Part shown: positions 1 to 64,000 of the stretch, one piece after another
Numbering within the stretch: position 1 is the stretch's first letter
Layout: each line of letters starts with the position of its first letter
NCBI GenBank assembly: GCA_032654565.1
Contig: JAULAX010000002.1
Location: 96,001 to 160,000, forward strand
From: Anaeromyxobacteraceae bacterium
GTDB taxonomy: Bacteria > Myxococcota > Myxococcia > Myxococcales > Anaeromyxobacteraceae
Direction: 5' to 3'
Length of the DNA stretch: 64,000 nt
Program-made: the position numbers and the translations under genes
The notes under the pieces: model-generated
Database searches by the model: none
Told to the model about the DNA's origin: nothing
Seen by the model: only the letters and a program-made list of their open reading frames with translations

Positions 1-3377
<3,377 letters not shown>

Positions 3378-3568
3378 GTGCGCGACCGGCGCCGCGGCCA
3401 CCCCCGGCGCCTCGACCACCCGGCCTCTTCCGACTGCGCGGTTCCCGGGCACCTCCTGCCCGGAGATCGCACAGCCGCGCCCGGCCCGGTCCCGCCGGAA
3501 GGCCCGCAGGTGCCCGGAATCCGGGCCCCGTGTCGGGGCTCGCGCCGACCCCCGCCGGAGGCCTACTC

Positions 3569-3584
3569 TGGCGAAGTCCTTGCA
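3569..3584 (+). promoter_or_regulatory. Putative sigma54 (-24/-12) promoter of the transglutaminase/ATP-grasp operon
   Basis: TGGCGAAGTCCTTGCA: GG and GC are 12 nt apart, matching TGGC-N7-TTGCW. Confidence 0.6.
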
Positions 3585-3615
3585 CCCCTCTCCGGCTCCG
3601 GCGAAAGGATCCCCC

Positions 3616-6600
3616 CTGCGCATCCTCATCCAGCACCGGAGCACCTACCGCTACGCCAAACCGGCCGCCCTCGGCCCGCACACCATCCGGCTGCGCCCGT
3701 CCCCCCACGCCGGCGCGGCGGTCGAGCACTACGCCCTCCAGCTCCCCGCCAGCGCCGCCATCCGCTGGCAGCAGGACCCCTTCGGCAACCACGTCGCCCA
3801 CGTCTCCTTCCGCAAGGGGACCCTGCTCCCGGCGCTGGAGGTGGTGGTGGAGCTGGCCGTCGACCTGCGCCCGGTCAACCCCTTCGACTTCTTCATCGAC
3901 GAGCGGTGCGAGGCGGTCCCGTTCACCTACCCGCCCGAGCTGGCCCGCGACCTGGTCCCCTTCCTCGACCGGACCGACCCCGAGCTCGCCAGCGGCCCCC
4001 ACTTCGAGGCGCTGCTCAAGACGCTCCCCGCCGGCGGACCCACCGTCGAGTTCGTGGTCGAGGTCAACCGGCGGGTCAACCAGGCCCTGAAGTACGTCAT
4101 CCGCGAGGAGCCCGGCCTCTGGACCCCCGAGGAGACGCTGACCCGGGGTCGCGGCAGCTGCCGGGACCAGGCGGTGCTGCTGGTGGCGCTGCTGCGGGCC
4201 CGCGGCCTGGCGGCCCGCTTCGCCAGCGGCTACCTGGTGCAGCTGGCCGACGAGGGGATGCTCCCCGACCAGCCCAAGGGCGTCGGCCGCGACGTCGCCG
4301 ACCTGCACGCCTGGACCGAGGTCTTCCTGCCCGGCGGCGGCTGGATCGGCCTCGATCCCACCAGCGGCCTGCTCTGCGGCGAGGGGCACATCCCGCTGGC
4401 CTCGGTGGCCCGCCCGGCGCTGGGCTCGCCGCTGGAGGGGACCAGCGACCAGCCCGCCGCCGAGATCACCTTCGCGCTGACGGTGACCCGGCTCGGCCAC
4501 GAGGTGCGCCCCACCGCCCCGTTCCCCGAGGCGGCCTGGGACTCGCTGCTCCGCGGCGCCGAGCAGGCCGACGCCGTGCTCGCCAGCGCCGGCCTCGAGC
4601 TGACCAGCGGCGGCGAGCCGACCTTCAACGCCCGCGACCACGCCGACGCCCCGGAGTGGAACGGCGAGGCCCTCGGCCCCACCAAGTGGACCGCCGGCCT
4701 GGCCCTGGCGCGCCAGCTGCGCCGCCGGCTGGCCCCGGGCGCGGCGCTGCTGCGCCGCCAGGGGAAGTGGTACCCGGGCGAGCCGCTGCCGCGCTGGGCG
4801 CTCGAGCTGGTCGGCCTCGCCGACGGCACCCCGCTCTGGCCGGACCGGACCATGGCGGCGACGCCGCCCGGGCTGGACGGGGCCCGCCGCTTCGCCGAGG
4901 CGCTGGCCGCCCACCTCGGCCTGCCGGCCGCCTCGGCGCGCCCCGCCTACGAGGACCCCTGGCGCTTCATCATGGAGGAGGCCAACCTGCCGGTGAGCGT
5001 CGACCCGCTGCTGGCCCGGCTCGAGGACGGCGCCGAGCGCCGGCGGCTGGCCCGCATCCTCGGCGGCGCCCCGGCGGCGCCGGTCGGCTACGTGCTCCCC
5101 ATGGCCCGCGCCGAGGAGGGCGACGGCTGGCGGACCGAGCGCTGGCGGTTCCGGCGCGAGCACCTCTTCCTGCTGCCGGGCGACAGCCCCATGGGGCTGC
5201 GGCTCCCGCTGGCGGCCATCGGCGGCCCGCCCGAGATCACCCCCGAGGAGGCGCCGCTGCCGGCGCCGGATCCGCGCCTCGCCGAGCTGGAGAAGGAGCA
5301 GGCCCGCCTCCGCGCCGAGCAGGCCGCCGCCGCCGCGCCGGCCCCGGTCCGCACCGCGCTCGGCGTGGAGCCGCGCGAGGGGACGCTCTTCGTCTTCCTG
5401 CCGCCGGTGGCCAGGGCCGAGGACTTCCTGGAGCTGGTGGCCGCGGTCGACGCCACCCGCGCCGCCACCGGGCTCGACGTCCAGCTGGAGGGCTACCCGC
5501 CCCCGTCCTCGCCGCGCCTCTTCCAGCTGGCGGTGACGCCCGACCCCGGCGTGCTCGAGGTCAACCTGCCGCCGCAGCGGACCGGCCGCGCCCACGCCGC
5601 GCTGCTGGGCACGGTCTTCGACGCCGCGCTCCACGCCGGCCTCCACTCCGAGAAGTGGCTGCTCGACGGCCGGATGGCCGGCTCCGGCGGCGGCCACCAC
5701 GTCACCCTGGGCGGGCCGACGCCGCTCACCAGCCCCATGGTGCGGCGCCCCGACCTGCTGGCCAGCCTGGTCACCTTCGCCCAGCACCACCCCTCGCTCT
5801 CCTTCCTCTTCACCGGCCTCTTCGTGGGCCCCACCTCGCAGGCCCCGCGCGTCGACGAGGCCCGCCTCGACACCCTCTCCGAGCTGGAGATCGCGCTGGC
5901 CGAGGCCTTCCGCGCCACCGACCCGGCCCCCTGGCTCGGCGACCTGCTGCTGCGCAACCTGCTCACCGACCTGACCGGCAACACCCACCGGGCCGAGATC
6001 TCCATCGACAAGCTCTACGACTGGCGCACCCCGCACGGCCGCCAGGGGGTGGTGGAGCTGCGCGCCTTCGAGATGCCGCCCCACCCGCGGCTGGCCGCGG
6101 CCCAGGTGCTGCTGGCCCGCTCGCTGCTGGCCGCCTTCGCCAGGGCGCCCTACCAGCGGCCGCTGATCCGCTGGGGGGCGGCGCTGCACGACCGCTTCCT
6201 GCTGCCCCACCACCTGTGGAGGGACTTCGAGGAGGTGCTGGGCTTCCTCGACGAGCGCGGGCTGGGGCTGCCGGCGGCGCCCTACCGGGCCTTCCTCGAG
6301 CTGCGCTGCCCGGTGGTGGGCCGGCTGGAGATGGGCGACGCGGTGCTGGAGGTGCGCAACGCCCTCGAGCCGTGGAACGTCCTCGGCGAGGAGCCCTCCG
6401 GCGGCGGCACCTCGCGCTACGTCGACTCCTCCCTGGAGCGGATCGAGATCCGCGCCTCGGGCGTCACCCCGGAGCGCCACCAGGTGGTGGTCAACGGCAT
6501 CGCCCTGCCGGTCCGCGCCACCGGCACCGCCGGCGAGGTGCTGGGCGGGGTCCGCTTCCGCGCCTGGGCGCCGCCCCACGCGCTCCACCCCCACCTCGGC

Positions 6601-6894
6601 GTCCACCACCCGCTCACCATCGAGCTCTGCGACCGCTGGGCCCGGCGCTCGCTGGGCGCCTGCCGCTACCACGTCTGGCACCCCGAGGGGCGCTCCTACG
6701 GCGCCCCGCCGCTGACCCGCTTCGAGGCCTCGGCGCGCCGCGCCCAGCGCTTCACCGTCGACGGCGCCACCCCGTTCCCGCTCGAGCCGCTCCAGGTCCC
6801 GGTCCACCCCGACACCCCGTGGTCGCTCGACCTGCGCCGCCACCCCGGCGACCACCCGGTGCCCGAGCCCGACGACGAGAGCGCCGAGACCTGA
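3616..6894 (+). CDS. Transglutaminase-family protein fused to a DUF2126 (COOH-NH2 ligase-like) domain
   Basis: N-terminal IQHRSTYRY transglutaminase N-domain; triad segments GSCRDQA and [49 protein letters not shown] and [13 protein letters not shown]. Start is uncertain (TTG 3580 or CTG 3616). Confidence 0.88.
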
Positions 6895-6897
6895 GCC

Positions 6898-8568
6898 GTG
6901 GATCCCCTCCTCCTCGCCGAGCTCTCCGAGCAGGACGCGGTGCTCCGGCGCCGCCGCCTCGACGTCTGGATCGGCGCGGAGCCGACCTTCACCGACCGCC
7001 GCTCGCAGGATCCCTGGTGGCTGACCGTGGCCGAAGGGGGAGACAAGCTGGGGCGGGCCCGCGCCCTGCTGGCCGACCTGGCGCCGCGCCTCGGCGCCGG
7101 CCCCCGGCTGGTCGACCTCGAGGGGCGCCACTTCGAGGGCGAGCCGGCCCCCCGCTTCTGCCTCGGCGTCCGCTTCCGCCGCGCCGCCGCCCCCGCCGAC
7201 GGCGAGGTGCAGCTCACGGTGACGCCGGACCCCGGGGTGGTGGAGGTGAACACCGCCCCCGCCCCCGACCTGGCCACCTTCCTCGCCGACGCCGAGGCCA
7301 TCTACGCCGCCGCCGCCGCGGTGGGGCTCTCGCCGGTCCGCTGGCGCTTCAACGGCCGCGCCGCCGACTCGGGCGGCGGTGGCCAGCTCACCCTGGGCGG
7401 GCCGACCCCGGAGGCCAGCCCCTTCTTCCGCCACCCCACGCTGCTGCCGCGCCTGATCCGCTTCCTCTGCAACCACCCCTCGCTCTCCTACGCCTTCGCC
7501 GGGGAGTGCGTCGGCTCGGCGTCGCAGGGGCCGCGGCCGGACGAGGGGGTGCGGGAGCGGTTCGAGGAGCTGCAGGTGGCGGTGGACCGGCTGGAGGCGC
7601 GCGGCGCCCGCCCCGATCCCCAGGAGCTCTGGGAGACGCTGGCGCCCCTGCTGGTGGACGCCTCCGGCAACTCGCACCGCGCCGAGCTCAACGTCGAGAA
7701 GCTCTGGAACCCCCACCTCCCCGGGCGCGGCCGGCTCGGCCTGGTGGAGCTGCGCTCGCTGCGCATGCCCGCCACCGCCGGCCGGCTGGCGGCGCTGGCC
7801 GCCCTCTTCCGCGCCCTGGTGGCCCGGCTGGTGGCCGTCCCCTACGCCGAGCCGCTGTCCGACTGGGGCGCCTCGCTCCACGACCAGCTGGCCCTGCCCA
7901 CCTTCCTGGAGGAGGACCTGCGCGGCGTGCTCGACGATCTCGCCGCCCACGGGGTCGGCCTCGGCCCGTCCACCACGGCGCTGCTGCTGGAGCGCCCCGA
8001 GCCGCTGGCCGAGATCCGGCTGGAGCGGACCACCCTCACCGTGGTGCCGGCGCTGGAGTTCTGGCCACTGCTCGGTGACGTGGCCAGCCAGGAGCGGGCC
8101 GGGGCCCGGCTGGTGGACGCCAGCGCCGAGCGGGTCGAGGTGCGCATCGCGCACGACGGCGGCGCCGATCCCGGCCGGCTGGGCGCCGACGGCTGGGAGG
8201 TGCCGCTCACCTCGGCCGACAGCGGGCGGCGCCACGTCGCCGGCCTGCGCTACCGGGCCTTCCTGCCGCGCCCCGGGCTGCACCCCGGGCTGCCGGCGCA
8301 GGACCCGCTGCTCCTCAGCTGGGAGCGCGAGGGCCGGCGGGTCGGCGTCGAGCTGCACGGCTGGATCCCCGGCGGCGGCACCTACCCGGGGCTGCCGGAC
8401 GACGACGCCGAGGCCCGGCGCCGCTGCCGGGAGCGGGTCCGCTTCGGCGAGCCGGGGCGGGCCACCTTGCGGCGGCCGCTGGCCGGCGGCGGCGTCACCC
8501 TCGACCTGCGGCGGCTCTCCGCGCTCCGCGGCGCCGACGGCTGGACCATGATGGGAGGCTCCACGTGA
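6898..8568 (+). CDS. Second, stand-alone DUF2126-type (COOH-NH2 ligase-like) protein
   Basis: IGAEPTF, VTPDPGVVEVN, DSGGGGQLTLGG, GNSHRAELNVEKLW and GLVELR are paralogous to the upstream DUF2126 domain. Confidence 0.8.
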   Translation: MDPLLLAELSEQDAVLRRRRLDVWIGAEPTFTDRRSQDPWWLTVAEGGDKLGRARALLADLAPRLGAGPRLVDLEGRHFEGEPAPRFCLGVRFRRAAAPADGEVQLTVTPDPGVVEVNTAPAPDLATFLADAEAIYAAAAAVGLSPVRWRFNGRAADSGGGGQLTLGGPTPEASPFFRHPTLLPRLIRFLCNHPSLSYAFAGECVGSASQGPRPDEGVRERFEELQVAVDRLEARGARPDPQELWETLAPLLVDASGNSHRAELNVEKLWNPHLPGRGRLGLVELRSLRMPATAGRLAALAALFRALVARLVAVPYAEPLSDWGASLHDQLALPTFLEEDLRGVLDDLAAHGVGLGPSTTALLLERPEPLAEIRLERTTLTVVPALEFWPLLGDVASQERAGARLVDASAERVEVRIAHDGGADPGRLGADGWEVPLTSADSGRRHVAGLRYRAFLPRPGLHPGLPAQDPLLLSWEREGRRVGVELHGWIPGGGTYPGLPDDDAEARRRCRERVRFGEPGRATLRRPLAGGGVTLDLRRLSALRGADGWTMMGGST

Positions 8569-10028
8569 AGATGGAACTGTTCGCCGGGTACCAGCCGATC
8601 CCCGGCGGCTACGACGAGCTCTTCGCCGGACCGGGGGAGGTCCGCGCCGAGTTCCGGCGCGCCGCCGCGGCGCTGGAGGCGCGCAGCATCCCCGAGTTCG
8701 CCCACAGCCAGGGGCTGGCCGAGAAGGCGCTGCTCGACCAGGGCGTCACCTTCAGCGTCTACTCCGACAGCCGCGGCGCCGAGAAGATCTTCCCCTTCTG
8801 CCTGGTCCCCCGCATGGTGGGCGCCGCCGAGTGGGCCCGCCTGGAGAAGGGGCTGGTGCAGCGGGTGCTGGCCATCGAGGCCTTCCTCGACGACCTCTAC
8901 GGCGCCCAGCGGATCCTCAAGGAGAAGGCCATCCCGGCCGAGCTGGTGCTGGGGGCCAAGGGGTACGAGCCGAAGCTGGTGGGGGTGAAGCCGCCGGGCC
9001 GGGTGCGCCTGCACGTGGCCGGCATCGACCTGATCCGCGACCCGGCCGGCACCTTCCGGGTGCTGGAGGACAACCTGCGCTGCCCCTCCGGCGTGTCCTA
9101 CGTGCTGGAGAACCGGCTGCTCTCCAAGCGCATCATCCCCGAGGCCCTCGACAAGGCCCGCGTCCACCGCGTCGACCAGTACCCGGCCAAGCTGGCGGCG
9201 GCGCTGCGCTCGGTGGCCCCGGTCGACCCCGACCACGCCGTGGCGGTGGTGCTCACCCCCGGCCCCTACAACTCCGCCTACTTCGAGCACAGCTTCCTGG
9301 CCCGCACCATGGGGCTGGAGCTGGTGCAGGCGCCCGACCTCTTCGTCGACGGCGACGAGGTCTTCCTGCGCACCACCCGCGGCCCGCGCCGGGTGCACGT
9401 CATCTACCGCCGCACCGACGACGCCTTCCTCGACCCCGACTTCTTCCGCCCCGACTCGATGCTGGGGGTGCGCGGCCTGATCCGGGCCTGGGCGGCCGGG
9501 AAGGTGACCATCGCCAACGCCCCCGGCAACGGCGTCGCCGACGACAAGGCGGTCTGCGCCCTGGTCCCGGACATGGTCCGCTTCTACCTCTCCGAGGAGC
9601 CGCTGCTGGAGCAGGTCCCGACCTGGCTCTGCTGCCGGCCCGCCGACCAGGCCTACGTGGTGGAGCGGCTCGACCAGATGGTGGTCAAGGCGGTGGACGA
9701 GGCCGGCGGCTACGGGATGCTGATGGGGCCGCAGGCCACCGAGGCGGAGCGGGACGACTTCCGCCGGCGCATCGACGCCGAGCCGCGGCGCTACATCGCC
9801 CAGCACCGCGTCGAGCTCTCCGCCTGCCCCACCTGGATCGCCGAGCACGGCATGACCGCCCCGCGCCGCGTCGACCTGCGCCCCTACGTGGTCTCCGGGG
9901 CCGACGGCCCCTGGGTGCTCCCCGGCGGCCTGACCCGGGTGGCCCTGCGTGAGGGCTCCTACGTCGTCAACTCCAGCCAGGGCGGCGGCTCCAAGGACAC
10001 CTGGGTGCTGAAGGGAGCGAACCCGTGA
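8565..10028 (+). CDS. Circularly permuted type 2 ATP-grasp protein
   Basis: VLEDNLRCPSGVSYVLENR, GPYNSAYFEHSFLA, IANAPGNGVADDKA and GGLTRVAL...VVNSSQGGGSKDTWV. Confidence 0.93.
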   Translation: MKMELFAGYQPIPGGYDELFAGPGEVRAEFRRAAAALEARSIPEFAHSQGLAEKALLDQGVTFSVYSDSRGAEKIFPFCLVPRMVGAAEWARLEKGLVQRVLAIEAFLDDLYGAQRILKEKAIPAELVLGAKGYEPKLVGVKPPGRVRLHVAGIDLIRDPAGTFRVLEDNLRCPSGVSYVLENRLLSKRIIPEALDKARVHRVDQYPAKLAAALRSVAPVDPDHAVAVVLTPGPYNSAYFEHSFLARTMGLELVQAPDLFVDGDEVFLRTTRGPRRVHVIYRRTDDAFLDPDFFRPDSMLGVRGLIRAWAAGKVTIANAPGNGVADDKAVCALVPDMVRFYLSEEPLLEQVPTWLCCRPADQAYVVERLDQMVVKAVDEAGGYGMLMGPQATEAERDDFRRRIDAEPRRYIAQHRVELSACPTWIAEHGMTAPRRVDLRPYVVSGADGPWVLPGGLTRVALREGSYVVNSSQGGGSKDTWVLKGANP

Positions 10029-10999
10029 TCAGCCGCGTCGCCGAGAGCCTCTTCTGGCTGGGGCGCTACCTGGAGCGGGCCGAGTCGACGGCCCGGGTCT
10101 GCCTGGTGACCCGCAACCTCGCCCTCGACGGCGACCTCGAGCCGCGCCAGGCCTGGCAGCCGGCGGTGATCGTCTCCGGCCAGGAGGAGGCCTTCCGCAA
10201 GGCCCGCGGCGACCCGGCCTTCGCCGACGGCGAGCTGGTGCAGGAGTGGCTCACCTGGGAGGAGACCAACCTCTCCTCGGTGCGCCGCTCGGTGTCGGCG
10301 GCCCGCGAGAACGCCCGCTCCATCCGCGAGGTGGTGAGCCTGGAGACCTGGGAGGCGGTCAACGAGCTGCACCTCTGGATGGACGGCGCCGGCCGCGAGG
10401 CCTGGCGCGCCGACCGCCACGGCTTCTACCGGCACGTCCGCCAGCACGCCCAACTCTGCCTCGGCGTCATCCACGGCACCATGCTCCACGACGACGCCTT
10501 CAGCTTCATCCTGCTGGGGGTGATGCTGGAGCGGGCCGGCCAGACGGCGCGCATCCTGGACGTCCACCACCACGCGCTGCAGCGCATGGGGGCCCACCCG
10601 GTGGTCGAGCTGGCCCTCTGGCTCTCGCTGCTGCGGGCCTGCTCCGGCTTCGAGCCCTTCATGAAGCGCTTCCAGGGCAAGGCCTCGGCCGCCACCGTGG
10701 CCCGCTTCCTGGTGCTCGACGGCCGCTTCCCCCGCTCGGTCAACCACTGCCTGCACATCGCCAGCAGCCGGCTCGCCAAGGTCCGCACCGCCGACGCCGA
10801 CCTGCGCGGCCGCAGCCTGACCTCGCTGCGGGCCCTGGAGAGCTGGGTCCTCGACGAGGCCGGGCCCCACATCGACGCCGGGGAGCTCCATCCCTTCCTC
10901 ACGCATGTGGTGGACGAGACCCACGCGATCTGCAATGACCTTGGGCGCGAGCTGTTCGGTCACCCGGGCCAGGACGAGGCGGGATCGACCGGATCGTAA
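10025..10999 (+). CDS. Alpha-E domain-containing protein
   Basis: MISRVAESLFWLGRYLERAE plus a second ER repeat LERAGQTARIL; FPRS motif; overlaps the ATP-grasp stop codon. Confidence 0.92.
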   Translation: MISRVAESLFWLGRYLERAESTARVCLVTRNLALDGDLEPRQAWQPAVIVSGQEEAFRKARGDPAFADGELVQEWLTWEETNLSSVRRSVSAARENARSIREVVSLETWEAVNELHLWMDGAGREAWRADRHGFYRHVRQHAQLCLGVIHGTMLHDDAFSFILLGVMLERAGQTARILDVHHHALQRMGAHPVVELALWLSLLRACSGFEPFMKRFQGKASAATVARFLVLDGRFPRSVNHCLHIASSRLAKVRTADADLRGRSLTSLRALESWVLDEAGPHIDAGELHPFLTHVVDETHAICNDLGRELFGHPGQDEAGSTGS

Positions 11000-11012
11000 C
11001 GCCCTCCGACGC

Positions 11013-12764
11013 ATGCCCAACCTCCTCGCCATGTCCTTCGAGGGAGCGCTCGCGCCCTCCTTCGATCTCCGGTGCCTGCAGCCGGGGCGCAACCTGCCCG
11101 ACGGCTGGGGCATCGGCTACTACCCGGGCGGCGAGCCCTCGGCCACGGTCTTGAAGGAGCCGGCCCCGCCGGTCGGCTCCATCCGCTCCGAGCTGGTCAA
11201 GGCCTGGGAGCACCTCGAGTCGTCGCTCTTCGTGGTGCACATCCGCACCGCCACCTGGGGCGCCCCCTCCGACGCCAACACCCAGCCCTTCGCCCGGGCC
11301 TGGGGGCGTCGCGACTGGCTCTTCGCCCACTCCGGCAGCCTGGGCGAGCGGCCCCAGCCACGGCCCAACCAGACCTTCGAGCCGGTCGGCTCCACCGACA
11401 CCGAGCAGGTGCTCTGCGACCTGCTGGGCCGCTTCGCCGAGCGCGGCTGGGCCTCGCTCGACGAGGCCGACGTGGAGGCGGTCCACGGCTGGTTCAGCGC
11501 CCTCAACGAGCTCGGCACCCTCACCTCGGTGCTCTCCGACGGCCGCGACCTGCTGGCCTACGCCGACCGCGACCCCGAGGCCCGGGGCATCTGGCTGTGG
11601 GAGGCCCTGCCCCCCTACGGCGAGCTGCGCCTCGCCGACCAGGACCTGGTGGTCGACCTCACCTCCCGCGGCCCCAAGGCCCGGCGCGGCGTGGTGATCT
11701 CGACGGCGCCCCTGGAGGTGACCAGCGAGTGGATCGGCCAGTGGCGGCAGGTGCCGCCGGGGTCGCTGCTGGTGGTCCGCCAGGGGGTGGTGCGGGTGGA
11801 GCGGGGCCCGCCGCTGGGCGGCCAGCAGCTGCCGCTGGCCAGCCGGCAGTGGCAGAGCCAGCGGCTCACCCGCCCGGAGCGGGCCCCGGTGCGCCGCTAC
11901 GACCTGGTGCACCGGACCACCTACCGGTACGTCAAGCCGGTGGAGCGGTCGATGCACATCCTCCGGCTCAAGCCGGTCAACGACCAGCTCCAGGCCCTGC
12001 GGGCCTTCCAGCTGAACATCTCGGTGCCGGGCGACTCGCGCGACTACGAGGACGTCTTCGGCAACCAGACCCACCGGGTGCTGGTGGAGACCCCCTTCGA
12101 CGAGCTGGTGGTGGAGGCCCGCTCCACCGTGGACGTGCTCGACTGCGAGCCGCTCTCCTACCGGCCGCTGCGGGCCCGCAACGCCCTGCCGCTGGCCTGG
12201 ATGCCCTGGCAGCGCCAGGTGCTGCAGCCCTTCCTGCTGCCCGAGGAGCTGCCGGAGAGCGAGCTGCAGGACCTGGTCGAGTACGCCAACAGCTTCGTGG
12301 AGCGGAACGGCAACGACCTGCTGGAGACGCTGCTGGACATGAACTCCACCATCCACCGGGACTACAAGTACGTGCAGGGGGCGACCACGCTGCTCACCAC
12401 CCCCTTCGAGACCTACGTCAACCGGCGCGGCGTCTGCCAGGACTTCACCAACCTCTTCATCACCATGGCCCGCCTGCTCTCGGTGCCGGCCCGCTACGTC
12501 TGCGGCTACCTCTACACCGGCGCCCGGCACGAGAACGTCGAGCAGGGCGAGGCCAGCCACGCCTGGGCCCAGGTCTACCTGCCCGAGGTGGGCTGGCGCG
12601 GCTTCGACCCCACCAACGGCGTCATCACCCAGACCAACCACGTCCGGGTGGCGGTGGGGCGCTCCTGGCGGGACGCCACCCCCACCTCCGGGACCATCTA
12701 CCTCGGCGGCGCCGGCGAGACCCTCGAGGCCCACGTGCACGTGGAGCTGGTGTCCGGCGCCTGA
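11013..12764 (+). CDS. Class II glutamine amidotransferase-like (Ntn) domain fused to a transglutaminase domain
   Basis: DGWGIGYY, HIRTAT, NTQPF, FAHSG and GSTDTE (YafJ/EgtC-like), followed by HRTTYRY, GVCQDF and SHAWAQVYLPEVGWRGFDPT. Confidence 0.87.
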   Translation: MPNLLAMSFEGALAPSFDLRCLQPGRNLPDGWGIGYYPGGEPSATVLKEPAPPVGSIRSELVKAWEHLESSLFVVHIRTATWGAPSDANTQPFARAWGRRDWLFAHSGSLGERPQPRPNQTFEPVGSTDTEQVLCDLLGRFAERGWASLDEADVEAVHGWFSALNELGTLTSVLSDGRDLLAYADRDPEARGIWLWEALPPYGELRLADQDLVVDLTSRGPKARRGVVISTAPLEVTSEWIGQWRQVPPGSLLVVRQGVVRVERGPPLGGQQLPLASRQWQSQRLTRPERAPVRRYDLVHRTTYRYVKPVERSMHILRLKPVNDQLQALRAFQLNISVPGDSRDYEDVFGNQTHRVLVETPFDELVVEARSTVDVLDCEPLSYRPLRARNALPLAWMPWQRQVLQPFLLPEELPESELQDLVEYANSFVERNGNDLLETLLDMNSTIHRDYKYVQGATTLLTTPFETYVNRRGVCQDFTNLFITMARLLSVPARYVCGYLYTGARHENVEQGEASHAWAQVYLPEVGWRGFDPTNGVITQTNHVRVAVGRSWRDATPTSGTIYLGGAGETLEAHVHVELVSGA

Positions 12765-12878
12765 CCGGGGTCGGACCGGCGCGTCCGCGGGCTCGTCCCA
12801 GGCCGCGGCTGGGAGCGACCCGGCTTGTCACGGCCAACCCGGGCCTCGCGACCGGCCCGGCACGGGTTGCGGGCGCCG

Positions 12879-13943
12879 TCAGTCGGTCACGGCCCGCTTC
12901 AGCCCGGTGGCCATGTCGTTGAGGGCCCGGGCCTCGGCGGCCACCGACTGGATGTTGGACATGGTCTCCTGGGTGGCCAGGTAGATCTCGTTCATGGCCT
13001 TGAGCACCTGCTCGATGCCGTGGTCCTGCTGCTGGGCCACCGTGGCGATCTCGCGGGCCGCCTCGGAGGAGTCGCGCAGCGCCGTGGCCAGGCGGCGGAT
13101 GGTGTCGCCGGTGCCCGAGGCCACGGTCGCGCCCTGCTCGGCCCGGCGGATGCCGACCTCGGCCGCGGTCATGGCCGCCAGCATGGCCTTGTGCACCTCG
13201 GAGAGGATCCCCTTGACCTGGGCGGCGGCCCGCTTGGCGTCCTCGGCGTGGTGGCGCATCTCGCCCACCACGTCGGCGAACCCGCCGGCCCCGGCCCCGG
13301 CCGCCTCCGCCTCCTGGGCGGCGCGGTCGGCCAGCCGCTGCGAGCGCTCGGCGATGTAGTTCACCACCGAGGCGATCTCGAAGATGTCGCGCATCCGGGC
13401 GTTGAGCGCCTCGATGCGCTGGGAGAGCTGGCGGACCTCGTCGGCCAGCTTGGCCATCTCGCCCTGGCTGGTGTCGACCGCCTTGAGCCCCTCGGTGGAG
13501 ACCCGGGCCCCGGCCTGGGCCAGGCCGATCACCGTCTCGGCGGTGAGCGCCGCCTTGGTGGCGGTCTGGGCCAGCTGGCCCATGGTGGCGGTGGTCTCGC
13601 GCACGCTGGCGGCGGTCTCGGCGGTCATGCTGGAGAAGGCGCTGACGTTGGAGAGGAGCGACTGGGCCATCGACACCAGCGTCCGGGCCGCCTGCAGGAA
13701 CCCCTCGCGCTTGCCGGTGTCGGCGCGGTGGGCCTCGTCCTGGGCGTGGCCGGCCATGTAGGCGAAGGCGCCGAGGAAGAGCGGGGTGGTGATGACGATG
13801 AGCACCAGCGGCTTCTGGATGGCCGCCGCCAACCCCTCTCCGGTGAGCCCGGCGGCGCTGGTGCCCGCCTCGACGATGACCCCGACGACGGGGAGGAAGG
13901 CGCCGAGGATCACACCGTAGAGTGAGTACTTGCGCGCGTTCAT
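12879..13943 (-). CDS. Methyl-accepting chemotaxis-like protein with a degenerate signalling tip
   Basis: Two N-terminal TM helices and a heptad coiled coil ending AREIATVAQQQDHGIEQV; start set at MNARKYS. Confidence 0.75.
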   Translation of the reverse strand: MNARKYSLYGVILGAFLPVVGVIVEAGTSAAGLTGEGLAAAIQKPLVLIVITTPLFLGAFAYMAGHAQDEAHRADTGKREGFLQAARTLVSMAQSLLSNVSAFSSMTAETAASVRETTATMGQLAQTATKAALTAETVIGLAQAGARVSTEGLKAVDTSQGEMAKLADEVRQLSQRIEALNARMRDIFEIASVVNYIAERSQRLADRAAQEAEAAGAGAGGFADVVGEMRHHAEDAKRAAAQVKGILSEVHKAMLAAMTAAEVGIRRAEQGATVASGTGDTIRRLATALRDSSEAAREIATVAQQQDHGIEQVLKAMNEIYLATQETMSNIQSVAAEARALNDMATGLKRAVTD

Positions 13944-14093
13944 GGAGTTCCTGGGGGTGGCGCGGGTGCTGTCGGTCGGGGAGGCGCGATTGTGGCGCAG
14001 GTCCAACTCTCCCGCCACCCCAAATGGAGCGCCGGTTTTCTGCTACACGTTGGGGAGCCCCGGACCCGCCCCGGGGCCAGCCAAAGGAAGGGC

Positions 14094-15206
14094 ATGCGAC
14101 GCCTCGCACTGCTGGCCGCCGTCTCCATCGCCACCGCCGTCCCCGCCGCCCGCGCCGCCGACCTCAACGATGGGCTGCTCTCCATCCACGGCGACGGCGC
14201 CTGGTCGTACCAGCGGAGCAGCCACGGCAACGGTTACCTGGAGGCCACCCCGATCGGCAACTACGACACCGCCTCCTTCAACCTGCTGGTGGCGGTCCGG
14301 CCCAGCCCCGGGATCACCTTCAACGCCTACCTCGAGTTCGACCCCGACCACGTCGGGCTGGAGTGGATGTTCGTGGAGTGGCGGGTGAGCGACCGGCTCC
14401 GGCTGCGGGCCGGACGGATCAAGCAGCCCATCGGCAACTCCGGCGAGCTGCAGTACGCCGGCACCACCCGCCCCTTCTACGAGCTGGCCACCAGCATCTA
14501 CGGCCCGGCCAACATCGTGGCCACCTCCTTCCTGGGCGCCGGCGCCACCGGCGCCTTCACCGCCGCCTCCGGCTGGACCCTCGCCTACGACGCCTACGCC
14601 GGCGCCCTCAAGCTCTCCGAGCTGGAGACCTACCGGGCCCTGGAGGTGCCGGCGCCGCCCCGGCTCGCCGACCCCGTGACCGTGGACCGGCAGCAGGTGC
14701 GGGAGATCCTCGGCGGCCGCCTCTCGCTCACCTCGCCCTTCGACCTGACGCTGCGGCTCTCCGGGTATGGCGGGCGGCTGCGCAAGGACGAGGTCCGGCA
14801 GGTCACCTTCCTGGTCGGCGGCCTCTCGGCCCAGTACCAGCTGGGCCGGCTCAAGCTCGACGCCGAGCTCTTCGTCAGCGACGAGGTGGGCATCGAGCGG
14901 GCCCTGGGGACCGCCCTGACCGCGGCCTGGTCCTTCGACGACCACTGGCAGCTGGCGGCGCGGCTGGAGGGGCACCAGACCTGGGTCGCCAACATCACCG
15001 GCGGCTCCCCGCTGCTGCGCCACCGCGAGGGGGCGCTGGGCCTCAACTACTGGTTCACGCCGGCGCTGGTGGTGAAGGGATCGCTCCACCGGATCAGCGG
15101 CAACCACTTCGCCTTCCCCGGGGACGCCACCGCCCAGGGGCTGGTCACCACCCCCCCGGCCGGCCAGACCACGCTGTTCATCCTCGGCGTCCAGTTCGCC
15201 TTCTAG
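14094..15206 (+). CDS. Outer-membrane beta-barrel (porin-like) protein
   Basis: Signal peptide; LEWMFVEW..LRLRAGRIKQPIG; amphipathic beta strands; C-terminal GVQFAF. Confidence 0.75.
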   Translation: MRRLALLAAVSIATAVPAARAADLNDGLLSIHGDGAWSYQRSSHGNGYLEATPIGNYDTASFNLLVAVRPSPGITFNAYLEFDPDHVGLEWMFVEWRVSDRLRLRAGRIKQPIGNSGELQYAGTTRPFYELATSIYGPANIVATSFLGAGATGAFTAASGWTLAYDAYAGALKLSELETYRALEVPAPPRLADPVTVDRQQVREILGGRLSLTSPFDLTLRLSGYGGRLRKDEVRQVTFLVGGLSAQYQLGRLKLDAELFVSDEVGIERALGTALTAAWSFDDHWQLAARLEGHQTWVANITGGSPLLRHREGALGLNYWFTPALVVKGSLHRISGNHFAFPGDATAQGLVTTPPAGQTTLFILGVQFAF

Positions 15207-15216
15207 CGCCAGCCCG

Positions 15217-15669
15217 ATGACCCGCCCGCTCCCGCGCCTCGCCGCCCTCGCCGCCCTCGCGGCCCTCGCGGCGCTCGCGACCGGACCGGCCCGGGGCGCC
15301 GAGCCGACCTTCCTGGTGGTGGCCCATCCGGCGGTGGCGGTGGCCGAGCTGCCCCGGGCCCAGCTCTCCCGCCTCTTCCTCAAGAAGGACACCCAGTGGC
15401 CGGACGGCTCGACGGTGCGACCGGTGGAGCCGCTCGACCCCGGTGTGCGCGAGGCCTTCGCCCGCCAGGTGCACCAGCGCAGCGCCGCCGCCATCACCGC
15501 CTACTGGAACGCGCTGATCTTCGCCGGTCGCGAGCTGCCGCCGCTGGAGAAGGCCAGCGACGCCGACGTGCTGGCCTACGTGCGGGCCACGCCCGGCGCC
15601 ATCGGCTACGTCTCGGCCGGGGCCGACACCGCCGGGGCCAGGATCGTCGCGGTGGGGCGGACCCCGTGA
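15217..15669 (+). CDS. Small periplasmic substrate-binding-like protein (single-lobe PstS-like family)
   Basis: Signal peptide; [19 protein letters not shown] and [11 protein letters not shown]. Confidence 0.8.
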
Positions 15670-17276
15670 TCCGGCGCGGGCTCAAGTTCCGCCACCGCAT
15701 GGTGCTGCCCGCGCTCTTCCTGGTGCTGGCCGCCGCCGCGGCCAGCCTGGCGTCGGCGACGGTGTCGCGCCAGGCCTCGCTGGAGCTGACCCGCGTCGAG
15801 CAGGTCCACGCCCCCACCCTGGAGGCCTCGCGCGACCTCGAGGCCATGCTGATCCGGCTGCACCAGGTCTTCGCCGAGACCGCCGCCACCGAGGACTCCA
15901 CCGGGCTGGACGCCGCCGACCGGCTCCGCGACCAGATGGTGCAGCGGCTGGCGCCCGGCCGCGGCGCCGTCGAGGCCACCCGGACCCTGGCGGTGCTCCA
16001 CCGCGAGATCGAGGACTACCACCGGGTGGCGCGCGAGGCGACCTCGCGGCTCATCAAGCGCGAGGGGCGCGAGGGGATCACCCCCCTGCTGGCTGGCATG
16101 ACCGCCAGCCACGAGCGGCTCCGTGACGACCTCTCCGAGCAGACCTCCCGCTCCCGCGAGGCCATGACGGCCGGCTTCGAGGCGGCCCGCCGGCTCCAGC
16201 TCCGGGCCACGGTGCTGGGCGCCGGCATCCTGCTGGCCGCCGCCCTGCTGGCCGCCGCCCTGGCCTGGTGGCTGGCCGCCGACCTCTCCCGGCCGCTGGA
16301 GGCGCTGGAGCGGGCGGCGCGGCGCATCGCCGAGGGCGACCTGACCGTGCCGGTGGTGGTGGGCCGGCACGACGAGGTGGGGGCGCTGGCCGCCAGCTTC
16401 GACCGCATGACCCGCCGCCTCCGCGAGATCCTCACCACCCTGCGCGACTCGGCCGCCGACCTGACCCGGTCGGCCGCCGACCTGGAGCAGCTCACCGCCG
16501 CCCAGACCCGGCTCCTGGAGCGGCAGGCCACCGGCGTCTCGCAGACCACCACCACCACCCGCGAGCTCGACCAGGCCTCCGCGGTGGCCGCCAGCCGGGC
16601 CAGCGAGGTGCTGCAGGTGGCCCACCGCGCCGCCGCCGCCAGCGCCGCCGGGCAGGACTCGGCGCAGCGCTCCATCGCCGGCATCGAGCAGATCCAGGAG
16701 GCGGTGGCGCTGATCGTCTCGCAGAGCACGCTGGCGCTCGACAAGGCCCGCGCCGTGGCCGAGGTGGTGCAGACCGTCAAGGACCTGGCCACCCGCTCCC
16801 ACGTGCTCTCGCTCAACGCCTCCATCGAGGCGATCCGGGCCGGCGAGGCGGGGCGCGGCTTCGCGGTGGTGGCGGCCGAGGTCCGGGCCCTCTCCGAGCA
16901 GTCGGCCGAGGCGGCGGCGCGCATCGGCAAGATGGTGGAGGCCAGCCTGGAGGCCATCCAGTCGACGCTGACCCTCACCGAGGCCTCCCGCCGCGGCATG
17001 GAGGGGAGCCTCGGCGAGGTGCGGGCCTCGGGGCTGCGGCTCGGCGAGATCGGCGCCATCGTCAAGGAGACCGGCGACGCCGCCCAGCAGATCGCCACCG
17101 TGGTGCAGCAGCAGTCGCTGGGGGTCGGCCAGATCGCCGGCGCCATGCGCGAACTGGACGCCGGGATGGAGGAGACCCTGGCCCGGATCCAGGTGCTGGA
17201 CCAGGCCGCCGCCCACCTGCAGGGGACGGCGGCCCGCATCTCCGAGCTGGTGGGTGGCTTCCGGCTCGACGGGTAG
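15666..17276 (+). CDS. Methyl-accepting chemotaxis protein with a periplasmic sensor and HAMP domain
   Basis: Two TM helices; HAMP (IAEGDLT...[13 protein letters not shown]); canonical tip [33 protein letters not shown] start overlaps the previous stop. Confidence 0.9.
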
Positions 17277-17342
17277 CCCTCGCCCCGCCGCGGGCGCCAC
17301 CCTTCCGCGCCGCCGCCCCCCACGATAGGTTGCCGCCCTCAC

Positions 17343-19883
17343 ATGACCGCTCCCCCCACCGCGCCGCTGGCCGCCCTGCTCCCCGCGCCCGGGGAGACGC
17401 TGGCCGCCGACGCCGTCCTCGACCGCTTCCTCGGCTGGGTGTCCGGCACCGGCCTCACCCTCTACCCGCACCAGGAGGAGGCGCTGCTCCACCTGCTCGA
17501 CGGGCGCCACGTGGTGCTGGCCACGCCGACCGGCTCGGGCAAGTCGCTGGTGGCCACCTTCCTGCACTTCAAGGCGCTCTGCGAGGGGCGGCGCAGCTTC
17601 TACACCTGCCCCATCAAGGCGCTGGTCAACGAGAAGTTCTTCGACCTGTGCCGGCTCTTCGGCCCGGAGCGGGTCGGGATGATGACTGGCGACGGCGCCG
17701 TCAACCGCGACGCCCCCATCCTCTGCTGCACCGCCGAGATCCTCATGAACGTGGCGGTGCGCGAGAAGACCCTGCGCGACGACGCCATCGTCATGGACGA
17801 GTTCCACTACTACGGCGACCGCGACCGCGGCGTGGCCTGGCAGGTGCCGCTGCTGGCCCTGGAGAAGGCCACCTTCCTGCTGATGTCGGCCACCCTGGGC
17901 GACACCACCGCCATCGAGGCCTCGCTGCAGGAGGTCACCGGGCGGAAGGTGTCGGCGGTCCGCTCCGCCGACCGGCCGGTGCCGCTGGAGTTCTCCTGGT
18001 GCGAGACCCCGCTGCACGAGACCCTGGAGGCGCTGGTCGGCGCCAACCGGGCGCCGGTCTACCTGGTCAACTTCACCCAGCGGGCCGCCGCCGAGCAGGC
18101 CCAGAACCTGATGAGCGCCACCTTCTCGTCCAAGGAGGAGAAGGAGGCGATCCGGGTGGCGCTGGACGGGTTCCGCTTCGACTCCCCCTACGGCAAGGAG
18201 CTGCAGCGCTTCCTGCGCCACGGCGTCGGCCTGCACCACGCCGGGCTGCTGCCCAAGTACCGGCTGCTCACCGAGAAGCTGGCCCAGCAGGGGCTGCTCA
18301 AGGTGGTCTCCGGCACCGACACCCTGGGCATGGGGGTGAACATCCCCATCCGCACCGTGGTCTTCACCCAGCTCTGCAAGTTCGACGGCGAGAAGACGCT
18401 GGTGCTGCCGGCCCGCGACTTCCACCAGATCTCCGGCCGGGCCGGGCGCAAGGGGTTCGACGACCGCGGCTACGTGGTGGCCCAGGCCCCCGAGCACGTG
18501 GTGGAGAACAAGCGGCTCGAGGAGAGGGCCAAGGCCGGCAAGAAGGTGGTCAAGAAGCAGCCGCCCACCAAGGGCTACGTCCACTTCGACCGGCTCACCT
18601 TCGAGCGGCTGCAGCAGAAGGAGCCGGAGCCGCTGCAGAGCCGCTTCGAGCCCTCCTTCACGCTGCTGGTCAACCTGCTGCAGAGCGAGACCTCCGAGCG
18701 CGGCGGCGGCTACGGGCGGCTGGTGCGGCTCATCGCCCGCTCCCACGGCACCGACGTCCTCAAGCACCGCCACCGGGTGGCGGCGGCGCAGCGGCTCCGC
18801 ACCCTGTTCTCGGCCGGGCTGGTGCGGCGGGAGCGGATCGACGGCTACCGGGGGGCCTGGCTGCGCCCCGCCGAGGGGCTGCAGAAGGACTTCTCGCTCT
18901 TCCACACCCTCTCGCTCTACCTGCTCGACACCCTGCCGAAGCTGCCGCGCGACTCGGAGACCTACGCCCTCGACGTCCTCTCCATGGTCGAGTCGATCCT
19001 GGAGAACCCCGACCAGGTGCTCTGGAAGCAGCTCGACCGGGCCCGCGGCGACGCCGTGGCCCGCATGAAGGCCGAGGGGATCGAGTACGACGAGCGGATG
19101 AAGGCGCTGGAGGAGGTGGAGTACCCCAAGCCCAACCGCGACTTCGTCTACGCCACCTTCAACGAGTTCGCCGACAAGCACCCCTGGGTGGGGGCCGAGA
19201 ACATCCGGCCCAAGTCGGTGGCCCGGGAGATGGCCGAGCGGTTCATGACCTTCGGCGAGTACGTGCGCGAGTACGAGCTGCCCCGCTCCGAGGGGCTGCT
19301 GCTGCGCTACCTGACCGAGACCTACAAGACCCTGGTGCAGTCGGTGCCGGCCGGCTACCGCGACGAGACCGTCGACGACCTGATCGCCTTCCTGCGCACC
19401 ACGGTGCGCGGCGTCGACTCGTCGCTGCTCGACGAGTGGGAGCGGCTGCGCGACCCGTCGTACCAGGCGGCGCCCCTGGAGGCGCTGACGCGGCCGGTGG
19501 CCCCGCCGCCCATCTGGGCCGACCCCCGGGCCTTCGCGGCGCGGCTGCGGACCGAGCTGCACCGGCTGGTGGCGGCGCTGGCCCGCACCGACTGGGTGGC
19601 GGCCGCCGAGGCGCTGGCCGACCCGGCCGACTGGCCGCCGGCGCGGCTGGAGGCGGAGCTGGCCCCGTACTTCGCCGAGCACGACCGGATCGACCAGACC
19701 CCGGCCGCCCGCAAGCCGCACCAGACCTTCATCCGGGAGCTGGCGCCGCGCCAGTGGGAGGCGGTGCAGCGGCTGGTCGACGAGACCGGCGAGGTGGACT
19801 GGATGGTCCAGTGCCAGGTGGACCTGACCGGCCCGTTCGATCCCGACCGGCCGCTGCTGACGCTGCTGCGCATCGGGACCTGA
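17343..19883 (+). CDS. Ski2-like DEAD/DEAH-box helicase with a DUF3516-type C-terminus
   Basis: TPTGSGKS, PIKAL, MDEFHY, MSAT, HHAGLL, TDTLGMGVN and QISGRAGRKG. Confidence 0.92.
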   Translation: MTAPPTAPLAALLPAPGETLAADAVLDRFLGWVSGTGLTLYPHQEEALLHLLDGRHVVLATPTGSGKSLVATFLHFKALCEGRRSFYTCPIKALVNEKFFDLCRLFGPERVGMMTGDGAVNRDAPILCCTAEILMNVAVREKTLRDDAIVMDEFHYYGDRDRGVAWQVPLLALEKATFLLMSATLGDTTAIEASLQEVTGRKVSAVRSADRPVPLEFSWCETPLHETLEALVGANRAPVYLVNFTQRAAAEQAQNLMSATFSSKEEKEAIRVALDGFRFDSPYGKELQRFLRHGVGLHHAGLLPKYRLLTEKLAQQGLLKVVSGTDTLGMGVNIPIRTVVFTQLCKFDGEKTLVLPARDFHQISGRAGRKGFDDRGYVVAQAPEHVVENKRLEERAKAGKKVVKKQPPTKGYVHFDRLTFERLQQKEPEPLQSRFEPSFTLLVNLLQSETSERGGGYGRLVRLIARSHGTDVLKHRHRVAAAQRLRTLFSAGLVRRERIDGYRGAWLRPAEGLQKDFSLFHTLSLYLLDTLPKLPRDSETYALDVLSMVESILENPDQVLWKQLDRARGDAVARMKAEGIEYDERMKALEEVEYPKPNRDFVYATFNEFADKHPWVGAENIRPKSVAREMAERFMTFGEYVREYELPRSEGLLLRYLTETYKTLVQSVPAGYRDETVDDLIAFLRTTVRGVDSSLLDEWERLRDPSYQAAPLEALTRPVAPPPIWADPRAFAARLRTELHRLVAALARTDWVAAAEALADPADWPPARLEAELAPYFAEHDRIDQTPAARKPHQTFIRELAPRQWEAVQRLVDETGEVDWMVQCQVDLTGPFDPDRPLLTLLRIGT

Positions 19884-20008
19884 GGCGGCTCCACGCGGGC
19901 GCTGGCTCCCGCCGGGAGCGGCGCCGGGGCGGCGCGCCGACGGGTGTGGCGGCCGGCCGCGCTCCTCCGTTGACTTCGAGGTCGCGACGGCGGATACCTG
20001 CGCCTCCA

Positions 20009-20371
20009 ATGGAAACGGACAGCCTCACCATCGGCGCCAAGCGACGCTGGCCTCGCGGCCAGAAGTTCTCGCTCTCGGCGGCCGGCGAGATCGCCGACCA
20101 GCTCCACCGCGACACCGTCAACGGCGCCCGCAGCAGCGGCCGCTCCTCGCTCGACGCGGCCCTGGCCGCCTGGGCGGCGCCCTTCGGCGTCCAGGCCGGC
20201 GACGGCCTGCTGCTCAGCGAGCTGCGCGGGCAGCGGCGCGGCCTCAACGACCTGGTCCGGGCCCTGGAGAGCAGCGGCATCGAGCCGGCGGCGGTCAAGT
20301 CGGCCATGGACCGGCTGGTGCAGGCCGGGCTGGCCGAGCCGGCCCCGGCGTCGCCGGCCAGCGCCCCCTGA
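20009..20371 (+). CDS. Hypothetical protein (120 aa), possible winged-helix C-terminus
   Basis: ATG start METDSLTIGAK; fills the gap between neighbouring genes; C-terminus LNDLVRALESSGIEPAAVKSAMDRLVQAGL. Confidence 0.65.
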   Translation: METDSLTIGAKRRWPRGQKFSLSAAGEIADQLHRDTVNGARSSGRSSLDAALAAWAAPFGVQAGDGLLLSELRGQRRGLNDLVRALESSGIEPAAVKSAMDRLVQAGLAEPAPASPASAP

Positions 20372-20385
20372 CGGAGACCCGGGGC

Positions 20386-21447
20386 ATGTCGTCCCCTCCC
20401 CTCGCGCTTCGCACCCTGGCCCCGCCGCTGCTGGCGCTGGCGCTGCTCCTGTCCGGCTGCGGGCGGGTCGGCCACGGCTCGCCGGAGCTGCCGGGGGCCA
20501 CCCCCATCACCGCGCCGGCGGAGACCTGGACCTGGATCCCGGTCCCCGGCGCCGCCTGCGGCAACGGCGCCGCCACCGGCTTCGGCGTCAACCTCACCGG
20601 CCGCAGCAGCGACGTGGTGGTCTACTTCCAGGGGGGCGGGGCCTGCTGGGACCAGCTCACCTGCCTGGAGCTGCGCAGCGCCAGGGCCGTCGAGTCCGGC
20701 TACGGGGCCGCCCAGTTCGCCGCCGAGGGCCAGCTGGCCCTGCCCGGCTTCAGCCGAACCGACCCCGGCGCCCCCTTCCGCGACGCCAGCCTGGTCCTCG
20801 TCCCCTACTGCACCGGCGACCTGCACGCCGGCACCGCGGTGAACAGCTACGGCGCCACCCGGGTCCACCACGTCGGCGGCCTCAACACCGGCCTCTTCCT
20901 GGAGAAGCTGGCCGCCACCTTCCCCGGCATGCGCCGGGTCTACGTCACCGGCAGCAGCGCCGGCGGCTACGCGGCGCAGCTCGCCTACGCCCGCTTCGCC
21001 GAGAGGCTCCCCCAGGCCGAGCTCCACCTGCTGGCCGACGGCGCCCAGGCCGTCCAGCCGGTCAACGGCAACTACCCGCTCTGGCTGGCGGCCTGGCGGC
21101 CGATCCTCCCCGCCGGCTGCACCGGCTGCGCCACCGACCTGACCGCCCTGCCGGCCTGGCTGGCCACCACCTACCCCGCCGGCCGCTTCGCCCTGACCGC
21201 CAACATGCAGGACGGCGTGCTCCAGTACTTCCTCGGCCTCTCCCCGGCCGGGATGTCGGCGGCCACCCGGTCGCTGCTCGACACCGCCTACGCCCCCACC
21301 GCCAACGCCAGGTGGTTCGCCGTCGACTCGGCCGGCCACACCATGCTGGGCAACCTCGCCACCACCGGCGCCGGCGGCGTGACGCTGCAGGACTGGCTGG
21401 CCCGCTGGTACGGCGGCGACCCGGCCTGGGCCAGCGTCGGGCCGTAG
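20386..21447 (+). CDS. Pectinacetylesterase-family hydrolase lipoprotein
   Basis: Lipobox LLSGC; YFQGGGACW, PYCTGDLHAG and nucleophile elbow GSSAGG. Confidence 0.88.
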   Translation: MSSPPLALRTLAPPLLALALLLSGCGRVGHGSPELPGATPITAPAETWTWIPVPGAACGNGAATGFGVNLTGRSSDVVVYFQGGGACWDQLTCLELRSARAVESGYGAAQFAAEGQLALPGFSRTDPGAPFRDASLVLVPYCTGDLHAGTAVNSYGATRVHHVGGLNTGLFLEKLAATFPGMRRVYVTGSSAGGYAAQLAYARFAERLPQAELHLLADGAQAVQPVNGNYPLWLAAWRPILPAGCTGCATDLTALPAWLATTYPAGRFALTANMQDGVLQYFLGLSPAGMSAATRSLLDTAYAPTANARWFAVDSAGHTMLGNLATTGAGGVTLQDWLARWYGGDPAWASVGP

Positions 21448-21520
21448 CGCACCTGCCCCCGACCCGGCGCGGTCGCCGCCACCGGCCTCGCCGGGACCGC
21501 TTGACGAACGTGACGGTATC

Positions 21521-21897
21521 TCAGTCGAGCCGGGTCCGCTCCGCCCGCTGCGCCGCCTGGTGCTTCTTCCCGGCCAGGCGCCGCTCCTGCGAGCCGCGGG
21601 TCGGCCGGGTCGGCCGCCGCCGCTTCGGCTCCACGCCCAGGGCCGCCAGCCGCTCGCGCAGCCGCTTCAGCGCCTCGCCGCGGTTCTGCGCCTGGCTGCG
21701 CCGCTCGGTGGCGGTGACCAGCACCCCGGTGGGCCGGTGCAGCAGCCGCACCCCGCTCTCGGTCTTGTTGCGGTGCTGCCCGCCCGGCCCGCCCGCGGTG
21801 TAGAAGGTCTCCTCGCACTCGGCCTGCAGCGCCGCCTCGGGCAGCCGCACCGCCCGGCGCGCCGCCGCCCGCAGCGCCGCCGGGACCACCGGGGCGG

Positions 21898-21901
<4 letters not shown>
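21521..21901 (-). CDS. arfB: ArfB/YaeJ-like ribosome rescue peptidyl-tRNA hydrolase (release-factor-like)
   Basis: [17 protein letters not shown] and a basic tail [19 protein letters not shown]. Confidence 0.8.
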
Positions 21902-22594
<693 letters not shown>

Positions 22595-22602
<8 letters not shown>

Positions 22603-23812
22603 CGCGGATCACCTGGGCCGGGTCGAGGCGGGCGGCGTGGCGGGCCGGGTACCAGGCCGAGACCAGGCCGGTCACCAGGGCCACGGCGCCGGCGGTGAGG
22701 AAGAGGCGCGGCGACAGGGCGATGGGGAAGAGCGACTCGCCGTAGGGGTTCTTCACGGCGTAGGCGAAGAAGGTGCAGAGGCCGGCGCCGATGACCCCGC
22801 CCAGCACCGAGCCGAACAGCCCCACCATCCCCCCCTCGATGAGGAAGATGCGCAGCACCGTGCCGGTGCGGGTGCCGGTGGCCTTGAGGATGCCGATCTC
22901 GCGGCTCTTCTGGATCACCGAGACCCCCAGCACCGAGGCGATGCCCAGCGCCACGGCGATGATCACGAAGGCCTGGATCATCACCGACGACGAGCTCTGC
23001 GCCTGCAGGCCGGTGAGCAGCTGCTGGTTGAGCTTCATCCAGCTGTCGGCGGTCAGGCCGGTCGCCGCCGAGAGCTCCTGGGCCAGGCGCTCGGCCTCGA
23101 ACACCTCGTCCACCTTGACCTCGATGGTGGTGATGCCCCCGTCCAGGTCGAGCAGGGTCTGGGCCTGGCGCAGCGAGACCAGCACCCAGCGCTGGTTCAC
23201 GTCCTTGTTGCCGACGTCGAAGATGCCGCTCACCGTGAAGACGTCGCCGCGCCCCTGCGGGGTGGCGAGCCGGAGCTTGTCGCCGACCTCGATCCCCAGG
23301 TCGTGGGCCAGCACCGTGCCGATCACCGCCTCGGTGCCGTCCACCTGGAAGCGCCCCACCTGGACGCGGGGGACGATCTTGATCACCTGGTCGAAGGTCT
23401 GCGGGTCGAGGCCGCGCAGCGCCACCGACCTGGAGAGCTCGCCGCGCGAGGCGAAGGCCGAGCCGGCCGCGGTGGGCGTGGCCGCGGTCACCCCCGGCGT
23501 GGCCCGGATCCGGCCGATCAGCGCCTGCCACTGCTCGATCGACTTCTCCCGCTCCGGGGTCTTCTCCACGCGGGCCGCCACCGCGGCGCCGTCCGGCGGC
23601 GCCACCACCCGGGCCACCCGGTCCGGCCGCTTCAGGAAGACGTGGGCCTGCGAGGAGAGGGTCTGGTCGATGAGCGTGGCCTGCAGCCCGCCGATCAGCC
23701 CGGAGAGGAAGATGATCACCGCCACGCCGATGGTGGTGCCGCCCAGGATCAGCGCGGTCTGCGCCTTTCCCTCCCGGAGGAAGCGGAGCGCCACGAACAG
23801 CTCGAAGGGCAT
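22595..23812 (-). CDS. ABC transporter permease (FtsX/MacB/LolE-like)
   Basis: N-terminal TM, large periplasmic loop, [10 protein letters not shown] and [10 protein letters not shown]. Confidence 0.9.
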
Positions 23813-23814
23813 GG

Positions 23815-25071
23815 CTACCTCGGCCCCGCACCCGGGGCCGGCACCGGCCGGGCCCGCACCCGCTCGCCCACGGCCACGAAGCCGGCCGCCGGGGCCACCA
23901 CCGCGTCGCCCGCGGCCAGCCCGCCGGCCAGCTCCACCAGGCCATCGCCGCGCATCCCCAGCGTCACCGGCTGCCGCTCGGCGTGGTGGCCGACGATGGC
24001 CAGCACCCAGGGGTCGCCGGTGGGATCGCGCAGCACCTCGGCGGGGAGCACCAGCGCCGCGTCGCGGCGCCCCACGTCGACGTTGATGGAGACGGTCATG
24101 TCGGCGCGCAGCACCGGGGGCGGCGCCGGCACCGAGAGGCGCACCTCGACGGTGCCGCGGGCGGGGTCCACCGAGGGGGCCAGCCAGGCCACCGCCGCCT
24201 CGAAGACCTGCCCCGGGAAGGCGTCGGCGCTGGCCCGGGCCGGCTGGCCGACCCGCAGCAGGGCCAGGTTCTTCTCGTCCACCTGCGCCGTCAGCTCGAG
24301 CGCCCCGTCGCTGGTCAGGGCGAGCAGGAGCTTGCCGGGCTGGACCACGTCGCCGGGCTCGACCTCGCGCCCCACCACCTGCCCGGGCGCCGGCGCCCGC
24401 AGCTCGGTCTCGGCCAGCCGCGAGGCCGCCACCGCCCGGGCCGCCTCGGCCTGGGACAGGGCGGCGAGGGCCAGCCGCTCGTCGGCCCCACCCGCCGAGG
24501 CGGCCTGGGCCAGCGCCGCGTCCCGCTGGCTGCGCGCCACCGCCAGCCCCCGCTCGGCGTCGTCCACGGCCTGGCGCGAGACGCTGCCGGCCTCGCCCAG
24601 CTGTCGGGCCCGGGCCAGGTCCGACTCGGCCTGGGCCACCCTCAGCTCGGCCTGGTGGAGCGCCTCGGCCGCCTGCCGGCCGGCCGCGCCGCGCACCTGC
24701 TCGAGGCGGGCCGCCGCCTCGGCCACCCGCCCCTGCGCCTGGCGGAGCGCCGCCGCCTGCTCGACGTCCTCCAGCCGGAGCAGGGGCTGGCCGCCGCTCA
24801 CCCGGTCCCCCTCGCGTACCAGCACGGCCCGGACCCGGCCCAGCGCCAGGCTGGCGACGGCGACCCGGGCCAGCGGCCGGACCCGCCCGGTGGCCACCAC
24901 CTTCTGCACCAGCGGCCGGGACTCGACGAGGTAGGCCGCCACCTCCCGCCCGCGCCAGGCGCGCAACGCGAGGAAGCCGGCGAGCAGCACCACCAGCCCG
25001 AGGGCGACACGGCGGGCGCGGGTGGCGACGAGGGCGCGGCCGAGGCGTCGGGCGAGGTCGGTGGGGTCCAT
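23815..25071 (-). CDS. Efflux periplasmic adaptor subunit (MacA/HlyD-like)
   Basis: N-terminal anchor, lipoyl halves (VREGDRV; APAPGQV...EPGDVV), alpha-hairpin and VDEKNL. Confidence 0.9.
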   Translation of the reverse strand: MDPTDLARRLGRALVATRARRVALGLVVLLAGFLALRAWRGREVAAYLVESRPLVQKVVATGRVRPLARVAVASLALGRVRAVLVREGDRVSGGQPLLRLEDVEQAAALRQAQGRVAEAAARLEQVRGAAGRQAAEALHQAELRVAQAESDLARARQLGEAGSVSRQAVDDAERGLAVARSQRDAALAQAASAGGADERLALAALSQAEAARAVAASRLAETELRAPAPGQVVGREVEPGDVVQPGKLLLALTSDGALELTAQVDEKNLALLRVGQPARASADAFPGQVFEAAVAWLAPSVDPARGTVEVRLSVPAPPPVLRADMTVSINVDVGRRDAALVLPAEVLRDPTGDPWVLAIVGHHAERQPVTLGMRGDGLVELAGGLAAGDAVVAPAAGFVAVGERVRARPVPAPGAGPR

Positions 25072-25125
25072 GCGGGCGTCGAGTCTATCCCGGGACCCGC
25101 GGAGACGCTGGAGTTCCCGGCCCCG

Positions 25126-26310
25126 TCACCCCCCCAGCCGCGGGTGCTCCTCCCGCCAGCTGGCCACGCCGGCCTGCCGCGTCGCCAGCTCGGTGCGGAG
25201 GTGGCGGCGCACCGCCGCGTCGAGGCGCGGGTCGGCGAGCGCGTGGCAGCTCCAGGTCTCGGCCGGCTCGAAGCCGCGCGACAGCTTGTGGTCGCCCCCG
25301 GCCCCACCCTCGAAGCGCAGGAGGCCGCGGGCCAGGCACTGGTCGATGGAGTGGTAGAGGGCGACGTTGAAGTGGAGGAACGGGTGGTGCTCCACCGCCC
25401 CCCAGTAGCGGCCGTAGAGCGCGGTGCGGCTGGCCAGGTTGAAGGCCATCCCCACCAGCCGGCCGTGGTGGCGGGCCTCCACCACCTCGACGGCGTCGGC
25501 CATGCGCGAGAGGACCAGCTGGTAGAAGGCCTGGTTGACCCAGCGCATGCCCCAGGCCATCTGGTCGGTGGAGCTGGCGTGCAGCCGGTAGCAGTCGTCG
25601 GCCCAGCCGCCCGGATCGCGCGCCAGCTCCTCGCCGCGCACGGTGCGGATGGTGATCCCCTGCTCGGCCGGGGCCCGCAGCTCGCGGCGCAGGGCGTGCC
25701 GGCGCTTGGAGGGGAAGCGGGCCAGGAACTGCGCCATGGTGGCGTCGCCCTGGTTGCGCCAGTGGTACTGGAAGTCGACGCGGCGGGCCAAGCCGGCCGC
25801 CTCCAGCTCCAGCGCCTCCTCGCCGGTGGCGAAGAGCACGTGCAGCCCGCCGGCCCGCTCGGCGCCGACCAGCGCCCGCGCCGCCTCCACCAGCCGGGCC
25901 ACCGCCGGCCCGCGCGGCTCGCCGGCCGCCACCAGGACGCGCCGGCCGGTCACCGGGGTGGCGGGGACGCCCAGCACCACCTTCGGGTAGTAGGGCACGC
26001 CGGCCCGGGACGCCGCCGCCGCCCACTCCCAGTCCCGGCTGAAGTCCCCCTCCGAGCCCTCCTTGAGCCAGGCCGGGGCCGCCGCCACCAGCCGACCGCC
26101 CCGCCGCAGCAGCAGGTGGCGCGGCGTCCAGCCGGTGGCCGGCGTGGCCGAGCCGCTCTCCTCCAGCGCCGCCAGGAAGGCGTGCCGGACGAAGGGGCTG
26201 GCCACCTCGGGCTCGTGGGCGAAGAGGACGTCCCACTCCCGGGCCGGCACCTCGGAGATGCCGGACAGGACGCTCAGCTCGCCGTCGGCGATCAGCGGGG
26301 GGCGGTCCAT
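25126..26310 (-). CDS. FemAB-like GNAT protein (DUF482-type)
   Basis: HAFLAALEESGS, GWTPRHL, YYPKVVLGVPATPVTGRR, LYGRYWG and FEGGAGGDHKLSRGF. Confidence 0.88.
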   Translation of the reverse strand: MDRPPLIADGELSVLSGISEVPAREWDVLFAHEPEVASPFVRHAFLAALEESGSATPATGWTPRHLLLRRGGRLVAAAPAWLKEGSEGDFSRDWEWAAAASRAGVPYYPKVVLGVPATPVTGRRVLVAAGEPRGPAVARLVEAARALVGAERAGGLHVLFATGEEALELEAAGLARRVDFQYHWRNQGDATMAQFLARFPSKRRHALRRELRAPAEQGITIRTVRGEELARDPGGWADDCYRLHASSTDQMAWGMRWVNQAFYQLVLSRMADAVEVVEARHHGRLVGMAFNLASRTALYGRYWGAVEHHPFLHFNVALYHSIDQCLARGLLRFEGGAGGDHKLSRGFEPAETWSCHALADPRLDAAVRRHLRTELATRQAGVASWREEHPRLGG

Positions 26311-26412
26311 GAGCGTCCTTCATAGCCGCGGCCGGGGCCGGCCGCCACGCGCCGACCCGGCCGTCGCCGGGAACCGCCCGCCGCCTGGGCCCGGTGGTGA
26401 CCGGGCCCGGGG

Positions 26413-26949
26413 TCAGGCCCCGCCGGCGATCTCGGCCTGCCGCGCCGCCGAGAACGGCAGGTGCAGGTTCTGCCCGCGCTTGTCGAGGAAGAGGCGCAGC
26501 CCGTCCTCGTAGTGGCGCCGCACCGAGGCGGCCATCAGCTCGTAGACCGGCTCGAGCGTCAGGGCGTTGGGCTCGGTGATCTCGAAGTCCTCGTGCCCGA
26601 ACAGGTTGATCACGAAGCGCCGCTCGATCTTCTTGAAGCGGACCTCCATGCGCACCAGGTCGGTGGTCTTCTCGCCGGCGATGCGGATGAGCACGCCGAA
26701 GTGCCAGTAGGTGTCCTCGTCCAGGTGCATGGCCTCCTGGACGTCGACCGGCCCGTCGCCCTCGCGCACGCCGCGCAGCGACTCGTAGGAGATGGCGTCG
26801 CGGGCGCCGCCGAGGTAGTCGGCGAAGCCGCGAGAGAAGGTGCCCGCGAAGAGCGCGCACTCGGAGCGGTAGGCCGCATAGTTCTCGCGAGCGATCGCGT
26901 AGGCCTTGCAGATGTGCTGGTACGGGGTGGTGTTGGGGCTCACGTTCAT
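26413..26949 (-). CDS. Hypothetical protein
   Basis: Open frame with normal protein composition, starting MNVSPNTTPY and preceded by GGAGG. Confidence 0.7.
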   Translation of the reverse strand: MNVSPNTTPYQHICKAYAIARENYAAYRSECALFAGTFSRGFADYLGGARDAISYESLRGVREGDGPVDVQEAMHLDEDTYWHFGVLIRIAGEKTTDLVRMEVRFKKIERRFVINLFGHEDFEITEPNALTLEPVYELMAASVRRHYEDGLRLFLDKRGQNLHLPFSAARQAEIAGGA

Positions 26950-27003
26950 CCTCCAGGGGTCGCCGTGGCTGCCCATCGGCGCCGGGAGGCCGTATCATAC
27001 GTC

Positions 27004-28182
27004 ATGCCCTTCCTCCCAGCGGCTTTTGGTGGACGCCCGTGCTGGGCCGAGATCGACCTCGACGCCCTGGCCTCCAACGTGCGGCTGATGGCCGCGCGCG
27101 CCGCGCCGGCCCGGCTCTACGCGGTGGTCAAGGCCAACGCCTACGGCCACGGGGCCGTGGCCTGCGGCCGCGCCGCCATCGAGGCCGGGGCCCACGGCCT
27201 GGCGGTGATCTGCGTCGACGAGGCCGAGGAGCTGCGCCGCGCCCAGGTCACCGCACCCATCCTGGTGGTGGGCGCCACCCCGCCGTCCGACGCCGGGCGG
27301 GTGGTCTCACTCGGCCTCATGCCCACGGTGGGGGCGCCGGAGCTGGTCGACGCCCTGTCCGCCGCCGCCACCGCCGCCCGGGCCACCGTCCCCATCCACC
27401 TCGAGGTGGAGACCGGCCTGAACCGCCACGGCCTGACCCCGGCCGACTGCGTGGCCCTCGCCGAGCGGGCCCGGGCCACGCCCGGCCTCGAGGTGCGGGG
27501 CCTCTTCACCCACTTCGCCGCCGCCGAGGAGGGCGACCAGCGCTTCACGCGCAGCCAGTTCGACCAGCTCAAGGCGGTCTCCGACCGGCTCCCCTGGATC
27601 AGGGAGCGCCACTGCGCCGCCTCGGCCAGCGTGCTGCTCGACCACGAGATGGGGCTCGACGCCGTGCGCGCCGGCCTCTCGCTCTACGGCTATCGCCCCG
27701 CCCCCTGGGTGGGCACCGACGCCGAGCTGCGGCCGGTGCTGGCGCTCCGGGCCCGCATCGCCCGGGTGCTGGAGGTGGAGCGCGGCGCCACCGTGGGCTA
27801 CGGGCGGACCTGGGCGGCGAGCAAGCCGACCCGCATCGCCCTGGTGATGTGCGGCTACGCCGACGGCTACCGGCGCGCCCTCGGCAACCGGGCCCCGGTG
27901 GCGGTGCGCGGCCAGCTGGCGCCGGTGGTGGGGCGGGTGGCCATGGACATGGCCATGGTCGACGTCACCGCCATCCCCGCCGCGGCCGTCGGCGACGTGG
28001 TGACGCTGCTGGGGCGGGATGGCCAGGCCGAGGTGACCGCCGACGAGCTGGCCGACCTGGCCGACACCATCTCCTGGGAGATCCTGGCCGGCCTCACCGC
28101 CCGGGTGCCCCGCCTCTACCTGCGCGGCGGGCGGGTCAGCGCCGTGACCACGCTCAACGAGCGGGTCCCGGTGCCGGTCTGA
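27004..28182 (+). CDS. alr: Alanine racemase
   Basis: WAEIDLDAL, PLP-lysine VVKANAYGHG, VGYG, GYADGY and GRVAMD. Confidence 0.93.
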   Translation: MPFLPAAFGGRPCWAEIDLDALASNVRLMAARAAPARLYAVVKANAYGHGAVACGRAAIEAGAHGLAVICVDEAEELRRAQVTAPILVVGATPPSDAGRVVSLGLMPTVGAPELVDALSAAATAARATVPIHLEVETGLNRHGLTPADCVALAERARATPGLEVRGLFTHFAAAEEGDQRFTRSQFDQLKAVSDRLPWIRERHCAASASVLLDHEMGLDAVRAGLSLYGYRPAPWVGTDAELRPVLALRARIARVLEVERGATVGYGRTWAASKPTRIALVMCGYADGYRRALGNRAPVAVRGQLAPVVGRVAMDMAMVDVTAIPAAAVGDVVTLLGRDGQAEVTADELADLADTISWEILAGLTARVPRLYLRGGRVSAVTTLNERVPVPV

Positions 28183-28289
28183 TCGCCCCGGGAGGAGGGC
28201 CGGCGCGGGGGCGTCCGGGGCTCCCCGCGCCTTCGCCGCACCGGCCGGATCGGGTATAAGAACGCCTCTTTCTGGAGGTTCGACCGCCC

Positions 28290-31200
28290 GTGGCCGACGT
28301 CACCCGCATCGAGATCGCCACCCGCCCCGGGTTCGCCGACAGCCGCGGGCTGGCCGTGGCCGCCGCCCTCCGCGCCCACCTGGGGATCCCGGTCGCCGCC
28401 GTCCGCACCCGCGACGTCTTCCACGTCGAGCCGGCCCTCTCCGCGGCCGAGGCCGCCCGCCTGGCCGCCGAGTTCGCCGGCCCCATCGTCCGCGAGGGGG
28501 CGGTGGGCCGCGTCGAGGACGGCCCCTTCGACGTGGCCGTCTCGGTGGGCTTCAAGCCCGGGGTCACCGACCCGGTCGGCAAGTCGGCCCGCGTCGCCAT
28601 CGAGGACCTGCTCGGCCGCGCGCTGGGGAGCCGCGGCGCCGTCTACGCCTCGCGGGTCTACCTGCTCACCGGGGTCTCCGGCGCCGAGGCCACCCGCGCC
28701 GCCACCCAGCTGCTGGCCAACGAGGTGATCGAGCGGGTCACGGTGCAGCCCTACGCCGAGTGGCAGGCGGCGGCGCCCGACCTCACCGTGCCGCGCGTGG
28801 TCGAGCACCCGCCCCGCCCCGCCGAGACCGTCACCCTGCGCGGGCTCGACGACGCCGCCCTGCAGGCCCTCTCCCGGAAGAAGCTGCTGGCCCTCTCCAC
28901 CCCGGAGCTGACGGCCATCCGCGACTTCTTCGCCGCCGCCGCCGCCGACCCGGCCCGGGCGCGGGCCGGCCTGGGGGCCGACCCCACCGACGTCGAGCTG
29001 GAGTGCCTGGCCCAGACCTGGTCGGAGCACTGCAAGCACAAGATCTTCAACGCCACCATCACCTACCGTGAACAGGGCAAGGCGCCGGAGGAGATCCGCT
29101 CGCTCTTCAAGCAGTACATCCGCGGCACCACCAGCGCCGTCGACGCCGCCATCACCGCCCGCGAGGGGAAGAGCTGGCTGGTCTCGGTCTTCCACGACAA
29201 CGCCGGGGTCATCGCCGCCACCCCCCGCTACCACCTGGTCTACAAGGTGGAGACCCACAACAGCCCGTCGGCGCTCGACCCCTACGGCGGCGCCATCACC
29301 GGCATCGTCGGCGTCAACCGCGACCCCTTCGCCACCGGCCTCGGCTCCGACCTGCTCTCCAACGTCTGGGGCTACTGCTTCGGCCCGCCGGGGTGGTCCG
29401 GCACGCTGCCGCCCGGCCTGCTCCACCCGCGCCGCATCCGCGACGGCGTCCACCACGGCGTCATCGACGGCGGCAACCAGTCGGGCATCCCCTACGGCCG
29501 CGGCTGGGAGTTCTTCGACGACCGCTTCCTCGGCAAGCCGCTGGTCTACTGCGGCACCGTCGGCCGCATGCCGGTCACCGTCACCGGCCGCCCCACCGAG
29601 GTGAAGTCGGCCCGGCCCGGCGACCGCATCGTCATGGTGGGCGGGCGCATCGGCAAGGACGGCATCCACGGCGCCACCTTCTCCTCGGCGGAGCTGACCG
29701 AGGAGAGCCCGGTGCAGGCGGTCCAGATCGGCGACCCCATCACCCAGAAGATGATGTTCGACTTCCTGCTCGAGGCCCGCGAGGCCGGGCTCTACTCGTC
29801 GGTGACCGACAACGGCGCCGGCGGCCTCTCGTCCTCGGTGGGGGAGATGGCGCGGCAGCCGGGCGGCGCCTGGCTCGACCTCTCGCTGGCCCCGCTCAAG
29901 TACCAGGGGCTGGCGCCGTGGGAGGTGCTGGTCTCCGAGGCCCAGGAGCGGATGACGCTGGCGGTCCCGCCGGCCCGGCTGGCCGCCTTCCTCGAGCTGG
30001 CCAGGCTGCGCGAGGTGGAGGCCACCGACCTGGGGGCCTTCACCGAGGACGGCCGGCTGGAGGTCCGCTGGGGCCGGCAGGTGGTCGGCCTGCTGCCGCT
30101 CGACTTCCTCCACGACGGCGATCCCGAGCTGCGCATCGAGGCGGCCTGGAGCCCGGCGCCGCCGGCCGCCGCCCCGCCGCAGCCCGCCCCCGCCTCGGCC
30201 GCCGAGGGCAACGCCCTGGCCGCGAGGTTCCTGGCCCGCGACAACCTGCGCTCGTCGGAGCAGCTGGCCCGCACCTACGACCACGAGGTGAAGGGGCTCA
30301 CCGTGGTGAAGCCCTGGATCGGCGCCCACCGCGACGTGCCCTCCGACGCCTCGGTCTTCATGATCGCCCACGACGGCGACTGGACCGGCTACGCCCTGGC
30401 CGAGGGGGTCTTCCCCACCTACTCCGACCACGACGCCTGGGCCATGGCGCAGGCCGGCGTCGACCTGGCGGTGCGGCGGGTCATCGCCGCCGGCGCCCGC
30501 GTCGACCGGATCGCCGCGCTCGACAACTACTGCTGGCCGGACCCCATGCCCGGCGAGAAGAACCCCGACGCCGCGCAGAAGGCGGCGGCGCTGGTCCGCG
30601 CCTCCAAGGGGCTGGCCGAGATCTGCATCGCCTACGGCGTGCCGCTCATCAGCGGCAAGGACTCGATGAAGAACGACGCCGTGGTGGGCGGCAAGCGCAT
30701 CTCCATCCCGCCCACGCTGCTGGCCTCGGCCATCGCCGTGGTCGACGACGTGCGCCGCGCCGTGACGCTGGAGGCGGCGGCGGCCGGCGAGCTGCTGGTG
30801 CTGGTCGGCGAGACCCGCCAGGAGCTGGGCGGCACCGAGTGGGCGGCGGCCCGCGGCCTGCGCGGCGGCGAGGTCCCCCGCACCACCCCGGCGGCGCTCT
30901 GGCCCGGCTACCAGGCGGTGGCGCGCGCCATCGCCGGCGGCCTGGTGCAGGCGGCCCACGCGGTGGGGCGCGGCGGCCTGCTCCACTCGCTCTTCCTGCT
31001 GGCCCGGGCCGGCGGGCTGGGGCTCTCCGCGGACCTGGGGAAGGCGCCGGTCGGCGGCGCCGTCGACTGGGAGGGGCGGCTGCTCGGCGAGACCACCGGC
31101 CGCTTCCTGCTGGCCGTCGAGCCGGACCGGCTCGCGGCGCTGCGGGCGGCGCTGGCCAGGGTGCCCCACGCCGTGATCGGCGCCTTCGACGCCGGCGACA

Positions 31201-31292
31201 CCCTGCGGGTCGGCCTCGGGGCCACGCCGCTGCTCGACGCCCCGGTGGCGGCGCTGGCGGCCGCCTGGAAGCGGGAAGGGGGCGCCTCATGA
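28290..31292 (+). CDS. purL: Phosphoribosylformylglycinamidine synthase PurL with an N-terminal PurS-like extension
   Basis: QTWSEHCKHK, KVETHNSPS, GKDGIHGATFSS, DNGAGGL, SEAQERM and ISGKDSM. Confidence 0.93.
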   Translation: MADVTRIEIATRPGFADSRGLAVAAALRAHLGIPVAAVRTRDVFHVEPALSAAEAARLAAEFAGPIVREGAVGRVEDGPFDVAVSVGFKPGVTDPVGKSARVAIEDLLGRALGSRGAVYASRVYLLTGVSGAEATRAATQLLANEVIERVTVQPYAEWQAAAPDLTVPRVVEHPPRPAETVTLRGLDDAALQALSRKKLLALSTPELTAIRDFFAAAAADPARARAGLGADPTDVELECLAQTWSEHCKHKIFNATITYREQGKAPEEIRSLFKQYIRGTTSAVDAAITAREGKSWLVSVFHDNAGVIAATPRYHLVYKVETHNSPSALDPYGGAITGIVGVNRDPFATGLGSDLLSNVWGYCFGPPGWSGTLPPGLLHPRRIRDGVHHGVIDGGNQSGIPYGRGWEFFDDRFLGKPLVYCGTVGRMPVTVTGRPTEVKSARPGDRIVMVGGRIGKDGIHGATFSSAELTEESPVQAVQIGDPITQKMMFDFLLEAREAGLYSSVTDNGAGGLSSSVGEMARQPGGAWLDLSLAPLKYQGLAPWEVLVSEAQERMTLAVPPARLAAFLELARLREVEATDLGAFTEDGRLEVRWGRQVVGLLPLDFLHDGDPELRIEAAWSPAPPAAAPPQPAPASAAEGNALAARFLARDNLRSSEQLARTYDHEVKGLTVVKPWIGAHRDVPSDASVFMIAHDGDWTGYALAEGVFPTYSDHDAWAMAQAGVDLAVRRVIAAGARVDRIAALDNYCWPDPMPGEKNPDAAQKAAALVRASKGLAEICIAYGVPLISGKDSMKNDAVVGGKRISIPPTLLASAIAVVDDVRRAVTLEAAAAGELLVLVGETRQELGGTEWAAARGLRGGEVPRTTPAALWPGYQAVARAIAGGLVQAAHAVGRGGLLHSLFLLARAGGLGLSADLGKAPVGGAVDWEGRLLGETTGRFLLAVEPDRLAALRAALARVPHAVIGAFDAGDTLRVGLGATPLLDAPVAALAAAWKREGGAS

Positions 31293-32092
31293 GCCGCCCG
31301 GTCCGCGTCCTCATCCCGGTCGGCTTCGGCCTCAACTGCGAGGAGGAGACCGCCGCCGCCTTCCGCATGGTCGGCGCCGAGGTGGAGCTGGTCCACCTCA
31401 CCGATCTCTTCGCCCGGCGGGCGCCGCGGCGCATCGCCGACTACCAGGTGCTGGCCATGGTGGGCGGCTTCTCCTACGGCGACCACGTGGCCGGCGGCCT
31501 GGTGCTGGCCACCCGCATCCGCGCCCACCTGCAGGCCGACCTCTCCGAGTTCCTGGGGAGCGGCGGCCGGGTGCTCGGCATCTGCAACGGCTTCCAGACC
31601 CTGACCCGGCTCGGGCTGCTGCCCGGCCCGGAGGCGGGGCCGCCCGACTTCGCGCCGCGGGCGGCGCTCACCAACAACGACCGGCTCGGCTACCGCGACG
31701 CCTGGGTCCGCATCGGCGTCGACCCGACGACCCGGTCGGTCTGGACCCGCGGGGTCACCGCGCTCGACGTGCCGACGCGGCACGGCGAGGGGAAGTTCGT
31801 GGTCGAGTCCTCCGAGGTGCTGGGCCGGCTCGACCAGCGCGGCCAGCTGGCCTTCCGCTGGATCGACGCCGCCGGGAAGCCCACCGAGGCCTGGCCGGAG
31901 AACCCCAACGGCTCGGCGCTGGGGGTGGCCGGCGTCACCGACTCGACCGGGCGCATCCTCGGGCTGATGCCCCACCCGGACGCCTTCCTCTACCCGTGGC
32001 ACCACCCCGACTACGCCCGGCGCCGGGCCGTGCTGGCGGCGCAGGAGGCGGGCGGGCTGGCCATCTTCCGGGCCGGGGTGGCCGCGGACTAG
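31289..32092 (+). CDS. purQ: FGAM synthase glutaminase subunit PurQ
   Basis: GGFSYGD, LGICNGFQ, HGEGKF, NPNGS and LMPHPD. Confidence 0.92.
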   Translation: MSRPVRVLIPVGFGLNCEEETAAAFRMVGAEVELVHLTDLFARRAPRRIADYQVLAMVGGFSYGDHVAGGLVLATRIRAHLQADLSEFLGSGGRVLGICNGFQTLTRLGLLPGPEAGPPDFAPRAALTNNDRLGYRDAWVRIGVDPTTRSVWTRGVTALDVPTRHGEGKFVVESSEVLGRLDQRGQLAFRWIDAAGKPTEAWPENPNGSALGVAGVTDSTGRILGLMPHPDAFLYPWHHPDYARRRAVLAAQEAGGLAIFRAGVAAD

Positions 32093-32307
32093 GCGACCGG
32101 GGCCTGGTGGGCCGCGGACTGACCCGTTCGCGGCGTCCGCGAGGCGGTCCAAGGTCCGCCGTTCAGCCGGACGGCTCTTGTCCCGATCGGGTCAAAACGA
32201 CCGAAGTGCTCGGCCTTGCTGGACAAACCTTACCCTCGGTCAGGTCGGGCGTGCTGGCTCGACCTCACCCTCGGTCAGGTTGAGCCGGGCCAGGATCGGG
32301 TCGGGAA

Positions 32308-33399
32308 TCAGGCGATCCGCGGAGCCTTGAACATCCACCCCGCCGGCGCCGGCCGGGTGCCGCGCTGGATCCCGGTGATCACCTCGTAGACCCGCCGGGT
32401 GTGCGGCCCGATGACGCCGCCGCCCACCTTCACCTCGGTCTTGTCCTCGAAGACGTAGGCGCCGACCGGCGAGACCACCGCCGCGGTGCCGAAGCCGCCG
32501 GCCTCGGCGATCTCCCCGCTCTTCAGCCCCTCGAGGAAACCGGCCAGCGGGATCCGCTCCTGCACCGTCTCGACGCCCAGCGCCGCCTGGCCGAGCGCCA
32601 GCACCGACTCGGAGGTGACCGAGCGCAGGATGGTGTCGGTGAAGGTGGGGATCACCAGCCTGCCGCCGCGGGTCACGTGGAAGTGGTTCATGGCGCCCGC
32701 CTCCTCGATCCAGGTGTCGGTGGTGTCGAGGAAGAGCACCTGGGAGGCCCCCAGGTCGTGCGCCGCCACGCCGGCCCGCAGCGAGGCGGCGTAGTTGCCG
32801 CCGGTCTTGATGGCCCCGGTGCCGCCCGGCGCCGCCCGGTGGAAGCGCTTCGAGATCAGCAGCTTGATGGGCTCGGTGAAGCCCTTCGGGTAGTACGGGC
32901 CGCTCGGCGAGAGGAAGACGCAGTAGAGGTACTTCGTGGAGGGCTTCACCCCCAGCGAGTCCTGGGTCCCGATCATGAACGGGCGGATGTAGAGGGAGGC
33001 GCCGTCCTGCTCCGGGAACCAGAGCCGGTCGACGTCGAGCAGGGCGAGGATGGCCTGCACCTGGTCGGCCACCGGCACCGTGGGCATGCAGACGCCGGGC
33101 GCCGACCGGTTGAGCCGCTCGGCGTTCTGGTCGATGCGGAAGGCGTGGATCTCGCCGTCGTCGTGCTTGAAGGCCTTGGCCCCCTCGAAGATCTCCTGGC
33201 TGTAGTGGAGCACCACCGCGCCGGGGTCGAGCGAGAACGGGCCGTAGGGGACGATGCGCGGATCGCGCCAGGTGCCGTCCTCGTAGTCCATGAGGAACAT
33301 GTGGTCGGTGCGCAGCTGGCCGAAGGAGAGCGGCCCCTGCGGCGTGAACGGGGCGGCGCGGCGCTGGGCGGCGGGCTTCAGGTCGTAGCGGATCTTCAT
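32308..33399 (-). CDS. ilvE: Branched-chain amino acid aminotransferase
   Basis: LHYSQEIFEGAKA, SLYIRPF, KTGGNYA, EEAGAMN and GTAAVVSPV. Confidence 0.93.
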   Translation of the reverse strand: MKIRYDLKPAAQRRAAPFTPQGPLSFGQLRTDHMFLMDYEDGTWRDPRIVPYGPFSLDPGAVVLHYSQEIFEGAKAFKHDDGEIHAFRIDQNAERLNRSAPGVCMPTVPVADQVQAILALLDVDRLWFPEQDGASLYIRPFMIGTQDSLGVKPSTKYLYCVFLSPSGPYYPKGFTEPIKLLISKRFHRAAPGGTGAIKTGGNYAASLRAGVAAHDLGASQVLFLDTTDTWIEEAGAMNHFHVTRGGRLVIPTFTDTILRSVTSESVLALGQAALGVETVQERIPLAGFLEGLKSGEIAEAGGFGTAAVVSPVGAYVFEDKTEVKVGGGVIGPHTRRVYEVITGIQRGTRPAPAGWMFKAPRIA

Positions 33400-33881
33400 G
33401 CGGGTGACTCCGGCGTGGGCCGCTCATTGTAGCGCAGCCGGACGTGGACCACCTTGTCCACCTCGGCGTGGACCAGGCCGGCGGCGTCCACCAGCTCGAC
33501 GCGGTAGGTCCGGTCGACCGAGCGGGCGCCAGCCAGCGCCTCGCGGATGGCCGCCTCCTCCCCCGCCGGGAGGGCCAGCCGGGCGGTGAGCGCCCCGCGC
33601 CCCGGCTTGCGGAAGCGCACCGTCGCCGCCTTGTCCCAGACCACGTACCCCGGGCCGAGCCGGTGCATCAGCATGATCATGAAGAAGGGGTCGACCGCCG
33701 CCAGCATGGAACCACCGAAGATGGTCCCCACGTAGTTGCGGGTCCGCCAGGAGAGCGGCAGCCGCACCCGCACCTCCGACCAGTCGGCGGCGATGAAGGT
33801 GACCCGCCCGCCCGACCCGCGGTAGCAGGGCCAGAGGTTGATGCCGTGGCGGAAGAAGAAGGTCCTGAGCGACTCGCGCAT
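33396..33881 (-). CDS. DUF4442 / hotdog-fold thioesterase-like protein
   Basis: RNYVGTIFGGSM and VVWDKAATVRFRKPG. Confidence 0.85.
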   Translation of the reverse strand: MRESLRTFFFRHGINLWPCYRGSGGRVTFIAADWSEVRVRLPLSWRTRNYVGTIFGGSMLAAVDPFFMIMLMHRLGPGYVVWDKAATVRFRKPGRGALTARLALPAGEEAAIREALAGARSVDRTYRVELVDAAGLVHAEVDKVVHVRLRYNERPTPESPA

Positions 33882-33910
33882 GCGGCTCCCCGAGCGACTA
33901 TATTGCCCAC

Positions 33911-34303
33911 ATGAGCCTCAGTGTAGAGACCGGCGCCACCCTCGTCTTCGACCGCTTCTGGAAGTGGCTGAAGCGCCACCCGCACTGCATCCTGCGGGCC
34001 GGGACGGCCGACTCCTTCCTCTTCGACCAGGACGACCTGCACTGGTACCTCGACGAGGACGAGGACCGGGTGCCCACCGTGCAGCTGCTGCGGGGCAAGG
34101 CGCTGATCGGCGAGATCGCCATCGACACCCGCGACATCCTCTTCGTGCAGGCCATGCCCGACCCCAACTCCAGCGAGGAGGGGCAGCACGTCTTCGAGGT
34201 GATCGGCGGCGGCGACGAGCCCTACCCCATCTATCACTTCCTCGTCGCCCACGGCTTCGAGGACGAGGGCTCCGGCCACCGCGGCCCGGTGCTGAAGCAG
34301 TAG
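33911..34303 (+). CDS. Hypothetical protein (130 aa), probably leaderless
   Basis: Coherent acidic beta-rich ORF; TATATT lies 6 nt upstream of the ATG. Confidence 0.75.
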   Translation: MSLSVETGATLVFDRFWKWLKRHPHCILRAGTADSFLFDQDDLHWYLDEDEDRVPTVQLLRGKALIGEIAIDTRDILFVQAMPDPNSSEEGQHVFEVIGGGDEPYPIYHFLVAHGFEDEGSGHRGPVLKQ

Positions 34304-34405
34304 CCCTCCCGCCGAAGGGGCAGCAGGCGCCGCGCGACCGGCGCGCCGGCCCCCTCCGCCCGGCCGCCACTTGCGTGGAGGCGCCGCCGCCGTTATGTTC
34401 CGCGC

Positions 34406-34495
34406 GTGTCCACGTCGATCCTCGAGACCCGTCGATTCTGGCGAGCCCAGCCCCTGCCCGGGCTGGGTGGCGCCGCGCCTCTCGCGCTGCGGTAG
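34406..34495 (+). CDS. Putative leader peptide (29 aa) MSTSILETRRFWRAQPLPGLGGAAPLALR
   Basis: GTG lies 6 nt after TATGTT; contains TTC TGG (Phe-Trp) followed by a cccagccc/gggctggg stem; upstream of the PheRS-like gene. Confidence 0.5.
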   Translation: MSTSILETRRFWRAQPLPGLGGAAPLALR

Positions 34496-34606
34496 CCGCT
34501 CCTCCCACACCGTCAACGGTCCGGGCACTGGCGTCGAGGGAACCCCCTCTTCCGCCACCGCCCACGCCCGCGACGCGCGGGCCAACCGCACCCGAGGTCG
34601 AACACC

Positions 34607-35749
34607 ATGCCCCACGCCATCCTCTCCCCCGAAGCCCTGCAGCGCGCCCTGGCCCTGCGCGACCTGACCGACCCGGCGCAGGGCCCCCACGCCATGCAGC
34701 TGCTGGTGGCCAGCGCCGTGAAGGCGCTGCGCGACGCCTGGGGCTGCCCGGTCATCGAGGAGCGGGCCGACCCGGTGGTCAGCGTCGCCGACAACTACGA
34801 CCGGCTGCTCTACCCGCCCGGCGGCGCCTCGCGTGACGCCCGCTACACCCGCTACGTGGCCCGCGACCGGCTGCTCCGCACCCAGACCTCGGCGCTGATC
34901 CCGCCGCTGCTGCGCCGCCTCGCCGCCGCCCCGCCCGAGGACGCCCTGCTCTCCTGCCCCGGCCTGGTCTGGCGGCGCGACCGCATCGACCGGCTCCACG
35001 TCGGCGAGCCGCACCAGCTCGACCTCTGGCGCATCCGCCGCGGCGAGGGGCTCGGCTCCACCGAGCTCCGGGAGATGATCGACCTGGTGATGGGGGCGCT
35101 CCTGCCCGGACTACCGGTGAAGACGGTCTCGACCGTCCACCCCTACACGGCCGGCGGCCTGGAGATCCACGTCGAGGTGGACGGCGAGTGGGTGGAGGTG
35201 GCCGAGTGCGGCGTGGCCCACCCGCGCATCCTCGCCGACGCCGGCCTCCCGCCCGAGTGGTCGGGGCTGGCCATGGGGCTGGGGCTCGACCGGGTGCTGA
35301 TGCTGCGCAAGGGGCTCGACGACCTGCGGCTGCTCCGCTCCACCGACCCGCGGGTCACCGCGCAGCTGCTCGACCTGGCGCCGTGGCGGCCGGTCTCCGA
35401 CCAGCCGCCCATCCGCCGCGACCTCTCGCTGGCGGTCCACGACCGGCTGCTGGCCGAGGAGCTGGGCGACCGGGTCCGCGAGGCGCTGGGGGCCCGGGCC
35501 GACGACGTCGAGGCCATCGAGGTCCGCTCCGAGACCACCCACGCGGCGCTGCCCGAGGCGGCCCGCGATCGGCTCGGGCTCTCGCCGGGGCAGAAGAACG
35601 TGCTGGTGCGGCTGACGCTGCGGGCCCTGACCCGCACGCTCACCGACGGCGAGGCCAACCGGCTGCGCGACGAGGTCTACGCCGCGCTCCACGAGGGCTT
35701 CCGCCACGAGTGGGCCTGCGGGGCGCCGCCGGGGCGGCGGGCGGGGTAG
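34607..35749 (+). CDS. Stand-alone PheS-related class II aaRS-like ligase with a C-terminal FDX-ACB domain (resembles the 'PheS-related mystery ligase' SrmL family)
   Basis: LLRTQTSA; motif 2 GLVWRRDRIDRLH..EPHQLD; WVEVAECG; motif 3 GLAMGLGLDRVLM; then PPIRRDLS...RTLTDGEAN (FDX-ACB). Confidence 0.85.
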   Translation: MPHAILSPEALQRALALRDLTDPAQGPHAMQLLVASAVKALRDAWGCPVIEERADPVVSVADNYDRLLYPPGGASRDARYTRYVARDRLLRTQTSALIPPLLRRLAAAPPEDALLSCPGLVWRRDRIDRLHVGEPHQLDLWRIRRGEGLGSTELREMIDLVMGALLPGLPVKTVSTVHPYTAGGLEIHVEVDGEWVEVAECGVAHPRILADAGLPPEWSGLAMGLGLDRVLMLRKGLDDLRLLRSTDPRVTAQLLDLAPWRPVSDQPPIRRDLSLAVHDRLLAEELGDRVREALGARADDVEAIEVRSETTHAALPEAARDRLGLSPGQKNVLVRLTLRALTRTLTDGEANRLRDEVYAALHEGFRHEWACGAPPGRRAG

Positions 35750-35752
35750 GCG
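35525..35752. repeat. 228-bp direct repeat, copy 1 (3' end of the PheRS-like gene)
   Basis: Identical to 36996-37223 except for two synonymous changes (ctc/ctg, ggg/ggc). Confidence 0.95.
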
Positions 35753-35827
35753 GAGGGCGCCGGGACCGGCCGGGGGCGGGACCTGGGACAGGCGCTCCCC
35801 GTCGCTGGCGAGGCGGGTGAGGGGCTG

Positions 35828-35970
35828 GTGACGCGTGCGGCGCTCAGCCTGCACTCGATGGCGGTCCCTCGTTCGCGAGTCCTGACGTCGGGACTCGCGA
35901 ATGGGGGAGGCGGTCCGGGCGCGGACTCAGGGGCGCTCTGGGCGCCCGCGGTGACCCGGAGTCCCTGTCG
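35828..35970. repeat. About 143-bp imperfect direct repeat, copy 1, with an internal palindrome
   Basis: Aligns without gaps to 36720-36862; palindrome ttcgcgagtcc-tgacgtcg-ggactcgcgaa at 35872-35901. Confidence 0.85.
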
Positions 35971-36127
35971 GTCGACCCGGGGCCGCCTCCCCTTGCCCGG
36001 AGCGACGCAGCTGCAGGACCGACTCGCGCACCTGCTCGGCCATGCGGACCTTCTCCGGCCAGGTCAGCGCCTGTCGAGTCCGTTGCCAGCGGGCCTGGCG
36101 CTCCAGCAGCGGCGTGACGTCACTCAC
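35927..36127 (-). CDS. Small helical protein coupled to the nucleotidyltransferase gene
   Basis: GTG start overlaps the NTase gene end; SDVTPLLERQARWQRTRQALTWPEKVRM. Confidence 0.55.
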   Translation of the reverse strand: MSDVTPLLERQARWQRTRQALTWPEKVRMAEQVRESVLQLRRSGQGEAAPGRPTGTPGHRGRPERP

Positions 36128-36635
36128 GGGGGAACCTCCCCTCGAACCGCTCCCAGGCCCCGGCCAGGCCGTGCCGGGTGGCGAGCCGCTCGAGCTCGTC
36201 GCGGGTGACGCTCCCTGACTCCAGCAGCGCCAGGACACGGGCGAAGTCCTTGGCCCGCCCCACGCTCAGCGCGATGACGGCGAGGTGGGTCGCCCTGACG
36301 ACACGGAGAGGCACGCCATCGAAGTCGGCGATCTCGGCCAGCTCCATCGCCTCCCGGGTGAGCGGAGAGAAGACCGGCACGAACTGGACGGGCCACGAGC
36401 CGACCCGGATCGCCTCGCCCTCCGCAGGGTGGCCCCGGGCGGCGCAGAAGGCGTAGATGCCGCCAAGCACTTCGAGGCGGTCGGGCTGCGCCACGGCCAC
36501 CAGCACGTCGGCGTCGAGAGTGGCCACGGCCTCCGTGTACCGCATCTGGGCCATGGCTCCGAACAGGGCGTACCCCTGGACCAGCCCGCTGGACTGGAGC
36601 TCGTTGAGCAGCTGGGCCACGGCCTTCATCGGCAC
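36120..36635 (-). CDS. Nucleotidyltransferase-fold protein (MNT/AbiEii-like)
   Basis: YALFGAMAQMRY...TLDADVLV (G-x(n)-DxD pattern) and C-terminal GRAKD motif. Confidence 0.75.
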   Translation of the reverse strand: MPMKAVAQLLNELQSSGLVQGYALFGAMAQMRYTEAVATLDADVLVAVAQPDRLEVLGGIYAFCAARGHPAEGEAIRVGSWPVQFVPVFSPLTREAMELAEIADFDGVPLRVVRATHLAVIALSVGRAKDFARVLALLESGSVTRDELERLATRHGLAGAWERFEGRFPRE

Positions 36636-36719
36636 AGCCTAGCGAGCCGAAGGCGTGGCGTACAGGGCGCGGCGGACCGTGGCGCCGGCGCTACGGGTCA
36701 GGGCCAGATCGGCGGGGGA

Positions 36720-36862
36720 GTGATGCGTGCGGCGCTCACCGAGTACCCGAAGGTGATCCCTCTTTCGCGAGTTCTGACGTCAGACTTCGCGAATGGGGGA
36801 GGCGGTCAGGGAACCGACTCGGGGTCCATTTGGACCACCAAGCTGACTGCCGATCCTTGTCG
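36720..36862. repeat. About 143-bp imperfect direct repeat, copy 2
   Basis: gtgatgcgtgcggcgctca...ttcgcgagttctgacgtcagacttcgcgaatgggggaggcggtc. Confidence 0.85.
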
Positions 36863-36995
36863 CCAAGCATGTTCAATCCAAGGAAAGTCCGAAACCAACG
36901 CTCAAACGCACTCAAGGGTCAGGTCCTATGGAACGCAGGCGGCTTGTCCCCGGTAGACCTTGAAGTTTGACCATCCCCTGCCTGACAGGGGATTG

Positions 36996-37223
36996 CGCTC
37001 CGAGACCACCCACGCGGCGCTGCCCGAGGCGGCCCGCGATCGGCTCGGGCTGTCGCCGGGCCAGAAGAACGTGCTGGTGCGGCTGACGCTGCGGGCCCTG
37101 ACCCGCACGCTCACCGACGGCGAGGCCAACCGGCTGCGCGACGAGGTCTACGCCGCGCTCCACGAGGGCTTCCGCCACGAGTGGGCCTGCGGGGCGCCGC
37201 CGGGGCGGCGGGCGGGGTAGGCG
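36996..37223 (+). pseudogene. Displaced duplicate of the 3' end (FDX-ACB part) of the PheRS-like gene; 228-bp repeat, copy 2
   Basis: Encodes RSETTHAALPEA...GRRAG*, identical to the C-terminus of the intact gene. Confidence 0.9.
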
Positions 37224-37263
37224 CGGGGCGCTTGGACCCCCGTCATCGCCGCCTCGCGCCGCT

Positions 37264-37839
37264 TCAGCCGGCCCGGCTGCGGCGGGTGTTCCGCTCCACC
37301 GCCCAGAGGGCGCTGGCCTGCTCGGCGATGAAGTAGAAGAACGCCAGCACGGCGAAGCCGTAGCCGAACCCGAGGGCGATGGCCAGCAGGCCGTCGGTGG
37401 GCCTGGCCAGCCAGAACGGCCCGAAGATCCGCTGCGCCGCCCACCCCTCGTTGAGCCAGCCGAGCAGGGCGATGGCGACGCCACCGATCACCTGGGCCGC
37501 CCCGAGCACCTCGCCCAGGGCCCGCAGCGCGATCGCCACCATGGGGGTGACGATCCCCTCCGCCTCGGTCACCGCCTCGGCGTCCTCGGCGCGCAGCCAG
37601 AGCACGTTGACCGCCACCAGCCCGAGGGCCAGCACCAGCAGCTGGGTCAGGGCCAGGGCGAGGAAGCCATTGAAGGCCATCTCGCGGCTGACGGTCCGCC
37701 AGAGCAGGTAGGAGCCGTAGAGCGCGCCGAGCGCGGAGAGGACGGCGCAGCCCCGGAAGAAGACGGGGAAGGCGGCGCGGAAGAACTTCCCGTCGCCGAC
37801 GCGGCGCAGGAACGGGGTGAGGACGAGGAAGGGGGGCAT
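37264..37839 (-). CDS. Hypothetical membrane protein (about 4 TM helices)
   Basis: MPPFLVLTPF start with AAGGAG RBS; hydrophobic segments; ends FIAEQASALWAVERNT. Confidence 0.75.
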   Translation of the reverse strand: MPPFLVLTPFLRRVGDGKFFRAAFPVFFRGCAVLSALGALYGSYLLWRTVSREMAFNGFLALALTQLLVLALGLVAVNVLWLRAEDAEAVTEAEGIVTPMVAIALRALGEVLGAAQVIGGVAIALLGWLNEGWAAQRIFGPFWLARPTDGLLAIALGFGYGFAVLAFFYFIAEQASALWAVERNTRRSRAG

Positions 37840-37925
37840 GCCGGCTCCTTGGGGGCGGGTGGGAGGAGGCCCCGACCGGCGGTTGTACAGCGTCGGCGCC
37901 CGTCCCGGGACCTTTTCCCCGCCCC

Positions 37926-39635
37926 CTACTGGCAGCTCGGCTCGCCCTCGTAGATCCGGAACTCGCGCCAGAGGACGTTGGAGGGCTTGTAGGACGCGCC
38001 GTAGCCCGAGAGCACGATGTCCGCCCCGGCCAGATCGCAGGCGCCGACCTCGAAGGTCACCGGGGCGCCGTCGAGCAGCACCCGGGTCCAGCAGCCGCTG
38101 CGCGACCCCTCGATCCGCAGGGTGTGCCACCGGCCGGAGATGGTGCCCGGCAGCGTCCCCTTGGCCACCACCGAGGTGGTGTTGATGCCGCCGACGATGC
38201 CCCACTGGTAGCTGACGGCGCTGTTGGGCGACTCGGTCAGCGAGATGCCGCGGCCGTGCAGCAGGTCGCTCGAGGTGTGGTCCAGGCCGCCGCCGGGATC
38301 CCCGTAGACGTGCAGCCCCACGCCGATCAGCTGGCCCGCCGCCGCGGGCGCGAAGAAGCTCGCCTCCACCGCGAAGACGTCGGGACGCCTCGGGCCGGCC
38401 GGGACCAGCAGCTGGTTCCAGTCGGAGCCCTGCCACCAGGCGCCGCGCTGCTCGTGCGTCACCATCTCCTGCTTCTGGAAGTCGCCGTTGCGCCAGCGCA
38501 GCCCCGGGATGGGCGCGTCGAAGTCGCTGCGCCCCACCGTCTTCCAGGTGCATGGGACCATCGTCGAGGTGGCCGCCAGCGCCAGCGGCGCCGACCTCCC
38601 GGTGCCGGCCGCTCCCGCCCCTCGCCACCAGAGCGCCGCCGGCGCGCCCAGCCCCACCGCCACCAGCACCCCGGCCACCGCCCCGGCCAGCAGCCAGCGG
38701 ACCCGCGGCCCACGCCGCACCCGCGCCGCGCGCGCCCGGCTGGCCTCGCCCCGCGGCAGCGCCGCCTCGAGCTCGACCAGCGCCTCCAGCACCACCCCGG
38801 CGTCGCGGGGGCGCTCGGTGGGCGACCGCGCCAGCATCGCCTCCACCAGCAGCCCGAGCGTCGGGGCGGCCGCCACCTCCAGCCCGCGCGAGATCGAGCG
38901 CGGCTTGCCCGTGGGATCGACGTCCACCGGCCCCACGCCGGTGAGCATCTTGAAGAGCAGCGCCCCGAGCGCGTAGACGTCGGTCCGCTCGTCCTCCGGC
39001 GCACCGTCGGCCTGCTCCGGAGCCATGAAGGCCGGGGTCCCGCCCTCCAGCTTGCGCCGCCCCAGCGCCGCCGCCATGCCCAGGTCGAGCAGCTTCACCT
39101 GGCCGTCCTCGCAGAGCTGCACGTTGTTGGGCGTCAGGTCGCGGTGGACCACGCCGTGGGCGTGGGCATGGGCCAGCCCGCGGGCCAGGGCGATGGCGAT
39201 CCGCAGCCCCTCGCGCAGCGGCAGCGCCCCCTCGAGGAGCCGCTGCGCCAGCGTGGTCCCGGTGAGAAACTCCTGGACCAGGTAGACGCCCCGGTCGCTG
39301 CGGCCGACGTCGAGCACGGTGACGATGTTGGGGTGGGAGAGCCGCGCCGCCACCTCGGCCTCGGCCAGCAGCCGCTTCTCCCGCGCCACCTCGCCGCGCC
39401 CGCGCAGCGCCTTGAAGGCGACGGTCCGGCCGAGATCGCGGTCGCGCGCCTCCCAGACCACGCCGAAGCCGCCGCGCCCCACCTCGCGCAGCAGCTCGTA
39501 CCGGCCGATCACCGTGCCGGTCCGCATCCCGTCGGTCCAGGAGCCCTCCGCCGACGGCGGCGCCTGGCCGCGCACCACCGCCTCGATGAGCGAGGTCAGC
39601 GTGCCCGGACCGGCGCTCGGATCCTCCCGGCTCAC
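37926..39635 (-). CDS. Membrane-anchored Ser/Thr protein kinase with a ConA-like extracellular domain
   Basis: [28 protein letters not shown] and [11 protein letters not shown] helix; WHTLRIEG...VLLDG. Confidence 0.88.
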
Positions 39636-39876
39636 CCGGCCACCCCGTCCCAGAGTAATTGGCGGATCGTCGATCCCAGTGATTTCAATGGGTTCAGCCT
39701 CTCCGCGCCTGCGTCATTCCGCACCGATAGCCGCCTGACCGTCACCCCGCCATTCTACCAGAGCCGCGCCCCATTCGGAGCGTGCCACCCGAAGTCGCAT
39801 CCACCGTCCGCCCCGGTCACTAGGATGGCCGCTCCGGTCCAGGCTTCCCCAACCCGCACCCTCCGTGAGGCATCAC

Positions 39877-40398
39877 ATGATCGATCACGTCACGCTGCGC
39901 GTCCGCGACCTCGCCGCCGCCAGGGCCTTCTACACGGCCGCCCTCGCGCCGCTCGGCTACACGATCGGCAAGGAGTACCCCGGGGCCATCGGCCTCGGCG
40001 TCGGCGGCACCCTCGACTTCTGGCTGGCCCCCGACCCCGACGCGCGGCCGCAGCACCTCGCCTTCACCGCCCCCGACCGCGCCGCCGCCACCGCCTTCCA
40101 CGCCGCGGCGCTGGCCGCCGGCGGCACCGACAACGGCCCGCCCGGGCTGCGCCTCGACTACCACCCCCACTACTTCGCCGCCTTCGCCTTCGACCCCTCC
40201 GGCCACAACGTCGAGGTGGTCTGCCACCGCCCGCCCCAGGCCGCCCGGCCGAAGAAGAAGGCAAAGGCGAAGCGGCCGGCCGCCCGGCGCATCGCCAAGG
40301 GGCCGAAGGGCGTGGCCCGCAAGACGATCGCCAAGGGGCCCAAGGGGCTCGCCGGCACGCAGAAGAAGAAGCGGATGGCCAAGGGACCGAAGGGGTAG
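39877..40398 (+). CDS. VOC/glyoxalase-family protein with a Lys-rich C-terminal tail
   Basis: MIDHVTLRV, HLAF, GGTDNGPPGLR and DPSGHNVEVV. Confidence 0.9.
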   Translation: MIDHVTLRVRDLAAARAFYTAALAPLGYTIGKEYPGAIGLGVGGTLDFWLAPDPDARPQHLAFTAPDRAAATAFHAAALAAGGTDNGPPGLRLDYHPHYFAAFAFDPSGHNVEVVCHRPPQAARPKKKAKAKRPAARRIAKGPKGVARKTIAKGPKGLAGTQKKKRMAKGPKG

Positions 40399-40521
40399 CC
40401 GGCCACCGGCGGGGGACGAGGAGCGGCGGGCGCCATCCGGCCTTGAAGGGTCAGACCGGGCTGCTATGACCCTGCCTCGCGCGCAGCCGCAGCAGCCCTC
40501 CCGCCGCCGTCAAGAAGGTCC

Positions 40522-44160
<3,639 letters not shown>

Positions 44161-44306
44161 GGGCGCCGGGGGGAGAGCGACGACCCTGGGTAAGTGAACT
44201 TTCCTTGTAGTGCCGCGGACTTAGCCCCAAAGAGTGACCTCCCCCCGGTTCTGCTGGTATCATGCGACGGGGTCTCCGCTCTGGAGACGCAGAAGAGGGG
44301 GAGCAC

Positions 44307-44834
44307 ATGATGCGCGCCAACATCCGCGTGCCGGCACCGAGGGGCGCGGCGGCTCACGCGGAGCTCGGTGGCCAGCTGCACTGTGACCGCCAGGCCGAGG
44401 AGATGCTCAAGGTCTTCTTCCCGCAGGCCTCGGACGGCAACGTCCTGCCGCCGGAGCTGAAGGGGCTCACCGACGGGGCCCAGGTCGGCCCGCCCGGAGT
44501 CCGCCGGACCCTGGTGATGGAGGGGCACGGGGAGCGGCTGCGCATCGAGGTGACGGCGGTGGGCAAGGGCAAGACCCAGCTCCACCTCTGGCGCGAGCCC
44601 ATCCCGGAGCTGACCCCGTCGAGCGGCGACGCCCCGGCGCCGCCCTCGGCCGACGGCCTCACCCAGCGCGAGCGCGAGGTGGCGCTGCTGGTCGCCGACG
44701 GCCTGCGCTCACGCGAGGTGGCCGAGCGGCTCGGCATCGCCTCGCAGACGGTGAAGAGCCACCTCAAGACCATCTTCGACAAGCTGGGCGTCCGCAACCG
44801 GGTCGAGCTGGCGCGGCGGCTGGTCCAGCACTAA
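44307..44834 (+). CDS. LuxR-type helix-turn-helix transcriptional regulator
   Basis: LTQREREVALLVADGLRSREVAERLGIASQTVKSHLKTIFDKLGV. Confidence 0.9.
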   Translation: MMRANIRVPAPRGAAAHAELGGQLHCDRQAEEMLKVFFPQASDGNVLPPELKGLTDGAQVGPPGVRRTLVMEGHGERLRIEVTAVGKGKTQLHLWREPIPELTPSSGDAPAPPSADGLTQREREVALLVADGLRSREVAERLGIASQTVKSHLKTIFDKLGVRNRVELARRLVQH

Positions 44835-44887
44835 GCCGGTTCGTTCGCCGCACGGCGGGTTGGAGTTTCGCTCGGCGGGTTCGCGCC

Positions 44888-45035
44888 GGGTCGGACCGTC
44901 GCTCCGGGGCTTCGCGGGGTTCGACGCGGGTCCGACCGTCGCTCCGGGCTCCGCGGGGTTCGACGCGGGGCCGACCGTCGCTCCGGGACTTCGCGGAGTT
45001 CGACGCGGGTCCGACCGTCGCTCCGGGGCTCCGCC
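44888..45035. repeat. Tandem array of about 3.7 copies of a 39-40-bp unit
   Basis: Approximate unit gggtccgaccgtcgctccggggcttcgcggggttcgacgc, starting at 44888, 44928, 44967 and 45007; no spacers. Confidence 0.9.
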
Positions 45036-45045
45036 GGGCCCGGGT

Positions 45046-45120
45046 CGCTCGTCGCGCCTGCGGCGCGCCTTCTCGCCAGCGGCGATTCCGCCTGGGCGAT
45101 CGGATGGGGGCTGCGAAGCT
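45046..45120. repeat. REP/MITE-like inverted arm (left), interrupted by the IS
   Basis: 45046-45079 is the exact reverse complement of 46686-46719; the inner ggctgcgaagct also matches. Confidence 0.85.
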
Positions 45121-45164
45121 TCCATGGAGAGGTCGCTCGCGTCAATCGGGCATCGTTTCTTCTC

Positions 45165-45335
45165 GGTAGTCGGATCCGCTGCCTTGCTTCCATTCGCACT
45201 CGATCGAGGCGGTGCACGCCTCCGGTGCATGCTGGGGTCCGCCCGTCAGGCGCTGCCATCTCGCGCACGAGGTTGAGCCGAGCGCTCAACTGCCTCAAGT
45301 TTCGCAGCGCAGTCGCCTGGACGGGACAGTCGGGT
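45165..45335 (-). ncRNA. Putative bridge RNA/seekRNA of the IS1111-type element (boundaries approximate)
   Basis: Two stem-internal-loop modules. Loop segments GCUGCGAAACU and GCGCGAG match the target flanks; AUGGAAG matches the donor junction. Confidence 0.75.
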
Positions 45336-45381
45336 CCGGTACCGAAGCCTGGCCCTCCTTTTCAGTTGGGGTGGAGTGAGG

Positions 45382-46437
45382 TCATGCGGCCACTTGGTTG
45401 GAGGCGGTGTAGCCGGTTGGAACGTAGGTCTCGCCGCTGCTCCAGAGCCGGTGCAGCAGCACCGCGAGCTTGCGTGCGACCGCGACGACGGCCCGCTTCT
45501 TGGCGTTCTTCTTGCCTCGGGCAGCCAGGACCAGGCCCCACCGCTTCAGGTCGGAGTCGGGTCCCCGGAAGAGGATGTACTGGGCGCACTGGACGAGGAG
45601 CCGGCGCACGTAGGGGTCGCCCTCCTTGCTGATGCGGCACTCCGGGTCGGAGTCGCCGGACTGGTGGCGGGCCGCCGTCAGTCCGAGGAACGCCCCCACG
45701 GCCCGGCTGTTCCGGAAGCGCCTCGGGTCCTCCAAGGTCAACACGAAGGCGAGGCTGGTGACGGGCCCCACCCCGTTGATCTGGCTGAGGCGCGTGGTCT
45801 CCGGGTAGGCCTCACCGGCCCGCTTCACCAGTCGCTCGTCGCACTCGTCGATCTGGATCGCGATGGCCTCCAGGCACTTCAAGACCGGCTCCAGCGCCGG
45901 CCTGAGGTAGGCGGGGACCAGCTCCGCCACGCGCTTGGGGAGGCTGGCCGGCTGGCAGGACGGGAACCGCAGGCCGAACGGCTTCACGATACCGCGCAGG
46001 TGGTTGACGAGCCTGGTTCGTTCCCTGACCAGCGTGTCTCGGGAACGGAGCAGGACCAGATCGGCCTGGGCGGCGTCGCTGCGGTGCCGGACCGGGCTGA
46101 GCAGGCTCGGGTCGAAACGCCCAAGCCGCGCCAGCAACTCGGCGTCGCGCTGGTCCGACTTCCGCCTGGACTTGGCGATGAGCTGGACGCGGCGCGGGTT
46201 GGCCACCACCACCTCATGGCCGCACCCCTCGACCACCCGCGAGAACCACCTCGAATGCGTCCCGACCTCGATGACCACCAGCGCGCGTGGGCACTTCGCG
46301 AACCACTCCCGAATCGCATTCGCTTCGGTCTTGACCTTCACCCACTCGATCGGCGTCCCACCCCCGTCCAGGACGCACAGATCGGACTTCCGGTCGCCGA
46401 TGTCACAGCCGATGAACATCTTGATAGGCTCCGCCAT
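45382..46437 (-). CDS. IS110-family DEDD recombinase/transposase
   Basis: IGCDIG, VIEVG and KSDQRDA (RuvC DEDD); INGVGP, HQSG (catalytic Ser), ISKEGD and AVARKL; RBS AAAGGAG. Confidence 0.95.
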   Translation of the reverse strand: MAEPIKMFIGCDIGDRKSDLCVLDGGGTPIEWVKVKTEANAIREWFAKCPRALVVIEVGTHSRWFSRVVEGCGHEVVVANPRRVQLIAKSRRKSDQRDAELLARLGRFDPSLLSPVRHRSDAAQADLVLLRSRDTLVRERTRLVNHLRGIVKPFGLRFPSCQPASLPKRVAELVPAYLRPALEPVLKCLEAIAIQIDECDERLVKRAGEAYPETTRLSQINGVGPVTSLAFVLTLEDPRRFRNSRAVGAFLGLTAARHQSGDSDPECRISKEGDPYVRRLLVQCAQYILFRGPDSDLKRWGLVLAARGKKNAKKRAVVAVARKLAVLLHRLWSSGETYVPTGYTASNQVAA

Positions 46438-46639
46438 GGTCGCTCTCCTTTGCACCCTCGAGTGCGCTACTGGCCCAGCCTAGCTGGACCACGGGAGAGC
46501 GACCTCTCCATCCCATCTCGCGCCCGGTCCGGCGGAGCCCCTGCGCTCGGTCAGGACGGCCCGTGCCCCAGCCGGCGTTCCGGCCCACGTCCCGGCCCAC
46601 GTCGCGGTCCGGAGGCGCCGGTGGGGCGGTTCACCCTGA

Positions 46640-46719
46640 GCGCGAGCTTCGCAGCCTCAAGCCGCCCGGGCTCGCGGACACCGCCCTGGCGAGAAGGCGC
46701 GCCGCAGGCGCGACGAGCG
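46640..46719. repeat. REP/MITE-like inverted arm (right) carrying an empty IS target
   Basis: gcgcgAGcttcgcagcc at 46640-46656, plus the 34-bp arm at 46686-46719. Confidence 0.85.
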
Positions 46720-46800
46720 CGAAGGGGGAGCCGCTCCCCGGCGCGACGGGTCGCCGGCTTGCACGCCCCGCGCGGCGCGCGGTACCGTCCCCGCCCCGAC

Positions 46801-48012
46801 ATGGTGACCCTCGACGACGTCCAGGCCGCCCGCGGCCGCATCCGCGACCGCATCTACCTCTCCCCCTGCGCCCGCTCCGAGACGCTCTCCCGGCTCTCCG
46901 GCACCCACGCCTTCCTCAAGCTGGAGAACCTCCAGATGACGGGGGCCTACAAGGAGCGCGGGGCCCTCAACAAGCTCCTGCTGCTCTCCGAGGCCGACCG
47001 GGCCCGCGGCCTGATCGCCGCCAGCGCCGGCAACCACGCCCAGGGCGTCGCCTACCACGGCGGCCGGCTCGGCGTGTCCACCACCATCGTCATGCCCGAG
47101 ACCACCCCCATCATGAAGGTGGCCAACACCCGGGCCCACGGCGCCCGGGTGGTGCTGCACGGCGCCAACTTCGACGAGGCCTACGCCGAGGCCCGGCGGC
47201 TGGAGCGCGCCGAGGGGCTCACCTTCGTCCACCCCTTCGACGACCCCGACATCATCGCCGGCCAGGGGACGGTCGGCCTGGAGCTGCTCGAGCAGGTCCC
47301 CGACCTCGACGCCGTGCTGGTGCCCGTCGGTGGCGGCGGGCTCATCTCCGGCATCGCCGTGGCCATCAAGGAGCAGCGACCCGGGGTCCGGCTCATCGGC
47401 GTCGAGGCCGAGGCCATCCCCTGCATGAAGGAGGCGCTCGAGGCCGGGCAGCTGGTCACCCTGGAGCCCTCCTCGACGCTGGCCGACGGCATCGCCGTGA
47501 AGCGGGCCGGCGAGCTCACCTTCGAGCACGCGCAGCGGTACGTCGACGAGATCGTCACCGTCTCCGAAGAGGAGATCGCCAGCGCCATCCTCTACCTGCT
47601 GGAGAAGGAGAAGACGGTGGCCGAGGGGGCCGGCGCGGTCGGCGTGGCGGCGCTGATGAACCACAAGGTCCGCGGCCTGGAGGGCATGCGGGTGGTGCCC
47701 GTCATCTCCGGCGGCAACATCGACGTCAACCTGATCGCCCGCATCATCGAGCGCGGCCTGGTCAAGGACGGCCGGCTGGTCCGGATCAGCGTCAACCTGC
47801 TCGACAAGCCGGGGCAGCTGGCGATCGTCTCCACCATCATCTCCGGCGCCCGCGCCAACGTCATCGAGGTCCACCACACCCGGGCCTTCGCCTCGCGCTT
47901 CGGCAACACCACGCTGCAGCTGACCCTGGAGACGCGCGGCACCGAGCACGTCGAGGAGATCCTGGCGGCGCTGCGCACCGAGGGCTACACCGTGGAGCGG
48001 CTGGGGCTGTAG
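46801..48012 (+). CDS. ilvA: Threonine ammonia-lyase (medium form, C-terminal ACT domain)
   Basis: KLENLQMTGAYKERGA, ASAGNHAQG, VPVGGGGLISG, ISGGNID and DKPGQL. Confidence 0.92.
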   Translation: MVTLDDVQAARGRIRDRIYLSPCARSETLSRLSGTHAFLKLENLQMTGAYKERGALNKLLLLSEADRARGLIAASAGNHAQGVAYHGGRLGVSTTIVMPETTPIMKVANTRAHGARVVLHGANFDEAYAEARRLERAEGLTFVHPFDDPDIIAGQGTVGLELLEQVPDLDAVLVPVGGGGLISGIAVAIKEQRPGVRLIGVEAEAIPCMKEALEAGQLVTLEPSSTLADGIAVKRAGELTFEHAQRYVDEIVTVSEEEIASAILYLLEKEKTVAEGAGAVGVAALMNHKVRGLEGMRVVPVISGGNIDVNLIARIIERGLVKDGRLVRISVNLLDKPGQLAIVSTIISGARANVIEVHHTRAFASRFGNTTLQLTLETRGTEHVEEILAALRTEGYTVERLGL

Positions 48013-48026
48013 CTCGGCGAGGAGCC

Positions 48027-48603
48027 ATGGCGCAGGTCGACGCCGAAGCCCGCTGCCTGGAGGCGCTCGACCGCGGCGACCACGCCGGCGCCGCCACCGT
48101 GGTGATGCGGGAGTACGGCCCGCAGCTGCTCGGCTACCTCTGCTCGGTGCTGCGCAGCGAGGCCGACGCCGGCGAGGTCTTCTCCATGTTCAGCGAGGAC
48201 CTCTGGCGCGGGCTGCCCGGCTTCCGGCGCGAGTGCCCGGCGCGGGTCTGGTGCTACCGGCTGGCCTGGCACGCCGCCGCCCGCTTCCTGCGCGATCCCT
48301 ACCGCGGCCGCGGCCGCCGCCTCGAGACCACCGAGCTGTCGCGGCTGGTCGAGGAGGTCCGCTCCTCGGTCTTCCTGGGGCGCGACCAGGCCCGCCAGGC
48401 CACCCTGGACCGGCTCCGCGAGGGGCTCAGCCCGGACGAGCGCACCCTGCTGGTGCTCCGCGTCGACCGCGGCCTGGGCTGGGGCGAGGTGGCGCTGGTG
48501 CTGGCCGACGACCAGGGCCCCCCGGTGGAGGAGGCGACGCTGCGCAAGCGCTTCGAGCGGCTCAAGGAGAAGCTGGCCGAGCGGGCCCGGCTGGAGGGTC
48601 TGC

Positions 48604-48611
<8 letters not shown>
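48027..48611 (+). CDS. ECF-type RNA polymerase sigma factor
   Basis: Sigma2 segment YGPQLLGYL...LWRGLPGF...WCYRLA; sigma4 segment LSPDERTLLVLR...WGEVA. Confidence 0.85.
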
Positions 48612-52228
<3,617 letters not shown>

Positions 52229-52242
<14 letters not shown>

Positions 52243-53413
52243 TGGGGAGACCGGCCAGCACCTCGTCGAGGGCGCCCAGGAAGGCGTCGAGCTGGGCCGG
52301 CTCATGCCCCGCGGTGAGCGCCACCCGCAGCCGGCTGGTGCCGCGCGGCACGGTGGGCGGCCGGATGGCCCGCACGTAGAAGCCCCGCTGGCGCAGCCCC
52401 GCCGCCACCGCCAGCGCCCTGGCCTCGCTCCCCAGCACCACCGGGAAGATGGGCGAGACCACGCGCGAGACGTCGAAGCCGCGGGCCAGCAGCCCGGCCT
52501 TGAGCTGGGCGATGAGCGCCTGGAGCCGCTCCCGCCGCGCCGGCTCGGTGCGGACGATCTCCAGCGCCGCCAGGGCCGCGCCGCAGGCCGCCGGGGGCAG
52601 CGCGGTGGTGAAGACGAAGGTGCGGGCCCGGGTCAGCAGCAGCTCGCGCAGCCTCCCCTCGCCGGCCACGTAGGCGCCGAAGGCCCCCAGCGCCTTCCCC
52701 AGCGTCCCCATCTCCACGTCGACCCGGTGCTTCAGGCCGAGCTGCTCGGCCAGCCCGGCGCCGGTGGGGCCGAGCACGCCCACCGCGTGGGCCTCGTCGA
52801 CGTAGAGCATGGCGCCGTGGTGGTCGCAGGCGTCGGCCAGCGCCGCCAGCGGCGCGGCGTCGCCGTCCATGGAGAAGACGGCGTCGGTGATCACCAGCTT
52901 GCGGCGGGCCTTCGAGCCCGCCAGCAGGCCGGCCAGGGCCCCGGCGTCGCCGTGGGGGTAGCGGTGCAGCCCGGCGCGGGAGAGCAGCGCCCCGTCGATG
53001 ATGGAGGCGTGGTTGAGCTCGTCGGAGAAGATGGCGTCGTCGCGCCCCACCAGCACCGGCGGCACCCCGGCGTTGGCGTGGTAGCCGGAGTTGAAGAGCA
53101 GCGCCGCCTCGCTGCGGTGCAGCCCGGCCAGCGCCGCCTCCAGCCGGCCGTGGATGGGGAGGTCGCCGGCCACCAGGCGCGAGGCGCCGGCCCCCGCCCC
53201 CTCGCTGAGCGCCGCCTCGGCGGCCGCCCGCATCACCCGCGGATCGCCGGCCAGCCCCAGGTAGTCGTTGGAGCAGAGGTTGACCAGCGCCTGCCCGCGC
53301 ACCTCCACCACCGCCCCCTGCCTGGGGCCGAGCGGCTCGAGGGCCCGGCGCAGGCCGGCCTCGGAGAGCTTCTGCAGCTCCCGGTCGATCCAGTCGAGGG
53401 GGGCGCGGGCCAC
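52229..53413 (-). CDS. bioF: 8-amino-7-oxononanoate synthase
   Basis: SNDYLGL, SGYHAN, HASIIDG, FSMDGD, DEAHA, TLGKALG and IRPPTVP. Confidence 0.95.
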
Positions 53414-53444
53414 GGGGATCGGCGGGGCGGGTGGCGCGGCGAGG

Positions 53445-54518
53445 CTAGCGGACCACCGGCAGGCCGCGCGGCCTGCGCGGGGCGGTGGCCTGCTCGTTCC
53501 AGTGGATCTCGGCCTCGGCCTCGCCGGTGTAGCTCCAGCGGCCGGTGCCGGGCGGGCGCAGCGACATCCCCTCCTGCGCCACCATGCCGATGACGTCGGC
53601 GGGCGTGCCGCCGGCGCTGGTCAGGTAGTTGCCCACCATGGTGCCGTCGGCGCCGGCCTCGAAGATGCGGTGCTGCAGGTCGCCGAGGTTCACCTCGCGC
53701 CCGCCCATCACGAAGATGTGGGCCGCCGGCATCATCAGCCGGAAGACCGCCAGCGCCGCCAGGCACTCCTCCGGGGTGATGGCCTTGACGTGCTCCATGG
53801 GGGTGCCGGGGCGCGGGTTGAGGAAGTTGACGGGCACGCAGTGGATGCCGAGCTCGCGGATGGTCTCGGCGAACTCCACCCGCTGCTCCGGGCTCTCGCC
53901 CATGCCGAGGATGCCGCCCGAGCAGACCTGGAAGCCGAGGTCGCGGGCCGCCTTGATGGTGTCGAGCTGCTCGTCGTAGGTGTGGGTGGTGCAGACCTGG
54001 TCGAAGTGGCTGCGCGCCGTCTCCAGGTTGTGGTGGTAGTGCATCAGGCCGGCGGCCTTGAGCCGCTTGAGCTCCGGCGCCCGCATCAGCCCGAGCGAGG
54101 CGCAGGGCTCCACGCCCGACTCCTCGCGGATCAGCTTGACCGCCGCCTCGACGGTCTGGAGCTCCTCCTCCTTGGCCATCCGCGTGCCGCTGGTGACGAT
54201 GGAGAACTCGCGGGCCCCGGCCTGCTCGGCGACCTTGGCCTGCTCGGCGATCTGCCGCGCCGACATGAGCGGGTACTCCGGCGCGGTGGCCTCGTCGAAG
54301 TGGGCCGACTGCGAGCAGAAGCCGCAGTTCTCCGGGCAGTGACCGCTCTTGGCGTTGACGATCCCGCAGAGCGAGACCTCGGCGCCGTGCACGGCGGCGC
54401 GCACCGCGTTGGCGCGGGCCAGCAGGGCCTCCAGCGCGGGGCCGGAGGTGTGGTGGATGAGGCGGCGGGCCTCGTCGGCGGAGATGGGGGCGATGCCGGG
54501 GGGGAGCGTGGTGGCCAT
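53445..54518 (-). CDS. bioB: Biotin synthase
   Basis: [11 protein letters not shown] (radical SAM), [22 protein letters not shown] and GNYLT. Confidence 0.96.
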
Positions 54519-54548
54519 GAGGCGGGGAGGATGTCAGGCCGGATCGGG

Positions 54549-54583
54549 CTCGTCAACCGGATGGCCGCGGAAGGGTTGACGAG
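54549..54583. promoter_or_regulatory. BirA-type operator overlapping the bioB promoter
   Basis: Perfect IR CTCGTCAACC-N15-GGTTGACGAG; minus-strand TTGACG-N17-CATCCT promoter overlaps it. Confidence 0.8.
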
Positions 54584-54633
54584 TGAGAACGGACGTTTGC
54601 GGGGGCGATCGGCGGCGGCGAAGTCCGGCGCGC

Positions 54634-55047
54634 TCAGGCCGGGCCGCGGACCAGGTGGTCGCGCGGCGACCGGGCCACCTCGGGGAAGGCGGCCAGGAGC
54701 TCCCGGTCGGAGGTGACCAGCGGAGCCTCCAGCGCCAGGGCCAGCGCCACGAACTCGCAGTCGTAGGCGGTGCAGCCCGAGGCGGCCGCCAGCCGGAGCA
54801 CCTCCCCGGAGTCGGGGAGCCGCTCGCCGGGGCCGAAGCGCGCCTCGGCCCAGTCCACCAGCCTGAGCGCGCCGGCCAGGTCCAGCCGCCTGGCCCGCAG
54901 CAGCTTCAGCAGCACCGCCCGCCACTCCGAGCGCCACAGCACCGGCAGGACCCAGGCGGGATCGGCCAGGAGGATCCGCCCAGCCTCGCCGTTCAGCTCC
55001 GACGGCAGCAGGAGCGCGGCGACCAGGTTGGTGTCGGCCACGATCAC
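54634..55047 (-). CDS. PIN-domain (VapC/FitB-like) toxin
   Basis: IVADTNLV, WRSE, TAYDCEFVALA and LVTSD. Confidence 0.9.
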   Translation of the reverse strand: MIVADTNLVAALLLPSELNGEAGRILLADPAWVLPVLWRSEWRAVLLKLLRARRLDLAGALRLVDWAEARFGPGERLPDSGEVLRLAAASGCTAYDCEFVALALALEAPLVTSDRELLAAFPEVARSPRDHLVRGPA

Positions 55048-55283
55048 CGGCGCCCCTCCCGCTTGGCCGCGGTGACCTCCGCGTCGCTCACCTGGCCGCG
55101 CACCAGGCGTCGCAGCGGCCGGACCTGGGCCAGGAGGGCCCGCGCGTCGACCCGCTCGGCGCCGGCCGCCTCCAGCAGGCAGGCGATGATCTCGCGGTTG
55201 AGGCTTCGCCCGCTCGACTCGGCCCGCTCGCGGAGCTTGCGGTGCAGGTTGGCCGGGAGGTTCTTGATGGTGATGGAGGGCAC
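55044..55283 (-). CDS. Ribbon-helix-helix (FitA/Arc-like) antitoxin
   Basis: SITIKNLP..LHRKLRERAESSGRSLNREI; overlaps the toxin start. Confidence 0.88.
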   Translation of the reverse strand: MPSITIKNLPANLHRKLRERAESSGRSLNREIIACLLEAAGAERVDARALLAQVRPLRRLVRGQVSDAEVTAAKREGRR

Positions 55284-55493
55284 GGGGAGGGCTCGCATCT
55301 GGAACCGTAATGCAACCGTCGCGCCACCACAACCTGGCCGGCGCTCGGTGTCGGCGGCCTGCGCCCCCCCGAATTCCACTTCGTGCGCACGAAGTTGCGT
55401 TTGGGGGATCACGTTCGGGGCCTGCGAGCAGCAGCGACCGCCACCACCTTCGGGTCCCTTGGGCGTCAGAGCCACGGACTACCTTCCTCCACC

Positions 55494-56879
55494 GTGACCC
55501 GCATCGCCGCCAAGCAGAAGACCGTCTTCGCCTGCACCGAGTGCGGCCAGTCGAGCCCCAAGTGGCTCGGCCAGTGCCCGGCCTGCCGCAAGTGGAACAC
55601 GCTGCAGGAGGAGGTGGTCGTCGCCGAGCAGAAGGGGGCGACGCCGCGTGGCTGGGGGCCGGCCGGCGGGGCCCGCCCCATGCCGCTGCACGAGATCGAG
55701 GCCGACGAGGCGGCGCGGATCCGCACCGGCATCGTCGAGCTGGACCGGGTGCTGGGCGGCGGCGTGGTGCCGGGCAGCCTGATCCTGCTGGGCGGCGACC
55801 CGGGCATCGGCAAGTCGACGCTGATCCTGGCGGTGCTGGACCGGCTGGCCCGGGCCCGGCCGGAGCGCCCGGTGCTCTACGTCTCCGGCGAGGAGTCGGC
55901 CCGCCAGGTCAAGCTGCGCGCCGACCGGCTCGGGGCCATGGCCCCCAACCTGCACGTGCTGGCCGAGACCGACGCGGTGCGCGTGCTCCACGCCGCCGAC
56001 GCCCTCACGCCGGCGGCGCTGGTCATCGACTCCATCCAGACCCAGTACCTGCCCGAGCTGCAGAGCGCCCCCGGCACGGTCTCGCAGATCCGCGAGGTGA
56101 CCGCCCGCTTCATGGCCTTCGCCAAGACCACCGAGACGCCGGTCTTCCTCATCGGCCACGTCACCAAGGACGGCGCCATCGCCGGGCCGCGGGTGCTCGA
56201 GCACATGGTCGACACCGTCCTCTACTTCGAGGGCGGCGGCGCCCACCCCTACCGGATCCTGCGCGCCCACAAGAACCGCTTCGGCTCGGCCTCGGAGATC
56301 GGCGTCTTCGAGATGAAGTCGGGCGGCCTGGTGGAGGTGCCCAACCCCTCGGCGCTCTTCCTGGCCGAGCGGCCGCTCGACGCGCCGGGCAGCGCCGTGG
56401 CGGCGGTGCTCAACGGCACCCGCACCGTGCTGGTTGAGATCCAGGCGCTGGTGGCCCCCACCGGCTTCGGCACCCCGCGCCGCACCGCGCTCGGCGTCGA
56501 CTCGAACCGGGTGGCGCTGCTGGCGGCGGTGCTGGAGAAGAAGGTGGGCCTGGAGATCCTGGCCTGCGACCTCTTCGTCAACGTGGCCGGCGGCCTGACC
56601 CTCGACGACCCGGCCGCCGACCTCGCCACCATCGCGGCGCTGGCCTCGTCGTTCCGCGAGCGGGCCATCCCGCAGCGGACGCTGCTGCTCGGCGAGGTGG
56701 GGCTGGCCGGCGAGGTGCGGGCGGTCACCCAGCCGGAGCTGCGGCTGGCCGAGGCGGCCCGGCTCGGCTTCACCCGGGCGGTGCTGCCGGCGGCCAACGC
56801 CCGCCACAGCGAAATCCCCCGCGGCATGGAGGTCGCCGCGGTGGAGACGGTGGCCGAGGCGCTCGACCAGCTGGGCTGA
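55494..56879 (+). CDS. radA: DNA repair protein RadA/Sms
   Basis: C4 zinc finger CTECG..CPAC, GDPGIGKST, KNRFG and Lon-like GEVGLAGEVR. Confidence 0.96.
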   Translation: MTRIAAKQKTVFACTECGQSSPKWLGQCPACRKWNTLQEEVVVAEQKGATPRGWGPAGGARPMPLHEIEADEAARIRTGIVELDRVLGGGVVPGSLILLGGDPGIGKSTLILAVLDRLARARPERPVLYVSGEESARQVKLRADRLGAMAPNLHVLAETDAVRVLHAADALTPAALVIDSIQTQYLPELQSAPGTVSQIREVTARFMAFAKTTETPVFLIGHVTKDGAIAGPRVLEHMVDTVLYFEGGGAHPYRILRAHKNRFGSASEIGVFEMKSGGLVEVPNPSALFLAERPLDAPGSAVAAVLNGTRTVLVEIQALVAPTGFGTPRRTALGVDSNRVALLAAVLEKKVGLEILACDLFVNVAGGLTLDDPAADLATIAALASSFRERAIPQRTLLLGEVGLAGEVRAVTQPELRLAEAARLGFTRAVLPAANARHSEIPRGMEVAAVETVAEALDQLG

Positions 56880-56938
56880 GCCGGGCCCGCCCTCGCGCCA
56901 CGCAGCGCCGCCGCGGCGTGGCGTGGCGTGGCGTGACG

Positions 56939-58414
<1,476 letters not shown>

Positions 58415-58430
58415 GGCGTCCCTCCCGCTC

Positions 58431-59222
58431 CTACTCGATCGAGGCCAGGAAGCGGATGGCGGCGTCGGCGCAGGCCTCGCGCTCCACGTCGACGCCCACC
58501 AGGTGGTAGCTCTCCGGCAGCTCCAGGTACTCGGCCGGCCCGCTGCCGATCCGCCGCGCCAGCCGCCGGGCCCCGGCCACCGTCACGGTGTGGTCCTGGC
58601 CGCCCATCACCACCAGCGCCGGCGCCGCGATGCCGGGCAGGAAGGAGTCGACCCGCGCCGCCAGCGCCTGCAGCTCGGCCACCGCGCCCAGCGGCACGCC
58701 GGTGAGGCAGGGGTTGCGCGCCTTCATCTGCGGGTCGCGGACGTCGGAGCCGGAGCCCTTGGGGGCGATCCTGCGCCAGAGCAGCGAGCTGCGCCCCAGC
58801 AGGCCGCCCAGCTTCCCGGTGGCCTGCAGCTCCAGCGCCGGGGCCAGCAGCACCAGCCCCTCGACCCGCTCCGGCAGGTCGTGGGCCAGGGCGCAGGCCA
58901 CCAGGGCGCCCATCGAGCAGCCGGCCACGACGACGCGGCGGGCGCCGGCGAGGCGGGCCAGGTCGCGGCGGGCGTGGGCCACCCACTCGGTCCAGGGGAT
59001 GCCGACCAGGTCCTCCGGGGTGCGGCCGTGGCCGGCCATCACCGGCGCCAGGCAGCGGTACCCCTGGGCGGAGAGGCGCAGCGCCAGGTGGTGCATCTCG
59101 AAGGGCGCGCCGGTCAGGCCGTGCAGCAGCAGCACGGCGTCGGGCCCGCCGGGGAGGTCGAGCTCCCGCCCCTCGTCGATGGCGCGGCGCTGTTCAGGGG
59201 TCGGGGTCGGGTCGCTTCTCAC
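58431..59222 (-). CDS. Alpha/beta hydrolase (carboxylesterase/monoacylglycerol lipase-like)
   Basis: LLHGLTG, GHG, GCSMG, DHTV and SYH. Confidence 0.87.
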   Translation of the reverse strand: MRSDPTPTPEQRRAIDEGRELDLPGGPDAVLLLHGLTGAPFEMHHLALRLSAQGYRCLAPVMAGHGRTPEDLVGIPWTEWVAHARRDLARLAGARRVVVAGCSMGALVACALAHDLPERVEGLVLLAPALELQATGKLGGLLGRSSLLWRRIAPKGSGSDVRDPQMKARNPCLTGVPLGAVAELQALAARVDSFLPGIAAPALVVMGGQDHTVTVAGARRLARRIGSGPAEYLELPESYHLVGVDVEREACADAAIRFLASIE

Positions 59223-59263
59223 GGGCTCTCGCGGCGCGGCTCCCGGGGTGCTAGGAGATCCGC

Positions 59264-59566
59264 ATGTCCGACAAGACTACCCCAGCTCCGCACGCCATCC
59301 AGATCCAGATCGACCCGGTGACCGCCAACGGCGCCTTCATCAACCTGGCCATGGTCAACCACACCGAGACCGAGTTCACCCTCGACCTCGCCTACGTGCA
59401 GCCCCAGGCCCCCCAGGCCACGGTGCGTGCCCGGGCCATCACCACCCCCAAGCACATGAAGCGGCTGCTGCTGGCCATCCAGGACAACCTCTCCCGGTAC
59501 GAAGCCCGCTTCGGGACCATCGACCTCGGCGACACCCCCCACTTCCCCGGCGGGGTGGTCAACTGA
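59264..59566 (+). CDS. DUF3467-type protein
   Basis: NLAMVNHTETEFTLD, TPKHMKRL and NLSRYEARFG. Confidence 0.85.
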   Translation: MSDKTTPAPHAIQIQIDPVTANGAFINLAMVNHTETEFTLDLAYVQPQAPQATVRARAITTPKHMKRLLLAIQDNLSRYEARFGTIDLGDTPHFPGGVVN

Positions 59567-59778
59567 TCGCGCCGGCGCCGGCTGCTGGTGGCGCCGGCGC
59601 AAGCCTCCTCCAGCTGCGTCGTTGGCGAGGAGAGGGGCGGAAGACCTTACCCGGCGGTTCGCTGGTCCGGATTGCGCGCCCTGAAGGGCGCGCGGTTTGA
59701 GGTCCGCGGCGCGGCCGCTGGTCCGCCACCTGAACGCCCGTCCATGATCGCCCGCCCCTGATCCCGGGGGGTTGGCCG

Positions 59779-59794
59779 CGGCACGCCCCCTGCT
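59779..59794 (+). promoter_or_regulatory. Putative sigma54 promoter
   Basis: CGGCACGCCCCCTGCT against the consensus TGGCACGNNNNTTGCW. Confidence 0.55.
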
Positions 59795-59838
59795 CTCTCC
59801 CTGGTCGTGCAGCAACCAACCACGAACATGGAGCGAAC

Positions 59839-60102
59839 ATGAGCGACCAGAAGGAAGCGAACGGCAAGAAGCTGGCGGTCTACGCCATCAACGAGAAGGA
59901 CGGCGACCGGGCGGCCTGGTGGCAGAAGATCGGCATGGCCTTCACCAACCGGGACGGCAGCATCGCCATCTACCTCGACGCCCTGCCTCTCGGCACCAAC
60001 AAGCTGCAGATCCGCGAGCCGCGCGACGAGGCCCGCCCCGGCGCCGCCGCGCCGGCCAGCGCCAACGGGAGCGGCAAGCGCGGCGAGGAGGCCCGCCCGT
60101 GA
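59839..60102 (+). CDS. Small beta-rich hypothetical protein (possible ssDNA-binding fold)
   Basis: [31 protein letters not shown]. Confidence 0.75.
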
Positions 60103-60443
60103 CCCGCTGGCTCCGGGTCGCGGCGACGGTGGCCGGGCTGGCGCTGGCCCTCCCCGCGCTGGCGGCCCCGGCCGCCAAGAAGGGGCTGGCGCCCAACGAC
60201 CGGATCGACCTCAACCGGGCCAGCACCGTGGAGCTGATGCGGCTCCCCGGCGTCGGCCAGAAGAAGGCGCAGGCCATCGTGGCGCTGCGCAGCCGCCAGC
60301 CCTTCAAGAAGCCGGAGGACGTGGTGGCGGTGAAGGGGCTGGGGCCGGCCTGGTTCGCCAAGGTCAAGGCCCACCTGGTGGTCGGCGCGCCGCTGGGCGC
60401 CGCCCCCGCCGCCGCGCCGGTGGCGACCACCGCGCGGCGGTGA
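60099..60443 (+). CDS. comEA: ComEA-like helix-hairpin-helix DNA-binding protein
   Basis: Signal peptide; [24 protein letters not shown]...VKGLG. Confidence 0.88.
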
Positions 60444-60574
60444 ACTTCAACCCTTGAAGCAGGGCGTGCGCCAAGCGCCGGATCTCCCTCCTCTTCGGCG
60501 CCGCGCCCGCCCTGCCTCGACCCGCCGTTCCGGTGGCGCGCCGATCTCGCGCCTTGACGGCCCGCCTCCGCTCC

Positions 60575-60775
60575 GGTACCGAGTGGGTTGCAGCACCCGC
60601 TCGGAGGAACAGGGAAGTCCGGTCCAATGCCGGCGCGGTCCCGCCACTGTAGCCGGGGAGAAGTCGCCTCCAGGGTAGTCACCACTGCCGCGGACGTTCG
60701 CGGTGGGAAGGTGGGAGGCGGCGAGCGGCGACGGAACTCCGTCGTGCGCGGCCCCGGGAGCCAGGAGACCTCCCT
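60575..60775 (+). promoter_or_regulatory. Cobalamin riboswitch
   Basis: AACAGGGAAGTCCGGT..TGCCGG, CCCGCCACTGT, CCACTG...GGGAAGG and B12-box AGCCAGGAGACCT. Confidence 0.93.
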
Positions 60776-60837
60776 TCGAGCAGGCACCGGCATCTCGCCG
60801 TGGCCACGGTTGTCGCGTCCGAAGGAGACGCGCGGCT

Positions 60838-62754
60838 TTGAACTCGAAGACCCTGCTCCAGGGGCTCATCGCCCTCTCATGCTGCGTCGTCACGCCCTCG
60901 CGCGCCGAGGAGCCGCCGCCCGTCCTCATGGACGAGCAGCTGGTCCGGCTGCCGCGCGCCGAGGCCGCCGGCGATCCCACCGCCGCGGCCACGGTGATCA
61001 GCGCCGCCCGCTTCGCCGGCGGGGCCAAGGACGTGGCCCAGCTGGTGGCCACCTCCCCGGGCGTGGCGGTCGCCGACTACGGCGGCCTCGGCCAGCTCAC
61101 CACCGTCTCGATCCGCGGCTCCACCGCCGACGGCGTGCTGGTGCTGCTCGACGGCCTGCCGCTCAACTCGGCCTTCGGCGGCGCCGTCGATCTCTCCTCG
61201 ATCCCGCGCGGATGGATCGACCGGATCGAGGTGCTGCGCGGGCCGGAGGGGGCGCGCCACGGCGCCGGGGCGCTGGGCGGGGTGGTCAACGTCATCACCC
61301 GCCGGGCCGCGAGCGGGCAGTGGTCGGCCGAGGCCACGGGCGGCTCCTTCGGCAGCGGCGCGCTGGCGGCCGACGGGGTGGTGGCGCTGCTCGGTGGCAC
61401 GCTGCTCGTGGCCGCCAGCGGCGACACCACCCGGGGCGACTTCCCCTACCTCTACGACACGACCCCCTCCTTCGCCGGCGGCGTCGAGCCGCGGGTGCGC
61501 GACAACGCCGCCGCCACCCGGGGCGGGGCGCTGGCCCGGCTCTCGGTCCCGGCGGCCGGTGGCTGGCTCGACGCCGTGCTGCAGGGCTCGGCCGGCGACC
61601 GCGGACTGCCCGGCTTCGCAACGGGCCCGACCCCCGACGACTGGCAGCGCGACGGCCGGCTGCTGGCGACGGCCCGCTACACCCGCGCCGCCGGCAGCGG
61701 GCTCACGGTCGGCGGCCGGGCCAGCCTCCGGCTCGACCGGCTCGACGTCCGGGTCGGCAACCCCGAGCCCTGGCGGCAGCGAGGCGCCGCCGGCGGGGCG
61801 ACGGCCGAGCTCGGCTGGGCCCACCCGGGCGGGCAGCTCTCCTCGCAGCTCTCCGCCGAGATCGAGACCATCGACTCGCAGGGGCTCGCCTCGACCCGCC
61901 GCAACACCCTGGGCCTCGCGGTCGGCGACGACCTGCTCCTGCTCGGCGCCAGGCTGCGGGTGGCCCCGGCCCTCCGGCTCGACGCCGTCGGCCACTTCAC
62001 CGGCCTCTCCGGCAAGCTGGGGGCCTCCTGGCTGCTCGCCGACGGCTGGTCGGTGCGGGCCAGCGCCGGCCGCACCTTCCGCGCCCCCAGCCTGGCCGAG
62101 CTCTCCTTCCAGCAGGGGCTGGTGATGCCCAACCCGGACCTGCTCCCGGAGTCGGGGCTGGCCGCCGACGCCTCGCTGGTGGCCGACGGTCCGTTCGGCC
62201 TCCTCACGCTGGGCGGTCACCTCACCCGCTACCGCGACCTCATCCTCTACCAGCCGACCTCGTTCGGCCGCCTCAAGCCCTTCAACGCCGGGCAGGCCTT
62301 CGTCGCCGGCGTCGAGGCCGAAGTGGCCACCGCCCCCATGCTCGGGCCGGCCCGGGCCACGCTCTCCGGCGCCTGGACCTGGCTCTACAGCGAGCTGCTC
62401 CGGGGCGGCCCCGACGAGGTGGGGAGGCAGATCCCCTACCGTCCTCGCCAGCGGCTCTACGCGCGGGCCACCGCCGCCCCCGGGCGCTTCTCCCTCCACG
62501 TCGAGCTCCACCACGTCGGCCTGCGCTACAGCGACCGGCGCAACCTCGACCCCGTCCCGGCCACGCTGCTCTGGAACGCGGGCGCCGGCGTCGTGCTCCA
62601 CCGCCCGCTCGGCCTCGCCCTGCACCTCGAGGTCAAGAACCTGCTCGACGACCGGACGCTCAACGACGGCCTCGGCAACCCCCTCCCCTCGCGGATGGTG
62701 CTGGTCACCCTCCGCGCCGGCTCCCTCCCTCACCCCACCGAAGGATCTCCATGA
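60838..62754 (+). CDS. btuB: TonB-dependent receptor, BtuB-like
   Basis: Plug segment SIRGS...LVLLDG...IEVLRGP...GGVVNVIT; FRAPSLAEL, NPDLLPE and VKNLLD; downstream of the B12 riboswitch; TTG start with AAGGAG. Confidence 0.85.
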   Translation: MNSKTLLQGLIALSCCVVTPSRAEEPPPVLMDEQLVRLPRAEAAGDPTAAATVISAARFAGGAKDVAQLVATSPGVAVADYGGLGQLTTVSIRGSTADGVLVLLDGLPLNSAFGGAVDLSSIPRGWIDRIEVLRGPEGARHGAGALGGVVNVITRRAASGQWSAEATGGSFGSGALAADGVVALLGGTLLVAASGDTTRGDFPYLYDTTPSFAGGVEPRVRDNAAATRGGALARLSVPAAGGWLDAVLQGSAGDRGLPGFATGPTPDDWQRDGRLLATARYTRAAGSGLTVGGRASLRLDRLDVRVGNPEPWRQRGAAGGATAELGWAHPGGQLSSQLSAEIETIDSQGLASTRRNTLGLAVGDDLLLLGARLRVAPALRLDAVGHFTGLSGKLGASWLLADGWSVRASAGRTFRAPSLAELSFQQGLVMPNPDLLPESGLAADASLVADGPFGLLTLGGHLTRYRDLILYQPTSFGRLKPFNAGQAFVAGVEAEVATAPMLGPARATLSGAWTWLYSELLRGGPDEVGRQIPYRPRQRLYARATAAPGRFSLHVELHHVGLRYSDRRNLDPVPATLLWNAGAGVVLHRPLGLALHLEVKNLLDDRTLNDGLGNPLPSRMVLVTLRAGSLPHPTEGSP

Positions 62755-64000
62755 ACCGCTCTTTCCACCTCGCCGTCGCCCTCGCCGCCCTCGCCGCCGT
62801 GACCGGCTGCACCACGGAGGTCACCTGCCCGGCCGGCGAGTCGGTCTGCGGCAACGCCTGCCTCGACCTGGCGCTCGACGCCGCCAACTGCGGCGCCTGC
62901 GGCCACGCCTGCGCCGGCGGCTTCGACTGCCGCGCCGGGGCCTGCGTGGCGCTCAGCACCGACCGGCTCAACTGCGGCGCGGTCGGCCGGGCCTGCCAGC
63001 CGGGCGAGTCCTGCCTCACCGGCGCCTGCACCTCGCTGCAGGTCGCCTGCTTCGCCTCCGACGAGGTGCGCGCCGTGGAGCCGCTCGACCTGGCCGCCGG
63101 TTCGGCCCCGCGGGCCGCCGGGGTCGGCCCCATCGCGCTGGCGACCCTGGGCGCGGACACCTGGGCCGCCGGCTCGCTCTCCGGCTCGCTCGCGCGCCTC
63201 CCCTTCGACCGGTCGACGGCACCGACCGAGTACCTGCTCCACGGCAAGGACTTCGAGTTCATCACCGCCCACGCCGGCCGCCTGCTCATCTCCAACGCCG
63301 GCGCCGGCACCGTGGTCGTCGTCGATCCATCGAGCGGAGGCGTGGTCTTCGAGATCCCGGTCGGCGCCAAGGCCGGTGACAACATCAAGGGGATCGCCTT
63401 CGCCGCCGCCCCCGGGGCCAGTGAGAAGGCCTTCGTCTCGCTCCAGGGCGACTTCGTCACCGGCGATCCCACGCTCGGCCAGAAGATCGCCGTGCTCGAC
63501 GCCGCCGGCCTGGCCACCTGCGGCGTGGCCGGCTCGCCGCTCCCTTGCCTGGGCGCGCCCACGCTCCTCGACGTCACCGCGGGCGCCGACGCCCCGGGCC
63601 TCCCCTTCCCGGGCCGGTCGGTGGCCTTCGGCGGCAAGGTCTATGTCGTCCTCGCCAACCTGCGGAAGATCTGCTTCACGGACAACACCAAGACCCCTCC
63701 GGTCACCAGCTGCTACTGGACCGACCCGGCCGGTCCCGGCCGGCTGGCGGTGGTCGATCCGGCCGGCGCGACCGGCCCCTCGGTCAGCTACCTCTCGCTC
63801 GGCGCGGCCTGCGGCAACCCGGGCGGCCTCGCCGTACGCGGCAGCTCGATCTGGGTCGCCTGCGGCACCGGCGGGCTGGTGGAGGTGGCGCTCGGTGGCC
63901 CGGCGCCGGTGGTGAGCGGGCTCCACGTCACCCCGGGCTTCATGGTCCCCGGGAACGTGGCATTCTGCGGCGATCGTGGCTTCGTCACCGACCAGTACTC
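62751..64000 (+). CDS. Lipoprotein with Cys-rich (MXAN_6577-like) repeats and a probable beta-propeller; runs off the window edge
   Basis: Not in the ORF track. MNRSFHLAVALAALAAVTGC lipobox, then CPAGESVCGNACLDLALDAANCGACGHAC, followed by propeller-like blades. Confidence 0.8.
   Translation, partial: MNRSFHLAVALAALAAVTGCTTEVTCPAGESVCGNACLDLALDAANCGACGHACAGGFDCRAGACVALSTDRLNCGAVGRACQPGESCLTGACTSLQVACFASDEVRAVEPLDLAAGSAPRAAGVGPIALATLGADTWAAGSLSGSLARLPFDRSTAPTEYLLHGKDFEFITAHAGRLLISNAGAGTVVVVDPSSGGVVFEIPVGAKAGDNIKGIAFAAAPGASEKAFVSLQGDFVTGDPTLGQKIAVLDAAGLATCGVAGSPLPCLGAPTLLDVTAGADAPGLPFPGRSVAFGGKVYVVLANLRKICFTDNTKTPPVTSCYWTDPAGPGRLAVVDPAGATGPSVSYLSLGAACGNPGGLAVRGSSIWVACGTGGLVEVALGGPAPVVSGLHVTPGFMVPGNVAFCGDRGFVTDQY

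Follow-up and report, generated by a model that had tools for sequence, protein, structure and literature searches.

The 64,000-nucleotide stretch of DNA analyzed here (the window) contains an insertion sequence of 1396 bp at positions 45121 to 46516, which reads on the minus strand and whose ends have homologues in related elements inserted elsewhere. It carries a transposase/recombinase gene (45382 to 46437, minus strand) encoding a protein of 351 amino acids from an ATG at 46437, with 261 nt of non-coding sequence past the stop codon compared to 79 nt ahead of the ATG. The open reading frame as listed is longer, extending from 45382 to 46455 with a GTG start at 46455 (357 amino acids). We regard the ATG as the likelier start, given an AAGGAG 8 nt upstream and matches to relatives that begin near residue 12; the 357-residue numbering is used below. 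The longer non-coding region contains two features on the minus strand, the target-binding hairpin of a predicted bridge RNA or seekRNA (45242 to 45326) and a putative donor-binding domain (45187 to 45238).

The transposase contains the domains PF01548 DEDD_Tnp_IS110 (E-value of 5.5e-21) and PF02371 Transposase_20 (E-value of 1.3e-21), and it scores 242.5 bits against the NCBIfam model NF033542, "IS110 family RNA-guided transposase," for which the cut-off is 140. When the protein was aligned with that of IS621, residues D18, E63, D101, and D104 matched D11, E60, D102, and D105 of IS621, and S266-G267 matched S241-G242; the N-terminal stretch of this alignment is weak (domain E-value of 24) with the DEDD motifs themselves clear, and the catalytic roles of the IS621 residues are those given in the excerpted text of PMC11208158. 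An earlier note on this DNA had called an IS110-family recombinase with the DEDD and Ser catalytic residues present, and both the family assignment and all five residues were borne out by these comparisons. The motif at the serine reads GLTAARHQSG, in which an A replaces the P of the published GL-P----S(t)G. The closest proteins found in any collection are 90, 87, 86, and 66% identical to the transposase, the one at about 90% being metagenomic, and plasmid-borne IS110-family transposases are at most 38% identical to the window protein and mostly labeled just "IS110 family."

Because the element is present as one copy in its own genome (4.57 Mb, 73% G+C), we took its ends from relatives. A search of 12 other genomes of the genus with this protein as the query (E ≤ 1e-40) found no further copies. 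In the related elements, sequence beginning ATGGGATGAG... starts directly after AG, and the other end is ...CTTGAC-N-CCGGCCTTCTCATGGA, then AG. The ends that the window element shares with these relatives are ATGGGATG... on the left and ...CATGGA, then AG, on the right. In the window, the left end reads AG and then ATGGGATGGAGAGGTCGCT from 46516 downward, and the right end reads AGCGACCTCTCCATGGA down to 45121 and then AG. As homologous ends are found in relatives at unrelated sites, the boundaries of the window element are fixed, and they agree with the donor junction that had been proposed previously, cccatCTtccat. The core dinucleotide, CT on the plus strand, lies once on each side of the inserted element (45119 to 45120 and 46517 to 46518), compared to a single CT in uninterrupted targets. 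Inside the ends are exact subterminal inverted repeats of 14 bp. The left repeat, ATGGAGAGGTCGCT (46498 to 46511, minus strand), is 5 nt inside the left end and is an exact inverted copy of the right repeat (45124 to 45137, plus strand), which is 3 nt inside the right end. The relatives have a different subterminal repeat (GAGAAGGCCGG / CCGGCCTTCTC) at equivalent places.

The target-binding hairpin consists of an outer stem (CCCGU, CAGGCG, and CUGC paired with GCAG, CGCCUG, and ACGGG), an internal loop with two guides, and an inner hairpin predicted by RNAfold (GAGG-CA-GUUGAGC / GCUCAAC-CUC; 45269 to 45296, minus strand). The 5' strand of the loop reads GCUGCGAAACU(U), and the 5' target guide within it, GCUGCGAAACU (45298 to 45308, minus strand), is placed within the loop as it is in relatives. 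This guide complements the flank of the element's top strand, AGCTTCGCAGC, and matches the plus-strand sequence GCTGCGAAGCT (45110 to 45120) at 10 of 11 letters; the mismatch is an A versus a G beside the core. The 3' target guide, GCGCGAG (45260 to 45266, minus strand), is identical over 7/7 letters to the left flank on the element's top strand, gcgcgAG, and is thus the exact reverse complement of CT plus CGCGC at 46517 to 46523 on the plus strand. Both guides include the CT core, and in the orientation of the element the guide that complements the top strand precedes the one that complements the bottom strand. Together the guides specify approximately 16 bp, GCTGCGAA(G/A)-CT-CGCGC. With loop positions and element ends fixed by homology and the family-wide core letters excluded, the probability of obtaining 8/9 plus 5/5 non-core guide matches by chance is about 1.3e-6 at this base composition.

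Most of this architecture had been described in the earlier note, and it held up on reanalysis: the two guide strings lie where they had been placed (45308 to 45298 and 45266 to 45260, minus strand), the 10/11 and 7/7 matches and the resulting recognition of about 16 bp were recovered with the core counted in both guides, RNAfold of 45242 to 45325 reproduced the outer and inner stems, and the guide RNA is located 3' of the transposase, within the 261-nt non-coding region. In the folding check suggested at the same time, the hairpin stood out and the region around it did not. The stretch from 45242 to 45325 has a predicted energy of -44.1 kcal/mol (z = -3.2), 1 of 200 shuffles being as stable, and a few guide letters pair with each other in its minimum-energy fold; the folding of the whole 276-nt region is unexceptional (z = -1.1, RNAfold). 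A covariance model, for which the window was among the training sequences, scored the hairpin at 46.3 bits as the sole hit in the genome at E ≤ 1, so no orphan guide RNAs were detected elsewhere in the whole genome at this threshold. A weak hit of the model at 21763 to 21840 (plus strand) scored 12.7 bits (E-value of 0.46 in the window search) and is probably a chance match. Between 44800 and 46800, no Rfam family matched at E ≤ 1.

We also noted that the RNA past the core AG of the 3' guide reads AU(GG) (45258 to 45259, minus strand), which are the first letters of the element's left end, ATGG. The RNA at this place resembles the finished left junction, GCGCGAG-ATGG, and could serve as a handshake-type guide like that of IS621. 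The ATGG left end is invariant in relatives, some of which have GU in their RNA at the AU position. Handshake-type pairing of the letter past AUGGAAG was rejected as unsupported: when 15 diverse elements were compared by eye, it agreed with the first letter of the flank in only 6.

The target lies within a genomic repeat. The left half of the target plus the core, GCTGCGAAG-CT, is at 45110 to 45120 and the core plus the right half, CT-CGCGC, at 46517 to 46523 (both plus strand). In one contig of metagenome run X4, a stretch resembling the left flank and ending ...GGGGCTGCGAAG is joined directly to position 46517 (CT CGCGC...), and in contigs of runs X8 and X9 the left flank up to 45120 is followed by CGCACCCC or CGCCCCC. 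Judged by these joins, the X8 and X9 contigs are uninterrupted copies of the repeat and place the break exactly at the core. An uninterrupted 16-bp target, GCTGCGAAGCTCGCGC, is present 120 bp from the element at 46640 to 46655 (minus strand), where it terminates an inverted copy of this repeat. In the consensus, an interspersed repeat of approximately 115 bp has this 16-mer as its 3' end and is laid out as ...CGCTCGCCGCGCCTGCGGCGCGCCCTCTCGCCAG, about 30 variable letters, and then GGGGCTGCGAAGCTCGCGCCCC; nhmmer returned 26 genomic hits for it, of which 25 are close to full length. One copy is interrupted by the element (45040 to 45120 with 46517 to 46535), and this copy and the inverted one at 46630 to 46725 (minus strand) flank it. 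The exact guide-defined 16-mer (the AAACT form) occurs twice in the genome, compared to 0.006 occurrences expected by composition, and both sites are unoccupied; 9 sites lie within one mismatch of it and 18 within two.

The repeat itself is G+C rich, with a conserved hairpin module (CGCGCC-TGC-GGCGCG) and, at its end, the target of the insertion sequence. Copies are arranged in a tandem array on contig C5 (C5:191500-192300), the copy in the window has no Rfam match, and a REP-like element, a small RNA, and a MITE are candidates for what the repeat is. In its consensus, the target is bracketed by GGGGC ... GCCCC (45110 to 45123 with 46519 to 46526), which could form a short stem and recalls the target stem-loop of ISPpu10, a reported second specificity determinant; the bracket is missing from some repeat copies. 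A tandem repeat of 40-bp units (44870 to 45038; 4.3 copies, 86% matches) adjoins the interrupted copy, and a short 12-bp repeat lies at 46576 to 46607. The open reading frame adjoining the element (44262 to 44834, plus strand; 190 amino acids) has a C-terminal helix-turn-helix stretch that resembles the LuxR/GerE type.

We assembled relatives from three sources: representative genomes (80 loci, nearly all in Acidobacteriota MAGs, with proteins 50 to 56% identical), a family-level genome search (9 usable loci, 52 to 57% protein identity), and a metagenome scan (18 further loci, all at most 62% identical over most of the protein). These elements (L003 to L114) are 1.36 to 1.65 kb long and have the AG/CT core, homologous ends, the same RNA framework, and the same donor domain as the window element, with different guides, targets, and subterminal repeat sequences. 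The framework, GACUGC...RUGGCAGC, was found 3' of the gene in 76 of 81 sequences (the 80 loci plus the window) and was not found in L017, L055, L060, L062, and L081; it is common to more than 90 related elements, and the loop letters it encloses differ among them.

The correspondence between guides and insertion site that had been claimed for the window extends to these relatives, since those with other loops occupy other sites that match their own loops. In the first set of loci, 5' guides, scored over the nine letters up to and including the core, matched their own flanks at 7.69/9 letters on average, compared to 6.67 ± 0.11 when permuted (n = 68; maximum of 7.09 in 2000 permutations), and 3' guides matched at 5.63/7, compared to 4.99 ± 0.08 (n = 64). 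This set omits three loci with a loop that is one letter shorter and the loci without a parsed end. Guide position 7 covaries with the flank in the same set (C-C in 30 loci, G-G in 26, and 12 disagreements). A wider parse, which held 89 of 112 loci and 92 distinct records, gave 7.55/9 for the 5' guide versus 5.84 ± 0.11 permuted (n = 89) and 5.67/7 for the 3' guide versus 4.33 ± 0.10 (n = 75). Since many loci come from the same genomes or lineages, the permutation tests overstate independence; the direction of the guide-flank result in the relatives is, on these comparisons, not in doubt.

Most telling are 12 elements with unrelated guides, drawn from the host's own family and from metagenomes. 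Their 3' guides match the left flank at 7/7 letters in 6 of the 10 for which a left flank was available (GAGCGAG, AGCGCAG, AGCGAAG, AGCGUAG, CGGCGAG, and UCGCAAG), with the others at 6, 6, 5, and 4, and their 5' guides match at 9/9 in three, 8/9 in four, 7/9 in three, 5/9 in one, and 3/9 in one, compared to means of 4.5/9 (5') and 3.6/7 (3') for non-self pairings. Poor matches included those of the 5' guides of L088 (3/9) and L085 (5/9) and the 3' guide of L104 (4/7). Four loci with variant closing motifs (L097, L103, L105, and L106) were not scored automatically; reading by eye gave 9/9 plus 6/7 for L103, 9/9 plus 7/7 for L106, and 8/8 for L105. The guides of the window are similarly specific to their own site: the 5' guide matches the flanks of other elements at 2 to 6 of 9 letters in 88/88 cases, compared to 8/9 (10/11) for its own flank, and the 3' guide reaches the 7/7 of its own flank in 1 of 74 other flanks.

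Because free folding of truncated loops was judged uninformative (it recovered the outer CUGC/GCAG pairing in 54 of 70 and often paired guide letters together), we tested the outer stem on an alignment of 42 sequences. Its ten pairs are 96.7% paired, five of the ten are altered on both sides in some sequences (for example, U-A to C-G in 10 sequences), and these values were reached by 0 of 500 shuffles. The lower five-pair extension of the stem is confined to the high-G+C subset and is 37.6% paired overall. An inner hairpin of at least 5 bp is present in all 70 distinct loops of relatives, with varying sequence and length. Two sub-branches stand out among the relatives. L006, L041, and L082 are longer (approximately 1650 bp), with a 5' guide strand one letter shorter and a purine-rich insertion of 40 to 70 nt between the donor domain and the right end. 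In L097 and L099 to L102, the upstream flanks look by eye like the 3' halves of tRNA genes (…GGACTCGAACC…), so tRNA genes may be the targets of this sub-branch.

Past the target hairpin, a second RNA domain is conserved in a 32-sequence alignment, in which the relatives keep ...CCCA-NNNN-GCAC-hairpin-GUGC-G-R-AUGGAAG. In the window this putative donor-binding domain comprises CCCA (45236 to 45233), a hairpin enclosed by GCAC (45228 to 45225) and GUGC (45199 to 45196), and AUGGAAG (45193 to 45187). AUGGAAG corresponds letter for letter to the right end, ATGGA, followed by the core AG. It accompanies an ATGGA end in 92 of 93 parsed records, and the remaining one, L104, has AUAGAAG with the end ATAGA. 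The CCCA and the TGGG in the left end are complementary, and a left end of ATGAGATG (TGAG) goes with CUCA in L074 and L080, which are from one genome, and in L107 (by eye); counter-examples are L057, which keeps CCCA, and L044, which has CCUA. The letters between CCCA and the stem match the core poorly. These likenesses point to the domain as the donor-binding part of the RNA, on weaker evidence than that for the target loop. Near the right end, TTGAC (45141 to 45145, minus strand) is invariant in 32 of 32 aligned sequences and is possibly the -35 box of a promoter completed across a circle junction (TTGACG, 17 nt, GAAGAT). A promoter scan found no promoter-like site in the linear element.

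The public sequencing runs listed as containing this stretch include DNA runs and no RNA run. Metagenome runs X2 and X4, from different studies, each contain one contig that aligns to 45115 to 46518 with 82 differences (94% identity). Beyond the aligned stretch these contigs carry unlike sequence, and the limits of the alignment coincide with the homology-derived ends. The differences listed for X2 and X4, which appear complete up to 45856, include two in the 3' guide (45262 C>T and 45265 G>T, plus strand) that change it to GAGCAAG, and the X4 flank past CT reads TGCTC..., a 7/7 fit to the changed guide. Two further listed differences, 45302 T>C and 45299 G>T, change the 5' strand to GCUGCGGAAAUU. 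The left flank in X4, ...GCTGCGGAAGCT, matches this strand over nine consecutive letters including the new G, and at 10/12 overall. The 5' guide fits only in a register shifted by one, with loss of the core C. Since a 94%-identical element occupies another site in two other studies, the lineage has moved recently.

We conclude that positions 45121 to 46516 very probably constitute an intact IS110-family element, of IS1111 type by its anatomy, with a DEDD/Ser recombinase and a predicted two-domain 3' bridge RNA (seekRNA). The anatomy, the guide-flank matches, the covariation of these matches in relatives, and the intact catalytic residues are observed, and from them we infer production of the RNA, its binding by the protein, and continuing activity of the element. 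By analogy with its family, the element would excise as a circle in which the joined ends read ATGGA-AG-ATGGG, and the circle may form the junction promoter from TTGAC (45145 to 45141) and GAAGAT; the 3' part of the resulting transcript would yield the guide RNA. In the first RNA domain (45326 to 45242), the two guides are predicted to pair on either side of the CT/AG core, the 5' guide with one DNA strand and the 3' guide with the opposite one. The second domain (45238 to 45187) would read the circle junction, as its CCCA and AUGGAAG match the left and right ends of the element, respectively. The RNA-protein complex would then bring circle and target together for exchange at the core, by analogy with ISEc11 and IS621: a tetrameric recombinase-RNA complex would pair its guides around the CT in a copy of the repeat, with strand exchange through a phospho-intermediate at Ser266.

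An alternative that we consider unlikely, though it deserves some weight, is that the element is a fossil, formerly RNA-guided, in which the matches record the last insertion and either the RNA or the enzyme is now dead in this host. In favor of this reading, the element is single-copy, with no copy detected by this protein query in the 12 genomes of the same genus; its guides carry one mismatch to the target, and the perfect-match sites stand unoccupied. Against it, the reading frame is open with all five catalytic residues in place, neither the ends nor the subterminal repeats nor the two RNA domains are damaged, and the 94%-identical element at a different site in two other studies indicates recent movement of the lineage.

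Very improbable is the proposal that the target-like letters are a captured piece of the genomic repeat, providing DNA homology for host recombination and not RNA guides. The target does belong to the repeat hit 26 times in the genome, of which two inverted copies flank the element, yet no other part of the repeat lies inside the element, and the halves of the target are split there by a 31-nt stretch (45297 to 45267) that holds the inner hairpin. One half is inverted and both overlap the core, which is the published arrangement of bridge RNA/seekRNA guides, and the guides are split in the same way in relatives from other phyla, whose targets are unrelated. Least credible of all is that the hairpin is merely a transcription terminator or a chance G+C-rich fold with coincidental flank matches. 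In favor of this reading, stable hairpins are common in a 73% G+C genome, and the whole 3' region folds no better than shuffles (z = -1.1) and lacks an Rfam match; against it, the non-core matches fall at homology-fixed positions with a chance probability of about 1.3e-6, the framework recurs in more than 70 relatives whose other loop letters match their own flanks, and no T run follows the stem, the sole terminator-like site found being on the other strand.

With this locus, the catalogue of RNA-guided recombinases gains an orthologue that is well delimited, apparently intact, and from an environmental bacterium of high G+C content, together with natural guide-target pairs that include one recent redirection; the known mechanism is unchanged. 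Both the bridge RNA/seekRNA and its target could be read from raw sequence alone. Opinion could go either way on whether this element and its relatives in Anaeromyxobacteraceae-like genomes, Acidobacteriota, and sediment and soil metagenomes form an uncharacterized, compact branch of IS1111-type bridge recombinases. Such a branch would be one in which both RNA loops are readable from sequence, with a target guide of 11 plus 7 nt covering approximately 16 bp, and which appears to have been re-aimed many times in nature, including one case in which two elements that differ by only 6% in DNA show a joint change of 3' guide and flank. If the element is active, the branch would supply a new orthologue for which natural examples of tolerated guide changes and register shifts already exist, and the location of the target within a repeat may be a sign of a structural gate such as that reported for ISPpu10.

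Among known systems, IS621 (Durrant et al. 2024, PMC11208160; Hiraizumi et al. 2024, PMC11208158) has, in the excerpts of these papers, the same DEDD and Ser residues, the same CT core, and two loops, for the target and for the joined ends, each of which pairs with both strands around the core; the target hairpin and the putative donor-binding domain would be their counterparts here. The IS110-family features found in the window element are the DEDD and Transposase_20 domains, the catalytic residues, and a 2-nt core on both sides. In contrast, IS621 has its RNA 5' of the gene, whereas that of the window element is 3', and its guide order is reversed relative to the gene; its protein matches the window transposase weakly (E-value of 1.5e-9), mostly in the C-terminal domain. 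Thousands of RNA-target pairs in the family have already been analyzed, according to the excerpted text of PMC11208160. The relatives described here (L003 to L114, from Acidobacteriota, Anaeromyxobacteraceae-like genomes, and metagenomes) are closer, at 50 to 57% protein identity to the window transposase.

We found no departure of the element from the published IS1111 bridge RNA/seekRNA model. The IS1111-group features that we found are the 14-bp subterminal repeats, the longer non-coding region downstream of the gene, and the guide order. The group's non-coding region and subterminal repeats are described in excerpts of PMC11187229 and PMC11208160, the latter giving repeat lengths of 7 to 17 bp, and the rule for IS1111 seekRNAs in the same excerpts is that the guide complementary to the top strand comes first, the reverse of IS110/IS621. 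The IS1111 elements with a 3' seekRNA, ISEc11, ISPa11, and ISKpn4, have, in the text available from Siddiquee et al. 2024 (PMC11187229), a long non-coding region past the gene, subterminal inverted repeats, a transposase of approximately 350 amino acids, and a hairpin of approximately 82 nt with the same guide order and guides that overlap at the insertion point, all as in the window element. Repeats are the usual targets in the family, as excerpts on ISPa11, ISPpu9, and ISPpu10 state (PMC11187229; PMC12288879; 10.64898/2026.03.19.712850); ISPa11 targets REP elements (PMC11187229, in part), and the window element likewise lies in a genomic repeat. From the same part of PMC11187229, ISEc11 and ISXne4 form a natural redirection pair like the window element and its X2/X4 relative, and the RNAs bound to the ISEc11 transposase are 82 and 154 nt long, compared to the 84-nt hairpin and the approximately 150 nt that span both domains in the window. 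For ISEc11, sequence inspection revealed only a junction promoter, and the linear element in the window is similarly without a promoter-like site. The window element differs from the IS1111 elements with a seekRNA in its host, its target, and the A for P in its Ser motif, and its donor letters flank a hairpin past the target hairpin, whereas the donor-binding letters of IS1111 elements are published as often in a multi-loop.
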